From assembly GCA_049840735.1 (NCBI GenBank), contig JASGJN010000013.1, positions 320,001-384,000 on the forward strand: a stretch of DNA of 64,000 nucleotides, in the 5' to 3' direction. Source of the DNA: Anaeromyxobacter sp. (GTDB taxonomy: Bacteria > Myxococcota > Myxococcia > Myxococcales > Anaeromyxobacteraceae). A program made the translations under genes and the position numbers. Of the stretch, positions 1-64,000 are shown piece by piece. The notes under the pieces are model-generated. The model saw nothing but the letters and a program-made list of their open reading frames with translations, did not search any database and was not told the DNA's origin. How positions within the stretch are numbered: the first letter of the stretch is position 1; every line of letters begins with the position of its first letter.

Positions 1-1105
1 TGGTGACGCGCGGCGAGTAGCCGAGCTGCACCGCCTGCCGGGTCAGCGAGAAGGCGCCGGAGATGAGGGCCTGCGAGGCGACGATGGCCGCGGCCGTGGC
101 GATGCCGATGAGCGGGTAGATCGCCCAGCTCGGCGCCAGCAGGTAGAACGGGTTGCGCGCCGCGCCGGGATCGTGCAGCAGCAGCGCCCCCTGCCCCAGG
201 TAGTTCATCAGCAGCGAGGGCATGGCCACGGCGTACCAGGCCAGGCGGATGGGGCGCTTGCCGAAGTGGCCCATGTCCGCGTAGAGCGCCTCGCCGCCGG
301 TGATGACCAGGACCACGCTGGCCAGGACGAAGAAGCCCTCCCAGCCGTTCCGCAGGAAGAAGGTCACGCCATACCAAGGCGAGAAGGCGCGCAGGATCGA
401 CAGGTCGTGCAGCAGGCCGCGGATGCCCAGCAGGAAGATGCAGGCGAACCAGAGCGTCATCACCGGCCCGAACACCGCGCCCACCGTGGCCGTGCCGCGC
501 TTCTGGATCAGGAACAGGCCCACGATGATCACCAGCGTGATCGGGACGATCATGCTGGCTCAGCGCCGGCGCGGCGACCGCCACGCCCTCGACGGCGCCC
601 AGCACCGAGATGGCGGGCGTGATCACCCCGTCTCCGTAGAGGAGGGTGGCGCCGAACAGCCCCAGGACGATGAGCGCCTTGCGGCCGAGGCGCGTGGTCT
701 CGCGCTTCCCGACCAGCGCCAGCAGGGCCAGGATCCCGCCCTCCCCCGGTTGTCCGCCTTCATGACGAAGGACAGGTACTTGAAGGTCACCACGAAGGTG
801 ATGGCCCAGATCACCAGCGACACGACGCCGATGACGTTCTCCGGCGTGGGGTGGATGCCGTGCGGGCCCGCGAAGCACTCCTTCATGGCGTACAGCGGGC
901 TGGTGCCGATGTCGCCGTAGACCACGCCGAGCGCGCCGAAGGCGAGACCGAGGAGGACCTTGCCGCCGGCTGGCTTCCGATGACCGTGCGGCTCGGGAGC
1001 GGGGGTGGCCAGCTCGGGCGGAACGGGCTCCTCGCCGGGAGCGGGGGTGACGGCCGGAGCGGCGGAGGTGGCGGCAGGGGATTCGCTGGGAGATGAGTCG
1101 GGCAT
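1..1105 (-). CDS. kup: KUP/HAK/KT potassium transporter (runs off window edge; apparent frameshifts ~560 and ~745)
   Basis: [64 protein letters not shown] motifs across frames. Confidence 0.95.
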
Positions 1106-1314
1106 CGGTCGGTTCGTGAAGGGGGGCGAGGTAAGCAGATCGACACCCGGGCGTCGAGGCCCTAGGGGACGCTGGGGACCCAGCCCCCTGGGATAACTAG
1201 GCTTTTGGTCGCGCGAGGGTTCCGGGAGGGCCGCCCCGCCACCTCGAGGGGACCACTCGGAGGCGCGTGCGGCTGCGCGCCTGGCACCCCTCGGCTATCT
1301 TGCCGCGCTCCTTC

Positions 1315-2686
1315 ATGACCGACCCGAACTCCATCCGCGGCGAGCTGCGACCGCTCCTCCGGCTGGCGGTGCCGCTGGCCGTGGCGCAGGCCGGCCAGTC
1401 GCTCATGGGCGTGGTGGACACGGCGGTGGTGGGCCGCGCCGGACCCGACCCCCTGGCCGGGGTAGGCCTCGGGAATGCGCTCTTCTTCGCCATCGCCGTC
1501 CTGGGGATGGGCGTGATGCACGGGCTCGACCCGCTCATCTCGCAGGCCCTGGGGGCCGGGGACGAGGGGCGGGCCCGCCGGCTCCTGTGGCAGGGGGCCT
1601 GGCTGTCGCTGGGCCTCTCGGCGCTGGTGGCCCTCCCGCTGGCGGTGACGCCGTTCTTCCTGGAGCGGGCCGGCGTCCCGGCCGGCATCGCGCGCGAGAC
1701 CCAGGCCTACGTGCTCTGGCGCCTGCCCTCGCTACCGTTCCTCTTCGCCTACTTCGGCAACCGCGCCTACCTCCAGGGCCACGGGCTGGCCCGCCCCATG
1801 GTCACGGCCACCGTCGTGGCCAACCTGCTCAACATCCCGGCCGACATCCTGCTGGTCTTCGGCGGCGCGGCGCTGCCGGCCTGGGCCGGGCCGCTGCGGG
1901 CGCTGCCCGCGCTCGGCTCGGCGGGGGCCGCCATCGCCACCGATCTCTGCTCGGTGCTCCAGCTGGCGCTGCTGGGGGTGGCCGCCGGCGCGGGTCCGCT
2001 GCCCGGCGCACCTCCCGGGCCTGCGCCGGCCGGATCCGGCCGCGCTCCGCAGCGCCGTGGCGGTGGGGCTGCCCATCGGGCTGCACATGGCCGCCGAGGT
2101 GGGGATCTTCTCGCTCTCCTCCCTGGTCGCCTCGCGGCTGGGAGCCGCCGCGGCCGGCGCGCACCAGGTCACGCTCTCCGTCGCCACCCTCTCCTTCACC
2201 GCCGCGGTGGGCTTCGGCAACGCCGGCTCGGTGCGGGTGGGGCGGGCGGTGGGCGCGCGCAATCGCGCCGGCGCGCGGCGCGCCGGGCTGGCGGCGCTGG
2301 GCTGCGCCGCGGCCTTCATGTCGGCATCGGCGCTGCTCTACCTGCTGGCCCCGCGGGCCATCGCCCGGCTCATGACCGACGACCCGGCCGTCATCGAGGC
2401 CGCCGTGCCGCTCTTCGCGCTGGCGGCGCTGTTCCAGATCTCCGACGGCCTGCAGGGCACCGGCGCGGGCGTGCTGCGCGGCGCGGGCGAGACGCGCTTC
2501 ACCTTCGCCGCCAACATGGTGGGCCACTGGCTGGTCGGGTTCCCGGTCATGCTGCTGCTCGTGGCCGGGCTCGGGCTGGGCGTGACCGGGCTGTGGATCG
2601 GCTTCTGCTTCGGCCTGACGGCGGTGGCGGCCGGGCTGGTCTGGCGCTTCCTGCGCGTCTCCTCGCGGGAGATCGTGCCATTGTGA
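1315..2686 (+). CDS. MATE family efflux transporter, NorM-like (frameshift ~1990-2050)
   Basis: LLRLAVPL..MGVVDTAVVG in one frame; GLPIGLHMAAEVGIF, FQISDGLQG..GVLRGAGET in the next; many hydrophobic helices. Confidence 0.92.
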
Positions 2687-2752
2687 ATCGGGGGGCTGCG
2701 CCCACCCCCGTTGCCGTTTACGGCCCACCCCCTCCCGTCTAGCCTTTCCGCC

Positions 2753-3183
2753 GTGAGGCTCGCCCTGCCCCAGCCGCACGAGGACCTCGGCCACACCGCC
2801 GACGTGGGCGTGCGCGTGCGCGGGGCCACGGCGGAGGAGGCGCTGGCCCGGCTGGCGCTGGCGCTGGGCACGCTGCTGGCCGGCGGCGGGCCGGTCCCGG
2901 TGGTGCGGGAAGAGCGGCTGGAGGTGGCGGGCGAGGGCGCGACCGAGGTGGCGGTGACGCTGCTGCGCGAGCTGCTCTTCCGCTTCGCCACCGCGCGCCT
3001 GCTCCCGGCGCGGTCGAGGTGCTGCGGCTCGACCCGCGCGGCGCCGAGGTGCGCGTGGGGCTGGGCGAGTGGGACCCGGAGCGGCACGCCGAGGGGCTGG
3101 ACGTGAAGGCCATCACCTGGCACCTGGCGCGGCTCGCCCCCGAGGGCAGCGGCTGGACCGGGCAGGTGGTGGTGGACGTCTAG
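2753..3183 (+). CDS. Archease (frameshift ~3010)
   Basis: N-terminal GHTADVGVRVRG and C-terminal DVKAITWH...VVVDV-stop, the archease signatures. Confidence 0.85.
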
Positions 3184-3420
3184 GGGCGGGCAGGCGAGCG
3201 GCGGCCAGGCGAGTGCGCGCTCACAGGCGAGTGGTCCTCGACCCCGCGGGGCGCGCGCGACTCGCCCCCGCGTCGGGGACGCCCCAGCCACCAGGCCTCG
3301 ACCGGCTGCGGCATGTGCCCGTGCGAGCGGGGCTTTCCGCGCAGCCGCGAGCGGGTCCGGCGGGCGTCAGGCCTGGCACGCGGCATGAGAGGGGACGGCT
3401 CGGGAAGTCCAGGAGGTCAC

Positions 3421-5976
3421 GTGATGCGCTCGCTGACGGTCGCCACCCGCATCTGGATCGCGCTCGGCGCGGCCCTGATGGCCCTGCTGCTGGTCTCCAT
3501 CCAGGCGCGCCACGTGCTCGGGACGCGGATGATGGAGGAGCGGCAGGCCAAGGTGCGCGCGGTGGTGGAGCTGGCGCACTCCGCGGTGGCCCGCTACCAG
3601 GCGCTGGCCGCGGCCGGGACGCTCTCCGAGGCGGACGCGCAGCGGGAGGCGCTGGCGGCGGTCAAGGCGCTCCGCTACGCCGGCAAGGAGTACGTCTGGG
3701 TCAACGACCTCCAGCCGAAGATGCTGATGCATCCCTTCAAGCCGGAGCTGGACGGCCAGGACCTCTCCGGCTTCGCCGACCCGGAGGGCAAGCACCTCTT
3801 CGTCCAGATGGTGGCGGTGGTGAAGGCCAGCCCGGAGGGCGGGTTCGTGGACTACCTCTGGCCCAAGCCCGGGCTGGACGCGCCGGTGGCGAAGACCTCC
3901 TTCGTGCAGCGGGTGGAGGGGTGGGACTGGGTGGTGGGCTCCGGGCTCTACCTCGACGACGTGGAGGCGGCGCTGCGGCGCGAGACCTGGCGCATCGTCC
4001 TCGCCACCGCGCTGGTGGCGCTGGTGCTGGGCACGGCCGTGGCGCTGATCGCGCGCTCGGTGAGGCGCAACGTGGCCGGGCTGCGGAGCGCCGCGGCCGG
4101 GCTGGCCGAGGCGGTGCGCGTGGGGCGGACCGAGGCGCGCGCCGAGCCGGGCGCGGTGGCGCCGGAGTTCCGCGCCATCGTGGACGGGATGAACGAGACC
4201 ATGGACGCCTTCGCGGCGCCCATCCGCGCCACCGCGGCCACCGCCGCGGCGCTGGGGCGGGGGGAGATCCCGCCGCTGGTCGAGACCGACCTGCGGGGCG
4301 ACTTCCGCGCCATCGCCGAGGGGCTCAACGGCTCGATCCGCTCGGTGGCGCTGCTGGTCTCCGACGTGGGGCGGCTGGCCGACGCCGCGCGCCAGGGCCG
4401 GCTGGGCGAGCGCGCCGACCCGGCCCGGCACGCGGGCGAGTTCCGCCGCGTGGTGGAGGCGCTGGACGGGACGCTGGACGCGCTGGTGGGCCCCATCCGC
4501 ACCGCCGCCGGGGTGGTGGACCAGCTGGCCCGCGGCGAGCTCCCGCCGCCCATCGGCGGCCGCTGGGCCGGCGACCTGGAGCCGCTGCGCGCCAACCTGG
4601 ACGCGCTGGCGGTGACGCTGCAGGCGGTGCTGGCCGAGCTGGACCGGAACGCCGCCGCCCTCTCGGAGGGCGATCACGACGACCGGCTCGACGCCGGGGC
4701 CTTCGACGGCGTCTACCGTCACATGGCGGAGCGCATGAACGCCGCCACGGGCCAGCAGGTGCAGACGCTGCTCCAGGTGCTGGAGACGCTGGCGGCCTAC
4801 GCCGAGGGCGACTTCCGGCCGGTGCTGGCGCCCATGCCCGGCAAGCTCTCGGTGGCCAACGCCCGCCTGGACCTGGTCCGCCACAACCTGCTGGCGCTGG
4901 CGGCGGAGCTCGGCCGGGTGAGCGAGGAGGCCGCCGCCGGCCGGCTGGCCGCGCGCGCCGCGCCGGAGCGGTTCCGCGGCGACTGGCGCGCGCTGGTCAC
5001 CGGGCTCAACGGCATGCTGGAGGCGCTGGCGGCGCCGGTGACCGAGGCGGTGACGGCGCTGGAGGCGCTGGCCGCGCGCGACCTGACGGCCCGCTCGCCG
5101 GGCGGACACCAGGGCGATCACGCCCGGCTCGCCGACGCGGTCAACGCCACCGCCGGCGCGCTCCAGGCGGCGCTGCGCCAGGTGAGCGGCACGGTGGAGG
5201 AGGTGCAGGGCGCCGCGCAGCAGATCGCCAGCACCAGCCACACGCTGGCCACCGGCGCCTCGGAGCAGGCCTCGGCGGTGGAGACCACCACCGGCCGGCT
5301 CGAGGCGGTGGTGGCCATGACCCACACCACCGCCGACCGGGCCCGCCAGGCCAGCCAGCTGGCGCGGGAGGCGGACGGCGCCGCGCGCCAGGGCTCCGAG
5401 GCGGTGCGGCAGCTGACCGGCGCCATGGGCGAGATCCGCTCGGCGGCCGAGCGCACCTCCGAGATCATCCGCGACATCAACGACATCGCGTTCCAGACCA
5501 ACCTGCTCGCGCTCAACGCCGCCGTGGAGGCGGCGCGCGCCGGCGACGCCGGGCGCGGCTTCGCGGTGGTGGCCGAGGAGGTCCGGTCGCTGGCCGGCCG
5601 CTCCAAGGAGGCCGCCGCCCGCACCGAGGCGCTGATCCGCGAGTCGGTGCGCCAGGCCGGCGAGGGCGCCAGCGCCACCGCGGCGCTGGGGACCACGCTC
5701 ACCCGCATCGGCGCCTCGGTGGGCCGGGCCACCGCGCTGGTGGAGGAGATCGACGCCGCCACCGCCGCCCAGGCCACCGCCGTGGACCAGATGCGCAAGG
5801 CCATGTCCGAGGTCGGCTCGGTGGCGGCGCAGAACGCGGCCGGCGCCGAGGAGTCGAGCGCGGCGGCGGCCGAGCTCTCCGGCCAGTCGGCGCAGCTGGC
5901 CACGCTGGTGGCCCGGTTCAGGCTCGGCGAGGAGCAGCCGGCGCTGGCCCCGGCGCCGCACCGCCGGCGCGCCTGA
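3421..5976 (+). CDS. Methyl-accepting chemotaxis protein with Cache sensor and multiple HAMP-like repeats
   Basis: [30 protein letters not shown]ache domain between two TM helices; [34 protein letters not shown] signalling core. Confidence 0.95.
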
Positions 5977-6066
5977 GCCGGCGCCGCGACCGCACGCCAT
6001 CCCTCCCCGGCGCCGGGCCCGGGGTAGAGTGCCCGCTCGGCCGCCGAGGCGGCAGGGGGGAGCGCC

Positions 6067-6744
6067 ATGGGCCACGGGGTCACGGAGACGGCGGTGGGGG
6101 CGGCGCGGCTGGCCGCGGGCGCGGCGGCGCGCTTCCTGGCGCGCTGGGTGCCGCTCTTGATCGTGAACCTGGTGTTCATGGGCCTGACGGCCCAGCGGCT
6201 CTGGGGCGCCGGCTGCGGGGCGGGGGGGCTGCTCGGCTGCCTCCCCTCGCTCGCGCTCTCGGTCCTCTTCCTGGTGGGGTTCCCCGCGCTCTACTGGGCC
6301 ATCCTGCTCCCGCTGACGCTGCGGCGGGCGCTGGTGTCGCTGGTCGCGTCGCGGCGCGACGTGCTGGAGTCCGCCTGCGCGCGACCGCTGGCGGCGGCGC
6401 TGGCCAGGCTGCCGCCCGGCTGGACCGGCGGGCAGACCAGCGGCCAGCTGCGCGCGCTGGTGGGCGAGGTCGAGGCGGAGACCACCTCGGCGCTGGGCGC
6501 CGCGCTGCAGCTCCCCGCGCTGTTCACGCCGGTGCTGCGCAAGCTGGTGGGGAGCGCGACCGAGGGCCCCGTCCCGCAGGGCGCGCCGGCCGCTGGCGCC
6601 AGCTCCGACGACTGGGCGGTCTTCCTGGCGCGCCAGCTGGTGGAGCGCGTGCTGAAACGCGCCCGCGGCGGAGCGGGCTGGCCCTTCGTGCTCACCCTGA
6701 TCGTGAACGGGGCGGTCTTCGTCGGGGTCATGCTCCTGGCGTGA
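6067..6744 (+). CDS. Hypothetical membrane protein
   Basis: 225-aa ORF, GC-type codon usage, about 3 hydrophobic segments. Confidence 0.6.
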   Translation: MGHGVTETAVGAARLAAGAAARFLARWVPLLIVNLVFMGLTAQRLWGAGCGAGGLLGCLPSLALSVLFLVGFPALYWAILLPLTLRRALVSLVASRRDVLESACARPLAAALARLPPGWTGGQTSGQLRALVGEVEAETTSALGAALQLPALFTPVLRKLVGSATEGPVPQGAPAAGASSDDWAVFLARQLVERVLKRARGGAGWPFVLTLIVNGAVFVGVMLLA

Positions 6745-6791
6745 ACGGGGCGGGTAAGCCGGACGAGGGCTAGGTTGGCGGCGTGCCCTCC

Positions 6792-7397
6792 ATGATCCTC
6801 CGTCCTGCTCCGGCCCTGCGCCTGCTCGTCCTCGCCTGCCTCCTGGCCTGCGCGGGCCGCAAGGCCGCGCCCAGCGCGGCGGGCGGCCCCGGCCCCACCG
6901 CCCGGCCCCCCGACCCGGCGGGGCGCTGCACGCTGGTGCTGGGCGGCAGCGGCACCGTCTTCGAGGACGAGGCGGTGAACCAGCGCTGGGAGGCCATCGA
7001 CCGGACCGTGGCCCAGTCCGCCGCCGAGCAGCTCACCGCCGAGGGCCACCGGGCCGAGCTCTACTTCTCGCCCGAGCGCGACCCGGCCCGGCACGCCCAG
7101 GCGGTGGGCGCCGAGCGGGCGCGGCGCGGCTGCGGGCGGCTGCTCCAGCTGGCGCGCTTCGTCGAAGGGCCCCCCGGGCAGCGCCGGTTCGGCTACGAGG
7201 CCTCGGTGCTGGTCCCGGTGGGCCCGCAGCCGGCGGCGGGGCCGTTCAGGGTCCGCACCGCCTGGTCGCGCCGCTACGCCTTCGCGCTGGCGCCCGAGGT
7301 GCTGGACGGCTTCTCCTTCGACGGCCTGGGCCGCCGCGCGGCGCGCGACGCGGCCCGGAGCGGGGAGCTGCCGGCGCAGGCGGAGGATGGGGGCTGA
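6792..7397 (+). CDS. Hypothetical lipoprotein
   Basis: Signal peptide with lipobox-like LLAC. Confidence 0.55.
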
Positions 7398-7452
7398 GCT
7401 CCCCGGGGCAAGCGGGGGTGCGGAGCGCGCCGACCCGCGGTAAAGCAGCCCC

Positions 7453-8894
7453 ATGTCCCTGCGCCGCCTCGAGGGTGATTCTCTGGGAGCTTCCGCGCCA
7501 GGGCCGGATGCGGGTGCCGGGGCGCGTCTACTCGGCCGGTCCGCCGGCGCCGGACGATCCCTCCCTGGAGCAGGTGCGCAACGTGGCCCACCTGCCCGGC
7601 ATCCTCCGCTTCTCGCTGGCCATGCCCGACATCCACTGGGGCTACGGCTTCCCCATCGGCGGCGTGGCCGCGGTGGACGCGGAGGACGGGGCGGTTCTCC
7701 CCGGGCGGCGTGGGCTATGACATCAACTGCGGCGTCCGGCTGGTGACCACCGGGCTCGACGCCGACGAGGTGCGACCGCGGCTCCACCCGCTGGCGGCCC
7801 AGCTCTACCGCGACGTGCCCACCGGCGTGGGCGCCAGCGCCGCCATCCCGCCGCTCTCGGCGCGCGAGCTGGGCGAGGTCCTCTCCGAGGGGGCGCGCTG
7901 GGCGGTGCGCCGCGGCTACGCCGCCGCCCCCGACGACGCCGAGCGGTGCGAGGAGGGCGGGCGGCTGGCGGGCGCCGACCCGGACGCGGTGAGCGCGCGG
8001 GCCCGCGAGCGCGGGGCCGGCCAGCTCGGCACGCTGGGCAGCGGCAACCACTTCCTCGAGGTGGACCGGGTGGCGGAGGTGTACGCGCCCGACGCGGCCG
8101 AGGCGTTCGGGCTGCGGCCGGAGCAGGTGGTGGTGCAGATCCACTCCGGCTCGCGCGGGCTCGGCTACCAGGTCTGCGACGAGACGCTGGCCGCGCTGGG
8201 GCCGCGCCTGGGCGCGTTCGGCCCCGACTACGCCGACCTGCCCGACCGCCAGCTGGCCTGCGCGCCGGTCCGGAGCCCGGAGGGGCGGCAGTACCTGGGC
8301 GCCATGCAGGCCGCGGCCAACTTCGCCTGGGCCAACCGGCAGGTGATGACCGGGCTGGTGGTGCGCGCCTTCCTGCACGCGCTGGGGATCTCCGAGCGCG
8401 ACCTCTCGGCCCGCCTGCTCTACGACGTCTGCCACAACGTGGCCAAGGTGGAGGAGCACCAGGTCGACGGCCGCCCGCGGCGCGTGCTGGTCCACCGCAA
8501 GGGCGCGACCCGCGCCTTCGGCCCGGGCGACCCGCGCGTGCCCGCGCCCTACCGCGAGGTGGGCCAGCCGGTCCTCATCCCCGGCGACATGGGGCGCTAC
8601 TCCTACGTGCTGGCCGGCACCGCCCGCGCCATGGCCGACACCTTCGGCAGCTCCTGCCACGGCGCGGGCCGGCTCCTCTCCCGCGGCGAGGCCCTGCGCC
8701 GCGCCAAGGGGCGCTCCATCGCGAGCGAGCTGGCCGGCCGCGGCATCGAGGTCCTGGCCCGGGCGAAGAAGACGCTCGCCGAGGAGATGAGCGAGGCCTA
8801 CAAGGACGTGGCCCAGGTGGTGGCGGTGATGGACCGGGCGGGCATCTCGCGGCTGGTGGCCCGGCTCGAGCCCCTGGCCGTCGTGAAGGGGTGA
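7453..8894 (+). CDS. rtcB: RtcB RNA 2',3'-cyclic phosphate/5'-OH ligase (frameshifts ~7480 and ~7697)
   Basis: [58 protein letters not shown]. Confidence 0.96.
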
Positions 8895-8994
8895 GCCCGA
8901 CGCGGGCCCCGCTCCCCACCGCCGGCCGCGGGGTGGGGCGCAACCCCGGCGCGAGCTCCCGCCGCGCGGCGGTGGCGTGCGTAGCTTCTCCGGC

Positions 8995-9213
8995 ATGGGC
9001 GAGACCGCCAGGCCCCACCTCCTGCTCCTCAAGGGAGGCCGCCGGAGCGACGCGCCGAGCCGGCGGACGCTCCCCCGCGACGCCCTGCGCGTGATCCCGG
9101 GCGGGCCGGCGGGCGACCTCCAGGCCGCCATCGAGGAGACCGTGCAGGCCGCGCGCCGCATGCGGCAGGAGATTGAGGAGCGGATCTCCAGGGCGCTCGA
9201 CGAGCTGTTTTGA
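8995..9213 (+). CDS. Small hypothetical protein with C-terminal coiled coil
   Basis: 72-aa ORF in the gap between genes, plausible codon usage. Confidence 0.5.
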   Translation: MGETARPHLLLLKGGRRSDAPSRRTLPRDALRVIPGGPAGDLQAAIEETVQAARRMRQEIEERISRALDELF

Positions 9214-9295
9214 GCGCGGGCCCGACAGGGCGACCGGGATGCCGCGGGCCTTCCAGGGCCGGGCGGCTGGGTGCCTCCCCGGTTAAGCCCGGTCC

Positions 9296-11464
<2,169 letters not shown>

Positions 11465-11676
11465 ACGCCGGCGGCGCGGCCACCGGCGGCGCTGCATCGG
11501 CTGCGCGGGCCTCCGCTCCGGAGCCGCACCGTGCGTCCGCACGGCTGCGTCTCTTCACCCAGCCCGTGGGTGCGAGCTCCCCCCTGGGTCCTCCCTGACG
11601 GCGGCGCGACCCTGGCCCGGCCTGCGGAACCGTGCGCAGGGAAGGCGCTCCGTGCGATCCCGCCGGCGCCGGCCGC

Positions 11677-11692
11677 TGGCACGGCGGCTGCT
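11677..11692 (+). promoter_or_regulatory. Putative sigma-54 promoter upstream of MCP-cheW
   Basis: TGGCACGGCGGCTGCT fits TGGCACG-N4-TTGC(A/T) with correct GG-N10-GC spacing and one mismatch. Confidence 0.55.
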
Positions 11693-11824
11693 TTGCAGCC
11701 GGCGCTGCCGCGCGCCGACCGGCGCGCCCGCGACCAAGCCCGATGGCACCTGCCCCTTGCTGCGCTGCGGCATGGCAGGGGGAGCCTCGGCCAACAGCAG
11801 ACGCACGCCCGGCGTGCGGGAAGG

Positions 11825-13658
11825 ATGTCGAAGATGCGGTGGTACAGGGATGCGAGGCTGGTGGTGAAGCTGGTGCTCGGGTTCGCGCTGGTCGCGCTGA
11901 TCGCCGGCGCGGTGGGTGCGTACGGCTACGCGAAGCTGCAGGATCTCCCGGGCCGCGGACACCTTCCTGTACGAGAAGAGCGCGCTCGGGCTCCGCTACG
12001 TGGGCGAGATCAACGGCGAGTTCCGCGCCGAGCGCGGCTTCCTCTACGAGGCCCTGCTGGCCCGGACCGAGGCGGCGCGGGACTCGGCGCTGCGGGAGGT
12101 CGCGGACCGCGAGAAGAACCTGGCCGTGGCCTTCGAGCGCTACCCCGGCACCATCGCCACCGACGCGGATCGCGCGCGCTTCGACACGCTCCAGGCCGCC
12201 TGGACCCGCTACTCCGGCCAGCTGGCCGCGGTGGTGGAGAACATCCGGGCCGGGAAGACCGAGGCCGCCAACAACCTCCTCCAGGGCGCGTTCCTCGACG
12301 AGGTCAAGGCCATGCGCACCGCCATCCGGGCCATCCTGGACGCCAACGCCGCGGCCGCCGAGGCCACCGCGACCGCGAACAGCACCCTGGCCGAGGCCGC
12401 CGGGCGCTCGATGCTCGCCATCGCCGGCCTGGCCATGGGCGTGGCGCTGGTCCTGGGCCTGCTCATCGCCCGGTCCATCGGCCGGCCGGTGAAGGCGCTG
12501 GTGACCGCGGCCCAGCAGCTGGCGGTGGGCGACCTCGACACGGAGGTCGCGGTCGACCGCCGCGACGAGGTGGGAGAGCTGGCGGGCGCGTTCGGTGGGA
12601 TGGTGGACGCCATGCGCGGCGTGACCCGCACCGCCCAGGAGATCGCCTGCGGGAACCTGGCGGTCGAGGTGCGCGCGCGCTCCGAGCGGGACGCGCTCAT
12701 GAAGGCCCTCGCCGCCATGGTCCAGCAGCTCTCCTCGGTGGCCCAGACCGTCCGAAGCGCGGCCGACAACGTGGCCGCCGGGTCCACGCAGCTCAGCAGC
12801 GCCTCCGACCAGCTCTCGCAGGGCGCCACCCAGCAGGCCGCCTCGATCGAGGAGATCTCCGCCTCGATGGAGGAGATGAGCGCGAACGTCCGGCAGAACG
12901 CGGACAACTCCACCCAGACCGAGCGGATCGCGCTCAAGGCGGCGTCCGATGCGCGGGAGGGCGGGGAGGCCGTGGCGCGGACCGTCGAGGCCATGAAGCA
13001 GATCGCCGGGAAGATCTCCATCATCGAGGAGATCTCGCGGCAGACCAACCTGCTGGCGCTCAACGCCGCCATCGAGGCGGCCCGGGCCGGCGAGCACGGC
13101 AAGGGCTTCGCGGTGGTCGCCTCCGAGGTGCGGAAGCTGGCCGAGCGCAGCCAGAAGGCGGCCGGGGAGATCACCGCGCTGTCCGGCACCAGCGTGGCCG
13201 TGGCCGAGAAGGCCGGCGGCCTCCTGGCGCAGATCCTGCCGGGCGTGCAGCGGACCGCCGAGCTGGTCCAGGAGATCACCGCCGCCAGCCGCGAGCAGGA
13301 CAGCGGCGCCACCCAGATCACCCAGGCCATCCAGCAGCTGGACAACGTCATCCAGCAGAACGCGTCCGGCGCCGAGGAGAACAGCTCCACGGCGGAGGAG
13401 CTGACCAGCCAGGCGGTCCAGCTGCGCGACGCCATCGGCTTCTTCCGCCTCGCCGGCGAGGCCGGCGGCGCGCCGTCGCGGCCGGCCCTGCCGGCCTCCC
13501 AGCGGGCGGCCCGGAGCGGTCACGCCCGCCCCGCGCCCCGGGCGGCCCGGCGCGAGCCGGCGGCCGCGCGGGAGGCCGCGCCCGGCGGGCGGAGCGGCGT
13601 CGAGCTGGACCTGGGCCCCGACGCGCCGGCCGAGGCCGGGTTCAAGCCGTACACCTGA
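11825..13658 (+). CDS. Methyl-accepting chemotaxis protein, 4-helix sensor plus HAMP (frameshift ~11942)
   Basis: N-terminal [58 protein letters not shown]-terminal FKPYT tail. Confidence 0.95.
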
Positions 13659-13676
13659 CGCGCCCGGAGACCGACC

Positions 13677-14192
13677 ATGACGACCGGAGCAGCCCCCGAC
13701 CGCTCGCCGTACCTGACCTTCGTCCTCGCGCAGGAGCACTACGCCATCGACATCGCGAAGGTGCGGGAGGTGCTCGAGTTCACGCAGGCCAGGCGGATCC
13801 CGCGCGCGCCTCCCTCCGTCCGCGGCGTCATCAACCTCCGCGGGCAGGTCGTCCCGGTGATCGACCTGCGCCTCCAGCTCGGGCTGGACCCCGCCGAGCC
13901 CACCCTGGACACCAGCGTGATCATCACCGAGGTGGTGCTGGACGGCGCCACGCTGGTGCTGGGGGCGATCGCCGACGCGGTCCAGGAGGTGATCGAGCTG
14001 GACGCGGCCGCCATCGCCCCACCGCCTCGCATGGGAGCTCGTGCCGACACGCGCTTCATCCGCGGCCTCTACCACCACGAGGACCGGCTCCTGATGCTGC
14101 TGGACCTCGAGCGCGCGCTCTCGGACGAGGACCTGCGCGCTGCCGCCGGCGCGCAGGTCCCGGGCGCGGAGGCCCCTGGCCAGCCGGGCTGA
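13677..14192 (+). CDS. cheW: Chemotaxis coupling protein CheW
   Basis: YLTFVL..YAIDIAKVREVL..VRGVINLRGQVVPVIDL; directly after an MCP. Confidence 0.95.
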   Translation: MTTGAAPDRSPYLTFVLAQEHYAIDIAKVREVLEFTQARRIPRAPPSVRGVINLRGQVVPVIDLRLQLGLDPAEPTLDTSVIITEVVLDGATLVLGAIADAVQEVIELDAAAIAPPPRMGARADTRFIRGLYHHEDRLLMLLDLERALSDEDLRAAAGAQVPGAEAPGQPG

Positions 14193-14270
14193 TCCCGGCG
14201 CCCTGACGTCCCGCTGGCGAGCGCGGCGGGGGCGTGCCACGCTGCGGGTCTCCCGCACCGGAGACCGCAC

Positions 14271-16258
14271 ATGACGCCCGCCCTCGCCCTCGCCCTCACC
14301 CTCGCGGCCGGACCGGCGCCTGCCGCCGCCGCCCCGGGCGCGCCCGCCGTGGCGCCCGGCTACAGCGGCCTCGGCCTCGCCAGCGTGACGCCGGAGGTGC
14401 TGCAGCGCTTCGCGCCGCGGCCCATCGACCCCGGGCTGGGCCGGCGCATCCAGCAGATGAAGGACGTGCGGGCGCCCGGGCTGGGGCTCCTCTCCGACGA
14501 CGGCCGGCGGCTCTTCTTCACCTGGAGCGTCACCGGGACGTCGCAGGTCTGGCGGCTCGACGGGCCGGACCGCTTCCCGGTGCAGCTCACCGGCGGCGAG
14601 GACCGGACCGCGGTGGTGGACCTCACGCCGGACGGGAAGACGCTGGTCCTCTCCCGCGATCGCAAGGGCGAGGAGAACCCGGGCATCTACCTCCTCCCGG
14701 CGGACGGCGGGGAGCCGCGGGCGGTGCAGCACCAGCCCGGCGTGCAGAGCCGCGCCGCCTTCGTCTCGCGCGACGGCCGGTGGCTCTACTACTCCGCCAA
14801 CGACCGCCAGCCGGACGCCTACGCCGTCTACCGGTACGAGCTGGCCACCGGCAGGAAGGAGCTGCTGGTGGACGCGCCCGGCCTGTGGTCGCCGGTGGAC
14901 CTGCGCGAGGACGGCGCGCTGCTGCTCCAGAAGGAGACCGGCGCGCTCACCAGCGAGTGGTGGGAGCGGCCGGCGACCGGCGGCGCGCTGGCGCCGCTGC
15001 TGGGCCAGGACGCGCCGCAGGAGTACGACGTGCGCTACGGCGCCGGGCGCGGCGAGCTGCTGGTGCTGACGCCCAGGCTGGGCGAGTTCCGCCGCCTCTA
15101 CCGGCTGCGCGAGGGCCGCCTCGAGCCGATCACGCCCCAGCTGCGCTGGGACGTCTCCGCCTTCACCGTGGACCGGGCCCGCAGGCGGATTTCTATGCGG
15201 TCAACGAGGGCGGCTACACCCGCCTGTCCGCGCTCGACGCGCGCACGCTGCGACCGGTCGAGCTGCCCGCCTTCCCCGGCGCGGACCACGTCTACGCCGG
15301 CGAGCCCACGCGCAGCGGCCGCTGGGTCACGCTGGGCGTCGAGACGCCCACCGCGCCGCGCGCCAGCGCCGTGCTCGACACCACCACCGGGAAGCTCACC
15401 CGCTGGCTCATGCCCAGCGCGCCGGAGCTCGACACGCGCCGCTTCGTGGCCGCGACGCTCACCACCTACCCGGCGCGCGACGGCACGCCCATCCCCGCCA
15501 TCGTGCGCCGGCCGCCCGGCTGCGACACCGCCGCCACGCCCTGCCCGGTGGTGGTCGAGTTCCACGGCGGCCCGGAGGGCCAGGCCAAGCCGGGCTTCGA
15601 TCCCGGCGCCCAGCTCTTCCTGGACGAGGGCTTCGTGCTGGTCGAGCCCAACGTGCGCGGCAGCGACGGCTACGGCCGCGCCTGGCTGGACGCCGACAAC
15701 GGCCCGCGGCGGCTGGGGGTGGTCACCGACATCGAGGACGCCGCCACCTGGGCGCGCCAGGCCTTCGCCCGGAACGGCCAGGCGCCCAAGGTGGGCATCT
15801 ACGGCGGGAGCTACGGCGGCTACTCGGCGCTCACCGGCATGACCCGGTTCGGCGGGGCCTACGACGCCGGCGTGTCGGTGGTCGGCATCGCCAACCTGGT
15901 CACCTTCCTCGAGAACACCGCGCCCTACCGCCGCCTGCTGCGGGTGACCGAGTACGGCGACCCGCAGCAGGACCGGCAGGCGCTGGTGGAGCTCTCGCCG
16001 GTGACCTACGTGGACCGGGTCAAGGGGCCGCTCCTGGTGCTCCAGGGCGCGAACGATCCGCGCGTGCCGGTGGGCGAGGCGGTGCAGATCCACGACGCGC
16101 TCGCCGCCCGCGGCCTGCCGGTCGAGCTGGTCATCTACCCGGACGAGGGGCACGGCGCCGGCAAGCGCGAGAACCAGGTGCACATGATCGGGAAGGCGCT
16201 GCTCTTCTTCCGCGCGCACCTGGGCCCCTCGCCGGCTCGCGGGGCGCCGCGGCCCTGA
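14271..16258 (+). CDS. Secreted S9 family (prolyl oligopeptidase-like) peptidase (frameshift ~15190)
   Basis: Signal peptide, propeller region, HGGPE, NVRGSDGYG, GGSYGG nucleophile, GANDPRV, DEGHG. Confidence 0.93.
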
Positions 16259-16345
16259 AGCGCCGCGGGCCGGTCACCGTGGGGTGACCGGCCCTGGCTG
16301 CGCCGCTTCCTTGCTGAGGCCTGACGCCTGGGGGCCCGAGGCCCT

Positions 16346-16759
16346 CTACTTGCGGCGCGCGTCGATCTCGCCCTGCAGCGCGTCCAGCTTCTCGTCCTTC
16401 GCAGCCGGCGCGGCCTCGGTCTTCTCCGGCGCCTTGCCGGTCAGGTGGGCCTCGCCCGGCTGCCAGCCCGGGCTCATGGTGCCGGCCAGCTCGGTGGCGG
16501 AGCGGCGGAAGAGCTTCAGGACCGGCGAGGCGACGTGCGCGAGCAGCAGCGCGAAGCCGATGAAGGGGAGGAACATCAGGAAGGTGAGGCCCAGCACCGG
16601 CGTGAGCACCAGCGCCAGCAGGGTCGGGATCTTCATCCAGTCGCCCTTGCCCTCGGGGAGCCGCTCGCCGTCGCGCGCCACCGGCTGGATGGCCCACCGG
16701 GCCGCGTTGAGGTAGTAGCCGCTGTTGACCGCCGCGCCGCTCTGGAACCGGTTCGCCAT
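16346..16759 (-). CDS. Hypothetical membrane protein
   Basis: ATG preceded by AAGGGAG; central hydrophobic hairpin LLALVLTPVLGLTFLMFLPFIGFALLL. Confidence 0.7.
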   Translation of the reverse strand: MANRFQSGAAVNSGYYLNAARWAIQPVARDGERLPEGKGDWMKIPTLLALVLTPVLGLTFLMFLPFIGFALLLAHVASPVLKLFRRSATELAGTMSPGWQPGEAHLTGKAPEKTEAAPAAKDEKLDALQGEIDARRK

Positions 16760-17100
16760 GACGTGCTCCCTTTCGTGCTTCGCAAGAGGTTCGAAGGCTG
16801 TCTTCGGTTCGTAATCTCTCGCATCCCGGCCTCCGCCGATATTGGGCCGGCGCCCGAGCCTCGCGGGAAAGAGTCCGGTGCGGGGCGCGGCGGACTCCGG
16901 AGGAGCGCATCGGGAAACCGCCCGAGGCGATTCCCCTGCGGCAGAACCGCGCGATCCCGGGGGGTCGGGGCCGCCGGCGCGGCACCGGAGCGGCGCCGGC
17001 CGGGGCCGGACGCCCCGGGACCGGCCGATCCTGCCCACCCGCGAACAAGCGGTCACGCGCCGTTCATCCGACCTCCACGGCGCCGGTCCAGGCTCCCAGC

Positions 17101-17463
17101 ATGAAGAAGCGCGCTCCTGTCCTGCTGGTGGATGACGACGACGTGCTCCGGACCGCCGTGGCCAGGCTGCTCCGCCACACCGGGCTCGAGGTGGTGGAGG
17201 CCCACGACGGCGGCGAGGCGCTGGCGCTGCTGGGCGCGGAAGGCCTGCGGCCCGGCGTGATCGTCACGGACCTGCAGATGCCGCGGGTGGGCGGCGCGGC
17301 GCTGGTCCAGGCGGTGCGCAGCGCGCCGGCGCTCGACGGCGTGCCCATCGTGCTGGTCTCCGGCGGCGAGATGCGCGACGTGGGCGCGGATCGCTACCTG
17401 GCCAAGCCCTACAGCCCCACCGACCTGCTCGACACGATGGACGCGTTGGCCCGCGCCGGCTGA
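17101..17463 (+). CDS. Single-domain response regulator (receiver)
   Basis: VLLVDDD, VTDLQMP, LVSG, LAKPY. Confidence 0.92.
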   Translation: MKKRAPVLLVDDDDVLRTAVARLLRHTGLEVVEAHDGGEALALLGAEGLRPGVIVTDLQMPRVGGAALVQAVRSAPALDGVPIVLVSGGEMRDVGADRYLAKPYSPTDLLDTMDALARAG

Positions 17464-17475
17464 TCGCCGCTCCGC

Positions 17476-18684
17476 TCAGCGCGCCAGCCAGGCCCGCAGC
17501 TGCGCGTACACCGCCGGATTGTCGAGCAGGTCGAAGTGCCCCCGCCCGCGCGCGATGAACCGCCGGCCGGGCGGGATGCCCAGCGCCCGGCCCGGCTCGG
17601 CGTGGTCCCCCAGGGCGCTGGCCAGCGGCACCAGCCCGTCGCCCAGGCCGTCGCGCAGCCCCGGAGCGCGCGCCAGCGTGGCGGCCACGGCGAAGGCGCG
17701 CACGCCGGCCGGCAGCGGCACCGGCGTGGGCCGCCTGCCCCTCCGCCCGAAGCGATCGCGCCCGCGCCAGTCGGCCTCCACCAGGCTGCCGTGGCGGAGG
17801 TCGGTCACCCCGGCGCTCCGGATCCGCCCCAGCCGGCCGATGGGGGCCGCGTAAGGGCTCTGCCCCAGCAGCAGGTCCAGCCAGTGGCCGCCGCGCTCCA
17901 GCGGCGAGCCGTGGTGCGGCGTGCCCAGGAAGACCAGCTCGCGCGCCCGCCCGGGCCAGGCGTGCCCCGCGGCCTCGCCGGCGTGCAGCGCGCTGCGCGT
18001 GACCAGCCCGCCCATGCTGTGGGCCAGGAAGGACAGCTCCGCCGCCGGCGCCGGCCAGGCCGCCACCAGCCGCTCCAGCAGCGCCGCGAGCGCGCGGCCG
18101 TTGTCCGAGACGTGCCGCCCGGTGTTGTAGCGGACGTAGACCGCGGCCACCCCGAGCTCGGCCGCCAGCGCCGCGCCGTGATCGTGGCCGCGCCTGCGCC
18201 AGCGCAGGTCGTCCTGGCAGGCGCCGTGGACCAGCACCAGCACCCGCCGCGGCGCGGCCGGGAAGGCGCGGGCCAGCGCCGCCTGCTCCAGCGAGAGGGG
18301 CTCCCCGGCGCTGCACAGCGCCATCTCGAGCGCCAGCGGGTTTCCGCTCGCCGCCAGGTGATCGCCCACCACGCCGTTGAGCGCCGCCACCACCGCCTGC
18401 CGGCGCGCGGAGCGACGCCGGGGCTCGGGCGGGGCCAGCCGCGCCGCCAGCTCCACGCCCGCGCCGGCGGTGCGCGTGACGCCTCGGATGGAGCGGTAGA
18501 CCAGCCCGGTGATGCCGCCCGGCGCGCCGGCCGGCGCCGGCCCCAGCGGCGGCGCCAGGCGGCGCACGGCGTGGTGCATGGCCTCCACCACCGCGGTGAC
18601 CCCCAGCGTCGCGTCGAAGGCCAGCCGGGCCCAGCCATGCAGGTCGGCCAGATCGGTTCGGGCAGCGCGCATGACCGGACCCAT
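17476..18684 (-). CDS. Alpha/beta hydrolase (PGAP1/lipase-like)
   Basis: LVHG, YNTGRH, AHSMGGL nucleophile elbow, LGTPHHGSPL, GDGLVP, GHFDLL. Confidence 0.88.
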   Translation of the reverse strand: MGPVMRAARTDLADLHGWARLAFDATLGVTAVVEAMHHAVRRLAPPLGPAPAGAPGGITGLVYRSIRGVTRTAGAGVELAARLAPPEPRRRSARRQAVVAALNGVVGDHLAASGNPLALEMALCSAGEPLSLEQAALARAFPAAPRRVLVLVHGACQDDLRWRRRGHDHGAALAAELGVAAVYVRYNTGRHVSDNGRALAALLERLVAAWPAPAAELSFLAHSMGGLVTRSALHAGEAAGHAWPGRARELVFLGTPHHGSPLERGGHWLDLLLGQSPYAAPIGRLGRIRSAGVTDLRHGSLVEADWRGRDRFGRRGRRPTPVPLPAGVRAFAVAATLARAPGLRDGLGDGLVPLASALGDHAEPGRALGIPPGRRFIARGRGHFDLLDNPAVYAQLRAWLAR

Positions 18685-18707
18685 ACCGCGGCCTGCGGGG
18701 GAAGACC

Positions 18708-18911
18708 TCAGCCCAGCCGGTACGCCTCGCGGATCCCCGCCTCCCAGGCCTCGGCCTGGGTGGGGTAGGTCCCCTCGGTGTGGCGCTGGCCATCGATGGC
18801 GAGCGTCCAGCGCCAGTCCTCGCCCAGCGTGAGCGTCAGGGTGTGCTTCCCTGCCTCGAAGGTGATGGGGAGCCGCTCGACCGCTGCCGGGGGGAGGCGT
18901 GACTGGGACAT
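18708..18911 (-). CDS. Small hypothetical protein
   Basis: 67-aa ORF with globular composition (WRWTLAIDG..AEAWEAGIRE). Confidence 0.55.
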   Translation of the reverse strand: MSQSRLPPAAVERLPITFEAGKHTLTLTLGEDWRWTLAIDGQRHTEGTYPTQAEAWEAGIREAYRLG

Positions 18912-19002
18912 GCCGGGAGTGTACCCGGTTTCACGCGGGCCGGTCGCCGCCGGGACCCGGCGGTGTCAGGGGCAGGAGGTATCCAGATGTTCAGGACCGA
19001 CC

Positions 19003-21751
19003 ATGCCCGCCGAACCCGCCCGCCGCAGCAGCCCGCTGTCCGAGCGCCTCACCCCCGAGGCGGTGGAGCGCGCCTTCCCTTCGGCGGCGCTGGCGCAGGC
19101 GCGGCTGGTCATCGACGAGGGGCGCCTCTCGCGGCCGGACCTGCGCGGGCAGAAGGTGGAGTCCATCGTGGTGGGGGACGACCGCATCGCCCGGCGCGTC
19201 CAGCTGGCCTGGGGCGAGCGCGGCCTGGAGTCGGCCTGCACCTGCGGCCACCGCCAGTGCCCCCACGGCGCGGCCCTGGCGCTGCTGGTGGCCGACGAGG
19301 CGCCGCTGCCCGGCGCGCCCTCGGCGCCGCCGGCCCCCTCGCCGCGCGAGCAGGAGCGCCGGCGCCGCGAGGCGCGGGGCAAGACCGAGATCTTCGTCAT
19401 CTCGCGCCTGGGCGCCACGCGGCTGCTGGGCGAGTACGAGGTCGCCTCGCCCTCCTCGCAGGCCTACCGGGTCACGCTCCGCTCGCTGGACGACCCGCAC
19501 AACGGCTGCTCCTGCCCGGACTTCGCCACCAACCTGCTCGGCACCTGCAAGCACGTCGAGGCGGTGCTGCACCACCTCCGGCGCGACGCGCCCCGCCGGC
19601 TGCAGCGCGCGCTGTTCGACGCCGGGGAGCCCTACCTGCACCTGGTGTTCGAGCCGGAGGAGACCGTCGCGCTCCACCACGCGCCCGGCACGGCGGCCCG
19701 CTTCGCGGCGCGCCACTTCGGCCCGGACGGACGGCTGCGCCTGCCCCTGGCGCAGGTCTGGCCGGAGCTGTCGCGCGACGCGGTGGAGGCCGGCGTGGCC
19801 ATCCCGCCGGAGGTGACCCGCGTCGCCGAGCGGGCCCTGGAGGCGGAGCGGCGCGAGAAGCGGCGGCGCCAGGTGGAGGAGGAGGTCCGCGCCGCCGGGC
19901 GGGAGCCGCCGGGCCTGCGGCTGCCGCTCTACCCGTACCAGGTGGAGGGCGTGGCCTTCCTGGCCGCCCGCGGGCGGGCCCTGCTGGCGGACGAGATGGG
20001 GCTGGGCAAGACCGCCCAGGCCATCGGCGCGCTGGAGGCGCTGGCGCGGCGCGGGGAGGTCCGGCGCACCCTGGTGGTCTGCCCCACCTCGCTCAAGCAC
20101 CAGTGGCTGCGCGAGCTGCAGCAGTTCAGCGGGATGGCGGCGGACGAGGTGGCGGTGATTCCCGGCTCGCGCGAGGAGCGGCGGGCGCGCTACGCCGACC
20201 CGCCGCGCGTGCTGATCACAAGCTACGAGCTGGCGCGCGCCGACGAGCGCGAGCTGCTCGACCTGGCGCCGGACCTGCTCATCCTGGACGAGGCCCAGCG
20301 CATCAAGAACTGGCGCACCCGCACCGCCACGGTGGTGAAGCGCATCCCCAGCCGCTTCGCCTTCGTGCTCACCGGCACGCCGCTGGAGAACCGGCTGGAC
20401 GACCTCTACAGCCTGATGCAGGTGGTGGACCCGCACCTGTTCGGCCCGCTCTGGCGCTTCAACCAGGAGTTCACCGACCTGGACGAGGCCGGCAAGCCCA
20501 CCGGTTACCGCAACCTGGACCGGCTGCGCGCCCGCATCGCCCCGGCCGTGCTGCGGCGGCGCAAGGAGGAGGTGCTGGCCGACCTGCCCGAGCGCCTGGT
20601 CTCCCGCCGGGTGGTGCCGCTCACGCCGGAGCAGCGCGAGCTGCACGACGAGGCGGAGGCCTCCGCCGGGCGGCTGCTGGCGCAGCTCAAGAAGCGGGCG
20701 CTCACGCCTCCGGAGGAGCAGCGGCTCATGCGCGCGTTCCAGCGGATGCGCATGGCCTGCGACGCCGCCGCGCTGGTCCGGGAGGACGCGCCGCCGGGCG
20801 CGCCCAAGCTGGACGAGCTGGAGCGGCTCCTGGAGGAGATCTGCCTCGAGGAGGGGCGGAAGGTCGTGGTCTTCAGCGAGTGGGAGAAGATGCAGGGGCT
20901 GGCGGCCGAGGTCTGCGATTGGCTGGGCGTCCCCTACGTCCGGCTGCACGGCGGCGTGCCCGGCGCCCAGCGCGGCGCCCTGGTGGACCGCTTCCGCGAG
21001 GACCCGGCCTGCAAGGTCTTCCTCTCCACCGACGCCGGCGGCGTGGGGCTGAACCTCCAGGCCGCCAGCCACGTGGTCAACCTCGACCTCCCCTGGAACC
21101 CGGCCGTGCTGGCCCAGCGCATCGGCCGCGTCCACCGGCTGGGGCAGCGGCAGCCGGTCAACGTGGTGCTGCTGGTCTCGGAGGGGAGCTTCGAGGAGCG
21201 CCTGGAGGGCGGGCTCGACTCCAAGCGGGCGCTGTTCGCCGCGGCGGTCGGGGACGACGCCGACACCACCGCGCTGGAGCGCACCTCGCTGGCGCGCCGG
21301 ATCGCCGCCGCGCTGGAGGGGGCCGGCGCGCCTGGGCCCGCCCCGGCCGCGGCGCCGGAGCCCGAGCCGGAGGAGGACGCCGCGCGCGCCGCGCGGCGGG
21401 CGCTGGTGACTGTGGCCGAGCGCAAGCGGGCCGGCGGCGACGCGCTGCTGGCGGCCGGGCAGCCCGCGGACGCCCTGGCGCTCTTCCGCGACGCCATCGC
21501 CCGCGCGCTGCGCGCGCTCGAATCCGCGCGGCGATCCGGGCGAGGGGGCGGCGGCGCTGCTGGCGGCGCTGCACGGCCACCTGCTGCCCGAGGGGATCCT
21601 GGCCGAGGCCGACGCCGGCGCCTATGCGCGCGCCGCCGAGGCCGCCCGCGCCTTCGAGGCGGCGCCGCTCTCGCCCCCGCCGGCGCTGGTGCAGGTGGTG
21701 GCGGGCGACGCCCACCGCCTGGTGGCCCGGGCCCGCGCCGGTGCCACCTGA
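19003..21751 (+). CDS. SNF2-family helicase/ATPase with two SWIM zinc fingers (frameshift ~21522)
   Basis: CTC..CPH and CSCPDF..CKH; LADEMGLGKT, DEAQ, LTGTPLEN, GGVGLNLQ, WNP..QRIGRVHR. Confidence 0.93.
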
Positions 21752-21769
21752 GCACCATGGGCGGGCGGC

Positions 21770-22772
21770 TCAGCCCATCCACTCCGGGTTCTGCGAGGTG
21801 GCGTCGTAGCGATCGGTGGTCTTGTACCGCTCGTCCGCCCCGGTCTCGCCCGGCGGGCGGGAGGCCTCGAGCAGCCGCTCCACGTCGCCCAGGGCGAGCG
21901 GCTGGAACCCCCTGGCCACCCGGAGCGCCTGCTCGACCCGCTCGACGCTCTCGCACCCGGTCACGGTGACGCTGACCGGCAGGCTCATGGCGTACCGGAG
22001 GCAGTCCCCGGCCCCGACGATGGCGCGCTGCGGGATGCGGCCGTCGGCGAGCGGCTTCATGCCGATGACCCCCACCCGCTCCTCGACCAGCCGCGGCAGC
22101 ACGCGCTTCTCGAACGAGTCGTAGTGGGCGTCGAGCACGTTGAGCGGCAGCTGCACGGCGTCCCAGGTGAACCCGTGCTCGGCGGCGGCGTCCAGCATGG
22201 CCAGGTGGAAGGTGGGGGACTTGTGCCCGGTGAAGCCGAGGAACCGGACCTTGCCGGCCTCCCGGGCGGCCAGCAGCGCCTCGATGGCCCCGCCCGGCTC
22301 GAAGGTGCGGATCGGGTCCGAGGCGCGGATCACCTCGTGCAGCTGCAGCAGGTCCACCTGCTCCACGCCCAGGTGGGCGAGCGACTCGTCGAATCTGCCG
22401 GGCGGCCGCCCCCCGCGAGCGCCCGTCGATCTTCGTCATGAGGAAGACCCGCGCGCGATAGCCGTCGCGCAGCGCCAGCCCCATGCGCCGCTCCGACTCG
22501 CCGGCGTGGTAGTCCCAGCAGTTGTCCAGGAAGGTGATCCCGCCGTCCACCGCGGTCCGGACGATGCGCACGCTCTCGTCCACCGAGTCCGGCACGCCCA
22601 TGTGATACCCGCCGAGCCCCACGATGGAGACGGCCGCCCCGGTCCTCCCGAGGCGCCGCCGCGGGATGGCCTGGGGATCCACCGGGCCCGCGCCACCCCC
22701 GCCGCTCCCGCAGCCCATGGCGGGAAGGACGGTGAGCGCCAGGGCCGCCTTCAGGAAGTCGCGCCGGTTCAT
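21770..22772 (-). CDS. Aldo/keto reductase with Tat signal (frameshift ~22393)
   Basis: MNRRDFLK; RRLGRTG..GLGG, FLDNCWDY, DLLQLHE, GKVRFLGFTGH. Confidence 0.9.
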
Positions 22773-22875
22773 GCGCACAAGGTGCCCCCTGCGCCCCGCG
22801 CCGCCCACCCCGGCGCCTGTCCGCTAAAACGGATGTTATGGACGCTCCTCCGCCATCTCGGCTACAAGCCGGGAC

Positions 22876-23928
22876 ATGACCACCGCCCCCCAGCGCCACT
22901 TCGCGAGCGACAACTACGCCGGCCTCTGCCCCGAGGCGCTGGCGGCCATGGTGGAGGCCAACGTCGGCCACGCGCCGGGCTACGGCGACGACCGCTGGAC
23001 CGCCGAGGCCGCCGACCTGATCCGCGAGACCTTCCAGGCGCCGCAGGCCGAGGTCTTCTTCGCCTTCAACGGCACCGCGGCCAACTCCCTGGCGCTCGCC
23101 TCGCTGTGCCAGTCCTACCACTCGATCCTCTGCCACGAGACCGCGCACGTGGAGACCGACGAGTGCGGCGCCCCCGAGTTCTTCTCCAACGGCACCAAGG
23201 TGCTGACCGTGGGCGGCCCGCACGGCAAGGTGGACCCGGCCGCCATCGACTTCATGGTGGGCCGCCGCTCGGACATCCACTACCCGAAGCCGCGCGTGGT
23301 GTCGGTCACCCAGCCCTCCGAGCTGGGCACGCTCTACACGCCGGCCGAGCTGGCCGCCGTGGGCGCCCGCGCCCGCGCCCACGGGCTGCGGATGCACATG
23401 GACGGCGCCCGCTTCGCCAACGCCGCGGCCGCGCTGGGCGTCGCGCCCGCCGAGCTGACCTGGAAGGTGGGCGTGGACGTGCTCTGCCTGGGCGGCACCA
23501 AGAACGGCATGGCGGTGGGGGAGGCCATCGTCTTCTTCGACCGCGCCCTGGCCGACGAGTTCGAGTACCGCTGCAAGCAGGCCGGCCAGCTGGCCTCGAA
23601 GATGCGCTTCCTGGCCGCCCCCTGGGTCGGCATGCTGCGCGGCGGCGCCTGGCTGCGCCACGCCGGCCACGCCAACGCCATGGCCGCCCGGCTGGCCGCA
23701 GCGCTCTCCGGCCAGCCCGGCGTGGAGGTGCTCCACCCCGTGCAGGCCAACGCCGTCTTCGTCCGCATCCCGCCCGCCGCCGCCACCGCGCTGCGCGCCG
23801 GCGGCTGGCGCTTCTACGACTTCATCGGCGCCGGCGGCGCCCGCTTCATGTGCGCCTGGGACACGCAGCCGGAGGACGTCGACCGCTTCGCCGCGGACGT
23901 GAGCGCGGCCGCGAAGCGGGCCGGCTGA
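22876..23928 (+). CDS. ltaE: Low-specificity L-threonine aldolase
   Basis: FASDNYAG, GYGDD, NGTAAN, HMDGARFAN, GGTKNG (PLP lysine). Confidence 0.92.
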   Translation: MTTAPQRHFASDNYAGLCPEALAAMVEANVGHAPGYGDDRWTAEAADLIRETFQAPQAEVFFAFNGTAANSLALASLCQSYHSILCHETAHVETDECGAPEFFSNGTKVLTVGGPHGKVDPAAIDFMVGRRSDIHYPKPRVVSVTQPSELGTLYTPAELAAVGARARAHGLRMHMDGARFANAAAALGVAPAELTWKVGVDVLCLGGTKNGMAVGEAIVFFDRALADEFEYRCKQAGQLASKMRFLAAPWVGMLRGGAWLRHAGHANAMAARLAAALSGQPGVEVLHPVQANAVFVRIPPAAATALRAGGWRFYDFIGAGGARFMCAWDTQPEDVDRFAADVSAAAKRAG

Positions 23929-23931
23929 GCC

Positions 23932-24396
23932 CTACTGCGGCGCCGGCCCCGGCTGCGCGCTGTCGTCCACCACCACCCGCCCGGTCGGCGTGCTCATCGA
24001 CCCGTGATGTGTGCGGCAGTAATACGGCACGCTCGTCTCCAGGGGCGCATCGCCCGGCAGCGTGAAGGTCCGGCTCCCGGCAGCGAACTCGCCGGTGTCG
24101 AAGGAGACGCCGTCCACCCCGCCGGGCGAGTAGTCCTCCGGCGCGTCCTCGCTGGTCACCGAGTGGGGCATGGTGTCCCGGTTCAGGACGGTGACCGTCC
24201 CGCCGGGCGGCACGTGCAGCTCCAGCGGCGAGTAGGCCATGTTGCTGATGGTGATGTAGAAGCCGTCCGGCAACCCGGTCGGGCCGGTGGGGCCCGTGGG
24301 GCTGCCGCCCCCGTAACCGCCCGAACCGCCGCACGCCCCCAGGCCCAGGGCCGCCAGGCCCGCCACCACCGCTGCCCTCCAGCGCATCCGCGACAT
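23932..24396 (-). CDS. Cupredoxin (plastocyanin/azurin-like) lipoprotein
   Basis: Lipobox LGAC; N..PHSV and YYCRTHHGSM type-1 copper ligands (H, C, H, M). Confidence 0.82.
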   Translation of the reverse strand: MSRMRWRAAVVAGLAALGLGACGGSGGYGGGSPTGPTGPTGLPDGFYITISNMAYSPLELHVPPGGTVTVLNRDTMPHSVTSEDAPEDYSPGGVDGVSFDTGEFAAGSRTFTLPGDAPLETSVPYYCRTHHGSMSTPTGRVVVDDSAQPGPAPQ

Positions 24397-24419
24397 CGCA
24401 CACCTCCTGGTTTCCACCC

Positions 24420-25796
24420 TCACCGCCCCGACACGTACCCCGGCGCCGACGTGTCCCCTCCTCCGTCGCCGCCCCGCCCCAGCTGCCCCCACGCGCCGTC
24501 GCCCCAGCACATCACCCCGCCGCTCGCGAGCAGCGCGCAGGTGTGCGCGTAGCCGGCCGTGACCGCCTGCACCGCCGGCAGGTCCACCGTCACCGCCCCG
24601 CGCGCGGTGGCCGGCACGCCCAGCTGGCCGCTGCCGTTGCCGCCGAAGCAGCGCAGCGCGCCGCCCCCCGCGGCGCAGCTGTGCGCGCCGCCGGTCGCGA
24701 CCTGCGCCGGGGCCACGCCGGCAAGGTCCACCGCCGCCGGGGTGCGGACCACGCCCGGCGTGGGGTCGCCGCCGGCCGACTGGCCGGAGTCGTTGCCGCC
24801 CCAGCAGAGCAGCGCCCCGTCGGCCACGGCGCAGGAGTGGACCGCCCCGCCCGCCACCTGCGCGGCGCCGGAGCCGATGGGCCGCTGCGGCGTGTTCCGG
24901 TTCTGGGTGTTGCCGTCGCCCAGCTGGCTGGAGCCGTCCGCCCCCCAGCACCAGGCCTGCCCCGCCACCACCGCGCAGGTGTGCCGGTCGCCGGTCGCGA
25001 TGGCGGTGGCGCCGCTGCCCAGGCCGGACGGCGCCACCGGCGCGAGCCGCTGGGTGAAGCTGCCGTCGCCCAGCTGGCCGGACTCGTTGCCGCCCCAGCA
25101 GCGGACCAGCCCGCCGGCCAGCGCGCAGGTGTGGCCGTAGTAGGTGGAGACCTGCCCTGCGTTCTCGCCGCCGCCGGCCGCCAGCGCGGTCACCCCGGCC
25201 AGGCCGGGCACCTTCACCGGCGCGGTCCGCCCGGTGGTGGTCCCGTCGCCCAGCGCGCCGGTGGAGTTGTCACCCCAGCACCAGGCCTCCCCGGCCACCG
25301 CCGCGCAGGTGTGGACGTAGCCGGCGGCGAGCGCGGTGGCCGGGCCGGGCAGGGCCACGTCCACCGGGGCGTCGCGCTGGTCGGTGGTGCCGTCGCCCAG
25401 CTGGCCGCGCCGGTTGTCGCCCCAGCAGTGCACGGCGCCGTCCGCGGTGATGGCGCAGGTGTGGGCCCAGCCGGCCGCCACGGCGATGGCCGCCTGGCAG
25501 CTGTCCCCGCTGCGCAGCGTGCCGGGGGCGCAGGCGAAGGTGCACGCGTGCGCCTCGCACACCGCCTCGGCGCCGGCCGGCAGCGCGCGCCCGGTGCAGT
25601 CGGCGCAGCCGTTGCCGCAGTGGGTGGGGTCCTCGTCGAAGCAGGCGCCGCCGCAGATCACCTGCACCGCGCTGCAGGAGGGGGCGATGTCGGCGGGATC
25701 CGCCTGGCCGTCCACCAGCGTGCCGCTGCAGGCGGCCGCGCCGGCGGCGAGGAGCGCCACGGCGGCCAGCGCGAGGAGGGAGCGGTGCCGGGCCAT
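24420..25796 (-). CDS. RCC1/BLIP-II repeat lipoprotein with Cys-rich N-terminal region
   Basis: Lipobox AAAC; seven H[TS]CA...C[WF]G...GxLG-type repeats. Confidence 0.9.
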   Translation of the reverse strand: MARHRSLLALAAVALLAAGAAACSGTLVDGQADPADIAPSCSAVQVICGGACFDEDPTHCGNGCADCTGRALPAGAEAVCEAHACTFACAPGTLRSGDSCQAAIAVAAGWAHTCAITADGAVHCWGDNRRGQLGDGTTDQRDAPVDVALPGPATALAAGYVHTCAAVAGEAWCWGDNSTGALGDGTTTGRTAPVKVPGLAGVTALAAGGGENAGQVSTYYGHTCALAGGLVRCWGGNESGQLGDGSFTQRLAPVAPSGLGSGATAIATGDRHTCAVVAGQAWCWGADGSSQLGDGNTQNRNTPQRPIGSGAAQVAGGAVHSCAVADGALLCWGGNDSGQSAGGDPTPGVVRTPAAVDLAGVAPAQVATGGAHSCAAGGGALRCFGGNGSGQLGVPATARGAVTVDLPAVQAVTAGYAHTCALLASGGVMCWGDGAWGQLGRGGDGGGDTSAPGYVSGR

Positions 25797-25797
25797 C

Positions 25798-27321
25798 TCA
25801 GAACCCCCACAGCGCCAGCACCGCGGCCGAGAAGGCCGGCTTCACGGTGAGCGCGTCGTCGAGCCGGAAGGCCTGCACCCCGGCGTTCACGTCCAGCCCC
25901 AGCCGCAGCGGCCCCACCGGCGCGGTGACCATCACCGCGCCGCCGGCGCCCAGCACGCTCGCGCCGAACCCCTTGCCGCTGACGTCGAGCTGCTGGGTGG
26001 CGTAGCCGTAGGAGATCTCCGGCCCGGCCTCGATCAGCACCCGCGCCGTGTTGACCGGCACCAGCGCCGCCAGGCCGCCGCCCACGTAGGACAGGCTGTA
26101 GGGGCCCAGCACCGGGTCGGTGGTGCTCTTGCCCATCCAGTCCAGCCTGAGCCGAAGGCCCACCGGCCCCAGCTCCTTGCGCAGCCCGATGCGCGCCACC
26201 GGCGCCGCGCCGAAGCCGGGCAGGCCGAAGGTGCCCGCCCCGCCGCCGGCGAAGATCAGGCCGGGGCGCGGCCCGCCCTTGGCGCGGGCCAGCTCGTAGC
26301 GGGTGGGGGCCAGCGCCGGGATGGGCAGGTCGGCGCCGCGCTCCAGCCGGACCTCGGCGGTGGCCCGCCCCTCCGGCGCGCGCCGCTCGACGCGCCAGAC
26401 GCCGGCCGGCAGCGCCAGCACCACCGGCCGCTCGCCGGCCGAGACCTCGATGAGCGCCTTCTGCGGCCCGCGCAGCACGTAGCTGACGCCCGGGTCGCGG
26501 GGCACGGTCAGGCGGGCCTCGGCCCGGCGCAGGTCGGAGAGGATCACGTCGCCGCGCCCGGACATGCGGAAGTCGTAGGTGGCGTGCTGCGCGCCGCCTT
26601 TCGTGGAGAGCGTGCCGGCCAGCGTCTGGGCGGCGGTGTAGCGGAAGGCCTCGCCCAGCGTCACCTGCCCGTCGCCGTCGGCGTCGGCGGCGCCGCGCAG
26701 CCCCGCCTCCAGGTGGTGGGTGAAGAACGAGCCGCCGATGGCGGCCGACTCCTGCGCCGGCTCGCCCACCGCCGTGGAGGCCACGAAGGCCGTGCCCCGC
26801 ACCTGGTCGTCGGCGGGGATGGCGAAGTCCAGCGCCGGCGCCGGGCTGGCCCCCTTCACCTGCGTGAGCAGGCCGGCCTCGCAGGCGTCCACCACGCCGA
26901 TGCGCGCCTCGGCCGAGGAGCCGTTCACCAGCCGGCGCAGCTCGTCGAAGGGCAGCCGCTCGTCGCCCAGCTCGATGCCGCCCGCGTCGGCGTGGCCGGA
27001 GAAGTAGACCACCAGCAGCGGGTGGGCCGACTGCCGCCGGGCCTCGGCCACGGCCGCCTCGGTGTCGGCCAGCGCCTGGCGCAGCTGGGCCAGCGTGGGC
27101 GCGCGCAGCACCTTGACGCGCGCGGGGGCGAAGTCACCCAGCTCCACCAGCGCCCGGCCGAACCGGTCGGCGTCGCTCTCGGCGAACCAGAGCCGGGCCC
27201 GCCCGGCGGCGCCCCCGTTCGCCCCCACCACCACCGCGAACCGCGCCGGCGGCGCGGCCGCCCGGGCCGGCCCGGCGGCCAGCGCGCAGAGGACCAGCAG
27301 CGCCGCCGCGCGCCCGGTCAC
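25798..27321 (-). CDS. Secreted caspase-like (peptidase C14) protein with predicted beta-rich C-terminus
   Basis: Signal peptide; RFAVVVGAN, VYFSGHA (His), VVDACEAG (Cys), GSFFTHHL..GLRGAADADGDGQVTL; ends in WGF. Confidence 0.88.
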   Translation of the reverse strand: MTGRAAALLVLCALAAGPARAAAPPARFAVVVGANGGAAGRARLWFAESDADRFGRALVELGDFAPARVKVLRAPTLAQLRQALADTEAAVAEARRQSAHPLLVVYFSGHADAGGIELGDERLPFDELRRLVNGSSAEARIGVVDACEAGLLTQVKGASPAPALDFAIPADDQVRGTAFVASTAVGEPAQESAAIGGSFFTHHLEAGLRGAADADGDGQVTLGEAFRYTAAQTLAGTLSTKGGAQHATYDFRMSGRGDVILSDLRRAEARLTVPRDPGVSYVLRGPQKALIEVSAGERPVVLALPAGVWRVERRAPEGRATAEVRLERGADLPIPALAPTRYELARAKGGPRPGLIFAGGGAGTFGLPGFGAAPVARIGLRKELGPVGLRLRLDWMGKSTTDPVLGPYSLSYVGGGLAALVPVNTARVLIEAGPEISYGYATQQLDVSGKGFGASVLGAGGAVMVTAPVGPLRLGLDVNAGVQAFRLDDALTVKPAFSAAVLALWGF

Positions 27322-28040
27322 GGCCGCTTCTCCACCAGCACCGTGGCCTGCCAGGCCCCGGACGGCAGCCCCTCCAGGCGCCGCGCCTCCCGGACCGCGC
27401 CGGCGCCGGCGCCGGCGCCGCGCGCCGCCTGCGCCACCTCCGGCCAGGGCAGCGGACCGGGCGTGCAGATCGCGAAGAGCCGCTCCGGGCCGGCCTTGCC
27501 GTCCAGCACCACGCCGCCCGGCAGCTCCTGCACCCCGTCCACCTCGCCCCCGCCCTCGCCCGACGCGGGGTAGAGGCGCGAGACCTGGCCGGCGGCGTCG
27601 ATGGAGAGCAGCCACAGCCGGCAGGGCCCCGCGGCCCTGACCCGGAAGCGCAACCCGGCCGCGGCCGGCACCCCCTCGCCGTCCACCACGGCGCGGGCGC
27701 CCTTCGCACCGTCCAGCCACACGCCCAGCGTGAGGTCCCCGCCCTTGAGCCCCACGTAGTCGTCCGGCGGCTGGCGCGGGACCACCAGCACCAGGGCCGC
27801 CGCGGCGGCGGCCGCGGCCAGCGGCGCGAGCAGCCACCAGCGCCGCTGCGGGCGGCGATCCGCGCCGGTGACCGCGTCCACCGTGGCCGGGAAGACCTCG
27901 CGCCGGAAGGTGTCGCCGTCCCGCTCCATCCCGGCCAGGCGCGCCGCGCAGCGCGCGCAGCCCGCCAGGTGGGCCTCGACGGCCGGGTCGGCCTGCAGCA
28001 GGTGGGCCTCGAGGGCCAGCTCGGACGGACAGCGGGTCAC
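27318..28040 (-). CDS. Zinc-finger anti-sigma factor with TM helix and extracytoplasmic domain (DUF4384-like)
   Basis: HLAGCARC (HxxxCxxC), one TM helix, start overlaps the sigma stop. Confidence 0.82.
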   Translation of the reverse strand: MTRCPSELALEAHLLQADPAVEAHLAGCARCAARLAGMERDGDTFRREVFPATVDAVTGADRRPQRRWWLLAPLAAAAAAAALVLVVPRQPPDDYVGLKGGDLTLGVWLDGAKGARAVVDGEGVPAAAGLRFRVRAAGPCRLWLLSIDAAGQVSRLYPASGEGGGEVDGVQELPGGVVLDGKAGPERLFAICTPGPLPWPEVAQAARGAGAGAGAVREARRLEGLPSGAWQATVLVEKRP

Positions 28041-28573
28041 GGCCGCTCCTCGGCGAGCATCTCCTTCGCCTGCTCCAGGAACCGGTTCAGGCGTCGCTGC
28101 ACCGTCTTGCGCGACACGCCCAGCGCCTGGGCCAGCTCCTCGTGCTCCATCCCGTCCACCAGCACCCCCAGCGCCACCGCCTGCGTCTCCACGTCGAACC
28201 GCTCCAGCACCTGCCGCGCCAGCCGCCGCTCCGGGAACGGCACCGCCGGCGCCGGCACCACCTCCAGCGCCTCCGGCCCGGCGGCCTGCCCTCGGCGGCG
28301 TGCGCTGCGGAGCAGGTTCAGGCAGTGGTGCGTCGTCACCCGGTAGATCCAGTGCAGGGCGCGGGTGGGGTCCTCCAGCTTGCCGAGATCGCGAAGGAGC
28401 TTCATGAACACCTCCTGGGTCGCGTCCTGCGCCGCCTCTCCGTCCCGGAGCAGGCGCAGGCAGCGACGGTAGACGGCCGGGCCGTACGTCCGGTACAGCG
28501 CCACCGCGCGATCGCCGCCCTTCGGCGACGACGCGTCCGCGTTGCGGCGCGGGCCGTCCTGGATCAGGTGCAC
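28037..28573 (-). CDS. ECF RNA polymerase sigma factor
   Basis: AQDATQEVF, WIYRVTTHHCLN (region 2), EELAQALGVSRKTVQRRL (region 4). Confidence 0.93.
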   Translation of the reverse strand: MHLIQDGPRRNADASSPKGGDRAVALYRTYGPAVYRRCLRLLRDGEAAQDATQEVFMKLLRDLGKLEDPTRALHWIYRVTTHHCLNLLRSARRRGQAAGPEALEVVPAPAVPFPERRLARQVLERFDVETQAVALGVLVDGMEHEELAQALGVSRKTVQRRLNRFLEQAKEMLAEERP

Positions 28574-28696
28574 CCTTGTCCACTAGGCACCCCGCTCGAG
28601 ACTTCAAGGGCACGCCGGGGTGCAATCGGCGCCCTTCTCACCTGGTGTCACGTCCCCCCCCCCCGCCGCCCGCCATGTACCTCCACCTGCCTCCCT

Positions 28697-28723
28697 CACA
28701 CCGGAGGCGACGGCGGCGGGACA
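28697..28723 (-). promoter_or_regulatory. Putative ECF promoter facing the sigma operon
   Basis: Minus strand reads TGTCCCGCC-N10-CCGGTGTG; same boxes as 28767-28793. Confidence 0.55.
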
Positions 28724-28766
28724 GGCGGCGTGCTGGCCCCCCGCACGGGAACGCCCCATCCCGGAC

Positions 28767-28793
28767 TGTCCCGCCTGGCGACCGCCCGGTGTG
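28767..28793 (+). promoter_or_regulatory. Putative ECF promoter facing the divergent lipoprotein
   Basis: TGTCCCGCC-N10-CCGGTGTG ending 53 nt before the ATG. Confidence 0.55.
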
Positions 28794-28846
28794 TCCCCCG
28801 GTGAGCAGTCAACGACAGCGGGGCGCGAGCCCGGGGAGCAACGACG

Positions 28847-29623
28847 ATGAACGGACGTCAGTGGGCGATGAGGCTGGCGGTTGCGGTGGCGGTGGTGACC
28901 CTGGCGGCGTGCGGCGGCAGCGGCGGGAGCGGCGGCGGCGCCAGCAAGCTCCGGGTCTCGGCGGGGACCGCCTCGGCCGTGGCCGCGCCCTCCGGCGGCA
29001 TCCAGGCCGGCGACGGGATCACCGTGGACCGGGTCCGGCTGATGGTGGAGCAGATCGAGCTCGAGAGCGAGGACTCGAGCGGCGAGGGCTCGGGCGGCGT
29101 GGAGGTCGGCCCGTTCCTGGTGGACCTGGCCGGCGACGCGCTGACCGGCGGCGTGCGGCAGACCTTCGACGCGCAGATCCCCCCCGGCACCTACGCCAAG
29201 CTGGAGCTCAAGATCGCCCCCGGATCCGCGCTGGACAACCACGCGGTGGTGGTGGACGGGACCATCGACGGCGAGCCGTTCACCTTCACCTCCGACCTCA
29301 CCGCCGAGCAGGAGCACGAGGTGGCGCTCACGGTGGCCGCGGACGGCAGCACGAACAACGTGGCGCTGGCCATCGACCCCACCGCCTGGTTCACGGTGGG
29401 TGACGTCCGGCTCGACCCGCGCGACCCGGCCATGCGCGCCTCCATCGAGTGCCAGCTGGCCGCGTCCATCGACGCCTTCGACGACGAGGACGAGGACGGC
29501 ATCGACGACCACGGCGGCCACGGCTCGGACGACGGCCCCGGCGACGACGGCGGCGGCTCGGGCGGCTCCGGCGGCGGCGGGTCCGGCAGCGGCGGCGGCG
29601 ACGACGGGGCCGGGCACACCTAG
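28847..29623 (+). CDS. Lipoprotein with beta-rich domain and Asp/Gly/His-rich tail
   Basis: GGAG RBS; lipobox LAAC; tail DDEDEDGIDDHGGHGSDD. Confidence 0.8.
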   Translation: MNGRQWAMRLAVAVAVVTLAACGGSGGSGGGASKLRVSAGTASAVAAPSGGIQAGDGITVDRVRLMVEQIELESEDSSGEGSGGVEVGPFLVDLAGDALTGGVRQTFDAQIPPGTYAKLELKIAPGSALDNHAVVVDGTIDGEPFTFTSDLTAEQEHEVALTVAADGSTNNVALAIDPTAWFTVGDVRLDPRDPAMRASIECQLAASIDAFDDEDEDGIDDHGGHGSDDGPGDDGGGSGGSGGGGSGSGGGDDGAGHT

Positions 29624-29628
29624 GGAAG

Positions 29629-29713
29629 CGAGGCCTCGGGCCTCAGGCTTCAGGCCTCGGGAGAGGCTTCGAAGCCTGGGGCCCGACCGCGAGGCCTCAG
29701 GCCTGATGCCTCA
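29629..29713. repeat. Degenerate heptamer repeat GGC(C/T)TC(A/G) cluster between convergent genes
   Basis: ggcctcg ggcctca ggcttca ggcctcg ... ggcctca ggcctga tgcctca. Confidence 0.7.
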
Positions 29714-30515
29714 CTTCTCCCCCTGGAACACGATGGGCAGCCCGTTCTTGGCGTTGCCCACGATGATGACCTTGGCGTTCTCGCTCGCGGCGATCCGCTC
29801 GGTGGCCTCGATGCCCTTGTAGGCCAGGTACTCCGGCGTGAGCCCCTGGCGGACGATGCCCTGGTACTTGGCGATGCCCTCCGCCTCGATCTGCTTGCGC
29901 TGCGCCTCCTGCCGCTCGCGGTCGAGCGTGAACTGCATCTTCTGGGCGCGCTGCTCCTCGGCCAGCTTGTCCGCGATGGCGGTGCGGATGGCGTCCGGGA
30001 GCGTCACGTCGCGCACCAGCACCGCCTCCACGACGATGGGCCGGTCGGCCAGCGCGCGCTTCACCTCGTCGTAGATTCTGCTGCTCGATCTGCTCGCGCT
30101 TGCTCGAGTAGATCTCCTCCGGCTGGTAGCGGCCGAACACCTTGCGCGCCTCGGAGCGGACGATGGGCGCGACCAGCTTCTGGTCGTAGTCGGGCCCGAT
30201 CTGCGTCTGCAGCTCGAAGAGCCGGCTGGCGTCGGGCCGGTAGCGCACGCTCGTGTCCACGGCCAGCGCCAGGCCGTTGGAGGAGAGGACGTTGAGCTGC
30301 TCCTTCATCTCGTGGATGCGCGTGTCGTAGAGGATCACGTCGTTCCAGACCGGCATGACCCGCATCCCCTCGCCCAGCACCTCCTTGGACGTGCCCTCCC
30401 CCAGCGACTTGAAGACGATGCCGCGGTGGCCGGAGGGCACGGTGGGGCAGCGGCAGCCGGGCAGGAACGGGGTGATGGCCAGGGCGGCGAGGAGCAGCGG
30501 GCGGGTCAGGCGCAT
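29711..30515 (-). CDS. SPFH/band 7 (prohibitin-like) protein (frameshift ~30076)
   Basis: VPSGHRGIVF, VDTSVRYRP, VRDVTLP, AERKQIEAEGIA-like coiled coil. Confidence 0.9.
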
Positions 30516-30607
30516 GGAGCGACCTCCGGGGAGTGGAGGCCAGCCTTAGCGCGACCAGCCCGGCTGGTCCACGGGCGCGCACGGCGGCGCCCCCGGAAGG
30601 ATCCGCC

Positions 30608-31549
30608 TCAGCGCTCCCAGGGCAGGAAGAAGTGGACCAGGGCGTCGGGCGCCACCGCCTGGCGCTCGCGGATCACCAGCGGCGCCCCCACCGTCTCCCG
30701 GGCGCTCCCCCGCCAGCAGAGCGACGCCGCCGCGCCGTGCGGCGGCTCCACCACCAGCTCCAGCTCGCCCGCGGGCCGGGCCGGCGCGCCGCCCGCCTGC
30801 GCGAGCGCCACCGTCACCACCACCTGCTCGCTCCCCAGCGCCCGCACCCGCGGGCCGGCGCAGGCCCGGGCCAGCACCTCCGGGCTCGCGCCGGAGTCGA
30901 GGCCGGCCGCCGGCGCGTAGCGGATCCGCACCTCCACCGCCGCCCGGGCCGGGAACCGCTGCAGCCAGGCGTGGCGCGCGCGGACCGTCCAGGCCGGCAC
31001 CACCGCGCCGCCGTCCGCCGCCAGGATCCCGCGCGAGAGGAGCGCGCGGCGCTCCGGCTCGGGCAGCCGCGAGAGCGGCGCCCGCCCCTCCGCCGGACGC
31101 TGCCGGCCGTCGCCCTGCACCTCCACCCCCTCGGTCACCCCGCCCAGCTGCGCCACGTCCAGGCCGGCCGCCTGCACCGCTCGCGTGACGTCCACCTCGG
31201 GCTGCCCCTCACGCACCAGCAGCGCGCGCGCCGTGCTCGCCGCGGGCACGCGGCGCCCCGCCACCCAGGCCTCGAACCGCTCCGGCGCGCGATAGCCCCC
31301 GGTCGAGCGCTGGTAGCGGTAGTCGGGGACCACGAAGGCCAGCTCCGCCACCAGGTCGGCGCCGCCCTCGTTGAGCAGCCGGTAGTCCAGCTCGACCCGG
31401 TCGCTCCGGACCCTGAGCTGCTGCCGCACCACCGCGAGCCCGGCCGGGAGGACCAGCCCGCCGGCGGGCACGGCCGGCAGCTCTCCCTGCGCGGCCGCGG
31501 CGGGGGCCACGAGCAGGAGCAGCAGCGGCAGGTGGCGCCCGCGGCGCAT
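30608..31549 (-). CDS. Exported protein, DUF4424-like
   Basis: Signal peptide; AGGLV..QQLRV..V..DYRLLN, WLQRFPA pattern. Confidence 0.55.
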   Translation of the reverse strand: MRRGRHLPLLLLLVAPAAAAQGELPAVPAGGLVLPAGLAVVRQQLRVRSDRVELDYRLLNEGGADLVAELAFVVPDYRYQRSTGGYRAPERFEAWVAGRRVPAASTARALLVREGQPEVDVTRAVQAAGLDVAQLGGVTEGVEVQGDGRQRPAEGRAPLSRLPEPERRALLSRGILAADGGAVVPAWTVRARHAWLQRFPARAAVEVRIRYAPAAGLDSGASPEVLARACAGPRVRALGSEQVVVTVALAQAGGAPARPAGELELVVEPPHGAAASLCWRGSARETVGAPLVIRERQAVAPDALVHFFLPWER

Positions 31550-31621
31550 GGACAACAGGTCCGGCCCGCGGACGGCGAAGGCAAGGTGCCGCCCGGGGCG
31601 GCGCGGCCGGGGGAGCCGGCG

Positions 31622-32632
31622 CTACTTGCGGTCCACCACCGCGAAGGGCCGCTCCCCCTTGAAGACGCGGAAGAGCAGGTACAGCGCCGGGAAGAGCAGC
31701 AGGGCGCCGCCGCCCAGCGCCCAGAGCAGCGGCACCAGGGTCGCGCGCGGCGCGGCCGCCGAGGCCAGCGTCAGGTGCGGCACCAGGAGGTACGGGTACT
31801 GCGAGGCGCCCCAGCCCACCACGATGAGCGTCACCTGCGCCGCTGCGGCGGCGCGGGCCAGGCGGACGGCGCCGCGGCGCAGCGCCGCGAAGGCGGTCAC
31901 CGCGGCGGCGCCGGTGGCCAGGTGGAGCGGCAGCGTGAAGGGGCGGCCGGTCAGGCCGTGGAACACCAGCGGCGCCTCGCGCCAGGAGAGCGCGCCGGCC
32001 GCCAGCGCGGTCAGGAACACCGCCACGCCGGCGCCGATGGCGCGGCGGCGGAAGTCGTCGCGCAGCGCCCCCTCGGCCTCGACGGCCAGGTAGGTGGCGG
32101 CCAGGTAGGCGAAGAGGGCGGCCGCGAAGAGCCCGACCGCCAGCGGGAACGGGGACACCCAGGCGAAGGGGGCGAGCCCGCCGTCCGGGCCCGGCCCGGC
32201 GCGGCCCGAGGCGGTGGCCCCCACCACCACGCCCAGCACCACCGGCGCCACCACCGACGAGGCCGAGAAGACCAGGCCCCAGCGCGCCTGCACGTGGTCC
32301 TCCGGGTGATCGTAGGCGCGGAAGGTGAAGGCGGCGCCGCGCAGCACGATCCCCACCAGCAGCAGCATGAGCGGCACGAACAGCCCGATGGAGAGGGCCG
32401 CGAAGGCCGACGGGAAGCCGGTGAAGAGGACCACCACCACCAGGATCAGCCAGACGTGGTTGGTCTCCCAGATCGGCCCGATGGCCTCCTCGATGAGCGC
32501 CCGCTGCTCCTTGCGGCGCGGGCCGCTGGCCAGGAGGTCCCAGATGCCGCCGCCGTAGTCGGCCCCGCCCATGAGCGCGTAGAGCACCAGCGCGCCGAGG
32601 ATGACCGCGCCCGCCAGGTCGTGGAGGCTCAC
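31622..32632 (-). CDS. cydB: Cytochrome bd ubiquinol oxidase subunit II
   Basis: GGADYGGG, IGPIWETNHVWLI, LRGAAF. Confidence 0.94.
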   Translation of the reverse strand: MSLHDLAGAVILGALVLYALMGGADYGGGIWDLLASGPRRKEQRALIEEAIGPIWETNHVWLILVVVVLFTGFPSAFAALSIGLFVPLMLLLVGIVLRGAAFTFRAYDHPEDHVQARWGLVFSASSVVAPVVLGVVVGATASGRAGPGPDGGLAPFAWVSPFPLAVGLFAAALFAYLAATYLAVEAEGALRDDFRRRAIGAGVAVFLTALAAGALSWREAPLVFHGLTGRPFTLPLHLATGAAAVTAFAALRRGAVRLARAAAAAQVTLIVVGWGASQYPYLLVPHLTLASAAAPRATLVPLLWALGGGALLLFPALYLLFRVFKGERPFAVVDRK

Positions 32633-33963
32633 CGGTGCACCCCCGCCGCGCCGTGCCCCGGCGCGTCCTCCGCCGCGGCCGGCGGCCGCGCGATCTGCCG
32701 CCAGAGCAGCGTCACCACCATCACCGCCAGGAACACGTAGAGCAGCGTGAAGGCCACGAACGGCGCCGCCAGGTGGGTGACCGGCGTGACCGCGTCGGCG
32801 GTCCGCATCACCCCCCAGATCGTGAAGGGCTGGCGCCCCCACTCCGTCACCAGCCAGCCTGCCTCCAGCGCCAGGAAGCCGGCCGGTCCGGTCAGGACCA
32901 GGGCCCGGAGCAGCCGCGGCCCGGGCTCGCGCTTGCGCCAGACCGTGAAGCCCCAGGCCAGCGCCACCAGCGCCAGGAGCGACCCCAGCCCGACCATGAC
33001 CTGGAAGGCGAGGTGGACCAGCCTGGTGTTGGGCCAGACGTCGCGCGGGAAGGCGTCCAGCCCGCGCACCTCGGCGTGCGGGTCGTGGAAGGCCAGCAGC
33101 GACAGGCCGTACGGGATCTCCAGCGCCCAGCGCGTCTCGCCGGCCTCCGGGTCGGGCAGCCCGCCGATGCGCAGCGGCGCGCCGCGCTCGGTGCGGAAGT
33201 GCCCCTCCAGCGCGGCCAGCTTCACCGGCTGGGTCACGGCGATCTCCCGGGCCGAGAAGTCGCCGGAGATCGGCTGCAGCAGCGCCGCCACCGCGCCCAC
33301 GCCCATGGCGATGCGCAGGGCGGCCCGGTGGAAGGCGCTGGCCGGGTCGCGCAGCAGGAACCAGGCGTGGATGCCCGCCACCGCCACGCCGGTGGCCACG
33401 TAGCAGGAGAGGAGCACGTGCACCACCTCGTGCGCCCAGCCGGGAGGGAACATGGCGGTGAGCGGCTGGATGTCGGCCGGGCCGCCGGGGGCCAGCGCGA
33501 AGCCGGCCGGCGCGTTCATCCAGGCGTTGGCCAGCGTGACGAAGAAGGCCGAGAGGGCGCCGCTGACCGCCACCAGCACCCCGGCCAGCAGGTGCAGGCG
33601 GGGCGAGACCCGCCCCCAGCCGTACAGGTAGATGCCGAGGAAGATGGCCTCGGCGAAGAAGGCGAACCCCTCCAGCGAGAAGGGCATGCCGATGATGGGA
33701 CCGGCGAACGCCATGAAGCGCGGCCAGAGCAGCCCCAGCTCGAAGGAGATGACGGTGCCGGAGACGGCCCCCACCGCGAACAGGATGGCGGTGCCCTTGG
33801 CCCAGCGCCGGGCCAGGTCCAGGTGGACCGGGTCGCCGGTGCGCTGGTGGCGCCACTCGGCCAGGACCATGAAGAGCGGCATGGCCACGCCGACGGCGGC
33901 GAAGACGATGTGGAACGCGAGGGAGAGGCCGAAGAGGGCGCGAGCGGCGAGCAGGTCGGACAC
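32629..33963 (-). CDS. cydA: Cytochrome bd ubiquinol oxidase subunit I (short Q-loop)
   Basis: AFHIVF, GAVSGT..FELG, ANAWMNAP, QPVKLAALEG, GWLVTEWGRQP. Confidence 0.95.
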   Translation of the reverse strand: MSDLLAARALFGLSLAFHIVFAAVGVAMPLFMVLAEWRHQRTGDPVHLDLARRWAKGTAILFAVGAVSGTVISFELGLLWPRFMAFAGPIIGMPFSLEGFAFFAEAIFLGIYLYGWGRVSPRLHLLAGVLVAVSGALSAFFVTLANAWMNAPAGFALAPGGPADIQPLTAMFPPGWAHEVVHVLLSCYVATGVAVAGIHAWFLLRDPASAFHRAALRIAMGVGAVAALLQPISGDFSAREIAVTQPVKLAALEGHFRTERGAPLRIGGLPDPEAGETRWALEIPYGLSLLAFHDPHAEVRGLDAFPRDVWPNTRLVHLAFQVMVGLGSLLALVALAWGFTVWRKREPGPRLLRALVLTGPAGFLALEAGWLVTEWGRQPFTIWGVMRTADAVTPVTHLAAPFVAFTLLYVFLAVMVVTLLWRQIARPPAAAEDAPGHGAAGVHR

Positions 33964-34168
33964 GCCGTCCCATGCCACGGACCGGGCCGGCGCGCGCGCC
34001 CTTGTCGGGCCCCGCGGCGACGTGACCCCTGCGCGCCCCAGGCGCCCCACCGCCCGCCCGGCGCACGGGGGCAGGCGGGCTCGCCCCTGGCCCTGGGATC
34101 CGGCCCCGCACCGGCGGCGGCCCGTTCGCAGATTCAGGGCTCACTCCGGACAAGGTGGGGAGGAAGAG

Positions 34169-34468
34169 ATGAATCGCGAGGATCGTGCGACCGAGACGGT
34201 GGAGCGCCAGACCAGCCGGATCCCGTCGCTGGCGTTCATGGGCTTCGCGGTGGCGGCCATGGCGGCGTCGGCCGCGCTGGTGCTCACCGGGCGCAAGCAG
34301 CTGGGCAACTTCGTCGGCCAGTGGGCCCCCAGCATCCTGATCATGGGGCTGTACAACAAGGTGGCGAAGGAGATCGCGGTGCCGCGCCGCGAGGGGCTGG
34401 GCTACACGCCGGGCATGGGCGCGAGCGGCGGGTACGCCGCCGGCGCAGGCGCCTCGGCGGGCGTGTAG
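34169..34468 (+). CDS. Small hypothetical membrane protein
   Basis: GGAGGA RBS; GNFVGQWAPSILIMGLYNK segment. Confidence 0.7.
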   Translation: MNREDRATETVERQTSRIPSLAFMGFAVAAMAASAALVLTGRKQLGNFVGQWAPSILIMGLYNKVAKEIAVPRREGLGYTPGMGASGGYAAGAGASAGV

Positions 34469-34490
34469 CGGGTCGGGCCGGGCGTCCGCT

Positions 34491-34562
34491 CCGTTCGCCC
34501 TGGGCCTCCTGGGCGTAGCGGGCCCGCAGGGCTCGCGGAGTCGAAGGACGAAGGGCGAACGG
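34491..34562. repeat. REP-like palindromic element
   Basis: Perfect 11-bp inverted repeat CCGTTCGCCCT/AGGGCGAACGG around an inner hairpin; between convergent genes. Confidence 0.7.
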
Positions 34563-34576
34563 GGTCCCGCCCGGCC

Positions 34577-35362
34577 TCACCGGCCGGTGGCCCGGCGCAC
34601 CGCCGCGCGGGCTGCCGCGGGGTCATTCGCGATCACCGCCCCCGCCTTCAAGGCGCAGAGCCGCTCCAGCTCCGGGCCGTCGTCCACGGTCCAGACGTTC
34701 ATGGCCAGCCCGCGGGCGCGCCAGGCCTGGGCCCGCGCCGGCGTGACCAGGCGGCGGTCCGGGTGGACGGCGGCCGGCCGGAGCCAGCGCAGCCCCAGCG
34801 CCACGCGCAGCCGCCAAGAGCGGCTGTCGTCGAAGAGCAGCCCCAGCGGCAGCTCCGGCGCGGCCGCCCGGAAGGCCGCCAGGAGCCGGAAGTCGAAGGA
34901 GGAGACGATCACCCGCTCCCCGGCCCGCGCGTCGCGGATCACCGCCGCGGCCGCCGATGCCAGGCCGGGGTCGCGCCCGCGCGACTTGAGCTCCACGTTC
35001 ACCACCGCGCCCGGGAGCGCCTCCAGCACCTCGGCCAGCAGCGGGATCCGCTCGCCGCGCCAGGCGGCGCCCTTCCAGGCGCCCACGTCCAGCGTGCGCA
35101 GCGCCGCGAGCGGCGAGCCCGGCACCGACATCGGCGCGCCGGCGGTGCGCCGCGCGTCCTCGTCGTGGATCACCACCACCTCGCCGGTGGCGCAGCGCCA
35201 GACGTCCAGCTCGACCCCGTCCGCCCCCTGCGCCAGCGCCAGCCGGAACGCGGCCAGCGTGTTCTCCGGCGCCTCGCCGCTGGCCCCGCGGTGCCCCAGC
35301 ACCAGCGGCCGGCCGGCCGCGGCCGGCGCCGGGAGGGTCTCGTCGCTGCTGGAGCGGGCCAT
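34577..35362 (-). CDS. Glycerophosphodiester phosphodiesterase
   Basis: GHRGASGEAPENTLAAF, GVELDV, IHD, NVELK, WTVD. Confidence 0.93.
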   Translation of the reverse strand: MARSSSDETLPAPAAAGRPLVLGHRGASGEAPENTLAAFRLALAQGADGVELDVWRCATGEVVVIHDEDARRTAGAPMSVPGSPLAALRTLDVGAWKGAAWRGERIPLLAEVLEALPGAVVNVELKSRGRDPGLASAAAAVIRDARAGERVIVSSFDFRLLAAFRAAAPELPLGLLFDDSRSWRLRVALGLRWLRPAAVHPDRRLVTPARAQAWRARGLAMNVWTVDDGPELERLCALKAGAVIANDPAAARAAVRRATGR

Positions 35363-35402
35363 GGCGGCGGGCCTCACGGGCTTGTGCCTCCGGCTCCGGG
35401 CC

Positions 35403-35549
35403 TCAGGGGAGCGGCTTGCCGTCCTGGTCCTGCGGGGGCGCCGCGGCGTCGCGCCTGAAGCGCCGGCCGAGGGCGTCGCCCAGCGCCGGGATGTTGAAGG
35501 CCCCGAAGACGAAGAGCACGACGAGCACGGTGATGGCGATCTCGGCCAT
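35403..35549 (-). CDS. TatA/E-like small membrane protein (48 aa, absent from the ORF track)
   Basis: MAEIAITVLVVLFVFGAFNIPALGDALGRRFRR: TM helix, FG hinge, amphipathic helix; GGAG upstream. Confidence 0.6.
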   Translation of the reverse strand: MAEIAITVLVVLFVFGAFNIPALGDALGRRFRRDAAAPPQDQDGKPLP

Positions 35550-35651
35550 TGCGGGCGATGACTCCAGGTTGCGAGCGGCCGTAGGATAGCGGGCAGCCCG
35601 GCGCTGCGCCAGCGTCGCGGCGGGCGGTCCAGGCCTGGCCAGGCCCTCCCC

Positions 35652-36401
35652 TCAGCCGCTCCGCTCCGCCGCTAGCCGCGCCGCCAGCGCCCGCACCAGC
35701 GGGTGCACGGTGCCGTCGGCGGCCACGTCGGCCAGATCGGCCGCGCCCGCGAAGGGCAGGAGCTTCAACGCCACCTCCGGCTCGACGTAGGGGTTGCGCG
35801 CCACCGCCAGCGCCACCGCCGGCCGGGTCCGCCAGCGCCGCGACTCGGCCACCAGCCGCAGCGTCTCGGGGCGGCAGGGGCGGCGGGCGGCGATCCGGAT
35901 CACGAAGGGCTCGGTCAGCTGCGGGTTGCGCAGGAGCTCGCGCACCACCTCCGGCGTCCCCTCCGCCGCCAGGCGGGCCAGCAGGTCCGGGTCGCGGTGG
36001 GCCCGGGCCAGGGCCTTCTTGTGGCCGAGCGTGAGGCTGGACAGCCGCGGATCGGCGCGGTCGCGCGGCGCCTGGTAGGCCTTGTGCGGGCGCGGCGCCA
36101 CCAGCAGGCTCGACACCTGGGTCAGCCCCCGCTCCACCGCGACCGCGTAGAGCTCGGCGCGCACGTCGTAGGGGAGCCCCTCCGGATCGAGCAGCGCCTG
36201 CCCGACCGCCGCCAGCGCCGCCCGCGCCTCCGCGTCGCCCCAGCCGGAGAGCTCCGCCAGCGTCTCGGCCGCGGCCACCGGGTCGGCGGCGGCGATGGCG
36301 CGCCCGGCGGCGCGGGCGCGGATGGGCCCCTCCTCGTAGTGCAGGAGACCGCGTGCGAACGCGCGCGCCGCGGCGGCGGTCACGGCGCGCTCGGGGTTCA
36401 C
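35652..36401 (-). CDS. Hypothetical helical-repeat protein
   Basis: ELLRNP and AVARNPY repeats; start overlaps the upstream stop. Confidence 0.7.
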
Positions 36402-38311
36402 GGTCCGGCGCCTCCGGCCGCCGGCGTCACCTCCACGCGCACCGAGGCGCCGGTCAGGTCGCGCGGGGCGTCGGGCACCGGCACCAGGAACGGGAGCCAG
36501 GGCCCTGCCGCCGGCGGGCGGGCCTGCAGCGCGCCCGCCAGCTGGTCCAGCGCGGCGCGATCCACCGCCGCGTACAGCTCCTCCGGCGAGGGCACCACTC
36601 CCGCCAGCCCGTCGGCGGCGGCGAGCACGCGCCCGTCCCGCACCAGCTCGACGTGGACCCGCAGCGGCCCCGCGGGCGTGCCGGGGCGGGGCTGGAGGTC
36701 GCCGCGGACGTAGAGCAGCCCGCCGCCGCCGGCCTGCGGGTAGACCGCCGCGGCCACGTCACGCAGCGTGAACGGCTCGACCGGCGGGCGCCCCCGCAGC
36801 GCCGCCACCAGGGCCGAGGGGCGGAAGGCGTCGGCCAGGGCCACCTCGCCGCGCCACACCAGCCGGAAGGCCAGCGCCAGGACCAGCAGCGCCACCAGCG
36901 AGAGCGCGTTCACCGCCGCGCCGCGCACGCCGCGCAGCGGCCCGCGCTCCGGCTGCAGCGCGGCGCTGCCGGTGACCACCGGGGCAGGGGTGGGGCGCGC
37001 CTGCGGCTTCTTGCGCGGCGCCGGCTCGGGCGCCGGCGCGGGGGCCACCGGGGTGGCGAGCGAGGGCGTGGCCTCGCTGGCCAGCGAGAGCGTGCCGTCG
37101 GAGGGGGGCGCGGGGATGGCCGGCTGGAACGCCGCCTCGAAGGCCAGGGACTCCGGCGTGGCCGGGGTGGGCAGCGGGGCCCCCTCCGCCGGCGACCGCT
37201 GCGGGCGCGAGCCGCTCCGGTCCTCGATGTCCAGGTCGGCGCCCGGGCCCGACGAGGCCGGGCCGGCGGCGCCGTCGAACGGCTCGGAGCCGGCGTCGAA
37301 CGGGTCCGGACCAACCAGGAAGGGATCCGCCCCGGCCGCGAACGGGTCAGGCTCGGCGGCCGCCGCGGCAGGCGCCGGGGCGGAGGGGACCGGCGTGCCG
37401 AAGGGGTCCACGGCGGCGGCGGCCGGCGCCGGCCCGGAGGCGAACGGGTCCTCGGCGGCGGGCTCCGGCGCGGTCGCGGCGGGCCGGGCGGTGAACGGGT
37501 CCGGCGCCGCGGCGGGCCCGGGGGGCGGGGCCGCAGCGGGGCGCTGCGGCGCGGCGGGCGGCAGGGCGCCGAAGGGATCGAGCGGGAGCGGCGGAGGCGC
37601 GGCCGCCGGCGCCGGCGCCGGGCGCGCTGCGAACGGGTCCGGCGTGGGGGCCGGCCGCGGCAGCGGCGGGGGGGTGGCGACCGCGGGCGGCGGCGCCGCC
37701 TGGCGAGGAGGCGGCTGCGGCGCAGGGGGGCGCGGCGCAGCCGGGCGCGAGGGCGCGGCGGCGAAGGGATCCGGCGGCGGGGCGGCCGGGCGGGGCGCGG
37801 GCGGGGCGGCGGCGAACGGGTCCTGTGCCTGCGCCGCAGGGCGCGGCGGCGCGGCCGGCGGCGCTGCGGGCGGGGAGAAGGGGTCCGGCGCGGCGGGCCG
37901 CGGAGCGGGATCGCCCAGCAGCGCCGAGAGGTCCGTCAGCGGCAGGGCCGAGGTGGCGCTCCGGTGCGGGCTCGTGGCCGCCGGCGGCTCGACCAGCGCA
38001 GTGGGCGGGCGCGGCTGGGCAGGCATGGGGGTGGCCACGAAGGGCGCGCCCCAGGCCGCCTGGCCGAAGGGATCGTCGGCCCGCGGGGCCGGGGTGGCCG
38101 GCGGGCCGGCGAAGGGGTCGGGCCCTGGCTCGCCGGCCGGCGCGAAGGGGTCCGGCGCCCCGGCCGGCGAGGGCTCGGAGATGGTGCCGATGTCCCGGTG
38201 GACCAGGAACACCTGCTGGCAGCGCGAACAGCGGACCTTGGCGCCGCGCGGGCCTACCCGCTCGTCCGCCACGCGGAACTTCGCCTCGCATCGCGTGCAG
38301 ATGACGATCAT
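36398..38311 (-). CDS. MJ0042-type zinc-ribbon membrane protein with Pro/Ala linker and DPF repeats
   Basis: [10 protein letters not shown]...[10 protein letters not shown]; low-complexity linker; TM helix; C-terminal beta domain. Confidence 0.85.
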
Positions 38312-38350
38312 ATGGCCCCGCCCGGGATGGAACATTACACCGACCTGTGC

Positions 38351-38391
38351 TTGACACCAAGCAGCGCGGACAGAACAATCCCGCAATTGCG
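38351..38391 (+). promoter_or_regulatory. Sigma-70-like promoter plus palindrome upstream of phaR-like gene
   Basis: TTGACA-N17-AACAAT followed by perfect palindrome CGCAATTGCG (38382-38391). Confidence 0.55.
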
Positions 38392-38419
38392 CACACTTAC
38401 CGCGGCGCATCGAGGGCTC

Positions 38420-39046
38420 ATGAGCGACCAGCCGATTGAGGAAGTGTCCGAGACCACCACCGCCCCCGCCACCGAGCCGGGGCGCGAGCCCAAGGTGATC
38501 AAGCGCTACACCAACCGTAAACTCTACGACACCGAGGAGTCGCGCTACGTCACGCTCGACGAGATTGCCCAGATGATCAAGGGCGGCGCCGAGGTGAAGG
38601 TGCTCGACAACCGCACCAAGGAGGACCTCACCTCGGTGACGCTGGCCCAGATCATCTTCGAGGAGGAGAAGAAGACCTCCAAGATGAGCCTGGAGACCCT
38701 GCGCGACCTGATCCGCCACGGCGGGGAGATGGCCCAGCGGCTGGTCGAGGGGACCCAGGCCGAGCTGCGCGGGCGCGTCGAGGCGGTCCGCGCCGCCGCC
38801 GAGCAGCGCGTCCAGACGCTGCTCACGCGCGGGCAGGAGAGCCGCGAGCGGGCGCTGGAGCTGGTGCAGAGCTCGCAGGAGGCCGTCGCCGCGCTGCAGC
38901 GCCGGGTGGACGAGCGGGTCCGCTCGGCGGTGGACGGCATGTCCAACCTCTCCGACGTGCGCCGCCAGCTGGACGAGATCGCCCAGCGCATCCAGTCGCT
39001 CGAGCAACGGCTGGACGAGGTCGCGCGGCAGGAGAAGAAGGAGTAG
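38420..39046 (+). CDS. PhaR-like protein (PHA-accumulation regulator DNA-binding domain)
   Basis: [23 protein letters not shown]...[12 protein letters not shown]. Confidence 0.9.
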
Positions 39047-39048
39047 CC

Positions 39049-39853
39049 CTACCCGGCGGCCCGGGTCCGGGCCTCTCGCGCCAGCAGCTCGTCGGCGATG
39101 GCGGCCAGCGCCGCCGCGCCGGACGAGCGCGGCGCGTACTCGAAGATGGTCTGCCCGTGGCTCTGGGCCTCGTCGACCTTCACCGACCAGCCCAGCACCG
39201 TGCGGCAGAGCTGCTCCGGGAAGCGCTCGCGCAGCTTGGCCAGGATCTCCTCGGCCAGCTGCGTGTTGCGGTGGAGCGTGGCCACCACCATGGTCAGCGC
39301 CGGGGCCCGGCCGTGGCTCGCCTGCAGCGCCTCCAGGCTCTGCATGATCTCGGCGCAGCCGTCCAGCGCCAGGTAGGTGAGCGCCACCGGGATTACCAGC
39401 TCGCGGGCCCCGCGCAGCACGTTCTCGGTGACCAGCGACTGCGACGGCGGCGAGTCGATCAGCACCGCGTCGTAGGCCGCCGCGCCGGCCCGGCGCCGCT
39501 CCTCGACCAGCGCGTCGCAGCCGGCGGTCGAGCCGATTGGCCCGATCGAAGGCCGGGGCGACCGCCACCGGGAAGCCGGCCAGGTCCTTGTTGGCGGGGA
39601 GCAGGTCCAGCCCGGGCACCGGCGTGGGCCGGACCACCGCCTCGGCCGGGAGCGCCGGGGCGAGCAGCCAGTCGTGGACCGTGGGCGAGAGGCCGCGCAC
39701 GTCGACGCCCAGCGACTTGCCGGCGTGCCCCTGCGTGTCCATGTCCACCACCAGCACGCGCCGCCCGCGCGCCGCCAGGCGCGCCGCCACGTTCACGCAG
39801 AGCGTGGTCTTGCAGGTGCCGCCCTTCTCGTTGATGAAGGCGATCCGGCGCAT
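39049..39853 (-). CDS. ParA/Soj family ATPase (frameshift ~39515)
   Basis: NEKGGTCKTT, VDMDTQGH, YDAVLIDSPPS, EAQSHGQTIFEYAPRS. Confidence 0.92.
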
Positions 39854-39868
39854 GTCCGCGCCCCGGGC

Positions 39869-40198
39869 TCAGCGCTGGCCGCGGCCTGGATCGCCCGGCT
39901 CGCCCTGGCCGGGCGGCACGCGCGAGGACAGGCCGTCGATCATCGACTCCAGCTCCTCCAGCTTGCGCCGGAGCGCGTCCATGTCGTCGCGCGAGGGGAG
40001 GTTGGCGGCGTGGAGCGCCTGCTGCACCCCGCGATCCAGCGTCTCCCTGGCCTGCACGGCCGACGAGACCAGGGTCTGGATCCCGGAGGTGACGCGCTCG
40101 CTGGCCAGGAGCTTCCCGACCACCTTCCCCACCCCCTGCTCGCCGGCCTCCAGGGCCTTCCGGAGCATCGGGTTACGCAGCACGTCGTCGAGGCGCAT
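39869..40198 (-). CDS. Phasin/granule-associated-like coiled-coil protein
   Basis: ANLPSRDDMDALRRKLEELE resembles phasin/PhaF-type C-termini; next to the phaR-like gene. Confidence 0.55.
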   Translation of the reverse strand: MRLDDVLRNPMLRKALEAGEQGVGKVVGKLLASERVTSGIQTLVSSAVQARETLDRGVQQALHAANLPSRDDMDALRRKLEELESMIDGLSSRVPPGQGEPGDPGRGQR

Positions 40199-40230
40199 GA
40201 TGGTGGACTTGTCCCCCTCCCCTCGCTAGC

Positions 40231-41199
40231 TTGTCAAGCCTCGTGGCCCCCTCGCCCCTTCTCGACCGGCGGCTCGTGTTCGTGACCGGGAAGGGCGGCG
40301 TGGGGAAGTCCACCGTGACCGCCGCCCTGGCGCTGCTGGCGGCCCGCGCCGGCAAGCGGGTGCTGGTGTGCGAGGCCAACGCCCCCCAGGAGCGGATCGC
40401 CCCGCTGCTGGGCGCGCCGCCGGCCGGCCCGGCCATCCGCGAGGCCCGCCCCGGCCTGTTCACGCTCAACGTCGGGCCGCGCGAGGCCATGCGCGAGTAC
40501 GGGCTGCTGGTCCTCCGCTTCAAGGCGGTCTACGACGCCGTCTTCGAGAACCGGCTCATGCGCTACTTCCTGCGCGTGATCCCGGCGCTGGCCGAGCTGG
40601 TCACGCTGGGGAAGATCCTGCACGAGGTGCGGAGCGTCGGCCCCGAGGGCCGCCCGCGGTGGGACCTGGTGCTGGTGGACGCGCCCGCCACCGGCCACGC
40701 GGTGCAGCTGCTGCGCGTCCCCTCGGCGCTGCTCGACACCGTGCCGGCCGGCCCGCTCCGCCACGACGCCGAGTGGATGCAGCGGCTGCTGGTGGACCCG
40801 GTCACCACCGCCCTGGCGCTGGTGACCCTGCCCGAGGAGCTGCCGGTCAACGAGGTGATCGAGCTGGACGCGCAGGTGCGCGGGGTGCTGGGCATGGCGC
40901 GCGCCGCGCTGATCGTCAACGCCGTGCCGCCGGTCCGCTTCGCGCCGGACGAGGCGGCGCGCCTGCCGGCGCTGGCCGGGGCGCCGCCGCCGCTGGGGCC
41001 GGCGGCCCGCGCCGCGGCGCTGCAGGCCGCGCGGGCCGCGGCGGCCCACCATCATCTGGCCCGCGCCCGCGCCGCCATCGACCTGCCGGCGCTGGAGCTG
41101 CCGCTCCTGCCGGCGGCGGCCTGGGGGCCGGCCGAGGTGGAGGCGGTGGCGGCCGCCCTGCAGGCCGCGGGCGCCGCGCGCGCCGGAGGTGCGCGGTGA
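40231..41199 (+). CDS. ArsA/GET3-family ATPase, copy 1
   Basis: VTGKGGVGKST, VDAPATGH, VTLPEELPVNE. Confidence 0.9.
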   Translation: MSSLVAPSPLLDRRLVFVTGKGGVGKSTVTAALALLAARAGKRVLVCEANAPQERIAPLLGAPPAGPAIREARPGLFTLNVGPREAMREYGLLVLRFKAVYDAVFENRLMRYFLRVIPALAELVTLGKILHEVRSVGPEGRPRWDLVLVDAPATGHAVQLLRVPSALLDTVPAGPLRHDAEWMQRLLVDPVTTALALVTLPEELPVNEVIELDAQVRGVLGMARAALIVNAVPPVRFAPDEAARLPALAGAPPPLGPAARAAALQAARAAAAHHHLARARAAIDLPALELPLLPAAAWGPAEVEAVAAALQAAGAARAGGAR

Positions 41200-42318
41200 G
41201 CCCCGGCGGCGTGCGGGCGCGGCTGGCCGGGCGGCGCATCGCCGTCTGCGTGGGCCCGGGCGGCGTGGGCAAGACCACCGTCTCGGCGGCGCTGGCGCTG
41301 GCGCGGGCCCAGGAGGGCGGGCGCGCGCTGGTCTGCACCATCGATCCGGCCCGGCGGCTCGCCAACGCGCTGGGGCTGGCGGCGCTGGGCAACGTCGAGA
41401 CCCGGGTGCCGCCGCAGAAGCTGGCCGAGGCCGGACTGGAGCCGCGGGGCGAGCTGTGGGCCATGATGCTGGACGTGAAGCGGACCTGGGACGACCTGGT
41501 GACCCGCCACGCGCCCGACCCGGCCCGGCGCGACCGGATCCTGGGCAACCGGCTCTACCAGCAGATGTCGTCGGCGCTGGCCGGCTCGCAGGAGTACATG
41601 GCGATGGAGAAGCTGTACGAGCTGGCGGTGGATTGCGACTACGATTCTCATCGTCCTCGACACGCCCCCCACCGCCCACGCGCTCGACTTCCTCGACGCC
41701 CCGGACCGCATGCTCGACTTCCTGGGCAACGAGACCGCGCGGGCGCTGCTGGCGCCGGCGCTGGGGGCCGGCCGCTTCGGGCTGCGGCTGGCGCAGCTGG
41801 GCGGCAGCTACCTGGCGCGCGGCCTGGCCCGCTTCACCGGGCAGCAGGCCCTCTCCGACCTGGGCGACTTCCTCCAGGGCTTCCAGGGCATGTACGACGG
41901 GTTCAAGGCGCGCGCGGCCGCGGTGCGCGCGCTCCTCTCCCGGCCCGAGGTCGGCTTCGTGCTGGTCAGCTCGCCCAGCCCGCTCTCGGTGGAGGAGTGC
42001 CTGACCTTCCACCGGGCGCTGCAGGAGAAGCGGATGCCGGTGGCGGGCGTGGTGGTCAACCGGCTCACCCCGGCGCTGTGGGCCGGCGGCGCGCTGCCCG
42101 GCGCCGCCGCCCTGGCCGCGGCCCTCCCGCCCGACGCGGCGGGGCTGGCGCCGCGGCTGGCCGCGGCGCTGGCCGAGCACCAGGCGCTGGCCGCCGCCGA
42201 GCGGGAGGCGCTCGCCCCCCTGCTCGCCGCGGTCCCGGCGGCGCAGGCGCTGGTCCCCCGCCTGGAGTCCGACGTCCACGACCTCGCGGGCCTCGCCAGC
42301 CTGGCCCGTGGGCTCTAG
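41196..42318 (+). CDS. ArsA/GET3-family ATPase, copy 2 (frameshift ~41645)
   Basis: GPGGVGKTT, TIDPARRLANALG, GSQEYMAMEKL, LDTPPTAHALDFL. Confidence 0.9.
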
Positions 42319-42331
42319 GATGGCCAGCGGC

Positions 42332-42745
42332 ATGGCCTCCTTCACCGAGCTGCAGATCCCCACCCGCGCCGCCACCCAGCTGGTGGACGTGACGGAGCGG
42401 GTGCGCGAGGCGGTGCGGGCCTCGGGCGTGCGCGACGGCCTCTGCGTCGTCCACAGCCCCCACACCACGGCCGGCGTCACCGTGCAGGAGAACGCCGACC
42501 CGGACGTGCAGCGCGACCTCCTGCTGGCCCTGGCCCACGCCGTCCCGGACGCGCTCCCCGGCGCCGGGTACCGGCACGCCGAGGGGAACAGCCCGGCCCA
42601 CGTGAAGACCTCGCTGGTGGGCACCTCGGCCACGCTGATCGTGGCCGGCGGGGACCTGGTGCTGGGCACCTGGCAGGGCGTGTACCTGTGCGAGTTCGAC
42701 GGCCCGCGCACGCGGCGCCTGCTGGTGAAGCTCCTGCCCGGATGA
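42332..42745 (+). CDS. YjbQ/UPF0047 family protein
   Basis: HTTAGVTVQENADPDV, HAEGNSPAHVK, LGTWQGVYLCEFDGPR. Confidence 0.93.
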   Translation: MASFTELQIPTRAATQLVDVTERVREAVRASGVRDGLCVVHSPHTTAGVTVQENADPDVQRDLLLALAHAVPDALPGAGYRHAEGNSPAHVKTSLVGTSATLIVAGGDLVLGTWQGVYLCEFDGPRTRRLLVKLLPG

Positions 42746-42755
42746 CGCCGCCGAC

Positions 42756-43916
42756 ATGATCCCACGCCTGCCGAAGCCCCTCCTCGCCGCCGCCGCGCTG
42801 GCCGCCCTCGCCGCCTGCGCCACCGCGCGCCCGCCGGCCGCCGCCCCCTGCGCCACCGGCCCCTGCCCCGACGCGACCGCGCCCGCCGCCACGCCGCCCG
42901 GCGCCCCGCCGCCCGCGGTGGCCTTCGCGCCGGAGGAGGTGAAGGTCACCCCGCTCGACCTCGAGCTCGCCGGCAAGAACGACGAGGAGCTGTTCGCCAT
43001 CGGCACCGCCGCCTACGGCGCCGGCGACCACGCCCGCGCCGCGGCCGCCTTCGCGCGCCTGGCCGATCTCTTCCCCGGCTCCGCCCGCGAGGCCACCGCG
43101 CTCTTCAACGCCGGCCTGGCCTACCAGCGGCTCGGGGAGTGGCGGCTGGCGCTGGAGCGGTTCAGGGCGCTGGAGCGGCGCTACGAGGGGCCCGACGCGC
43201 TGGAGGCCACCTTCAAGGCGGCCGAGTGCCTCTACCACCTCGAGCAGCTGGAGGACGCGCGCGCGGTGCTGGACGGCATCGCGGCGCGCCCGGGCCTGGC
43301 GCCGGCCGAGCGGATCCGCGCGCTGGCACAGCGCGGGGTGGTGGAGCTGGAGCTGGGCCAGCCGGAGACCGCGGAGAAGACGCTGCGGGGCGCGCTGGCG
43401 GCCTGGACGGCGGTGGGGACCCGGGACCAGCTCGACCCCTACTACGCCGCGCAGGCGCAGTACTACCTGGGCGAGACCTACCGCAGCTGGTTCCTGGCGC
43501 TGCGGGTCGATCCCTCCGCCGGCGACGAGGCCCGGCTGCAGGCCGACCTGGAGCACAAGTCCGAGATGCTCCTCTCTGCGCAGGGCCACTACCTGCGCGC
43601 CATCCGCATGGGCGACGACCGCTGGGCGGTGGCCAGCGGCTTCCGCATCGGCGAGCTGTACGACGCGCTGCGGGCCGAGCTGCTCGACGCCCCGCTCCCG
43701 CCCAACCTCGCCGGGCCGGAGGAGCAGGAGGCCTACCGGGCCCAGCTGCGCGAGCGCGTGCGGGTGCTGGCCACCAAGGCCATCTCCGCCTACGAGGCCA
43801 CGCTGGGCCGCGCCACGCGCTCGGGCGTGGAGGACCTGCGCTTCCTGGCCGACGCGCAGGCCTCGCTCGACCGCCTGCGCCAGGCGCTGCGCGACGAGGC
43901 CGGCGCGGGCATCTGA
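42756..43916 (+). CDS. TPR-repeat lipoprotein
   Basis: Lipobox LAAC; TPR-like ALFNAGLAY, AQYYLGE. Confidence 0.85.
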   Translation: MIPRLPKPLLAAAALAALAACATARPPAAAPCATGPCPDATAPAATPPGAPPPAVAFAPEEVKVTPLDLELAGKNDEELFAIGTAAYGAGDHARAAAAFARLADLFPGSAREATALFNAGLAYQRLGEWRLALERFRALERRYEGPDALEATFKAAECLYHLEQLEDARAVLDGIAARPGLAPAERIRALAQRGVVELELGQPETAEKTLRGALAAWTAVGTRDQLDPYYAAQAQYYLGETYRSWFLALRVDPSAGDEARLQADLEHKSEMLLSAQGHYLRAIRMGDDRWAVASGFRIGELYDALRAELLDAPLPPNLAGPEEQEAYRAQLRERVRVLATKAISAYEATLGRATRSGVEDLRFLADAQASLDRLRQALRDEAGAGI

Positions 43917-43937
43917 CCCGCCGCCGGCCGGCGCCGC

Positions 43938-44963
43938 CTACTCGAAGACCTGGGCCAGCTGCCCGGCGTCCTGCTCGCCGTTGAGCTCGCGCAGGCGGCG
44001 GTAGATGACCGGGGGCGCCACGCCCAGCAGCGCGGTCTGCACCGCGTTCAGGGCCACGGACACCACCTGCACCGCGCGGAACCCGAGGCCCACCGGCTCG
44101 TCCAGCGCCAGGGCGCGCGCCTGCATCACCGACTGCACGATCCCGGTCACGGACCCGATGCCCCACAGCGCGAGCATCAGCACCAGCACGACGGCGAAGA
44201 TCGTCATCCGGTGGCCACGGGTGAGGGCCCAGCTGCGGCTGAACCCGTTCCATGGCCCGCGCCCTTCCAGCACCACCGCCGGCCTGACCGCCACCCACCC
44301 GCACCCCAGGATCGCGGGGACCACGACGGTGCAGCACGTGCCCATGATCGCCAGGCCCAGCAGCGCCTCGGCCGCGAGCAGCGGCAGGTAGCGCCGGACC
44401 GCGAGCTGCAGGGCCGGGCCGGGCGACGCGGGCCCACCCTGGAGCTGCTGGGTCACCAGGGCCGTGATGGCCCCGCCGGCCAGCGGCGAAAGGAGCGCGC
44501 TGCCCAGCATCATGTACGTGAGGGGGCCCGCCAGGGCGCGCAGCGGCGCGAAGGGATCGCCCGCCGAGGGCCGGGGTTGCGCGAGCGGGTCGATCGAGAG
44601 CGCGTAGATGGCCATGGGCAGCACGGCCACCGCCCCCAGCGCCACCAGCGGCCCCACCCCCTGCCCGAACTGCCTGAGGATCAGCGACAGGGTGGCGCCC
44701 ACGTCGAGCACGTTCCGCGCGGCCGCGCTCCCTGCGCCCCAGCCGCCGCCAGGGGGCGCGCCGGGGAGCGGCGCCTGCGGCGGGGGCGGCGGGGCGGCGC
44801 CGGGCCCCCAGCCCTGCGGCGCGGCCGGCGCAGCCGCCAAGGGCGGCGGCGCAGCCGCTCCCAGCGGCGGCGGCGCCAGCTGCGCATGGCAGCGCGGGCA
44901 CTGCCCGTCCGGCCTCGGGTGATGGTTCAGGCCGCAGCCTGCACAGCGGATCCACGGCTCCAT
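43938..44963 (-). CDS. Hypothetical multi-pass membrane protein with N-terminal CxxC..CxxC
   Basis: CAGC..CPRC; RSWALTRGHR; ends DAGQLAQVFE. Confidence 0.75.
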   Translation of the reverse strand: MEPWIRCAGCGLNHHPRPDGQCPRCHAQLAPPPLGAAAPPPLAAAPAAPQGWGPGAAPPPPPQAPLPGAPPGGGWGAGSAAARNVLDVGATLSLILRQFGQGVGPLVALGAVAVLPMAIYALSIDPLAQPRPSAGDPFAPLRALAGPLTYMMLGSALLSPLAGGAITALVTQQLQGGPASPGPALQLAVRRYLPLLAAEALLGLAIMGTCCTVVVPAILGCGWVAVRPAVVLEGRGPWNGFSRSWALTRGHRMTIFAVVLVLMLALWGIGSVTGIVQSVMQARALALDEPVGLGFRAVQVVSVALNAVQTALLGVAPPVIYRRLRELNGEQDAGQLAQVFE

Positions 44964-44978
44964 GGCGTCCCCCTCGCC

Positions 44979-45890
44979 CTACTCGAACACCTGCGCCAGC
45001 TGCCCGGCGTCGCTCTCGCCGTTCGCGGCGCGCAGCCGGTGGTGCACCACGACCGGACCGACCGCGAGGACCGCGAGCAGCACCAGGTTGAGCGCCGAGA
45101 CGAGAAGGCCCACCACGATCAACGGGCCGCCGCCCTCGACGTTCCTGCCAGGGCCGAAGCTGAGGGTGAACACCCCCACCTCCAGCGCCAGGAACACCAG
45201 GAACCAGCCCAGCAGCGGCACCAGGAACACCAGGAAGACGGCCAGCCGGTGACCCTGGGTCAGCTCGCGGCTGCGCCGCAAGGCAGCCAGCGGTCCGCGC
45301 TGCTCGAGCAGCGCCGCCGGAGCCGAGACTGCCCATCGGGTCAGGATCCGGGCGACCATCCACAGGAACCCCAGGAACGCGACGATCAGCGCGGCGAAGC
45401 TCAGCACCCACACGCGGGGGCCGAAGGCCGCTCCCACCATCGCCATGACCATGATCGCCACCACGTAGACCACGGCGAGCGTCAGGCCGACCAGCACGTG
45501 CAGCCCGAGCAGCGACAGGTAGCGCCGGCCCGCCCGCGCCAGCGCGTCCCGCAGCGTGGGCCGCTCACCCCGGAGCTGGCGGTCGGCGCAGGCCATCATG
45601 GCGCCGCTGATGAAGGGGGCGACGAGCAGGAACACGAGCAGGACGCCGAGCACGGTCACCAGCACCAGCTCTTCGGGCCCGTTCCTCATGGACACGAACG
45701 TCACGGCCAAGGCCGAGACCACGCCCCAGGGCACGAGGCCCAGGAACCCCAGCAGCAAGAGCCGCCACCATCCGCGGCCGACGTGCGTGAAGATCTCGCC
45801 CAGCGCGGCTCCGACCCCGAGCCGCGGCGCCGCGGCCAGGGGCGGCGGCGGCTGCTGCGCAGCGACGGGTTGCGACTCCCAGGCTTCCAC
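44979..45890 (-). CDS. Hypothetical multi-pass membrane protein, paralogue of the neighbour
   Basis: RSRELTQGHR; ends DAGQLAQVFE. Confidence 0.75.
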   Translation of the reverse strand: MEAWESQPVAAQQPPPPLAAAPRLGVGAALGEIFTHVGRGWWRLLLLGFLGLVPWGVVSALAVTFVSMRNGPEELVLVTVLGVLLVFLLVAPFISGAMMACADRQLRGERPTLRDALARAGRRYLSLLGLHVLVGLTLAVVYVVAIMVMAMVGAAFGPRVWVLSFAALIVAFLGFLWMVARILTRWAVSAPAALLEQRGPLAALRRSRELTQGHRLAVFLVFLVPLLGWFLVFLALEVGVFTLSFGPGRNVEGGGPLIVVGLLVSALNLVLLAVLAVGPVVVHHRLRAANGESDAGQLAQVFE

Positions 45891-45968
45891 GTGTTCCCCC
45901 TCCGCGTGGGCTACTCCGGAGGAGCCACGTTACACGGCCGGGGGCCCGGCCGGAAGCGCGCTGACCGC

Positions 45969-47783
<1,815 letters not shown>

Positions 47784-47935
47784 GGGCGGGCCTCCTGCGG
47801 ATCGCGCCGGAATCTAGACCCAATTCGCCCGCCCCGCGACAGGCGCGAGGTGCCCCCGCCCGCCTGGCCCCGTCACCGCCCCGGGCCAGCGCCATCCGCC
47901 ATAGCAGCCACCCATCCGCGACTGCGACAGAGTGA

Positions 47936-49354
<1,419 letters not shown>

Positions 49355-49357
49355 AGC

Positions 49358-49413
49358 GCATCCGCCCCCGCCCGCCCTTCGAGAGGTTCAGGGCGAGCGG
49401 GGGCGACGGATGC
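49358..49413. repeat. Long REP-like hairpin / probable bidirectional terminator
   Basis: GCATCCG-CCCCCGCCCGCCCT ... AGGGCGAGCGGGGG-CGA-CGGATGC; arm matches the 34491 element at 10/11. Confidence 0.7.
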
Positions 49414-50632
49414 CGTCGCACCCCAAGGGCGCACGCGCTGGAGCAAGTGAAAGGGAGAGGGAGGGGACGAAGGCCGCCATCTTCTCCCGCCCGAACGTCT
49501 CCACCGCCGCCCAGAGGTTGTGGCTTCGGCAACGGAGCCGAAGGTTGCGAGAGGTAGGCGGCCCGCCCAGCGCCTCCGCCTCGATGTGGTCGAGCTCCAG
49601 CTGCCAGCGGCTGCAGCAGCGCCGCCCGTCCGGCGAGACGTAGGAGCAGCAGCCTTCGTCGCGCGCCCACACCTCCCGCCGGACGTCGGCCGTGACGGTG
49701 CGAGGATTGAAGCGGCAAGGCGTGGCGAGGAAGGGGACCGGCTCCCCGGGGATCGCCGGCGCCGCCGACTCGGCCAGCACCGCCGCCTCCACCGGCACCG
49801 TGACCTCGACCGGAGCCGCAGCCTTCGCCAGCCCCACCGCCCCCTTTCGCCTCGAGTGCTTCTCGACCGCGCAGCGGATGGCCTCCTTGAGGACCTCGGC
49901 CAGGTTGCCGTCCGGGACCTTGTGCGAGAGCAGGTTGCGGAGGTCCTCCAGCTCGGCGCGCGCCTCCTCATCGAGCGTGACCCGCAGCGACCACTGCTCG
50001 CCGTTGACCGGCCGAAGCTCCGGACGGCTGGGAGCAGGCGTGGAGACGGGAGCCGTGAGCGCGAACGTGGGCGCCGAGGAGACGGCCGGCTCCGAAGGCA
50101 CGGACGGCGCCGCCTCAATCGGCCCGAGCGCCAGTGCAGTCGCACCCGTCGGATCCACCGGACGGAGCTGGGAGGCGGAAGCCGCAGGAGTGGGCGGAAC
50201 GCGGCGAAGCCCATCCTTCGGCGCCACCACCGGCTTGACCGAGACCACCAGCCGCTCCACGTCGGCCTTGGACTTGAAGGCAGCGCGGCCGAGGAGGTCG
50301 TCCAGGTTCTCCGCCGTCAGCACCTCACGCAGCAGTCCCAGGGTGGTGAGGGAGAGCCGGCCGTCACGCAGCGGCGCCTCGAGGGAGGGAAACCGCGAGA
50401 GCAGCCGCATGGCCGTGATCCGCCGCCAGGCGCCGTCTTCGGAGAGGTGCAGCGCCTCGCGGCAGTAGACCCAGAGCGACGAGAACCCCTGCACCAGGTA
50501 GAGCTTCCGCCGCTCCACCTCGGCCAGCACCAGGAGGAAGTCCACCTTGAGGCCCCGCTCCTCGCCCGCCAGCGACAGCAAACGCCCCATCAGCGTGGAG
50601 TCATCGAGGAGAGCGAGAGTGACATCGGCCAT
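49388..50632 (-). CDS. HNH endonuclease with DUF222-like helical N-terminus
   Basis: GGAGG RBS; VWARDEGCC..C..LELDHIE..GG..NLRLRCRSHN (zinc-finger HNH); codon usage less GC3-biased than neighbours. Confidence 0.88.
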   Translation of the reverse strand: MADVTLALLDDSTLMGRLLSLAGEERGLKVDFLLVLAEVERRKLYLVQGFSSLWVYCREALHLSEDGAWRRITAMRLLSRFPSLEAPLRDGRLSLTTLGLLREVLTAENLDDLLGRAAFKSKADVERLVVSVKPVVAPKDGLRRVPPTPAASASQLRPVDPTGATALALGPIEAAPSVPSEPAVSSAPTFALTAPVSTPAPSRPELRPVNGEQWSLRVTLDEEARAELEDLRNLLSHKVPDGNLAEVLKEAIRCAVEKHSRRKGAVGLAKAAAPVEVTVPVEAAVLAESAAPAIPGEPVPFLATPCRFNPRTVTADVRREVWARDEGCCSYVSPDGRRCCSRWQLELDHIEAEALGGPPTSRNLRLRCRSHNLWAAVETFGREKMAAFVPSLSLSLAPARAPLGCDGIRRPRSP

Positions 50633-50886
50633 GGCGCACCTCCAGCAGATGCCGCCATCGTAAGCCCGGATTCCGAGCCGCTCGCCGAGGCCCCCGGCGC
50701 TTCCCTACGCGTGAGATCGCGACACCCCCTCTCCGCCCCCCCACGACCCTTCACCATCCGCGCAGCACGCGCCCGCAGCGCTGCAGCACAGCCATTTCCA
50801 GCACCCCGCCCCCGCGAACCCCGCCTCGGCGCAAATCCGCGTCAAGCGCAATCGTCAGCCACTCACTCGGGACGCCCCATCCGTCG

Positions 50887-50997
50887 CTTACTCTGGAGCA
50901 AGCGCACAAATAGTGAACCCCGCCGCCCCCCTCCGGCCGCTCCGCCCCCGCCCCGCCGTTTCACTTACTCCGGAGCAAATGCACCCTCAGTGAACCC
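50887..50997. repeat. Two 34-nt imperfect direct repeats separated by 43 nt
   Basis: CTTACTCTGGAGCAAGCGCACAAATAGTGAACCC (50887-50920) vs CTTACTCCGGAGCAAATGCACCCTCAGTGAACCC (50964-50997), 27/34 identical. Confidence 0.8.
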
Positions 50998-51190
50998 ACC
51001 CGCCTCCTCTCGTCCCCAGCCCCCACGCACCTTCAACAGCACTGTCCCAGCCGCGGCGCAGGGGCAGGGGCTCCCCTGCGCCCTGTCCCGCCGGCAGCGC
51101 ACCGGGTAGCTCATCGCTCTCGGACCTGCGCCGCTCGCGGTCCCACCCTGCGCCTTCCCGCCGGCCGCGCCAATCGCGGTCAACCGCCCC

Positions 51191-52132
51191 CTACCGCTCC
51201 TCCAACCTCCCCACCAGCGCCGTCGCCCCTGCGATCCCCGCCGCCCGGAAGCACAGCCCCACTCCCGGCACGGCCAGGATCAGCCCCATCACCACCGCGA
51301 ACCCGGCCGTCTCCCACGGATGACGCTCGGTGAACGCCACCTCGTCGTGCCAGGGCCGCGAGAGCCGGCGGACGATCCGCCCCGTCCACCCCAGCGGCCG
51401 CAGCAGGACGAAGAGCCCTCCCCCGCGCCGCAGCAGGCGCGCGAACCACGGCTCGGGCGCGGGCAGCCGCTCCCCGGGCAGCACCTCGGAGGGCAGCTCG
51501 AAGGCGTCGATGACGATCCAGTGGAAGGTCCACAGGCCGGCCACCACCGCCGCCTCCCACGCCCCGGCCAGCCGCACCACCACGATCACCGGGAAGATCC
51601 CCGCCGCCACCAGCACCGCCTGGCGCAGCGCCTTCGCCGACTCGTGCAGCACCAGCTTCACGAACGGGCCGTGGAAGGTGTCGCGCCCTGGCGAGAACCC
51701 CAGCGCGCGCCGGGCCTCCAGCGCCACCCGGCCCCACTGCCGCTGCAGGAGCGTGGGCGGCATGGAGGCCAGCGCCACGAAGGCGACCGTGAAGGCGTGG
51801 AGCGTGCCCAGCGGGTCCGCCTGCGCCTCCGGGTCTTCGAGGTCGCTCCAGGTGGACCAGGCGGCCACGGCGGCGCAGCCGAGCACGGTCAGCAGGGTGG
51901 GCCAGAGCGCCGCCCGGCGCAGCGCCGGGTCGGTGGCCACGCGGCGGGCCGCGTCCAGCGCCTGCCCCGCGCCCCACAGGAAGCGCCCGGCCGGATCCGG
52001 CCGCGCCGCGGCCTGGGGCGTGGCGGCGTGGAAGCGGAGCGCCTCCAGCGCCTGGCGCGGCCCGCGCACCGCCGGCCCCACCAGCGCGGTGACCAGCGGC
52101 GGCGGAGCCAGCTCCTGGGACGGCTCGCTCAT
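51191..52132 (-). CDS. Hypothetical membrane protein (possibly EI24/CysZ-like)
   Basis: Several hydrophobic helices; start overlaps the deoB stop. Confidence 0.65.
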   Translation of the reverse strand: MSEPSQELAPPPLVTALVGPAVRGPRQALEALRFHAATPQAAARPDPAGRFLWGAGQALDAARRVATDPALRRAALWPTLLTVLGCAAVAAWSTWSDLEDPEAQADPLGTLHAFTVAFVALASMPPTLLQRQWGRVALEARRALGFSPGRDTFHGPFVKLVLHESAKALRQAVLVAAGIFPVIVVVRLAGAWEAAVVAGLWTFHWIVIDAFELPSEVLPGERLPAPEPWFARLLRRGGGLFVLLRPLGWTGRIVRRLSRPWHDEVAFTERHPWETAGFAVVMGLILAVPGVGLCFRAAGIAGATALVGRLEER

Positions 52133-53299
52133 CCCAGCACCTCGCCCCGGAAGCTCCGCCCCACCTCCGGGCGCAGCCCGAAGTGCTCGGCCACGGTGGC
52201 CCCCAGGTCGGCGAACGACTCGCGCGTGCCCAGCGGGCCGCCGCCGCGCCCCGGCGCGTGGACCAGCAGCGGCACGTGCTCGCGCGAGTGGTCGGTGGAC
52301 GGGGTGGTGGGATCGCAGCCGTGGTCGGCGGTGAGGGCGAACAGGTCGCCCGGCCGCAGCCGCGAGAGGAGGCGCGGCAGGGCCTGGTCCAGCGCCTCCA
52401 GCGCCCGCGCGTAGCCGGCCGGGTCGTTGCGGTGGCCGTAGAGCATGTCGAAGTCCACCAGGTTGACGAAGAGCAGGCCGTGATCGAGGCGGTCGAGCAG
52501 CGCCTCGGTGCGCGCCAGCCCGTCGGCGTTCCCCTCGGTGTGGACCTCCTCGCTGATCCCCTTGCGGTCGAAGATGTCCGGGATCTTGCCCACGCCCACC
52601 ACCGGCACGCCCGCCTCCGCCAGCCGCTCCAGCACCGTCGGCACCGGCGTGGCGATGGAGAAGTCCTTCCGGTTGTAGGTGCGGACGTAGCGGCCGGGGG
52701 TCCCCACGAACGGCCGCGCGATGACGCGCGCCACCCGGTGCGGATCGAGCAGCCGCCGCGCGGTGCGGCACCAGGCGTAGAGCGTCTCGAGCGGCACCGT
52801 CTCCTCGTGGGCGGCGATTCTGGAAGACCGAGTCGGCGGAGGTGTAGACGATGGGCTTGCCGGTGCGCTGGTGCTCCGGCCCCAGCTCCTCGATGATGGC
52901 CGTGCCGCTTGCGACCGCGTTGCCCAGCACGCCCGGCGCCCCGGTCTCCGCCAGGAAGGGCCCGATGATCTCCGGCGGGAAGCCCCGCGGGAAGAGCGCC
53001 AGCCCCTGCCGCAGCACCACGCCCATCATCTCCCAGTGGCCGGTGATGGTGTCCTTCCCCTCCGACTGCTCCGCCATGCGCCCGTACCAGCCGGTGGGGG
53101 CCGGGTCCGGCGGCACGCCCAGCACCCGCGTCAGGTGGCCCAGCCCCAGGCGACCCATCACCGGCAGCGAGAGGCCGCCCACGGCGCGGCTCACGTTCCC
53201 GATGGTGTCCGAGCCGGCGTCGCCGTAGGCGGCCGCGTCGGGCAGCGCGCCGCAGCCGGCGCTGTCGGCGACGAGGAGGAGGAAGCGGCGGCGATCCAT
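52129..53299 (-). CDS. deoB: Phosphopentomutase (frameshift ~52818)
   Basis: VADSAGCG, GKDTITGHWE, YTSADSVFQ, NLVDFDMLYGHRND, TADHGCDP, DHSREHVP. Confidence 0.95.
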
Positions 53300-53315
53300 G
53301 ACCCGATCCTAAGCG

Positions 53316-53999
53316 TCAGAAGCTCGCCGCGCTCACGATGGCGACGCTGGCCGAGGCCCCGACCCGGTCCGCCCCTGCGGCGATCATGGCCAGCGCGTCG
53401 GCGGCGGTCCGGATCCCGCCCGATGCCTTCACGCCCAGGGCCGGCCCCACCACCTCGCGCAGCAGCGCCACCGCCTCGCGCGTGGCCCCGCCGCGGCCGA
53501 AGCCGGTGGAGGTCTTCACGTAGGCGGCCCCGGCGCAGCGGGCCAGCGCGGCCCCGGCGGCGAGCTGGTCGCGGGTCAGGTGGGCGGTCTCGAGGATCAC
53601 CTTCACCGGCACGCCGGCCGCCGCCACCACCGCCCGCAGGTCGCGCAGCACCGCCTCGTGCCGCCCGGCCAGCAGGTCCGGCAGCCGGACCACCACGTCC
53701 ACCTCCTCGGCCCCGGCCCGCGCCAGCGCCGCGGCCTCGGCCGCCCGGGCCTCCGGGCTGGCCTCGCCCAGCGGGAAGTCGGCCACCGCGATGGCCTTCA
53801 CCCCCGAGCCGGCCAGCCGCCGGCGCGCCTCGGGCACCCACTCGCCGCGCACGCAGACGGTGGCGAAGCGGTGCGCCAGCGCCTCGTCGAGGAGCCGGGC
53901 CACCTCGGCCGCCCCGGCGCCCGGCGCCAGCAGGGTGTGGTCGATGAAGGGGGCCAGGTCGCGCGGGGTACGGAGGCGGGCGGGGTCGAGGAGCGCCAT
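53316..53999 (-). CDS. deoC: Deoxyribose-phosphate aldolase
   Basis: IDHTLL, VKVILET, YVKTSTGF, VKASGGIRT, RVGAS. Confidence 0.96.
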   Translation of the reverse strand: MALLDPARLRTPRDLAPFIDHTLLAPGAGAAEVARLLDEALAHRFATVCVRGEWVPEARRRLAGSGVKAIAVADFPLGEASPEARAAEAAALARAGAEEVDVVVRLPDLLAGRHEAVLRDLRAVVAAAGVPVKVILETAHLTRDQLAAGAALARCAGAAYVKTSTGFGRGGATREAVALLREVVGPALGVKASGGIRTAADALAMIAAGADRVGASASVAIVSAASF

Positions 54000-54043
54000 G
54001 CGCCGCATGGTAGCGGAAGCGGCGCCGGCGCGGGGGCCGCGCG

Positions 54044-55414
54044 CTACGCCGGGTGCACGCCCCCTTCGCCTCCCGACGCCCCGGCGGCGTCGGGCGACGT
54101 CGCCGGCGCGCTCTCCCCTGCCCGGTCCAGCGCCAGCTTGAAGAGGATGGGGCCGGCCAGCTCGTTGACCGACACCACCGCGACGGCCAGCGCGCCGAAG
54201 GCCGGCCCGAAGCCCGGGAACTCGCCCGCCACCTTGGCCGCGATGCCGAGCGCCAGCCCGGCCTGCGAGACCATGCCGGCGAACCCCCAGCGGGCCACGG
54301 CGGGCGGATCCCCGGCCAGCGACGAGGCGGCGCGCTGCGCGCCCCAGCTCAGCGCCGCCCGCGCCCCGGCCAGGAGCAGCGCCGCCGGCCAGAGCGTGGC
54401 CAGCAGCCCCAGGTCCAGGTGCGCGCCGGCGGTGGCGAAGAAGACCACGTAGACCACCTCGCCGGCCCGCTCCACCTCGTGCAGCAGCCGCGGCCCCTGC
54501 CGCGAGAGGTTCTGCACCACGAAGCCGGCCACGATGAAGACGAGCAGCCACTCGAACCGCAGCCAGGAGAAGAGCTGGGTGAAGACCAGGCCGAAGGCCA
54601 GCAGCACCAGCAGCACCTGCCGCCCCACCAGCTTGAGATACAGCGCCAGCGCCAGGCCGATGGTGGTGCCGATGGCGATCGACCCCAGCAGCTCGTGCCC
54701 CACCTCGCCCAGCGAGGAGAGGGCCAGCGCCGCGCCCGGCTCGAGCATGGGCCGGGCCACCGTGAGCGCGAGGGCCAGCACCACCACCACCACCACGTCC
54801 GAGGTCATGACGAAGTTGAGGTTGTGGGAGGCCACCGGGCCGCGAGCGCGGGTCTGGGCCAGGATGCCCAGCGTGGCGGACGGGCTGCGGGTGAGCGCCA
54901 CCACGCCCCACAGCAGCGCCACCCCCAGCGCCGCCACCGGCGCCATCCCGGCGGCGAACGGCACCAGCCCGCGCACGGCGAAGAAGACCGCCGCCATGCC
55001 CAAGAGCCCCACCGCGTTGTGGATCAGCGTGGCCCAGGCCAGGCCGCGCCAGGCGGAGAGCACCTCGCGCGCGCGCAGCTCGGCGCCGCCGGCCAGCGCG
55101 ATGAGCGCCAGCGCCACGGTGTTGACCACCTGCAGGTCCTCGACGGCCCGGTGCTCGACCACCTGGAGCACGTGGGGGCCCACCAGCACGCCGGCCACCA
55201 GGTAGGCGGTCAGGTGCGGGAAGCCCAGCGGCTCCAGCGCCGCCGCCAGCGCCGCGCCGGAGAGCAGCAGGAAGCCGAACGCGGCCAGGCTGCCGGCCGG
55301 GCCGGGATCGCCGGGGAGCATGCGGCTGGCGCCGTACATGAGCGCCACCACCACCAGCGCCACCGCGGCGCCCGCCAGCCGGGCGGCCGGGGTGCGCGCG
55401 CCCCCGCCGCTCAT
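54044..55414 (-). CDS. Cation:proton antiporter family protein
   Basis: PHLTAYLVAGVLVGP, GGAEL, FFATAGA, SQAGLALG, NELAGP; about 13 TM helices. Confidence 0.85.
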   Translation of the reverse strand: MSGGGARTPAARLAGAAVALVVVALMYGASRMLPGDPGPAGSLAAFGFLLLSGAALAAALEPLGFPHLTAYLVAGVLVGPHVLQVVEHRAVEDLQVVNTVALALIALAGGAELRAREVLSAWRGLAWATLIHNAVGLLGMAAVFFAVRGLVPFAAGMAPVAALGVALLWGVVALTRSPSATLGILAQTRARGPVASHNLNFVMTSDVVVVVVLALALTVARPMLEPGAALALSSLGEVGHELLGSIAIGTTIGLALALYLKLVGRQVLLVLLAFGLVFTQLFSWLRFEWLLVFIVAGFVVQNLSRQGPRLLHEVERAGEVVYVVFFATAGAHLDLGLLATLWPAALLLAGARAALSWGAQRAASSLAGDPPAVARWGFAGMVSQAGLALGIAAKVAGEFPGFGPAFGALAVAVVSVNELAGPILFKLALDRAGESAPATSPDAAGASGGEGGVHPA

Positions 55415-56646
55415 GGCGCCACCTCCAGGCCCGCGGCGGCCGGGCCTGCCCCGGCCGGCGGCAGCTCACCGGCGCGGTCCAGCGCGCGCCGCAGCGCCCG
55501 GGGCGAGAGCAGCTCGCCCAGCACCGCGCCCGCCGCCGCGCAGGCCAGCACCGTCGCGCCCTCCGGCCCGGGGTAGCGGACCGCCAGCACCAGCCCCACG
55601 CACACGCCGAACGGGCCGGGCGTGGCCAGCGCCGGGGCCAGGGCCGCCCCGCCCCGCCGCGCCGCCGGCGACGCCCCCGCCAGCAGCAGCGCCGTGGCCA
55701 CGTTGCCGGCCACCAGCGCCGCCGCCGCCGCGAGGACCACCGCCGGCAGCCCGGCGGTGGCCTGCGGCTGCACCAGGGCTCCGGCGATGAGCAGGGCCGG
55801 CGCGATCACCGGCCGCTCCACCGTGTGGGCCAGCGCCCGCAGCGGCTCGCGCTGCGGCGCGGCGGCGGCCGCCACCAGCCCCAGCGCGAAGGCCGCCGGG
55901 ACCGGCGACACGCCGGCCCGGACCGCCACCCCCAGCGCCACCAGCGCCGTGCCCATCAGCACCGCCACCATCGCGTCCGGCCGCGCGTCGAAGCGGATCA
56001 GGAGCCCCGCGCCCAGCCCCAGCGCCGCGCCCAGCGCCAGCGGGGCGGCCCCGGCGCCCACCGCCCCCACGCGCTCCAGCACCAGCGGGGAGGCGTCGGC
56101 CGCCACCAGCCAGGCCAGCACCAGCACCGGCACCAAGTCGCCGGCGTCGGACAGGCCGTGGAGCAGCTCGGTGAGCGGGCCGCGCGCGCCGTGGCGGGCG
56201 ACGGCCCAGCGGATGGCGTTGCGGGTGGTGCCGGCCAGGGCCGCGCCCGCCCCCAGCGCCGTGATCCGCTGGCCCTGGGTCGCGAGGAAGCCGGTGCCCT
56301 GCTGCGCCGCCAGCACCGCGCCCACCGCCGCGGCCACCGCCGCGAGGGGGACCAGCGTCAGCAGCACCGCGCCGGCGACGCGGGCCGGCGGGATGCGCCG
56401 GCCGTCGACGAAGCCGTAGTCCAGGCCGATCACCAGCGCCACCCAGGCGCCGGCGGCGGCCCCCAGCGGCGCGAAGGCCCGGACCAGCTCGACCGGCACG
56501 GTGCCCAGCACGGCCGGGCCCAGCAGGAAGCCGACGGTGATCACGCCGGCGCCGGAGGCGAAGCCCACGTACCCCTGCTTGCGCCCCCGCGCGCCGCCCA
56601 TGGAGGCGGCCACCAGCAGCGCCAGCAGCACCCAGACCGTGGTCAC
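55411..56646 (-). CDS. Divergent cation:proton antiporter-like membrane protein
   Basis: GFLLGPAVLG, GLD; highly hydrophobic; coupled to the next antiporter. Confidence 0.6.
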   Translation of the reverse strand: MTTVWVLLALLVAASMGGARGRKQGYVGFASGAGVITVGFLLGPAVLGTVPVELVRAFAPLGAAAGAWVALVIGLDYGFVDGRRIPPARVAGAVLLTLVPLAAVAAAVGAVLAAQQGTGFLATQGQRITALGAGAALAGTTRNAIRWAVARHGARGPLTELLHGLSDAGDLVPVLVLAWLVAADASPLVLERVGAVGAGAAPLALGAALGLGAGLLIRFDARPDAMVAVLMGTALVALGVAVRAGVSPVPAAFALGLVAAAAAPQREPLRALAHTVERPVIAPALLIAGALVQPQATAGLPAVVLAAAAALVAGNVATALLLAGASPAARRGGAALAPALATPGPFGVCVGLVLAVRYPGPEGATVLACAAAGAVLGELLSPRALRRALDRAGELPPAGAGPAAAGLEVAP

Positions 56647-57880
56647 GGGCGCCGCCCCACGCGCGTCGGGTGGAGGAGCGTGAGCAGGTGCGGGACCCGC
56701 ACGACGCCGCCCTGCTCGTCCTGCAGCACCACCTCGCGCAGCGTCACCTCCAGCACCCGCCCGCGGCGGCCGCCCACCTCGACCTCGGCCCCGGGGTGGA
56801 GCGCGCCGCCGTACACCGCCAGCACGCCCAGCAGCACGGTGGCGGCGATGGGGGTGAGCCCCAGCCCCAGCGCGATGAGGACCGTCCAGCCCAGCCCGCC
56901 CAGCCCCCGCTCGCCGGTGCCCAGCACCCCCGGCGCCAGCAGGAGCCCCAGCACCACCAGGCCCGCCCGCACCAGCACGCCGGAGGGGCGGGCGCGCTCG
57001 TGCCGAGAACCAGCTGGAGGAGGCCTGGCTCGTGGCCAGCGCCTCGAACCAGCGGCGGGTGGCGCGCAGCAGCCCCGCCACCACCGCGATCAGCACCGCG
57101 GCCGCCAGCAGCTGCGGCACCAGCCGGCCGGCCTCGGCCGCCAGGGCCGCCGCCGGAATCGAGCAGGGCGCTGGTGAGGCGGCCCACCAGCGGGCGCGTC
57201 CGCTCGAAGAGCGAGGCCGCGAACAGCAGCCAGGCGTAGCCCACGGCGAGCACCGCGCCGAAGCGGAGGATGCGCAGCGCCAGCGGGACCACCCCGCGCA
57301 GGAAGGCCGCGCTCGCCACCTCCACGCCGCCCAGCGTCAGCGACCCGAGCGTCAGCTCCCCGGCCTCGACCCGCTCGGCCAGCGCGCCGCCCACCGCCCC
57401 CAGGCGGCGGACCAGCAGCACCGCGATCAGCCCGGAGAAGACCAGCATCGACCAGGCGAAGACCGCCTCCTGCGCCGCCCGCCGCCAGCCCTCGGCGCGG
57501 ACCGCGCGCTCGGCCGCGGGCAGCACGGCGGCGGCCAGCGCCGCGGCGTCGGGCTGGCCGGCCGCGGTCGCGTCCTCCGGCCCCAGCACCAGCACGCGCC
57601 GCGCGCCCAGCCGCAGCTCCACGCGATCGCCGGCCGGCGCGGCGGTGAGCGCCTGGTCCCCCGCGGCCACGCCGGCGGCCAGGGCCTGGCTGGCCTCGCG
57701 GGCGCGGATCGCGGCGCCCTGCCCGTCGAGGGGGGCCACGAGGTCGACCACCGGCGTGTCCCCGAGCAGGACCCGGCCGGCGGGCGCGGGGGCGGGGCCG
57801 GCGGCCAGCGCCGGCGCGGCCACCAGCAGCGCCAGCGCCGCGAGCAGTGGCGGGGCGAGGGGGCGGGAGTGGGTGCGCAC
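56643..57880 (-). CDS. MscS-like membrane protein, short form (frameshifts ~57158 and ~56990)
   Basis: Signal peptide, TM helices, LHPGAEVEVGGRRGRVLEVTLR..VRVPH beta domain. Confidence 0.7.
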
Positions 57881-57888
57881 GCCCGATT

Positions 57889-59541
57889 CTACCGGCTGGC
57901 CCGCCGGCCCGTCGAGACGGGATCGCCGCCGGACGGATCCCACTGTCCGGGCGGTACGTACACCTTGCCGTCCGGCTGCATCATGAAGTGCGGGGACATG
58001 ATTCGCACCCCGGCCTGGTTGAACGCGTCCTGGATGGCGGCGTGCAAATCCGAGAGCACCTGCAGCCGCTGGTCGCACGCCTCGAGGTTCACCAGCAGCT
58101 GGTACTCCACGTAGAAGTCGGAGAGCGCGCGCTGCAGCACCCGCGGCGCCGGCTGGGCGCGCAGGCCGGGGGTGGCCGCGGCCGCGCCGGTGAGCAGGGC
58201 GTGGACCTGCCGCCAGGGCGCGTCGTAGCCGATGGTGACGGTGGTGCTCGCCACGGCGCCCTCGGCGCCGGAGAGGCGCGAGTAGTTGGTGACCGAGGCC
58301 GCCACCAGCACGGCGTTGGGGACGGTCACCTCCTCCAGCCGGAGGTTCGCGACCTTGGTGGAGAGGACGCCGACGTGCGTGACCGTGCCCTCCACCTCGC
58401 CCACGCGGACGTAGTCGCCGGGGCGGAGCGCGCGGGAGTAGACCAGCACCAGGCCGCTCATGAGCTGGTTCACGATGTTGGAGGAGCCGAGCGTGAACAT
58501 GATGCCGACGAAGACGCTCACGCCCTTGAAGACGCCGGTCTCCGAGCCCGGGATGTACGGGTAGGCCACCACCGCGCCGAAGACCCAGATCACGCCCAGC
58601 ACGATGCGGCGGGTGGCGCGGGCGGTCTCGCGCTCCAGCCAGCCGATCTGGATCCGGCCGGTCTCGACCCGCTCGAACAGGCCGCTGGCGGCGGAGGCCA
58701 CGGCGCGGGTCAGCGCCAGGATCACGCCCACTGCGAACAGCCCCGGGATGGCGCCCAGCGCGCCGGAGAGCAGGCCGCTGGCCAGGCCGGCCAGGTAGCT
58801 GCCCAGCCCATCCGCCCAGGGGCGGGTGTACTCGAAGCGCCCCAGCACCGCGGTGAGCCAGGCGTAGCCGAACGCCACCGCCACCAGGAGCGCCGCGGCC
58901 TTGATCAGCGTCTGCGCCAGCGCCGTCAGCAGGGGGGCCAGGTCCACGCCGAACAGCTGGACGCGCCAGGGCAGCCCCTCCGACGCCTGCACGCGGCGCA
59001 GCACCGCCCGGCGCCCCCGCACCAGCAGCCAGAGCACCAGCGCGAAGGCCAGCGTCTCCAGGAGCCCCACGCCGGCCTCGCGGAGCAGCGTGGGCAGGTG
59101 GCGCTCCTCGTCGCGCGCCTGCAGCGCCGCCCCCAGCCGGCGCGCCGCGTCCCGGGCCGCCGGCTCCAGCCCGCCCGACTCGGGCGGCAGGTCGGCCTCG
59201 AAGAGCGCGAAGGCGATCAGGCCGCCGGCCGAGATCACCGCCGCGCGCCGGCCGGCCAGCTCGGCCACGTCGAAGTGGACCTCGGCGGCGGCCGCCTCCG
59301 GCAGCTCGCCGATGCGCCCCTCGGCGCGCCGGGCCCGCTCCTCCGGCGTGGCCCCGGCCACGGTGGCGCGCAGCTCGGCCACCGGCTGGTTCCAGACCCG
59401 GATCACCGCCGGCGGCGCCCCCGGCGTGGCGCGCGGCGGCTCGCTGGCGCCCTCGTCGGCGCGCGCCGGGCCGGCGGCCAGGGCCAGGGCCAGCAGCGGG
59501 AGCAGCGCGAGGCGGCGGGCGGCGGCGGGGGCGTGGGGCAT
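57889..59541 (-). CDS. MscS family mechanosensitive channel
   Basis: GLVLVYSRALRPGDYV, VPNAVL, NYSR, IGYDAPW, IQDAFNQAGVRIMSPH. Confidence 0.92.
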   Translation of the reverse strand: MPHAPAAARRLALLPLLALALAAGPARADEGASEPPRATPGAPPAVIRVWNQPVAELRATVAGATPEERARRAEGRIGELPEAAAAEVHFDVAELAGRRAAVISAGGLIAFALFEADLPPESGGLEPAARDAARRLGAALQARDEERHLPTLLREAGVGLLETLAFALVLWLLVRGRRAVLRRVQASEGLPWRVQLFGVDLAPLLTALAQTLIKAAALLVAVAFGYAWLTAVLGRFEYTRPWADGLGSYLAGLASGLLSGALGAIPGLFAVGVILALTRAVASAASGLFERVETGRIQIGWLERETARATRRIVLGVIWVFGAVVAYPYIPGSETGVFKGVSVFVGIMFTLGSSNIVNQLMSGLVLVYSRALRPGDYVRVGEVEGTVTHVGVLSTKVANLRLEEVTVPNAVLVAASVTNYSRLSGAEGAVASTTVTIGYDAPWRQVHALLTGAAAATPGLRAQPAPRVLQRALSDFYVEYQLLVNLEACDQRLQVLSDLHAAIQDAFNQAGVRIMSPHFMMQPDGKVYVPPGQWDPSGGDPVSTGRRASR

Positions 59542-59656
59542 GGCGGTTCCGCGCGACGACGGGGGACGGCCGGGGCGAACGGCGGGCGCACCGGGAGTGT
59601 CCAGTGGTATGTAGGCGCATCGCTGCGAGGCTGTCCATACGCCCGAGGTCCACCGC

Positions 59657-60469
59657 ATGAGCGCCCCCCGCCAGGCCCCCGCCGTCCCCCTGCTGCCGCA
59701 CGGAGACGCGCCGCGCCGCCGGCTCCGGCGCGTCTTCCTGGACGGCTTCCTGGCCCTGGACGTGGCCGAGCCGCTGGCCTCGTTCGACGCCGAGCGCCCC
59801 GCCGCCGAGGTGCGGGCCCTCCTGCAGGCGCGCGGGCAGGAACGCGTGGGCGTCCGGGTGGAGGGGCGGGTGCGCGGGTGGGCGGCCCGGGCCGAGCTGC
59901 GCGACGGCCCGCTGGGCGCGCACCTCCACCCGTTCGGCCCGGACGACCTCGTGCCCGAGGGCGCCTCGCTGCAGGAGGTGATCGCCTCGCTGGCCGTGAA
60001 CGAGCGCTGCTTCGTGACCGTGCTGGGCGAGGTGGCGGCGGTGGTCACGCTGCAGGACCTGGAGAAGCCGCCGGTGCGCATGTTCCTGTTCGGCATGATC
60101 ACCGTGCTGGAGATGTCGCTGACCGGCCTTCTGGAGAGCGCCTTCCCCCAGGACGGGTGGACGCGGGTGATCTCGCCGGGGCGGCTGGCCAAGGCGCGCG
60201 CGCTGCAGGAGGAGCGGCAGCGGCGGGGCGCGCCGGCGCGGCTGGTGGACTGCCTGCAGTTCTCGGACAAGGGGCAGCTGGCGCTCAAGGCCACCGGGTC
60301 GAAGCTGGAGGCCTCGCTGGGCATGTCGCGCCGCGGCCTGGAGCGCGCGCTCAAGGAGCTGGAGGAGCTGCGCAACAACCTGGCCCACGGGCAGCAGATC
60401 ATCCCGCAGGGCTGGTCGCGCATCGCGGTCTTCACCAGCCGGCTGGAGCAGCTCCTGACCGGGCTGTGA
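59657..60469 (+). CDS. Hypothetical protein with degenerate CBS-like N-terminus
   Basis: VVTLQDLEKPPVRMFLFGMI; C-terminal ELRNNLAH. Confidence 0.6.
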   Translation: MSAPRQAPAVPLLPHGDAPRRRLRRVFLDGFLALDVAEPLASFDAERPAAEVRALLQARGQERVGVRVEGRVRGWAARAELRDGPLGAHLHPFGPDDLVPEGASLQEVIASLAVNERCFVTVLGEVAAVVTLQDLEKPPVRMFLFGMITVLEMSLTGLLESAFPQDGWTRVISPGRLAKARALQEERQRRGAPARLVDCLQFSDKGQLALKATGSKLEASLGMSRRGLERALKELEELRNNLAHGQQIIPQGWSRIAVFTSRLEQLLTGL

Positions 60470-60478
60470 AGGCGGCGG

Positions 60479-61948
60479 CTACTGCACGGCGGAGAGCGTC
60501 AGCGGCACGGTGACGTCGATGGCCTCACCCTGGAAGGCGGGGAACACCAGCCGGCGGCCGGCGTTCCGGACGCAGCGGCCCAGCGTGGTCCGCTCGCGCT
60601 CGGCCTCGTCCAGGCGGGCGGCGGAGACGGTCCCGTCGGGCCGCACCGTGAGCAGCAGCGTCACCCGCTCCTCGGCGCCGGCGGTGCCCGCGCGGGCGAT
60701 GCAGGCGGAGAAGGCGCCGCGGTTCTCGTCGATGACGCGCGCCACCGCGGCCGGGTCCAGCGCCGCGCCGCCGCTGTCCAGGTCGAGGCGCTCGACCTGG
60801 GTGGCCGGCGCGGTCTCGTCTCCCTTGGCGGCCAGCAGGTCGAGCATGCGGCGATCGCGGGCGGCCAGGCGCCGCTGGGCCGGCCGGTCGGTGGCGCGCG
60901 CCGGGCGGGCCGGCGCGGCCGGCGGCTCCGCCACGGCCACCTGGGTCGGCTCGGGGACCGCCTCCGCCGGCGCGAGCTCGGCCGGCGCCGGCTCGGGCTC
61001 GGGCGCGGGAGGCGGCGGGGCCGGGGGCGGCGGCTTCGGCGCGGGCCGGGGCGCGACGGCCACCGGCGGCGGCGGGACCGGGCGCAGCCACCAGCCCAGC
61101 CCGCCCATCGCGCACAGCAGCAGCACGGCCGCGGCGGCCAGCAGCGGCGCGAGCCGGCGGCGGCGCCCCTTCTTCGCGGCCTGGTCCGCGGCGACGGTGG
61201 CCGCCGCCTCGACCGCCGCGGCCCCGTCGGCCGCCCAGGCCTCCAGCGCGTCGGGCGCGCCGGGCTCCGGAGGGAGCGGGGGCTCGGGGGCGAAGGCGTC
61301 GGCCTCCGCCGCGAGCGGTGCCGCGGCAGGCGGCGGGGGAGCGGGAGGCGGAGGCGCCACCGCGACGGGCGGTGGAGGGGGTGGAGGAGGCGCGACCGCG
61401 ACCGGCGGTGGAGCCGGGGGCGGAGGCGGGTCGAACAGGTCGGGCAGCTCCACGTCGACCGACGGAAGCGTGGGCTCCGGAGCGGGCGGAGGCGGGGCCG
61501 CGACGACCTCGGGCGGAGGCGGAAGCGGCGCAGGCTGCTCCGGGTGCTCCGCCAGCCAGGCCATCTCCGCGTCGGTCATGCCGTGCTTCGGAGCGGGCGT
61601 GGGAGCGAACGGGACGTGCCGCTGCGGGAGCGGAACGGGGGCCGAACCGGAACCGGATGCGGGACGGGAACCGGACGCGGACCCGGCCCCGGATGCGGAC
61701 CCGGTCGCGGCCCCCGGCACAGGCCCCGTGGCCAGCTCCGTGGTCGTCGGCGCGGTGATCGCACTCGCGGTGGGCGGCACGGGGGGCGGCGCCGCGGGCC
61801 GCACCGGCGCCGCCGTGGCGGCGGGGGCCCCCGGCCGCACCACGATGAGCTGGCCGCAGCCGCGGCACGCGACCTTGAACGCCCGGCCCTGGACCTTCTC
61901 GTCCGGGACCGAGTAGCGTCGGCCGCAGCGCTCGCAGGAGAAGTTCAC
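60479..61948 (-). CDS. Zinc-ribbon / Pro-rich / TM / TonB-C-like (AgmX/PglI-type) protein
   Basis: CERCGRRYSVPDEKV..ACRGC; C-terminal FSAC..VTLLLTVRPDGTV..LGRCV..FPAF. Confidence 0.8.
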   Translation of the reverse strand: MNFSCERCGRRYSVPDEKVQGRAFKVACRGCGQLIVVRPGAPAATAAPVRPAAPPPVPPTASAITAPTTTELATGPVPGAATGSASGAGSASGSRPASGSGSAPVPLPQRHVPFAPTPAPKHGMTDAEMAWLAEHPEQPAPLPPPPEVVAAPPPPAPEPTLPSVDVELPDLFDPPPPPAPPPVAVAPPPPPPPPVAVAPPPPAPPPPAAAPLAAEADAFAPEPPLPPEPGAPDALEAWAADGAAAVEAAATVAADQAAKKGRRRRLAPLLAAAAVLLLCAMGGLGWWLRPVPPPPVAVAPRPAPKPPPPAPPPPAPEPEPAPAELAPAEAVPEPTQVAVAEPPAAPARPARATDRPAQRRLAARDRRMLDLLAAKGDETAPATQVERLDLDSGGAALDPAAVARVIDENRGAFSACIARAGTAGAEERVTLLLTVRPDGTVSAARLDEAERERTTLGRCVRNAGRRLVFPAFQGEAIDVTVPLTLSAVQ

Positions 61949-62041
61949 GTGGCCGAAGATCCTACGGGTTCACGGCCAAGGGACGCAAATCCGCGGCGCG
62001 CCTCTTCCCCTACCCCGGGTGTGACCCGACCACCTCTGCGC

Positions 62042-64000
62042 CTAACGCCGCTCCGGGCCGCCGCCCGGGGGAAGCGGCGGAACGGCCTGGTTGCGCGGCG
62101 CGGCAGCTGGCGCGGCCCCGGCCTCCGCAGCCGGCGCAGGGCCGGCGATCAGGTGCAGGTCGCGCTGCGGGAACGGGATGGCGATGCCCTCGGCGGCCAG
62201 CCGCCGGCAGATCGCGGTCCGCAGCTCGCTCGCCACCTGCCCCCAGCCGTCCCACCGGCGGGTCCAGGCGCGCAGCTGGAAGGTGAGCGCGCTCTCCCCG
62301 AAGCCCGTGAAGAGCGCGGCCGGCGCGGGGTCGGCCAGCACGTCGGGGTGGGCCATGGCCAGCTCCAGCAGGAGCGCCACCACCCGGTCCGGATCCGTCC
62401 CGTACGCCACGCCCAGGTCGATCTCCATCCGGCGGGTCCGGTCGGAGAGGGTCCAGTTGACCAGGTGGCCGGAGATGAGGTCGGCGTTGGGCACCACCAC
62501 CTCGGCGCCCTGGAACGTGCCCAGCGTGCTGGAGCGGATGCCGATGCGCCGGACCACGCCGGAGAGCGCGCCGATCTCCACCACGTCGCCCACCTGCATG
62601 GGCCGCTCGTAGATGAGGATCAGCCCCGACACGAAGTTGTTCACCACGTTCTGCAGGCCGAAGCCGATGCCCACGCCCAGCGTACCGATCAGCACCGTGA
62701 AGCGGGTCATCTCCATGCCCGAGGCCATCAGCGCGAAGACCGCGCCCACGCCCACCACCGCGTACTGCGCGGTGCGCGAGACGGCCGCCGGGACGCCGCG
62801 CGGCAGCCCCCGCCCCTCCAGCCCTTCCTCCAGCACGAAGGCCACCAGGCGCGAGAGCAGCACCGCCGCCGCCAGCGTCACGCCGAAGCGGAGCAGGTCG
62901 CCCAGGGCCAGATCCAGCCCGCCCACCCGCAGGCGCCAGTCCAGCACGGCGCCCGCCGCCGCGGCGATGTGGCCGTCCACGTGGTAGGCGCGGGCCGTCA
63001 ACCAGAGCCAGGCCGCCACCGCCACCCAGCGGACCGCCACCCGCGTGCGATCCGCCAGCAGCTCCCCGTGGCGCGCCACCACCCCGACCCGGCGCGCGCC
63101 GGGCATCCGCAGCCCCCCGGCCGCCAGCGCCTGGAGCACCCGCTCCAGCCCGGCCAGGAGCACCGCGCCCGCGGACGAGACCAGCGTGCCGGAGGTGAGC
63201 AGCCGCGCCAGGTTCACGTTGCCGATCACGTTGGCCGCGACGGCCACGGCCAGCACCGCGGCCGTCCCCCACAGCGCCCAGACCGCCGGCCGGCGCCAGC
63301 CGGCGGACAGCTCGTCGGCCCAGACCGGGCGGTGGGTCGCCCGCCAGGCGGCCCCCAGCAGCAGGCCGTCCACCGCCAGCAGCACCAGCCGGCCCAGCAG
63401 CGAGTACTCCGGGGCCAGGCTGCCCAGCGCGTCGAGGGCGAACCCGATGGCCAGCGCGTGGACCCACCAGCGGGCGCGGACCGGCAGGAGCGCCCCCATG
63501 GCGCGCAGGAACGCGACCAGCATGCCCAGGAGCAGCAGCTCCCCGGCGATGAGCGGGGCGCGCGGGAGGGCGCGGAACGCCACCGCCAGGGTGATCAGCG
63601 CGGCGGCCGCGGCCGGGCGGGCCAGCACCTGCGCCGGCGCAGCCCAGACCGGCTCCGCCGCGGCCCCGGCCCCCAGCCGCCTCCCGATCCACCAGGCGGC
63701 CGCCGCCAGGGCGGCCAGCAGCGCCGCCAGCCCCACCAGCGCGGCGGCCTCGTCGCGCGCGAAGGCGGAGAGCGTGCCCCAGTGGAACTGGATCGAGCGC
63801 ACCGCCTGGTCGCGCAGGCTGGCGGGGCGGGCCGGCTGGAGCAGCAGCCGATGCAGCGGCACGCTCTCGATCTCGAACAGCTGCTCGGCCCGGGCCCGCT
63901 CCACCCGGTCGGCGCGGGCCAGCTCCCCGTCGATCTCCTGCCGCAGCGTGGCCACCCGGTCCTGCACCGCCAGCGAGGCGGCCCGCCGCTCCGCCGCCCG
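62042..64000 (-). CDS. Large MscS/MscK-like mechanosensitive channel (5' end outside window)
   Basis: GTLGVGIGFGLQNVVNNFVSGLILIYERP..GD, VPNADLI, NWT, GVAYGTDP, IPFPQRDL. Confidence 0.94.
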   Translation of the reverse strand, partial: RAAERRAASLAVQDRVATLRQEIDGELARADRVERARAEQLFEIESVPLHRLLLQPARPASLRDQAVRSIQFHWGTLSAFARDEAAALVGLAALLAALAAAAWWIGRRLGAGAAAEPVWAAPAQVLARPAAAAALITLAVAFRALPRAPLIAGELLLLGMLVAFLRAMGALLPVRARWWVHALAIGFALDALGSLAPEYSLLGRLVLLAVDGLLLGAAWRATHRPVWADELSAGWRRPAVWALWGTAAVLAVAVAANVIGNVNLARLLTSGTLVSSAGAVLLAGLERVLQALAAGGLRMPGARRVGVVARHGELLADRTRVAVRWVAVAAWLWLTARAYHVDGHIAAAAGAVLDWRLRVGGLDLALGDLLRFGVTLAAAVLLSRLVAFVLEEGLEGRGLPRGVPAAVSRTAQYAVVGVGAVFALMASGMEMTRFTVLIGTLGVGIGFGLQNVVNNFVSGLILIYERPMQVGDVVEIGALSGVVRRIGIRSSTLGTFQGAEVVVPNADLISGHLVNWTLSDRTRRMEIDLGVAYGTDPDRVVALLLELAMAHPDVLADPAPAALFTGFGESALTFQLRAWTRRWDGWGQVASELRTAICRRLAAEGIAIPFPQRDLHLIAGPAPAAEAGAAPAAAPRNQAVPPLPPGGGPERR

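What the first reader, a model, noticed from the sequence alone, without database searches (positions are those of the whole stretch)
49388..51190. HNH nuclease with a long non-coding upstream region holding a structured repeat-spacer-repeat
Seen: the HNH gene is preceded by ~560 nt (50633-51190) lacking a credible ORF, the largest such gap in the window, with strong C/G strand skew. It holds two 34-nt direct repeats (50887-50920, 50964-50997; 27/34 identical) separated by 43 nt. On the HNH strand each folds into a 7-bp hairpin with a 4-nt loop (GCUUGCU-CCAG-AGUAAGC; AUUUGCU-CCGG-AGUAAGU), and the differences between copies keep pairing. Known: HNH domains are the nucleases of RNA-guided IscB and Cas9. 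Inference: candidate RNA-associated nuclease or selfish element with a mini-array or ncRNA. Only two repeats and a low-complexity spacer, so a tandem operator is equally possible.
Basis: partly seen in the sequence, partly recalled or inferred. Interest (0 to 1): 0.8.

Follow-up and report, generated by a model that had tools for sequence, protein, structure and literature searches.

The report
Multi-copy selfish HNH nuclease element
The gene and its upstream repeats are one copy of a 1.7-kb DNA-cutting element scattered through the genomes of these soil bacteria, and the repeats look like binding sites for the element's own protein rather than a guide RNA; how this very large family spreads is still unknown.

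Summary
The two 34-nt repeats are real (27/34, beyond chance), but they are not a CRISPR-like mini-array. They are two copies, from a 77-nt tandem duplication, of a motif belonging to a ~1.7-kb element (49415-51097) with 12 full-length copies in this genome and relatives in all 24 same-genus genomes searched. In paralogs the motif forms head-to-tail 41-nt arrays with no spacers and recurs at the gene's 3' end. The protein is modelled as a ParB/KorB-like DNA-binding domain, a dimerising ribbon-helix-helix-like domain and an intact HNH; no RuvC or Nop domain, Rfam hit or RNA covariation was found. Copies sit mostly between convergent genes, vary in presence between genomes, have ragged ends and often carry locus-specific tandem repeats. 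A new feature: TTGAC lies about 181 bp upstream of the -10 box across 35%-identical subfamilies, with outliers shifted by whole helical turns, pointing to a phased protein-DNA complex. Best reading: a selfish, transposase-less nuclease element of the DUF222-HNH/REP13E12 kind that binds its own palindromes, nicks DNA and is copied by host repair. Binding, nicking and movement are inferred, not shown.

The parts
49388..50632 (-). HNH endonuclease ORF, 414 aa, DUF222-HNH-like family
   Evidence: HNH in 59 of 89 alignment members, DUF222 in 10 of 89 at E<=0.05; 11 further near-full-length copies at 63-72% identity
50228..50605 (-). Residues 10-135: helical ParB/Spo0J/KorB-like DNA-binding domain
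   Evidence: model pLDDT mostly >90; 6s6h Z 6.4 rmsd 7.7 125 aligned, 1vz0 Z 6.0 rmsd 3.4 108, 1r71 Z 5.5 rmsd 3.4 108; middling Z, four ParB-family entries among the top 22
49844..50020 (-). Residues 205-263: strand-helix-helix domain predicted to homodimerise through an antiparallel strand pair centred on residue 217 (ribbon-helix-helix-like)
   Evidence: secondary structure; dimer score 0.57 against best control 0.00; monomer fold search inconclusive; dN/dS 0.13
49478..49711 (-). Residues 308-385: HNH nuclease domain with intact catalytic motif
   Evidence: 5h0o Z 7.8 rmsd 4.1 78 aligned; motif intact in 12 of 12 copies; dN/dS 0.21
49415..49451 (-). 3'-end copy of the element motif, inside the ORF tail; approximate right end of the element
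   Evidence: present at the 3' end of 12 of 12 full-length copies; coordinates
50637..50662 (-). Putative -10 box (50657-50662) and ribosome-binding site (50637-50643) of the HNH gene
   Evidence: conserved across 12 copies and other genomes; coordinates; the -10 label is my inference from the recalled consensus; the standard sigma-70 scan found no promoter
50663..50845 (-). Conserved TTGAC (50841-50845) and the fixed-length, non-coding, unstructured segment between it and the -10 box (183 nt start to start here)
   Evidence: TTGAC in 59 of 64 loci and 30 of 30 further loci; spacing 179-184 in 86 of 89 anchored loci; no codon bias, no covariation
50886..50920 (-).
   Evidence: same two-part motif upstream of homologues in other genomes
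50963..50997 (-).
51006..51106 (-). Conserved left-end block with a G+C-rich hairpin; core begins at 51097
   Evidence: profile built from the 12 copies hits 24 places in the genome: 12 full copies, 1 broken copy, 11 without the gene; coordinates
47954..49354 (+). Host flank: Cys/Met PLP-dependent enzyme, convergent on the element
   Evidence: PF01053 E 2.6e-137
51191..52096 (-). Host flank: EI24/CysZ-like membrane protein gene, co-oriented, ending just before the element
   Evidence: PF07264 E 2.6e-4, below cut-off; extent from codon model

Best explanation
One copy of a chromosomal, multi-copy selfish element that encodes a single protein and no transposase. Shown by computation: the element's extent, copy number, domain architecture and site preference. 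Old copies decay in place.
For: 12 full-length copies plus broken ones in this genome; family in 24 of 24 same-genus genomes. ParB/KorB-like N-terminal fold; predicted homodimer score 0.57, best of 3 controls 0.00, mark reached by 20 of 30 solved pairs and 1 of 23 single chains, runs agree in at least 90% of contacts, partner pLDDT at least 73. HNH motif intact in 12 of 12 and domains under purifying selection. Motif at the 3' end of 12 of 12 copies and upstream in the same orientation in 11 of 12; one motif variant occurs at both ends in 4 of the 5 copies of a clade with 97% support and upstream in 0 of the other 7. Dyad mismatches outside this genome: 15 G-U type, 12 A-C type, 15 other, as expected of a DNA site. 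37 of 49 loci called on both sides lie between convergent genes against 719 of 4629 junctions genome-wide. Two of 4 tested loci of G014 are empty in G006; the window's own junction holds another gene or none in the 5 relatives fetched. Tandem arrays in 17 of 24 left-end zones against 9.5% of random zones. Spacing outliers at about -10, +10 and -42 bp.
Against: No clean insertion was seen: the two empty sites have no target duplication or defined ends and could be deletions in G006. No near-identical recent copies in this genome (nucleotide identity 73-95%), and 7 of 12 G014 loci are shared with G006, so movement is slow or past. End architecture differs between subfamilies: the direct end-to-end repeat scored in 10 of 12 copies here but in only 2 or 3 of the 52 other loci, while 6 of 6 G021 copies have ~90-bp inverted repeats instead. 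Fold Z-scores are middling. The 18-bp dyad is common only in the closer clade. Random control zones are mostly coding, which inflates the tandem-array contrast. Gene orientation calls come from a crude codon model.
Confidence: 0.55

Rival explanations
1. Passenger model: the HNH gene is an autoregulated cassette (repeats are operators only) that is moved by other machinery, such as host Y1/RAYT-type transposases acting on the palindromes that crowd these convergent junctions, or by gene conversion between copies.
For: The genome has 6 Y1_Tnp matches; the stretch upstream of one carries the reverse complement of a motif that ends several gene-less left-end blocks (read by eye); a separate REP-like palindrome with 352 and 492 half-motif hits genome-wide sits inside 9 of 12 copies (by eye); 11 left-end blocks lack the gene. 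REP13E12 loci of M. tuberculosis are gene-conversion hotspots (PMC13061034, passages).
Against: It does not explain why the catalytic HNH motif is kept in 12 of 12 copies under purifying selection, nor the conserved TTGAC spacing in genomes with different palindromes; the window's copy lacks the REP-like insert.
Confidence: 0.2
2. Host-kept module: a family of stress- or damage-induced nucleases, or addiction modules, retained for host benefit or by post-segregational killing, with operator arrays tuning expression.
For: Purifying selection on all three domains; 7 of 12 loci shared between G014 and G006; no match in 50,697 phage or 72,556 plasmid records; strongly conserved promoter architecture.
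Against: Site not conserved in relatives; many broken copies; patchy distribution, 13 of 81 phylum genomes; codon usage unlike host genes; no conserved partner gene seen in the flanks read; the repeats do not resemble the lexA or recA upstream motifs by eye.
Confidence: 0.15
3. One reading: the upstream region yields an RNA (mini-array or ncRNA, possibly a divergent antisense transcript through the repeats) that binds and guides the HNH protein.
For: The two window copies and one paralog copy form clean 7-pair hairpins with compensating differences; arrays of up to 12 units lie beside a nuclease; a conserved hairpin block bounds the region.
Against: No spacers: 30 units are 88% identical with only four scattered variable columns; most units in this genome break the hairpin; no Rfam hit; alignment folding z 0.49 and -0.46 for 12 copies and almost no consensus structure for 33; no stacked Watson-Crick covariation in 94 sequences, Neff 53; no RuvC or Nop domain in the model. 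The covariation tests covered the TTGAC-to-promoter segment, not the length-variable region further upstream.
Confidence: 0.07

Closest known systems
REP13E12 repeats / DUF222-HNH genes of Mycobacterium (PF02720 + PF01844)
   Same: Multi-copy chromosomal repeat with one DUF222-like/HNH gene and no assigned function ('lack defined biological function', PMC13061034 passages; named as a repeat class in PMC10589994 passages). Weak DUF222 match at residues 25-102.
   Different: DUF222 score is below the Pfam cut-off and covers 79 of 306 profile positions; the palindrome arrays, RHH-like dimer domain and phased TTGAC site were not found described for REP13E12 in the searches run; I did not analyse REP13E12 sequences.
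REP/BIME sequences with RAYT (recalled, no call)
   Same: Single nuclease gene flanked by palindromes, tandem palindrome arrays, preference for junctions between convergent genes.
   Different: Nuclease is HNH, not a Y1/HUH enzyme; the element's own motif is almost confined to the element and its remnants (76 hits at up to 4 mismatches, most beside a copy), not spread in hundreds of copies.
Free-standing HNH homing/nicking endonucleases of phages (I-HmuI, MobE; recalled)
   Same: HNH plus DNA-binding domains; proposed spread by nick-initiated host recombination; decay in place.
   Different: Many unrelated chromosomal sites rather than one allelic site; no match in phage records.
IscB/HEARO (OMEGA) RNA-guided nucleases
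   Same: HNH domain (9nvu Z 7.0, 59 residues aligned); multi-copy; non-coding region upstream.
   Different: IscB has the HNH inserted in a RuvC-like domain (PMC13565253 passages); none is seen here; profile score 12.8 against 175; no Rfam hit.
TIGR-TasH
   Same: HNH protein beside an array of ~40-nt units.
   Different: TIGR needs a Nop domain and two variable spacers per 36-nt unit (PMC12045711 abstract and passages); the 41-nt units have no spacer windows and only the HNH part matches TasH (E 1.7).
ParB/Spo0J/Noc/KorB DNA-binding domains
   Same: Helical fold of residues 8-150; these bind palindromic DNA sites as dimers (entry titles; established knowledge).
   Different: No CTPase domain in the model; fused to RHH-like and HNH domains.

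Membership tests
IscB/OMEGA | HNH inserted in a split RuvC-like domain | tested here: not met
   guided_IscB 12.8 bits against cut-off 175, HNH part only; the three confident domains of the model are helical, strand-helix-helix and HNH, leaving no room for RuvC
IscB/OMEGA | Structured omegaRNA/HEARO RNA upstream | tested here: not met
   no Rfam match at E<=5 in 49000-52000; no consensus structure or covariation; folding z near 0
IscB/OMEGA | RNA-guided cleavage | not testable with these tools
   needs biochemistry
CRISPR-like mini-array | Constant repeats separated by unique spacers | tested here: not met
   window spacer is part of a 77-nt duplication; paralog units are head-to-tail, 88% identical
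TIGR-Tas | Two variable spacers per unit between edge and loop repeats | tested here: not met
   majority base at 80% or more in 37 of 41 columns over 30 units; the four variable columns are scattered
TIGR-Tas | Nop domain | tested here: inconclusive
   no Nop Pfam hit among 89 members and no Nop entry listed by the fold searches, but absence from a list does not exclude it
DUF222-HNH / REP13E12 | DUF222 N-terminal domain | tested here: inconclusive
   14.5 bits against cut-off 24.4; 10 of 89 members match at E<=0.05, best 4e-07
DUF222-HNH / REP13E12 | C-terminal HNH domain | tested here: met
DUF222-HNH / REP13E12 | Dispersed multi-copy chromosomal repeat | tested here: met
Classical insertion sequence | Recognised transposase (DDE, HUH, serine or tyrosine recombinase) | tested here: not met
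   Pfam and NCBIfam scans give only DUF222, HNH and a weak IscB match
Classical insertion sequence | Precise ends and/or target-site duplication at empty-site comparison | tested here: not met
   2 of 2 empty sites show neither; 47 and 18 nt of other sequence stand in place of the element; insertion or deletion not resolved
REP-RAYT | Y1/HUH nuclease | tested here: not met
   no Y1_Tnp match for the protein; the genome's Y1 genes lie elsewhere
Ribbon-helix-helix domain | Intertwined dimer with antiparallel strand pair followed by two helices | tested here: inconclusive
   predicted dimer has this topology, but the monomer fold search gave no Z of 5 or more; RHH entries 2k6l Z 3.9 and 3omy Z 3.7 are tied with unrelated rows

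The most novel reading that the evidence does not exclude
A class of mobile element without any known transposase: a dimeric ParB-like/RHH/HNH protein assembles on its own palindromes and on a helically phased ~180-bp segment that separates a -35-like TTGAC from the -10 box by 23 bp plus about 15 turns, so that looping both switches the promoter and aims the nick that starts copy-in by repair synthesis at convergent gene junctions, generating tandem repeats as a by-product. It would give a mechanism for a family with thousands of clusters, possibly including the mycobacterial REP13E12 repeats.
Probability: 0.2. Interest if true: 0.8.

Novelty: new variant of a known kind. Interest (0 to 1): 0.48.

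Why it matters
Multi-copy DUF222-like/HNH genes are very common (16,505 cluster representatives at E<=1e-10, some surely HNH-only matches; look-alike clusters in Myxococcota, Acidobacteriota and Bdellovibrionota) and their mycobacterial counterparts are diversity hotspots of undefined function (PMC13061034, passages). This locus family supplies what a direct test needs: element ends, candidate binding sites, a domain model and a strict geometric constraint. If the protein moves the element, it is a route of spread without a transposase and a compact site-directed nickase; if not, it is an ordinary decaying repeat. It is not evidence of a new RNA-guided system.

Tried and rejected
RNA-guided or mini-array reading: rejected. 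Small hidden ORF in the fixed-length segment: no codon-phase bias and no conserved translation in 9 loci read. SOS box: the lexA and recA upstream regions read do not show the repeat's dyad by eye, and a perfect TTCAC-N5-GTGAA occurs only 7 times in the genome. Universal LTR-like direct repeats: only this genome's subfamily has them. Phage or plasmid origin: no match. Sequencing runs: none was listed, so expression is untested. Solved relatives by sequence: two weak hits only, E 0.072 and 0.5. Foldseek gave no match at E<=0.001. Monomer fold search of the middle domain was uninformative. Standard sigma-70 promoter scan found none. A systematic weight-matrix scan for the 18-bp dyad at the 3' ends of homologues was not completed, so its presence there outside this genome rests on reading by eye. 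Literature searches that found no description of this element: (open-access library only; supplements not searched; Gordon et al. 1999 seen only as a reference line). Earlier-findings look-ups by sequence, by genome and for the TTGAC spacing returned nothing.

Full report
Observation. The match really spans 71 nt at 70% with period 77, so the G-rich spacer belongs to a tandem duplication. The region folds no better than shuffles and has no Rfam match. The claim of largest gap in the window stays unverified.

The element. The window is G000:C13:320001-384000; named homologues are from Anaeromyxobacter and its family. The gene has 11 further near-full-length copies at 63-72% identity, two broken or split copies and one distant one. 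Reading the copies shows a shared layout on the gene's strand: a hairpin block at the left end, G-rich tandem repeats that differ from copy to copy, one to twelve units of a 41-nt repeat, often a separate REP-like palindrome, an inverted half-unit, TTGAC, about 180 conserved-length bases, a -10-like box and ribosome-binding site, the ORF, and one more motif copy in the ORF tail. A profile of the left block hits 24 places, 11 of them without the gene. In window coordinates the element runs from about 51097 to 49415.

What the repeats are. Each unit joins a TCAC-N5-GTGA-like dyad to an 18-bp dyad. With at most one mismatch the first is upstream of 36 of 64 loci from 9 genomes (shuffle mean 4.6) and 13 of 30 further loci (mean 2.6); the left half of the second is in 41 of 64 (mean 10.6), mainly in the closer clade. 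These patterns were defined on the first set, so only the 30-locus set is a fair test. Thirty 41-nt units from 6 copies are 88% identical with four scattered variable columns and no spacer window. One variant of the motif occurs at both ends in 4 of 5 copies of one clade and upstream in none of the other 7, so the two ends change together. Other subfamilies differ: direct end repeats are rare among the other 52 loci, and 6 of 6 G021 copies have ~90-bp inverted repeats. By eye, the dyad also lies at the 3' end of several copies in two other genera, and a different palindrome is at both ends in a distant family; this was not quantified.

The protein. The model (pLDDT 78) has three ordered parts. 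Residues 8-150 align with ParB, Spo0J and KorB DNA-binding domains (Z 6.4, 6.0, 5.5; middling scores for a helical domain, with unrelated helical rows nearby). Residues 205-263 are strand-helix-helix; the monomer search was inconclusive, but two copies fold as a dimer with an antiparallel strand pair centred on residue 217, score 0.57 against a best control of 0.00, runs agreeing in at least 90% of contacts, pLDDT at least 73; the mark was reached by 20 of 30 solved pairs and 1 of 23 single chains, and a pass may reflect likeness to solved RHH dimers (RHH topology recalled). The HNH domain matches phage and restriction HNH nucleases (Z 7.8), is intact in 12 of 12 copies, and all three domains show dN/dS 0.13-0.28 against 0.60 for the linker. 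IscB and TasH match through the HNH only.

The fixed spacing. TTGAC is upstream of 59 of 64 loci (shuffle mean 10) and 30 of 30 further loci (mean 3.5). Those 30 are the ones, of 59 returned, that had an N-terminal match and upstream DNA and did not appear to repeat genomes already used; they come from 13 assemblies and are not independent of each other. Distance to the promoter anchor is 174-180 in 61 of 64 anchored loci (two mis-anchored, one 133) and 174-178 in 29 of 30 (one 167). With one anchor rule, TTGAC to -10 is 179-184 in 86 of 89, 12 loci unplaced; that rule favoured candidates near 181. In other families 5 of 8 loci (3 of 5 genomes) have both anchors, at 165, 165, 167, 168 and 187 against 175-178 for four in-family loci in the same call. 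The five independent outliers thus sit near -10, -10, -10, +10 and -42 bp, whole helical turns; by my rough estimate chance would give that about 2-3% of the time. The A+T profile has a period near 10 (p 0.004 and 0.013 by block shuffles, kin not independent). The segment is not coding and shows no RNA covariation. I infer a looped or wrapped protein-DNA complex; 181 bp equals the usual 23 bp between -35 and -10 starts (recalled) plus 15 turns, which is suggestive only.

Mobility. The family is in 24 of 24 same-genus genomes and 0 of 16 others by single sequence, and 13 of 81 phylum genomes by profile, usually in many copies with many broken. Of 49 loci with both neighbours called, 37 lie between convergent genes, against 719 of 4629 junctions in this genome (crude codon model). 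Of 12 G014 loci, 7 are shared with G006; of the other 5, four were tested: two are empty and two internally deleted. The empty sites show no target duplication and no sharp ends and may be losses. At the window's own junction, 5 relatives fetched lack the HNH gene; two hold a different gene there (188 aa in L196) and one has none. Tandem arrays with locus-specific units of 6-61 nt, mostly G-rich on the gene's strand, occur in 17 of 24 left-end zones against 9.5% of random zones; frameshifts in two nearby host genes warn that assembly errors may affect array lengths.

Mechanism and rivals. Most likely (0.55) a selfish element whose dimeric protein binds its own palindromes and nicks DNA, with host repair synthesis doing the copying; binding, nicking and copying are all inferred. 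A passenger cassette moved by Y1 enzymes or gene conversion (0.2), a host-kept nuclease (0.15) and an RNA-guided system (0.07) remain.

Known and new. The closest described kind is the REP13E12/DUF222-HNH repeat, called functionally undefined in PMC13061034 (passages); membership by DUF222 score is inconclusive. It fails the tested features of IscB (PMC13565253, passages), TIGR (PMC12045711, abstract and passages), CRISPR arrays, classical IS and RAYT. Eight searches of the open-access library (listings only unless named) found no account of the domain architecture, the arrays or the phased TTGAC. Earlier AI notes on other genomes describe similar multi-copy HNH elements with palindromes; they were seen after this reading had formed and are not independent support. 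Verdict: real feature, not RNA-guided on present evidence, a new variant of a known but unexplained kind; interest 0.48.

Noticed in passing
window 52129-53299 (-): A phosphopentomutase-like gene is split over two frames near 52800 (second part PF01676; ORFs); probably an assembly indel, and it makes a false 702-aa fusion with the EI24-like gene.
   Followed up: partly
window 41189-42318 (+): An ArsA/anion-transport-ATPase-looking gene (recalled from its P-loop text) also appears frameshifted; the C-terminal piece had no Pfam hit.
   Followed up: partly
G000 genome-wide: A REP-like palindrome with 352 and 492 half-motif hits sits inside 9 of 12 HNH elements but not the window's copy (by eye); its driver was not identified.
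   Followed up: partly
G000:C26:40848-42066, C21:93506-94487, C20:593222-593674 and others: A separate ~350-430-bp non-coding repeat in many copies, three in tandem on C26, which follows three of the gene-less left-end blocks.
   Followed up: no
G000:C17:580699-581400 (L202): A Y1/RAYT-like gene whose upstream region holds the reverse complement of a ~28-nt motif that ends several gene-less left-end blocks (by eye).
   Followed up: partly
G000:C7:245373, C12:95822, C2:170779: Three near-identical Y1-type transposase genes with a shared ~190-nt upstream end: a recently active element.
   Followed up: no
L044 and L045 (G020), upstream of the HNH gene: This subfamily lacks the distant TTGAC and has a compact promoter with an imperfect TGAAC/GTTCA-type dyad resembling repeats upstream of this genome's lexA and recA (by eye): possibly SOS-controlled.
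   Followed up: no
L015 (G023): The 3' tail of one element copy lies directly upstream of another copy (45-point direct match), i.e. head-to-tail or nested insertion.
   Followed up: no
L152, L164 (G084): Six listed copies in one distant genome, five with an in-frame TAG at the end of the match; ORF end or recoding not examined.
   Followed up: no
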